A DNA stretch of 11,985 nucleotides from a virus, in IMG/VR virus record IMGVR_UViG_3300025639_000001, positions 1 through 11,985 of that record. The stretch is one strand, 5' to 3'. Below, piece by piece: positions 1 to 11,985 of this stretch. Made by a program: the position numbers and the translations under genes. Each line of letters opens with the position of its first letter. The stretch's first letter is position 1. The notes beneath the pieces are model-generated. The model was not told where the DNA came from, did no database searches, and was given only the letters and a program-made list of their open reading frames with translations.

Positions 1-127
1 AATGGGTTACTGACTTCGGACACTTAACTTCAACGCCTGACTGATTACCGATTAAACCATCAGGCGTTCCTCCGATACTATCCCCCATCGCTATAAATTC
101 CTGCCTTGTTCCTGTTCGCGTTACTGC
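1..127. repeat. Terminal direct duplication, copy 1. It is identical to 11859-11985 and indicates a circular molecule with unit length 11,858 bp.
   Basis: Base-by-base comparison shows all 127 nt identical. The minus-strand reading frame is continuous across the implied junction. Confidence 0.9.
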
Positions 128-469
128 AAAACCTGTTCTCTTTTCAAATTCAGCAATGGCTTTAACTTCGTTATCAATCCCCCATTGCATAGCATCACTA
201 ACATAACCCCCATCGTCTATAAATTCGGTTAATACCTCAACAACTTTCTCTGTCGCGTAAGTAATAGCCCCAACGGGTAAAACATCCTTAGTGGGTGCGG
301 TCGTGAGTCTGTGAAATTCTGACGCTGTAAATTTTCCGATACGTTCAAGCAACCAATCGCGGCGGATGTCTTCCGCCGTTTTCAATGGGGCTGATTTTCT
401 TAACTTAGATAAATCAGCACCACCTAATAAAATTGATTGCTCAAGGTTTTCTATATCTTGAGCATTCAT
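1..469 (-). CDS. YqaJ-type (lambda-exonuclease-like) recombination exonuclease, N-terminal portion. The gene continues across the circular junction into 11428-11985, for about 299 aa in total.
   Basis: ATG at 469 and hand translation with no stops down to base 1: MNAQDIENLEQ...GKFTASEFHRLTT...AVTRTGTRQEFIAMGDSIGGTPDGLIG. It is in frame with the ORF at 11428..11946 (469-88=381=127 codons). The GKFTASE and GGTPDG..VEVKCP motifs are typical of the YqaJ/PD-(D/E)XK exonuclease family. Confidence 0.8.
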   Translation of the reverse strand, partial: MNAQDIENLEQSILLGGADLSKLRKSAPLKTAEDIRRDWLLERIGKFTASEFHRLTTAPTKDVLPVGAITYATEKVVEVLTEFIDDGGYVSDAMQWGIDNEVKAIAEFEKRTGFAVTRTGTRQEFIAMGDSIGGTPDGLIGNQSGVEVKCPKSVTH

Positions 470-472
470 AAT

Positions 473-955
473 TTAACCCTCTACTGTTTCAATAATTAAC
501 GGGATAATCTGCCAGCGGTTAGAGCTAAAGGCGTTCGAGGTATTCCTTACCGCCCCTAGAAACGTAATTGATACAGGGGTTAATGTTGTGTTGGGTACAA
601 TCTCCCCTCTGTGAATTGCATCGCTAATATTTCCAACTAATACACGACTAGCATTAATAATACGTTGCACCTTATCGCCCGTATTCTCTAGCATCATCAC
701 ACATAACAGCGGTTTTAATTCCCCTGTTTCAAGGTCTGGGACTTCGTGAGTTCCTACGCTGTGAATATAAACAAGTTTTTCATCCCCTGCTTCTGCTGGA
801 CTCCAATACTCAACATTCAAAGGAACAAAATGCTTTCTCGCATTGGTTAATGCTGGCAGTTCTTTAGTGTCGTCTAACCTAGAACCCGCAACCTGTTCAG
901 CCGAATAAATGCCTGTTGATTCTGCTACTTTTAATTCCGTGCTTTCTGTACTCAT
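473..955 (-). CDS. Hypothetical 160-aa protein immediately upstream of, and tightly packed with, the exonuclease gene. By position it could be an annealing or ssDNA-binding partner, but I do not recognise the family.
   Basis: Intact ORF whose stop at 473 lies 4 nt before the exonuclease ATG at 469. It has ordinary amino-acid composition and the same strand as the operon. Confidence 0.6.
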   Translation of the reverse strand: MSTESTELKVAESTGIYSAEQVAGSRLDDTKELPALTNARKHFVPLNVEYWSPAEAGDEKLVYIHSVGTHEVPDLETGELKPLLCVMMLENTGDKVQRIINASRVLVGNISDAIHRGEIVPNTTLTPVSITFLGAVRNTSNAFSSNRWQIIPLIIETVEG

Positions 956-1088
956 AATATTTTTCCTGCAAATAATTTAAAATTGTTAATACCTAATTAC
1001 ATTTTTTTAACATCAAGCCTTAATGTGTCGCTCTAAGATAAAAAATAATACTTAGTAAGGTCGGGGGCGGTGCGTCCTGCCCCGCCTT

Positions 1089-1096
1089 GTATATAC
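1089..1096. promoter_or_regulatory. GTATATAC perfect palindrome (extended TGTATATACATCT), one of four intergenic copies. Candidate operator.
   Basis: The same 8-mer palindrome occurs at 7446-7453, 7479-7486 and 8426-8433. All copies lie in minus-strand intergenic gaps. Confidence 0.4.
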
Positions 1097-1190
1097 ATCT
1101 TTAAACCCTGTGTAACTTGTGCCATAATATTACCTCGTTTGTATGCCCCCACCCCCAAGGTGGGAACAAATGAAAACCAAAAAAACTACT

Positions 1191-1223
1191 AAGCCACTTT
1201 ATAATTAATTTTATAAGTGGCTT
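1191..1223 (-). terminator. Intrinsic terminator hairpin, probably bidirectional, just downstream of the 130-aa gene.
   Basis: AAGCCACTT(T)ATAA / TTATAAGTGGCTT forms a stem of about 13 bp with one bulge. It is flanked by an A-run on one side and T-runs on the other (GGCTTTTTT on plus; TTTTTTTGGTTTT 5 nt after the stem on minus). Confidence 0.6.
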
Positions 1224-1225
1224 TT

Positions 1226-1618
1226 TTATGCAACGCCTAAATAATGATCGTAATCTGAATAGTAAGAGCTATCCGCTAAACTGCTTATTCTGTCGTCGTC
1301 CCGCGATTCTTTTAGCTCTGCCTGTATCCGTTCTTCTAACTCGTCTATAGCCTCATCACTAAAAAATTGAGTAATCTCAAAAGTACCCGCATGAACTTCA
1401 TGCACTTCAATCTCCCCTTCTGCGTCCTCCAAATACATAATTAAAAAATCCTCTTCATTTTTATCTAAGCATAAGAAGATTTCACTATCTTCATTTTTAA
1501 TATTACTTTTTAAACTCACTTTAGAATCTCCATAGATTAATACTGTGTCAAAGTCTAGGTTACGAATAAATAACCAGTAGCACGGTTTGTATTGTTCTTT
1601 AATACGTTTAATGTTCAT
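1226..1618 (-). CDS. Hypothetical acidic 130-aa protein.
   Basis: Intact ORF whose ATG overlaps the stop of the upstream 60-aa ORF (ATGA-type overlap at 1615-1618). A terminator lies directly downstream. Confidence 0.6.
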   Translation of the reverse strand: MNIKRIKEQYKPCYWLFIRNLDFDTVLIYGDSKVSLKSNIKNEDSEIFLCLDKNEEDFLIMYLEDAEGEIEVHEVHAGTFEITQFFSDEAIDELEERIQAELKESRDDDRISSLADSSYYSDYDHYLGVA

Positions 1619-1797
1619 TCACTTTTGAAAATATTAACAGCCAAACCGCTATCAAAATCACGCCGATCATGTTCTTTATTGTTCCAAGCCATAATCTTTA
1701 ACTGTTCAGACATTGGGAGCTTGTTGAACGGTGTTGATGTTGGTGTTGGTGTTGGTGTTGGTGTTGGTGTTGCCTTTGTTCTTTGTTCTTTGTTCAT
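1615..1797 (-). CDS. Small 60-aa protein with an N-terminal low-complexity K/E/Q/R segment and a (Thr-Pro)n repeat.
   Basis: ATG at 1797 is preceded by AGGTGA 6 nt upstream. The ORF is translationally coupled to the next ORF and lies about 140 nt downstream of a strong promoter. Confidence 0.55.
   Translation of the reverse strand: MNKEQRTKATPTPTPTPTPTSTPFNKLPMSEQLKIMAWNNKEHDRRDFDSGLAVNIFKSE
1731..1794 (-). repeat. Microsatellites inside the 60-aa gene: 7 units of GTGTTG (plus strand, 1731-1772, one variant unit), then 3 units of the heptamer CTTTGTT (1774-1794).
   Basis: Read directly. On the sense (minus) strand this is ATGAACAAAGAACAAAGAACAAAGGCAACACCAACACC..., encoding MNKEQRTKATPTPTPTPTPTS. 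Confidence 0.9.
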
Positions 1798-1932
1798 AAA
1801 TTCACCTGTTTAATTTTTAAAGAGTTCGCCGTGTTGGGGTTAGCTAAACCCCACGACTTCGGTTTTTTCATATTTAGCCACACCAAACAGACCGCCTAAA
1901 GTGTGCAAACAAGTTTTTAATTTGTATGGTGT

Positions 1933-1961
1933 ATGATAGCACTGCTACTAATACAAGTCAA
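1933..1961 (-). promoter_or_regulatory. Sigma70-type promoter: -35 TTGACT, 17-nt spacer, -10 TATCAT. It is embedded in a 40-bp module repeated at 10315-10354.
   Basis: The minus strand reads TAGTAGCGGTGCTGTTGACTTGTATTAGTAGCAGTGCTATCAT. Plus-strand agtcaa is at 1956-1961 and atgata at 1933-1938. Confidence 0.7.
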
Positions 1962-2014
1962 CAGCACCGCTACTAAAACGAACAAGTTTATTAATAAAAT
2001 GAACAAGTAACGGG

Positions 2015-2043
2015 CAAAAAAAAGCCCCGAATAAATCGAGGCT
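2015..2043 (-). terminator. Rho-independent terminator downstream of the 100-aa gene.
   Basis: On the minus strand AGCCTCGA-TTTAT-TCGGGGCT forms a stem with one mismatch, followed by TTTTTTTT. Confidence 0.7.
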
Positions 2044-2064
2044 TTTATTAGTGCGGTTTTATAG

Positions 2065-2367
2065 TTAATCTAAAATATTACCGCCTGCGATTGCATTTAT
2101 CACATCGCGTAATAAGCAATCCCCGTTAAAATCTCCTTGATAAGCGGGTCTATTATTTAGAAAGCAAAACCCATCAATCCCTAAATTTGTTTTTGAAAAT
2201 CTTATTAAGTAGATGTCATTAAATTCCCCATCATCTACGCTGATTGAAAGAAACCCCTGACTTATAAGGCTTGAAAACTTTTGTTTTTTTACATCATCGA
2301 TTTTTATATCTAAATGTTTTTTGCTTTTTGACTCTTTTAAAAAAAATGGATTCATTTCATTACTCAC
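2065..2367 (-). CDS. Hypothetical 100-aa protein.
   Basis: Intact ORF bracketed by two clear minus-strand terminators. No family recognised. Confidence 0.55.
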   Translation of the reverse strand: MSNEMNPFFLKESKSKKHLDIKIDDVKKQKFSSLISQGFLSISVDDGEFNDIYLIRFSKTNLGIDGFCFLNNRPAYQGDFNGDCLLRDVINAIAGGNILD

Positions 2368-2387
2368 TATTAATATTTAAAACGATA

Positions 2388-2420
2388 CTTAAAGAAACCC
2401 ACGCCCGTTGGGGCGTGGGT
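2388..2420 (-). terminator. Rho-independent terminator downstream of the 129-aa gene.
   Basis: A 10-bp GC-rich stem ACCCACGCCC / GGGCGTGGGT with a 4-nt loop, followed on the minus strand by TTTCTTT. Confidence 0.8.
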
Positions 2421-2425
2421 GTTAT

Positions 2426-2815
2426 TTAAAAATAATTGTTATCTATACAGTGCTTGAAATACTCGCCCCATTCTTCTCCCACTTGCTTAGATGTGATTCC
2501 ATAAGGCTTTAAGGCTTCGAGAGCATCTGAAAAATCCCATGTGATTTGGCATTCATAATTTGCCAGCGAATCCCAGATTATTACTTTTAAAGTATTGTTT
2601 TCTTTTTCGTATTCAATACATTCATCATGTAATAACTCTAAATCCTTTAACACATGAGAGCCAGAGCCAACGGGAGCAACAAGCCCTCCGCCGCAATCTT
2701 CATATTTAACGCCCTCTATTTTTTGCTCATCAAATTGAGAATTACTAAAACAGAAAAAAGCACCGTGATTATTAAAAATTTTAGTTTGTAAATTATCTTT
2801 ATTTAATTTTTTCAT
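2426..2815 (-). CDS. Hypothetical 129-aa protein (MKKLNKDNLQTKIF...). I use the ATG at 2815 as the start, not the 3019 start in the ORF track.
   Basis: Normal protein-like sequence begins at MKKLNK. The upstream 68 codons of the track ORF lie in the A-free tract, where no stop codon is possible. Confidence 0.65.
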   Translation of the reverse strand: MKKLNKDNLQTKIFNNHGAFFCFSNSQFDEQKIEGVKYEDCGGGLVAPVGSGSHVLKDLELLHDECIEYEKENNTLKVIIWDSLANYECQITWDFSDALEALKPYGITSKQVGEEWGEYFKHCIDNNYF

Positions 2816-2854
2816 TTTATTATTTTGTTGTTTGTATTTAGAAAAAAGATGTTT

Positions 2855-3804
2855 GAGAAGAAACCCAACGCCAAGCCCCAGACCACACGCCCGAACCACC
2901 AACAGAAACCCACGAGCCAGAACCCAAAGAGGGCAAGGCAGAACCAGCAAACCCACAGGCAAACGCGAACACGGGCAAGCCGCGACCAACAGCCAGCCGA
3001 CAAGCCAAGGCAGAACCAACAGAACGGGGAGAACTGAAAAACACCACCGCCGAAACTGAAGCCGAACCGATCACCGCAGAAGTGCGAGCAGAAAGGCGAA
3101 CACGCAAGGCAACACCAGAACCGCCGCCCGACCACCACGAAACAGAACCGCCACCAGCCGCGAAACCAGACACCGCAGGAACAGCAGACAGCGAACAAGA
3201 ACCAACGCCACCCGAACCGAACGCCGAGAAACAAGAACCAGAGCCAGCAGGCAGGCAGGACAAAACGAACGAATCCAAGCCAACACAACAGCCGACCGAA
3301 ACCGAACGACCCGAACCCAGAACCGAACCAACGACCGACCGAACCAGCGGGGAAAACGAGGGCGAAAGCCCCCGCGAACCAGCAAAGGCAACCACCGCCA
3401 CCACTAGACCCCAGAAACCCAAACGCAGGAAGCAGGCAAAGCCGCCGCAGGCAACAAAGCAAGGGCAGGCGAAACGGCAACGGGAACAGAAACCCCGAAC
3501 ACACCGCCAGCAAAACAGCGAACAACACAAGGGAAACCAACAGCCCCAGCCCAAGCCGCCGCAAAAGCAGAAGCCGCCGAAGAAGAACGGAAGCCCACCA
3601 CCACAACAGCACCAGAAAAAGACCGACCAGACAAACGAACACGCCACCGACAAGCACCAGCAGACAAGGCAGACCCGACAAGCGAACGCCACCAAGGAGC
3701 GACCAGCGGACGAACACCACCGCGACAAAAAGAACGAGAACGAACAACAGAAAAAACAGACATGGAACACCCCACAAAAAAAGGAACAAGAAAACCAAGG
3801 GAAC
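2855..3804 (+). other. Strand-asymmetric tract of about 950 nt with 7 T on the plus strand (7 A on the minus strand). It is A/C/G-only and GC-rich relative to its flanks.
   Basis: In my line-by-line reading, T occurs only at 3035, 3057, 3071, 3083, 3274, 3405 and 3763. The longest T-free run is 3406-3762 (357 nt). Sampled 60-nt lines give about 32-35% A, 40-47% C and 22-25% G. Confidence 0.95.
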
Positions 3805-4044
3805 TACCCCCCACTGAATGACCATTTTACCAAAAAAAGAACCAAAACACCAGCGAAAAAACAAAGAAACATGAGCAAAAACAGGGGCTTGCACTTGCCC
3901 AGCCATGCCTTTAATATTTCAGATTATATTGAATGGGAAGTAAATTTAAGGGAAAAGAAAATGCTTGATGGGGAGAAACAAGCGGGGGCTTTTTGGGCGG
4001 GGGCTTTTTCCCGCACAAAAACCACCGCAACTGCTAGAGCTTAA
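3082..4044 (+). CDS. Candidate U-free coding region for a disordered P/E/T/K/Q-rich protein. The frame is open from 2857, and GTG 3082 is only the first conventional-type start, so the true start is unknown.
   Basis: This is the only plus frame uninterrupted through the tract, and it stays open for about 80 more codons into normal-composition DNA (stop at 4042-4044). Hand counts show a G codon-phase bias. There is no clear SD or ATG. Confidence 0.35.
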   Translation: MRAERRTRKATPEPPPDHHETEPPPAAKPDTAGTADSEQEPTPPEPNAEKQEPEPAGRQDKTNESKPTQQPTETERPEPRTEPTTDRTSGENEGESPREPAKATTATTRPQKPKRRKQAKPPQATKQGQAKRQREQKPRTHRQQNSEQHKGNQQPQPKPPQKQKPPKKNGSPPPQQHQKKTDQTNEHATDKHQQTRQTRQANATKERPADEHHRDKKNENEQQKKQTWNTPQKKEQENQGNYPPLNDHFTKKRTKTPAKKQRNMSKNRGLHLPSHAFNISDYIEWEVNLREKKMLDGEKQAGAFWAGAFSRTKTTATARA

Positions 4045-4308
4045 TTAACTACATCTGTCCGACCCGTAGCGTAGCGGAGGGGAGTTATTAAAACGCGTAG
4101 CACAAAATGTTATTAATCTAATGCGGCATGCAGGACGCTTGCCGCAAATTGTGCAGGGATGCACAGGTTTCTTTAATTTCTAAACTTCAATAATGCCAGT
4201 GATTGCCTTGCCTGTAGGTGTGGGGCTTTTTATTGCGTAGCATTAAAGAAAGCCACCACCGAAAGGCAGGGCGAGAACGGCAAACTACTTTGTAAGGATT
4301 GGCGTTAG

Positions 4309-4352
4309 TGTGGGATTTTTTAATTGCGTTTTTTGCATTAAAAAAATCCCCA
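4309..4352. repeat. Long imperfect AT-rich inverted repeat (hairpin or cruciform) in the 456-bp noncoding region.
   Basis: GTGGGATTTTTTAATTGC - GTTTTTT - GCATTAAAAAAATCCCCAC. The arms pair over about 17 bp with small indels. Confidence 0.6.
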
Positions 4353-4419
4353 CTGAAAGCCGAGCCGAATTAACCCCTGATTAATTTAATAAACATATTT
4401 TTAGGGGGTAACGCTAATA

Positions 4420-4488
4420 CCTAAGCTACCTGTGCGGTAGTCAACAAAAAATTAATAATAATACATTTCTAAGCTACCTTTTCGGCAG
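4420..4488. repeat. Two 21-nt direct repeats, CTAAGCTACCTgTgCGGtAGT and CTAAGCTACCTtTtCGGcAGT, 48 bp apart and separated by AT-rich sequence.
   Basis: Copies at 4420-4440 and 4468-4488 are identical at 18 of 21 positions. Confidence 0.7.
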
Positions 4489-4500
4489 TAATTAATTATA

Positions 4501-5130
4501 TCAAAAGTATTTCATCCGCTTCTCTTTCCATTCCGCCGCATCAATCAAACCCATTTCATAAAGTCGTTTCTGGTCATGGAAATAGGGGGTGAAATCATCA
4601 TCCACTTGTTCACGATTAGAATACCTTACGCCTACTTGTTCGCGGTCTGCACTGAAATCATCAGCAAAAAAACTAGGCTGGTTATTTTCAATATATCGTT
4701 TAATCTTATGGTCAGGTGAATACATCCCCCACCCAAAACAAATCAAACAAATCACAGCAGAAAATACATACTCGCCACCGTTGCCCGTTCTAAGTTTGCC
4801 GCCGAATAAATGAAATCGTGCATCAGACCAAGGGCTAAATGGTACGCCTGCAATAGTAAACGAATCAGCTAACACATGGGATAAGCCGCCCACTGCAAAA
4901 CCTAATCCAAATCCGCGCCAATCAATCCCCACAAATTTAAAAAATAATACCAATGCTATCCAGTACAAAACAATATGCGTTGTGGTTCTATGCTTGATAC
5001 GCCTAAATGGTTTCGCTACCATCTCCATCCAATCGGGAGCGGTTGAGCCTAAGATAGCCGCAGGTACAGCCAGCGGACTAATGATAGTTCCTAATGCCGC
5101 CCCAATCAGCACATGACTTTGCCATCTCAT
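4501..5130 (-). CDS. Membrane-bound metal-dependent hydrolase of the YdjM/DUF457 type.
   Basis: Polytopic hydrophobic protein with an N-terminal H..IG segment, HRTTTH and GGLSHVLAD motifs. These resemble the LexA-regulated YdjM family, recognised from memory rather than a search. Confidence 0.6.
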   Translation of the reverse strand: MRWQSHVLIGAALGTIISPLAVPAAILGSTAPDWMEMVAKPFRRIKHRTTTHIVLYWIALVLFFKFVGIDWRGFGLGFAVGGLSHVLADSFTIAGVPFSPWSDARFHLFGGKLRTGNGGEYVFSAVICLICFGWGMYSPDHKIKRYIENNQPSFFADDFSADREQVGVRYSNREQVDDDFTPYFHDQKRLYEMGLIDAAEWKEKRMKYF

Positions 5131-5136
5131 AAATTA

Positions 5137-5379
5137 CTACTTAAAACAAAATTGATATTCACTAGCAACACTCTCAATATCTTCAATCGGTAAATCATAA
5201 CTCTTCACCTCTCCAGCTTTATTAAGTAAAGCAATCGCCATTGCCTTAGCACAGACGGCTACCACTTGCTTAGGGTAAGCCGTTCTTATTATTTTCTCGT
5301 CTTTCCCTCCAAACAATATAACTGAATAAATTGCAGTCGGGATTAAAAATATTAAACAATCTCTTCTACTGATTTTCAT
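5137..5379 (-). CDS. Small 80-aa membrane-anchored hypothetical protein. I use the ATG at 5379 as the start.
   Basis: AGAGGTGA lies 5 nt upstream of ATG AAA ATC. There is one N-terminal hydrophobic segment (CLIFLIPTAIYSVILFGG). The gene overlaps the upstream gene by 14 nt. Confidence 0.55.
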   Translation of the reverse strand: MKISRRDCLIFLIPTAIYSVILFGGKDEKIIRTAYPKQVVAVCAKAMAIALLNKAGEVKSYDLPIEDIESVASEYQFCFK

Positions 5380-6085
5380 TTGAATCACCTCTTATCTGGC
5401 TTAATATTATATTGTTTACACGTTCCGCAACATCAGGTCGACACTGGGCTTTCAATGCTATCCTAGCACCGCTAATATCAGCATCTGCTTGATCTATGTT
5501 TGATTGTTCACCCGCTACTTTTTCTAAGTAACCTATTTGCTCCTCAACTTTGGCAATCCCATTTCTCACCCGTGCCTGACTTCGCTTCTCCAGTGATACA
5601 TAAAGCCCCATCATCCTATTGGCTCTACGTTTCTTTGATACCGCCTTTAATAATAAGGCAATGGTTTTAGATGTTTGCTGTCTACGCCTATAGCCTTCCG
5701 AGGTAATCTTGTTAATTTCTGATCCTGAATACAGGGGCATACTAAATACAATGCCTGCATAATACAATCCACTGTCATTAGTCCCGATCTGACTTGTTAC
5801 CTTATCCCGATAATTAGCACCCGCCTTAAATCCTACTTCAATGCCCCAAGGTTTAGCAGGGTAACAATTTGAAACGGTACGCATCAAGTAATCGCCATTA
5901 ATCTGGTACTGCTTATCAATGGACGGCTGTATGTCTTGCCAGTCTACTTCTTCACCAGTAAAGGTAGGCATTTTATAAGGCTTAATCTCATCCCTGACTA
6001 CTACGCCATCAGCAAGGTTATCATCAGCAACCACAATACCTAGTGGCATAAGCAAGAATAAAAACAATATAAGGTACTTGTTCAT
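5366..6085 (-). CDS. Secreted or periplasmic hypothetical protein of about 239 aa, with a signal peptide and a C-terminal region that looks coiled-coil.
   Basis: ATG at 6085 gives MNKYLILFLFLLMPLGIVVA|DD, a classical Sec signal. The 6121 start in the ORF track is a GTG and would overlap the upstream gene. Confidence 0.6.
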   Translation of the reverse strand: MNKYLILFLFLLMPLGIVVADDNLADGVVVRDEIKPYKMPTFTGEEVDWQDIQPSIDKQYQINGDYLMRTVSNCYPAKPWGIEVGFKAGANYRDKVTSQIGTNDSGLYYAGIVFSMPLYSGSEINKITSEGYRRRQQTSKTIALLLKAVSKKRRANRMMGLYVSLEKRSQARVRNGIAKVEEQIGYLEKVAGEQSNIDQADADISGARIALKAQCRPDVAERVNNIILSQIRGDSNENQ

Positions 6086-6092
6086 TGATAGA

Positions 6093-6857
6093 TTAATCTT
6101 GTTTACTACCACGCCGCCCACCTTTCATTGTTTGAAGCAATCCCAATACCGCCGCCATTTCAGTAAGCCCTAAGCCCATCAGCGTAATGATAAACATCCA
6201 AACTAATACATGGGTAGCATCATAGGCAACATCAGTGTTTAGCCTAATGAATTGGGGCTTACTATCTAAGAACAACTTGCGAATACTGGGGCTTAACTTG
6301 TTCTCATCTGATGCCGCAATCACAGCCCTGAATGATGAATGTAAACAATCCTTTGTCACCTGTAATTTCCTACCCGTTAATTTATGAGCATCATCAATAA
6401 ACAATATTGCCCGCGTATCTTTAAGATATTCAGGAATAAGCTCTACACGCTTCCACGCTGGAACTTTTTTATATTCATTCTCTGAATGCTTAGACTCATA
6501 CCACTCCTTAACGCCCTCGTGTTCTGTCCACTTTGACAAGGGAGTGATGCCGTTCAACATCACAGGCTCAGGGAATACCCAATCATCAAGGCTCTCACCC
6601 TTTTTTAATACCGGCTTATCTTTTAATACCTTTGCCTTAGTAAATTTATAAGGCTTCACTTGGCATTGCCATATTATTTCCGCATTATCATGTAGCCGAT
6701 TAATAGCACCAGATTTACCCGAATGATGTGCGCCTGTTATTAGGATATTCTTCTGCTTGCTGATTACTTGGGTATCTGTAACCCTACTACCATAGCCCCC
6801 ACGCGTCCTTACTTCTGGTTGCCCTCTGTTGTTTTTATTGATTCTTAGACTTTTCAT
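6093..6857 (-). CDS. P-loop NTPase with a C-terminal transmembrane anchor.
   Basis: Walker A is GAHHSGKS and Walker B is ILFIDDAH. The hydrophobic helix VLVWMFIITLMGLGLTEMAAVLGLL is followed by a basic tail. Confidence 0.65.
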   Translation of the reverse strand: MKSLRINKNNRGQPEVRTRGGYGSRVTDTQVISKQKNILITGAHHSGKSGAINRLHDNAEIIWQCQVKPYKFTKAKVLKDKPVLKKGESLDDWVFPEPVMLNGITPLSKWTEHEGVKEWYESKHSENEYKKVPAWKRVELIPEYLKDTRAILFIDDAHKLTGRKLQVTKDCLHSSFRAVIAASDENKLSPSIRKLFLDSKPQFIRLNTDVAYDATHVLVWMFIITLMGLGLTEMAAVLGLLQTMKGGRRGSKQD

Positions 6858-6893
6858 AGGCTGTTTTTTAACTTTAAAATCATTTTATTAATG

Positions 6894-6921
6894 CCATCAA
6901 TCCAAACTAATGGATTGATGG
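6894..6921 (-). terminator. 10-bp perfect hairpin downstream of the 73-aa gene. Possible terminator or attenuator, but the T-run is weak.
   Basis: CCATCAATCC - 8-nt loop - GGATTGATGG. On the minus strand it is followed by CATTAATAAAATGATTTT. Confidence 0.3.
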
Positions 6922-6945
6922 GGCGTTATTTCAGGGGGTATTGAT

Positions 6946-7167
6946 TCAGTCCATACCAATTAAAGCCGCGTTTAGTATAGGCTCTAACAATACCTCTAAT
7001 AATACCTCCGCATCATTGGCGGCATCAACTGGGTCACGCAAAACCGCAGAATGTAATGCCACCTTTAACCATGTCGATGCACTTGGATCATTTAATATCT
7101 CATTGACCGAATCAGAGAATGCCGCCTCAATCTTATCAACCCTATACTCTCCCTTTGTTTCTGTCAT
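6946..7167 (-). CDS. Hypothetical acidic 73-aa protein.
   Basis: Intact ORF starting 4 nt after the stop of the RHH gene. No family recognised. Confidence 0.5.
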   Translation of the reverse strand: MTETKGEYRVDKIEAAFSDSVNEILNDPSASTWLKVALHSAVLRDPVDAANDAEVLLEVLLEPILNAALIGMD

Positions 7168-7170
7168 TCT

Positions 7171-7419
7171 TCACCCCTCAATGTTGCTGTCGCAATTACT
7201 ACAAATATAAAGATTCTCTAATTGCTCAATAGTACCAGCTCCGCACGCTGGACATTGTGAATCATCACTAAGATGGACGGGGATTTGATAGTAACTATTC
7301 AATGCAGTTTCAATTAATATAGCCCTACTTTCCTGCTGTCTATCCATCCAATGAAGTAGGTAAGGCGGTAGTCTTGTGCTTATCATTTTCTTTTTATGTA
7401 TGTTTCTTAATGCTGGCAT
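7171..7419 (-). CDS. Ribbon-helix-helix (CopG/Arc-like) DNA-binding protein with a C-terminal CxxC...CxxC zinc ribbon.
   Basis: ISTRLPPYLLHWMDRQQESRAILIETALNSYY fits the RHH beta-strand plus two-helix pattern. The zinc-ribbon motif is CPACG...CSNC. An AGAGGA/AAGGG SD region lies upstream. Confidence 0.6.
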   Translation of the reverse strand: MPALRNIHKKKMISTRLPPYLLHWMDRQQESRAILIETALNSYYQIPVHLSDDSQCPACGAGTIEQLENLYICSNCDSNIEG

Positions 7420-7445
7420 CCCTTGAATCCTCTAATGCTCAATAG

Positions 7446-7486
7446 GTATATACATCAATTACTTTATTATACGTTAATGTATATAC
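7446..7486. promoter_or_regulatory. Pair of GTATATAC palindromes (7446-7453 and 7479-7486) directly upstream of the RHH gene. Candidate operator/promoter region.
   Basis: Two perfect 8-bp palindromes 33 bp apart, in the 81-bp gap between the rdgC stop and the RHH start. Confidence 0.45.
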
Positions 7487-7500
7487 ATCTTGAAAGACTG

Positions 7501-8403
7501 TTATCGCGTAGCTTCACCAAAGAACATAATTAAATCGACAATCATATTTGTTAATTCAGCGGCAACAATAAACCTGTTAGCTTCATAACCATGAGCAGGG
7601 TCTTCATCTTTCTCAATTACGCCATCATCATCTTCTGAAATATCACTGATTGATTTAATAAAGAAATCATCAGTGATAGTAAAGGATAAATTTTTACGCC
7701 ACTCAAGCCCTGCCGAGATAGCCATACCTCCAGCATTTACCATATCCCTAACTTCGCCGTTACTATCAAACCCCGATAACTTAGCAACCTTTTCTGTTTC
7801 ACCCTGTATGGTCTTAACTTCATATTTACCGCTCATAGATAAGCCTGACGACATTTCTTTATCAATGCCTATCCAATAGTTCAATGTTTGCCATACAGGG
7901 ACTTTAGCGGCTAACGGAACAACTGGCAGACTTCCAAGTGTCACCCTTAAATGAGATAACAATAACTCCGCCTTACTTGGGCTTGCAGCATCCACACAAA
8001 TTAAACCGCTATCTTGATTAATAAAGGCATCAACAAATGAATACTGAACAAATGCACGGGGCATCAATTCATTTATTATTTCGTCTTTGAGTTCTGCACG
8101 GTTTTTCTTTGCTACTTTCTTTTGTATCTTGTTCTCTAACTCTGCTACACGTTCGCGTAACTCATCATTAATTACTGATTGAGGTAATAGCCGTGTGTTT
8201 ATCTTTAATCTAATGAAAATAGAATCGCCACAGGCTAAGGCTAGATCATCCTGAACATATGGGTTAGGCTCACACCATCCGAAATTTTTAGGGGTAGTTT
8301 TTCCGATAGGCTTAACTCTGTACTTATCTAGCTTTGCCTGTAAAATCTTAGGATCAAGATTTAGAGGTGTTTGTATTCTGTAAAAAATAGCATTCTTGAA
8401 CAT
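7501..8403 (-). CDS. rdgC: Recombination-associated protein RdgC.
   Basis: 300 aa. The N-terminus MFKNAIFYRI, the internal LMPRAF...D.....GLI.VDAAS..KAE.LLS.LR..LGSLPVVPL block and the C-terminal ...GEA.R closely parallel E. coli RdgC as I recall it. AGGA lies 8 nt upstream of the ATG. Confidence 0.85.
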   Translation of the reverse strand: MFKNAIFYRIQTPLNLDPKILQAKLDKYRVKPIGKTTPKNFGWCEPNPYVQDDLALACGDSIFIRLKINTRLLPQSVINDELRERVAELENKIQKKVAKKNRAELKDEIINELMPRAFVQYSFVDAFINQDSGLICVDAASPSKAELLLSHLRVTLGSLPVVPLAAKVPVWQTLNYWIGIDKEMSSGLSMSGKYEVKTIQGETEKVAKLSGFDSNGEVRDMVNAGGMAISAGLEWRKNLSFTITDDFFIKSISDISEDDDGVIEKDEDPAHGYEANRFIVAAELTNMIVDLIMFFGEATR

Positions 8404-8425
8404 TTGTTAATCCTGTTTTTAATAT

Positions 8426-8433
8426 GTATATAC
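8426..8433. promoter_or_regulatory. GTATATAC palindrome upstream of rdgC.
   Basis: Fourth copy of the same palindrome, in the gap between the loader ATPase stop and the rdgC start. Confidence 0.4.
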
Positions 8434-8488
8434 ACTATAATAGCCGCTTGTTACACGGCTAAAATAGATTTAATAAGTTTCTTGGCGG

Positions 8489-9286
8489 TTACTTATATTT
8501 AGCTTCTTCTGCATTGGGTAGGTGCTGGTTTCGGTCTACCCTATGCCGGTAACTTTCCCAATCCATCACAATGGCACTACCTCCATTCTCTCGCATCCTA
8601 TCAACTGCACGCTCTCCCAGATATTTCTTAATCTCATTAATGTTTAAATTTGATATTAATATTGTAGATTTAAAAAATGAATACCTATCATCAATTACTT
8701 CAAACAATATGTTCTCCTCGTCTTGTGTCCCACGCTGTACGCCTATCTCATCAATAATTAACAAATCAATATCTCTGAACTCATCAATGGCTTGTTGCTC
8801 TGTCTTGGTTGAATTAGATCGGTAAGTTTCTCTAATCCGCCTAATCAGTGCAGATACTTTGATAAACAATACAGAACCCACTTTTATATATTCATTACCA
8901 ATAGCACAAGCTAGATGGGTTTTCCCTGTACCAACACCGCCCGATAATATCAATCCTGTGCCTTTGCCTGCATCTTCCTTAATGAGCTTTAGATAGCTCT
9001 CTGCCATCCCTAATGCCGTTGTATGTTTTTCTGTATAACAATCATAATTATTAAATGATCGGGTTGTATAGCGTGGCGGTATCTCACTGCGTTTAAAGTT
9101 TAGGCTTATCTTTTTTCTGATAGCTTCCAGTTTTTGCTTTTGCAATTCCTCCTGTTCTGCCAGCTTGCTTGCTTCCGAACACTTAGGGCATGATTCTGAA
9201 TGCTCAGTTTTTCCAATCTTATAAGCTCTGGCTTCATAGTTAAGGCTATGAATCTCACAAAACATTTTCTTAGTAGTTACTTCCAC
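8489..9286 (-). CDS. DnaC/IstB-like AAA+ replication (helicase-loader type) ATPase with an N-terminal Cys-rich segment.
   Basis: Walker A is GGVGTGKTH and Walker B is LLIIDEIG. It sits directly after the initiator gene, as in lambdoid O-P modules. GTG start with AAAGGA 6 nt upstream. Confidence 0.8.
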   Translation of the reverse strand: MEVTTKKMFCEIHSLNYEARAYKIGKTEHSESCPKCSEASKLAEQEELQKQKLEAIRKKISLNFKRSEIPPRYTTRSFNNYDCYTEKHTTALGMAESYLKLIKEDAGKGTGLILSGGVGTGKTHLACAIGNEYIKVGSVLFIKVSALIRRIRETYRSNSTKTEQQAIDEFRDIDLLIIDEIGVQRGTQDEENILFEVIDDRYSFFKSTILISNLNINEIKKYLGERAVDRMRENGGSAIVMDWESYRHRVDRNQHLPNAEEAKYK

Positions 9287-9300
9287 ATTTAATCCTTTCG

Positions 9301-10053
9301 TTAGTTTGTATTAAAGCCATCTAAGCCAGCACTGTAATCAGTATTAGCAATGCTCTGCTTAGTTCGCTTATGGTTATTTGTTTGGTTCTTTATTTGTTGT
9401 GCCTTACCTTTATTCATATCTGCTTCAAATTGACTCCTTAGCCCTTTGGGGCTGTTCTTGTTGTATAGGTAAATAAATTTACTAATGTCGGTTACAGCAT
9501 CACCCCAAAATGGGTGAGATTTAGCCCAATCGAAACATTGTTTTTGAGCATCGGTTTTAAGAGAGAGAGAGTTATTAGTTTCTATTACTGGTTTATAGCC
9601 AGATTCTGACCCACCCCCCGTCAGATTCTGACCCACCCCCGTCAAAATTTGGCTATCTGATTCTATTGGCTTGTAGCTGTCCGAATCATTACAGCCCTTT
9701 GTTTTAGCATAGGCAGAATTTGACCCACCCCCACTTGTAAAATGACCACTAGCCAGATTTTGCCCCTCTGATTCTATTGGCTTGTAACTTAGGTTCAAAA
9801 CGTACTGGTTTGATGTTCTAACCTTACCAATCGATTTATTTACTACACTTAAATAGCCATTGTTTGCCAATACCTTAATTTGTGTTTTAAGGCTTGATAC
9901 ACTCATACAGCACTCTTTGGCAAGTAGTGAATGGCTTGGGTTACATTGCCCTGTATGCCCGTTTGAATGATTAGCCAGCATAAGCAATACTAGCTTTTGT
10001 GATGAGTTCTTGCACTTCTGATTAACCGCCCATGTCATTGCTTCAAAGCTCAT
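9301..10053 (-). CDS. Replication initiator-like protein with an N-terminal winged-helix/HTH (phage O or DnaD-like organisation) and an internally repetitive linker.
   Basis: The N-terminus MSFEAMTWAV...KLVLLMLANHSN...CNPSHSLLAKECCMSVSSLKTQIKVLANNGYL resembles helix-turn-helix replication proteins. It is followed by the loader ATPase, and its ATG overlaps the stop of the XRE gene (ATGA). Confidence 0.65.
   Translation of the reverse strand: MSFEAMTWAVNQKCKNSSQKLVLLMLANHSNGHTGQCNPSHSLLAKECCMSVSSLKTQIKVLANNGYLSVVNKSIGKVRTSNQYVLNLSYKPIESEGQNLASGHFTSGGGSNSAYAKTKGCNDSDSYKPIESDSQILTGVGQNLTGGGSESGYKPVIETNNSLSLKTDAQKQCFDWAKSHPFWGDAVTDISKFIYLYNKNSPKGLRSQFEADMNKGKAQQIKNQTNNHKRTKQSIANTDYSAGLDGFNTN
9580..9790. 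repeat. Iteron cluster inside the initiator gene (candidate origin). CAGAtTcTGACCCACCCCC occurs 3 times plus a degenerate copy, and CTGATTCTATTGGCTTGTA occurs twice plus a degenerate copy.
   Basis: The first motif is at 9600-9619, 9622-9640 and 9714-9732, with a degenerate copy at 9754-9766. The 19-mer is perfect at 9657-9675 and 9768-9786, with a related copy around 9580-9600. Confidence 0.6.
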
Positions 10054-10283
10054 ACGGTCATACTCTCGCGTGACATCTTTACATCATTGTTAAGAATACT
10101 GGCATCAGTTCCATATATTTTTTCAATAGCAATAGATACTGATACTGATATTGGACGCTCCCCCCTTATCCACTGACCCACCATGCTCTGAGTTATATCT
10201 AAAGACTTTGCTAACTTTGTTTGATTAAGGTTCTTTTCAGCTATTAATTTTTTTATTTCTTCACTAACTTTATTTTCTTTCAT
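10050..10283 (-). CDS. XRE/Cro-CI family helix-turn-helix transcriptional regulator.
   Basis: NLNQTKLAKSLDITQSMVGQWIRGERPIS is a canonical XRE HTH. AGGAG lies 6 nt upstream of the ATG. It is the first gene after the promoter at 10311-10339. Confidence 0.8.
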   Translation of the reverse strand: MKENKVSEEIKKLIAEKNLNQTKLAKSLDITQSMVGQWIRGERPISVSVSIAIEKIYGTDASILNNDVKMSRESMTV

Positions 10284-10310
10284 ATCATCTCCTAATTTTA
10301 ATTAAAGATA

Positions 10311-10339
10311 ATAATAGCACTGCTACTAATGCAAGTCAA
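10311..10339 (-). promoter_or_regulatory. Sigma70-type promoter: -35 TTGACT, 17-nt spacer, -10 TATTAT. It is the twin of the promoter at 1933-1961.
   Basis: The minus strand reads TAGTAGCTGTGCTGTTGACTTGCATTAGTAGCAGTGCTATTAT. It lies about 28 nt upstream of the XRE gene ATG. Confidence 0.7.
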
Positions 10340-10485
10340 CAGCACAGCTACTATTGAGAAGTAATGCCAGAAATATCAAGATTACTTCCTACAGAACAAA
10401 TCGACCGCTAAGCGTTTATGGGTTCGACTAAAAAACAAGTAATGGGTAAAGTAGCATAACCTTTCATCCAATCAATTAATCATAA

Positions 10486-11397
10486 ATGAAATTTATAATC
10501 ATATTACTATCACTGACTTGTTCGGTTGCCTATGCTCATGGTGGACGCACTAATTCAAAGGGCTGTCATACAAACAAAAAAACAAATAACTTACATTGCC
10601 ACAATAAATCATCCAAACAAATAACAAGGAAATCTCCCACAAATGGCGCGGAGAATTTATTGCCTGCATTGGCTTATGCCAGTAGCTCTGAACCCACAAC
10701 ATACGCCACAGAATCACAAAGCGGCGATATTATGCGGCTTGATTATGAGGGTTTTACCGTATGGCTAGATTGTTCAAAACGTGGGGCTGTTAAATTCAGA
10801 TATAACGCCCAACGTGATACGGGCAACCATAAAAGGCATGGCTCTTTTTTCCTTGATCCTAAAGTACCTAAGCGATGCCAGCAATATTCTGGTAAATCTT
10901 ATAAGGCAGGTAAGGGAATTAAATATGATCGTGGGCATTTAGTTCCAGCCAATCATTTAGATTATTCAAAGACAGCAATCAAAGCCAGCAACACCATGAC
11001 GAACATCTTGCCACAAGCGGCGAACATGAACAGAGGAGCATGGTTACTAACAGAAGAAATTATTGAATGCTACAGGGATATTGATGAACTTCTAATTATT
11101 GGGGGGGTGATTTGGGGGAACAACCCAGCAGATGATTATTTTATACAATCTCACGGCGTAAAAACTCCAGATGCTTTTTGGAAAGTAATAATTAGGGGTT
11201 CAGGTTCAGATGAGCGTGCGATTGCTTGGATTGTTCCCAATAGCAAAGACGCTAAACGTAAGCAACTTGATAAGTACCTTGTCAGCATCAAAGAAATTGA
11301 ACGCGTGACCGGTGAAACAATACCTGTTGCTGATTACATTAAACAGGATAAGCCTAGTGGCTCATGGGTGTTACCGCGTGGATGTGATAAAAGTTAA
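10486..11397 (+). CDS. Secreted DNA/RNA non-specific endonuclease (Serratia NucA-like beta-beta-alpha-metal family).
   Basis: The signal peptide is MKFIIILLSLTCSVAYA. The catalytic-type motif is DRGHLVPANH with a downstream NMNRG (metal-ligand Asn region). It is the only confidently called plus-strand gene. Confidence 0.75.
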   Translation: MKFIIILLSLTCSVAYAHGGRTNSKGCHTNKKTNNLHCHNKSSKQITRKSPTNGAENLLPALAYASSSEPTTYATESQSGDIMRLDYEGFTVWLDCSKRGAVKFRYNAQRDTGNHKRHGSFFLDPKVPKRCQQYSGKSYKAGKGIKYDRGHLVPANHLDYSKTAIKASNTMTNILPQAANMNRGAWLLTEEIIECYRDIDELLIIGGVIWGNNPADDYFIQSHGVKTPDAFWKVIIRGSGSDERAIAWIVPNSKDAKRKQLDKYLVSIKEIERVTGETIPVADYIKQDKPSGSWVLPRGCDKS

Positions 11398-11427
11398 TCA
11401 TGTTCGCACGTCCTTGTGCTTGTTCAT

Positions 11428-11985
11428 TTAGTGCTTGGTTGAAGTAATCGCAAACTCTTCAATGTCTGAAAGCCGCCACTCCAAAGGATTCTGATTAATT
11501 GGTTCAGGGAATTTGTTTTCTTTCCTGAGCTTCCATAATTTAGTACGCCCTATTTTTAACAGCTTTAAAGTGCTGGCTTGTGATAGTGTCGCCCTTGAAT
11601 CCGCGCCACGACTCGCCAATAATTCGCCCTTTAATTCCATAGCCTGTTTTAATCGCTTAATTAAAAACTCTTGGTCTTCCTCATTCGCATTTATTAATAC
11701 GCTGTGCAATTTGTCAGAATCCTTTTTATAGCGTGGATCATAGCTAATAAAATACCAATGTGAACAGCCCGCAAGCATCATCAAGCCCTGCACCTGCCAA
11801 TAATATTCTTGTGCAATTCTTTTTAAATCATCCCCATTATTAATCGCCAAATATTTAAAATGGGTTACTGACTTCGGACACTTAACTTCAACGCCTGACT
11901 GATTACCGATTAAACCATCAGGCGTTCCTCCGATACTATCCCCCATCGCTATAAATTCCTGCCTTGTTCCTGTTCGCGTTACTGC
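11428..11985 (-). CDS. C-terminal portion of the YqaJ-type exonuclease, fused to a C-terminal AlpA/excisionase-like HTH. The frame is open to the window end and continues at 128-469.
   Basis: GGTPDGLIG..GVEVKCP and YYWQVQGLMMLAG..WYFISYDPR are YqaJ core motifs. The C-terminus TLSQASTLKLLKIGRTKLWKLRKENKFPEPINQNPLEWRLSDIEEF matches the AlpA-type pattern (L..s.st.yrl...g.FP.P......W..sdI..w). Confidence 0.8.
   Translation of the reverse strand, partial: AVTRTGTRQEFIAMGDSIGGTPDGLIGNQSGVEVKCPKSVTHFKYLAINNGDDLKRIAQEYYWQVQGLMMLAGCSHWYFISYDPRYKKDSDKLHSVLINANEEDQEFLIKRLKQAMELKGELLASRGADSRATLSQASTLKLLKIGRTKLWKLRKENKFPEPINQNPLEWRLSDIEEFAITSTKH
11859..11985. repeat. Terminal direct duplication, copy 2, identical to 1-127.
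   Basis: Same comparison as copy 1. The duplication ends exactly at the window end. Confidence 0.9.

Follow-up and report, generated by a model that had tools for sequence, protein, structure and literature searches.

A two-gene operon written almost without adenine, conserved in dozens of lineages

The locus considered here raises a simple question: why should some 950 consecutive nucleotides lack, almost entirely, one letter on one strand, in an element that otherwise uses that letter freely? The window, i.e. the whole stretch of 11,985 nucleotides that was analysed, is 32.4% T on its plus strand outside the tract, while positions 2855-3804 (A 41%, C 35%, G 23%) contain exactly 7 T, at 3035, 3057, 3071, 3083, 3274, 3405 and 3763. 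Our recount agrees to the letter with the initial annotation, which had also noted the borders (the edges are indeed sharp) and had judged the composition to be beyond drift: the binomial probability of finding seven or fewer T in 950 nt is about 1e-147. That almost no stop codon or ATG occurs in any frame, and no A/T-containing palindrome, follows arithmetically, as had been pointed out.

An assembly artefact, against which the initial annotation cautioned, can be ruled out, since the tract is present in three other records (100% identical in L003, ENA ERZ534229, and 99.9% identical in L001 and L002, from two JGI samples) and the same trait is found in four finished plasmids: plasmid A of Nitrosococcus oceani ATCC 19707, pALVIN01 of Allochromatium vinosum, and plasmids of Methylocaldum and Methylobacter. 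These cultured-plasmid relatives were found by tblastn with a family member of normal composition; tblastn with the A-less protein against cultured phages and plasmids gave no match, probably through masking, and the whole window likewise gave none by megablast against collections of phages and plasmids. In N. oceani the genes concerned are NOC_RS17965 and NOC_RS17960; in pALVIN01, from A. vinosum DSM 180, the tract spans about 61.35-62.6 kb. Two trivial origins were rejected. The tract is not a foreign GC-rich insertion: the element avoids GGCC throughout, tract included (0 seen for 29 expected), and likewise CCGG and GCGC, and third positions in the tract are T-rich, as in the host genes. 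Nor does it derive from repeats, which are few, short and weak, with dinucleotide observed/expected ratios of about 1.

The tract is a two-gene transcription unit of the minus strand, gene A being followed by the DprA-like gene B (Table 1). Both genes are oriented as their neighbours, which include YdjM (PF04307), RdgC and YqaJ recombination genes; a DUF7659 gene also flanks the unit. YdjM belongs to the SOS regulon. The sense strand is without adenine and G+T-rich, its seven exceptions corresponding to the ATG, the TAG, an invariant Asp, conserved Thr and Ile codons and two Ser codons.

Table 1. Coordinates of the A-less operon and its signals in the window
Feature	Position	Strand	Remarks
Promoter-like extended -10 (TGgTAAAAT)	3824..3832	-	Putative; just upstream of the start of adenine avoidance
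Adenine-poor 5'UTR	3764..3816	-	Predicted from sequence; 41 nt before the ATG without A
A-less Shine-Dalgarno-like G-run (GGGG)	3773-3770	-	6 nt before the ATG
Gene A	3404..3763	-	Adenine-free gene, 119-aa protein
Gene A start (ATG)	3763-3761	-	
Gene A stop (TAG)	3406-3404	-	
Gene B	2838..3404	-	Adenine-free gene, 188-aa DprA-like (SLOG/Rossmann) protein
Gene B start (GTG)	3404-3402	-	Overlaps the gene A TAG (cTAGTG)
Gene B stop (TAA)	2840-2838	-	

Both genes are under purifying selection, with dN/dS values of 0.12-0.26. In about 18 other loci a homologue of gene A precedes the DprA-like gene, and the differences of gene A by codon position are 7/4/29 with L076, 22/8/47 with L030, 28/24/61 with L032 and 32/24/64 with L033, for dN/dS values between 0.12 and 0.26. 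Gene B is 74% identical to the second gene of L022, a locus reached only via a relative (P0016) of YdjM, whereas the flanking YdjM is only 51% identical; the differences by codon position are 47/37/101, and the gene B frame has the lowest dN/dS (0.20) of the six frames. These results weigh upon three earlier proposals. An adenine-free leader of 1 kb for the gene at 2426-2815 had been envisaged, but the minus-strand RNA carries two conserved protein-coding genes. It had also been suggested that the plus strand gives a U-free mRNA for a disordered protein, or that the tract is a non-coding R-loop or priming element; we attach practically no weight to either. Plus-strand frame 1, open over 2857-4044, does have a 3-base periodicity, but an open plus frame is trivial where T is missing, and the periodicity arises because this frame shares its wobble position with the minus-strand gene B; moreover, it shifts phase at the junction between genes A and B, as two minus-strand genes predict. 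The first start codon of this frame comes only at GTG 3082, the homologous frame in L022 has a stop, the dN/dS is higher (0.37 versus 0.20), and the 395-aa plus-strand translation from the window found no protein homologues and no match in Pfam or PHROGs. As to a structural or priming role, nothing speaks for it: neither RNA folds significantly better than shuffled sequences (z = +0.9, minus-sense; z = -1.2, plus-sense), Rfam gave no match in the tract, and in more than 50 loci the limits of the feature are those of genes and transcripts.

Could the proteins themselves demand such a composition? No codon position is exempt: adenine is kept out of all three, to a degree well past what the two amino-acid sequences impose. 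Judged by codon usage in the other 17 genes, gene A should have 45 A-containing codons and gene B 72 A-containing synonymous codons, and 0 and 2 are seen; for both genes together, 2 are found where 117 are expected, and the view that the constraint bears on the nucleic acid and not on the protein is upheld. The proteins nevertheless carry its mark: after the initiator Met, gene A uses only V, A, S, G, R, F, L, P, C and W, and K, N, D, E, Q, H, Y, I, M and T together account for 0-3% of the residues in the two proteins versus 50% in the other genes.

The product of gene A has no match in Pfam, PHROG, NCBIfam or PADLOC. That of gene B has none in Pfam either, even at E <= 1, and a gene B profile run against PDB sequences gave nothing useful, but phmmer gives 573 cluster representatives for its family, and members of normal composition match PF02481: homologue P0194 reaches 33.2 bits for a gathering cut-off of 29.6, six other homologues of this kind staying below it. 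An AlphaFold2 model built with 86 family members (pLDDT 96.8, pTM 0.91, single domain; pLDDT was 36 in a single-sequence run) predicts a DprA-like Rossmann domain. The top Foldseek matches of this model are DprA structures (5mll, 4ljk, 3maj and 3uqz) and ShosA (8zva), with E-values from 2e-5 to 9e-4, a probability of 1.0 and TM scores of 0.56-0.63, and the family motifs GSR ... GCxxGxD ... RLxxRT are present. The full DprA architecture (SAM-like N-terminal domain, Rossmann domain and C-terminal winged helix) is absent, the matches spanning the Rossmann core of targets of 213-353 aa.

The trait is not a peculiarity of this element. In more than 50 non-redundant loci the gene contains 0.2-5% A while the flanks contain 17-36%, and 58 of 150 cluster representatives have less than 5% of residues requiring A. 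Homologues of gene A contain 0-10 A in their 354-363 nt, also where dS exceeds 1, and the upstream partner genes belong to two unrelated families, neither with a Pfam match and both A-less. The trait is kept even where synonymous sites are saturated, across dozens of lineages whose genomes range over 34-68% G+C, and it is the avoidance of one nucleotide that is conserved while the sequence diverges, a comparison that the initial annotation had called for. No depleted tract was seen in the relatives selected through the DUF7659 gene (L004-L016) or in most of those selected through YdjM (L017-L021 and L024). Many of the related loci come from sediments and groundwater. Two relatives of the A-less operon are adjoined by C-less genes; the IMG/VR relatives of one of them, a DUF4326 gene, are of normal composition.

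Such conservation bears on a functionless explanation, a scar left by a strand-specific, local adenine mutator (a deaminase, a reverse transcriptase of the kind found in diversity-generating retroelements, or transcription-associated damage). The sense, i.e. non-template, strand is G+T-rich and the edges match a transcription unit, as such a process would have it. However, there is no A-to-G bias, the adenines of L022 being aligned in the window with 15 G, 13 T and 12 C; many lineages have maintained the trait beyond a dS of 1, and have nonetheless retained the A of conserved Asp, Thr and Ile codons; and the translation signals are recoded functionally, as described below. Neither a reverse transcriptase nor a template repeat nor a deaminase was found in the element or its conserved neighbours; more specifically, a search of 2700-4200 gave no second copy of the tract, and no RT domain was detected in the window ORFs scanned or in the neighbour clusters examined. 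A mutational scar is thus a very unlikely explanation.

In the relatives the exclusion extends beyond the codons: 5'UTR, ribosome-binding site and start codon are affected, and so is the stop codon that is used. It begins, there too, right behind a -10-like element: TATACT in L069 and L033, TTGCAA-17-TGTATAAT in L101 and TAATAT in L030 and L076; in the window, the putative -10 was not listed by a consensus promoter scan because it has no good -35. The ribosome-binding site is an A-less G-run, GGGGG(T), in 32 of 44 related loci (a heuristic count), GGGGG replacing GGAGG in many of them, and 34 of 44 use GTG or TTG as start codon; in L022, both homologous genes are preceded by a canonical GGAG and an ATG, which speaks for coding on the minus strand. 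Stop codons are TAG in 27 cases, TAA in 16 and TGA in 7, against 44, 95 and 86 in flanking ORFs (p = 1.4e-6). On average over 50 loci, adenine rises from 3-4% to 22-25% exactly past the stop codon. Where a terminator follows, the 3'UTR is without A through it; where another gene follows in the operon, adenine is back right after the stop, so that any protection would cover only the two ORFs and the leader. One could think of a cause at the level of translation: A-free codons are read by U-free anticodons, and the genes would tolerate anticodon nucleases (PrrC, PARIS or Cas13a-type), which destroy the tRNAs for Lys, Asn, Glu, Gln, Tyr and others. The return of adenine exactly past the stop codon and the near absence of ten amino acids from both proteins are what it would predict, but it leaves the stop-codon choice unaccounted for, and it does not foresee the loss of A from the 5'UTR, the ribosome-binding site and the 3'UTR. 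We consider it quite unlikely, the more so as the context effect described next is seen at codon junctions as well as inside codons.

The few adenines that remain are not distributed at random. They are rarest after G (observed/expected 0.35 for GA versus 1.82 for CA), their frequency rising from GA through TA to CA, and AA is enriched among them (2.13). In synonymous positions, GGA accounts for only 1.0% of Gly codons, GCA for 5.0% of Ala codons and TCA for 6.0% of Ser codons (17-25% in the flanks), and A at codon position 1 after G is at 0.9% versus 20.7% in the flanks. CA, TA and AA are depleted too, about five-fold or more. The rarity of A after G matches the specificity of CmdT, an ADP-ribosylating enzyme that blocks translation and whose target in single-stranded RNA is N6 of the A in GA; according to the same study, GA lies in Shine-Dalgarno sequences (PMC11618068). 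A CmdT-type mRNA ADP-ribosyltransferase would seem to be the sole described enzyme class of exactly this specificity. Our tentative reading, to which we give a probability of about 0.4, is that the A-less operon evades an adenine-directed attack on RNA, with a CmdT-type enzyme as leading candidate. Selection would hold the messenger free of adenine, and of 5'-GA-3' above all; an RNA-attacking effector directed at adenine would then be unable to touch it, and the operon would still be translated where other messages are disabled. Its DprA-like product, possibly a relative of ShosA, an antitoxin which binds ssDNA and RecA, might serve the mobile element as a rescue or counter-defence factor. Several observations fit poorly with this evasion of RNA attack. 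CmdT acts near-exclusively on GA, yet CA, TA and AA are depleted, and several effectors or another enzyme would be needed; an A-less RNA keeps 41% U and stays open to other RNases; the C-less genes would need a second, cytosine-directed agent; the leader and two ORFs alone would be shielded in operons with a further gene, where adenine is back behind the stop; and no conserved neighbour, in the clusters examined, indicates a specific opponent.

Another possibility is that the pool of nucleotides, and not the RNA, is attacked: an A-less operon could be transcribed when ATP is depleted, converted or swapped for a chain-terminating analogue, through ShosT-like PRTase toxins, RADAR-type ATP deamination or ATP nucleosidases, and the DprA-like product would be a ShosA-like antidote. 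Viperins make CTP-derived chain terminators, and the C-less genes near relatives would fit these at least as well as they fit an attack on RNA. The loss of A from the whole transcript, codons and beyond, is also consistent with it, as are the presence of ShosA among the structural matches and the fact that homologues of normal composition match the PADLOC models of ShosA and PsyrA, although only over about 55 N-terminal residues and with no match for the gene B protein itself. ShosA is a DprA-like antitoxin to the APRTase-like ShosT, which 'disrupts purine metabolism' (PMC12961424, PMC11961720). However, a shortage of nucleotide should act whatever base precedes, whereas avoidance is far stronger for GA than for CA; TAA, with two A's, is used more than TGA, with one, and TAG is used much more than TGA; ATP is also needed for translation and tRNA charging; and, among the window ORFs scanned, no PRTase toxin was found beside these genes. 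This explanation is possible but rather doubtful. Taken as a class, transcription without one nucleotide or immunity to a base-specific enzyme, the last candidate of the initial annotation, is what survives of its list, the choice between the two being left as graded above.

A third target could be the DNA template. A transcribed strand free of T would spare RNA polymerase from thymine-directed lesions (those of DarT, or UV dimers), and a gene for a recombination mediator would remain expressible on a damaged template. DarT ADP-ribosylates T in single-stranded DNA, at a TNTC motif; a sense-strand GA reads TC on the template, as in the T-C step of this motif, and GANA is somewhat rarer than other XANA (12 of 226 versus about 10%). 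The predicted DprA-like fold, that of an ssDNA/RecA mediator, and the YdjM, RdgC and YqaJ recombination genes nearby would also suit it. But an enzyme of TNTC type needs two T's, and selection should therefore relax long before 0.5% A is reached, while the recoded ribosome-binding site and start codon and the avoidance of TGA indicate RNA or translation. A UV-proof template was set aside because AA, i.e. TT on the template and the main target of UV, is enriched among the residual adenines; the sediment and groundwater origin of many loci also speaks against it. We regard protection of the template as unlikely.

More generally, we would see about an even chance that mobile elements carry 'lipogram' operons written, translation signals included, in a three-letter alphabet, A-less here and C-less beside relatives, the messages of which survive when a base-specific immune effector or an attack on the nucleotide pool shuts down the rest of expression. 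If true, this would bring a new principle into the contest of mobile elements with their hosts, in which a message is shielded by omitting one letter; scans for ORFs missing one letter would predict counter-defence genes, and nature itself would thereby report which bases, in which context, are the targets of RNA-directed immune effectors. As a by-product, well-folded, enzyme-like domains would be made from about ten amino acids: the predicted Rossmann-type fold of gene B is natural and uses, besides a single Asp, only F, L, S, C, W, P, R, V, A and G, which would make it relevant to the design of proteins with reduced alphabets and to questions about the early code. The trait occurs in cultured strains and is directly testable. 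It also reveals a blind spot of annotation, as gene callers merge, extend, miss or mis-strand these genes; cases in point are the gene calls of L001, the N-terminally extended P0135-P0139 and the unannotated tract of pALVIN01.

How does the operon compare with known systems? No natural precedent or published description of such operons was found in the literature searched. Synthetic G-less and U-less cassettes are used in transcription assays; they too are short of one nucleotide on the sense strand, but they are artificial. In vertebrate mRNAs, the regions coding for signal sequences are adenine-poor and serve nuclear export; these regions are short, merely depleted, and tied to a eukaryotic process. 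ACA-less messages escape MazF and, as in the avoidance of restriction sites, the target of an enzyme is purged while coding is kept, which resembles the present case; depletion at synonymous sites, as in motif avoidance, is seen here and is context-dependent. The difference is that here a whole nucleotide is gone from an entire transcription unit, an extent not known from any case described so far, so that the proteins are reduced to an alphabet of about ten letters and the ribosome-binding site, start and stop are recoded. With DprA (PF02481), gene B shares the predicted Rossmann fold and the family motifs, but it is limited to a 188-aa core domain, without SAM or C-terminal domains, and its composition is unlike that of any characterised DprA, ShosA or PsyrA member. 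ShosTA and PsyrTA differ by an adjacent toxin with a PRTase domain, of which no example was found among the window ORFs scanned (ten with Pfam and PHROGs, the rest by Pfam tags). Escape from CmdT by sequence composition was not reported in the literature searched. CmdTAC is thus proposed as an opponent and not as a relative of the operon: its target, the A in GA of single-stranded mRNA, Shine-Dalgarno included (PMC11618068), is what is most avoided here, but adenine in other contexts is avoided too.

The seven T residues per 950 nt that the initial annotation had listed for the plus strand at 2855-3804 were found again, at the same positions, in our recount; the other bases of the tract amount to 41% A, 35% C and 23% G. 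Since T makes up 32.4% of the remainder of the window, the binomial probability of such a count is ~1e-147. The window represents a circle of 11,858 bp in circularly permuted form, with a terminal overlap of 127 nt and the YqaJ gene split across its ends. The ENA contig L003 (11,935 bp, with its own overlap of 77 nt) is 100% identical to it, and the tract is found at 99.9% identity in two JGI contigs (L001 and L002). Besides the YqaJ exonuclease, its products are O-like and DnaC-like replication proteins of the lambda type, RdgC, a secreted Endonuclease_NS, YdjM and DUF7659. Because the element possesses replication and recombination genes, and no virion, integrase or transfer genes were found in it, it has the appearance of a small replicon similar to a plasmid or satellite; judging from relatives, its hosts are likely Methylococcales or Chromatiales. 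Over the whole window GGCC is absent (0 seen, 29 expected) and CCGG and GCGC are scarce (3 versus 17.5 and 4 versus 23 expected), which is a classical signature of restriction avoidance; CGCG escapes it (19 versus 13.9). As the avoidance of GGCC, CCGG and GCGC is common to tract and element, the tract is native to the element.

Several other features of the window are listed in the table. The CRISPR-repeat-like units come directly after the YdjM stop and do not continue into a longer array; they are also present in the near-identical L001 and L003 and in a relative, L025. The pair may represent a mini-array, or an RNA derived from repeats and of anti-CRISPR or regulatory type. The region without a convincing gene may be an origin/iteron region or may specify small RNAs.

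Coordinates of features in the window and in related loci
Feature	Location	Strand	Details
Gene A	window 3763..3404	-	ATG 3763-3761, TAG 3406-3404; 119 aa
Gene B	window 3404..2838	-	GTG overlapping gene A TAG (cTAGTG), TAA 2840-2838; 188 aa
Tract T	window 3763	+	minus strand: gene A start ATG
Tract T	window 3405	+	minus strand: gene A stop TAG
Tract T	window 3274	+	minus strand: Asp (GAT), invariant across the whole family
Tract T	window 3083	+	minus strand: Thr, conserved in L022
Tract T	window 3071	+	minus strand: Ile, conserved in L022
Tract T	window 3057	+	minus strand: Ser
Tract T	window 3035	+	minus strand: Ser
ORF	window 1615-1797	-	60 aa; overlaps start of next gene
Tandem repeat	window 1730-1772		(GGTGTT)x7 in this ORF, giving TPTPTPTPTP
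Region without convincing gene	window 3900-4500		0.6 kb; hairpins, then T-runs
Tandem pair	window 3982-4009		GCGGGGGCTTTTT
GCGTAGC-like repeats	window ~4060-4240		several
Type I-F CRISPR-repeat-like units	window 4418-4445, 4466-4493	-	20 nt apart; Rfam CRISPR-DR4 32.2 and 19.8 bits, both under gathering score 35
Promoter-like sequence, two copies	L022 6860-6905, 7975-8010		embedded palindrome (TTGTAA-tATT/tGTT-ACAA ... TATAAT)
C-less gene	L091 49-426	+	2 C/378 nt
C-less gene	L083 47-289	+	in stretch with ~6 C/300 nt; whole tract 10 C/332 nt
641-aa protein	L055 3120-5045		second gene at 1495-2694 (399-aa RNase H-domain protein); also L053
Locus of A-poor pair and HicA/HicB	L106 3631-4237		Nitrosococcus oceani plasmid A
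Annotated ORF over part of tract	L107 2411-2905		Methylocaldum plasmid; strand opposite to tract genes
A-less tract	L109 ~2200-3450		pALVIN01

The seven plus-strand T of the tract are the seven A of the minus strand, on which genes A and B are encoded. A diverged relative, L022 (ENA ERZ23498523, 9.7 kb), whose YdjM is only 51% identical to that of the window, carries at the same place, downstream of YdjM, a homologous stretch with little A on the strand that is sense for YdjM. The stretch contains two ORFs that run the same way as all their neighbours. Both have a GGAG ribosome-binding site and an ATG; a terminator-like hairpin lies between them and a strong promoter (TTGTAA-17-TATAAT) upstream of the pair. 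The promoter-like sequence with its palindrome occurs twice in L022, once before the A-poor pair and once before the next downstream gene, which suggests that both copies are under shared repressor control.

Between the window and L022, gene B shows 47, 37 and 101 differences at codon positions 1, 2 and 3, and its dN/dS of 0.20 (Nei-Gojobori) is the lowest of the six frames; gene A, compared with four homologues, shows from 7/4/29 to 32/24/64 differences by codon position, with dN/dS of 0.12-0.26. These differences and ratios show that both are real genes and that purifying selection acts on them. The initial annotation had considered a disordered protein encoded by the plus strand or an R-loop element, and we now hold the chances of either to be practically nil: plus frame 1 has a dN/dS of 0.37 in the comparison with L022 and meets a stop there, the A-less RNA has no unusual structure (folding z of +0.9), and the tract holds the two minus-strand genes instead. 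Plus frame 1 shows a 3-base periodicity because its wobble position is common to gene B, and this also accounts for the change of phase in the gene A half.

With the protein sequence fixed and codon usage taken from the other 17 genes, 45 A-bearing synonymous codons are expected in gene A and none is seen (P ~1e-29), and only 2 of the 72 expected occur in gene B (P ~1e-47). Residues lacking any A-free codon (K, N, D, E, Q, H, Y, I, M and T; ‘obligate-A’) make up 50% of the other proteins, 0% of gene A past the initiator and 2.7% of gene B. It is the nucleotide that is constrained, and the unusual make-up of the proteins is a consequence of this.

A search with an alignment of A-less members found 72 metagenomic, 3 viral and 4 genomic loci. 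In most of them the DprA-like gene (gene B) contains 0.2-5% A versus 17-36% in the flanks, which span 34-68% G+C, and the A-poor tracts measure 0.55-1.56 kb; relatives of normal composition (16-30% A) also exist. Among the best 150 of the 50%-identity representatives, 58 have <5% obligate-A residues, the invariant Asp being the single one in many, and the fraction forms a continuum up to 36%. The upstream partner gene belongs to either of two unrelated families, both A-less, so A-avoidance is a property of the operon and not of a single protein. Family members are present on seven plasmids of cultured Gammaproteobacteria; the four examined (Nitrosococcus oceani ATCC 19707 plasmid A, a Methylocaldum szegediense plasmid, a Methylobacter sp. 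YRD-M1 plasmid and Allochromatium vinosum DSM 180 pALVIN01) all have 1.0-1.3 kb at 0-11 A/100 nt versus ~11-39 outside. The trait is widespread and old. On the N. oceani plasmid a HicA/HicB toxin-antitoxin pair and a DUF932 gene directly follow the A-poor pair. The PLSDB gene table lists no gene in the pALVIN01 tract, and for proteins P0135-P0139 gene callers have extended the DprA-like protein by the upstream region, which lacks stops.

When 50 non-redundant loci are aligned at the point where the DprA-like gene stops, A rises from 3-4% within the gene to 22-25% from the first base past the stop, except at loci with a terminator after the gene, where the 3′UTR is A-less through the T-run. At its other end the tract frequently begins right behind a -10-like box; the leader, too, is A-less. 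The sharp boundary at the stop codon would suit independence from tRNAs, to which we give little credit given that UTRs are A-less too. With starts assigned heuristically in 44 genes, an A-free G-run (GGGGGTG-N5-GTG) occupies the expected place of GGAGG in 32, and 34 start with GTG or TTG. Stops are TAG 27, TAA 16 and TGA 7, versus 44, 95 and 86 in flanking ORFs (p = 1.4e-6). The residual A's are non-random by 5′ neighbour (observed/expected 0.35 for GA, 0.63 for TA, 1.82 for CA and 2.13 for AA). The same order holds at synonymous sites (GGA 1.0% and CGA 1.6% versus GCA 5.0% and TCA 6.0%; flanks 15-25%) and at codon junctions, where A follows G in 0.9% versus 20.7% in flanks. A pure mutational scar is very improbable: the A's of L022 lie opposite G, T and C of the window in roughly equal numbers (15/13/12), which is not what adenine deamination would leave.

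An exhaustive phmmer search with gene B matched 573 cluster representatives. Those family members whose composition is normal match Pfam DNA_processg_A (DprA), in one case above the curated cut-off, and partially match the PADLOC models ShosA and PsyrA. The AlphaFold2 model of gene B (pLDDT 96.8, pTM 0.91; alignment of 86 family sequences) retrieved with Foldseek DprA of three species and ShosA (probability 1.0, TM ~0.6), as well as phage DprA-like/SLOG proteins; gene A has no recognisable relatives beyond these operons. ShosA is a DprA-like antitoxin that relies on ssDNA binding and on RecA to counter a purine-metabolism toxin (PMC12961424, PMC11961720). Given this mode of action and the predicted fold, a rescue or counter-defence role of the operon proteins would be plausible. 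L055 (also L053) has a relative of normal composition in which the DprA-like domain forms part of a 461-aa fusion protein. Two genes lie beside it: one encodes a 399-aa RNase H-domain protein, the other a 641-aa protein that matches Pfam RdRP PF05183, the cellular two-barrel RNA-dependent RNA polymerase family (25.4 bits, cut-off 23.8).

Selection acts against adenine at the transcript or its template; it is strongest for 5′-GA-3′, has held through saturated synonymous divergence and reaches the translation signals. The message may be kept without the target of an adenine-directed effector. Among published enzymes, the one that fits is CmdT of the CmdTAC defence system. On single-stranded RNA it ADP-ribosylates N6 of the A in GA dinucleotides, which halts translation; its authors pointed out the GA within Shine-Dalgarno sequences (PMC11618068). 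It would leave untouched a message that has no GA, uses GGGGG as its ribosome-binding site and ends in TAG. Because A is strongly depleted in non-GA contexts too, we put the probability of such an escape at only about 0.4. The link to ShosA, together with C-less genes beside relatives, would also fit an operon transcribable without ATP, which we think unlikely in view of the GA context dependence and the order of stop-codon use. Still less likely is a template strand freed of T for DarT or UV to hit: sense GA is template TC and the product is repair-like, but AA is enriched among the residual A's and RNA signals are recoded.

Genes missing one letter exist for at least two letters, since C-less genes occur in L091 and L083. 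The former lies directly upstream of a DprA-like gene of normal composition and encodes a bona fide DUF4326 protein (PF14216, E 6.8e-16); the latter directly precedes an A-less DprA-like gene. DUF4326 relatives in IMG/VR (L104 and L105) have normal composition. In the full-text collection searched, which lacks most subscription-journal papers, we found no report of prokaryotic genes that are A-less, T-less, adenine-free or adenine-depleted. Restriction-site avoidance and the escape of ACA-less messages from MazF are the closest ideas on record. Here the change goes beyond both, since a whole nucleotide is removed from a transcription unit; the proteins are left with an alphabet of ten letters, the translation signals are recoded, and this condition is conserved across a large family.
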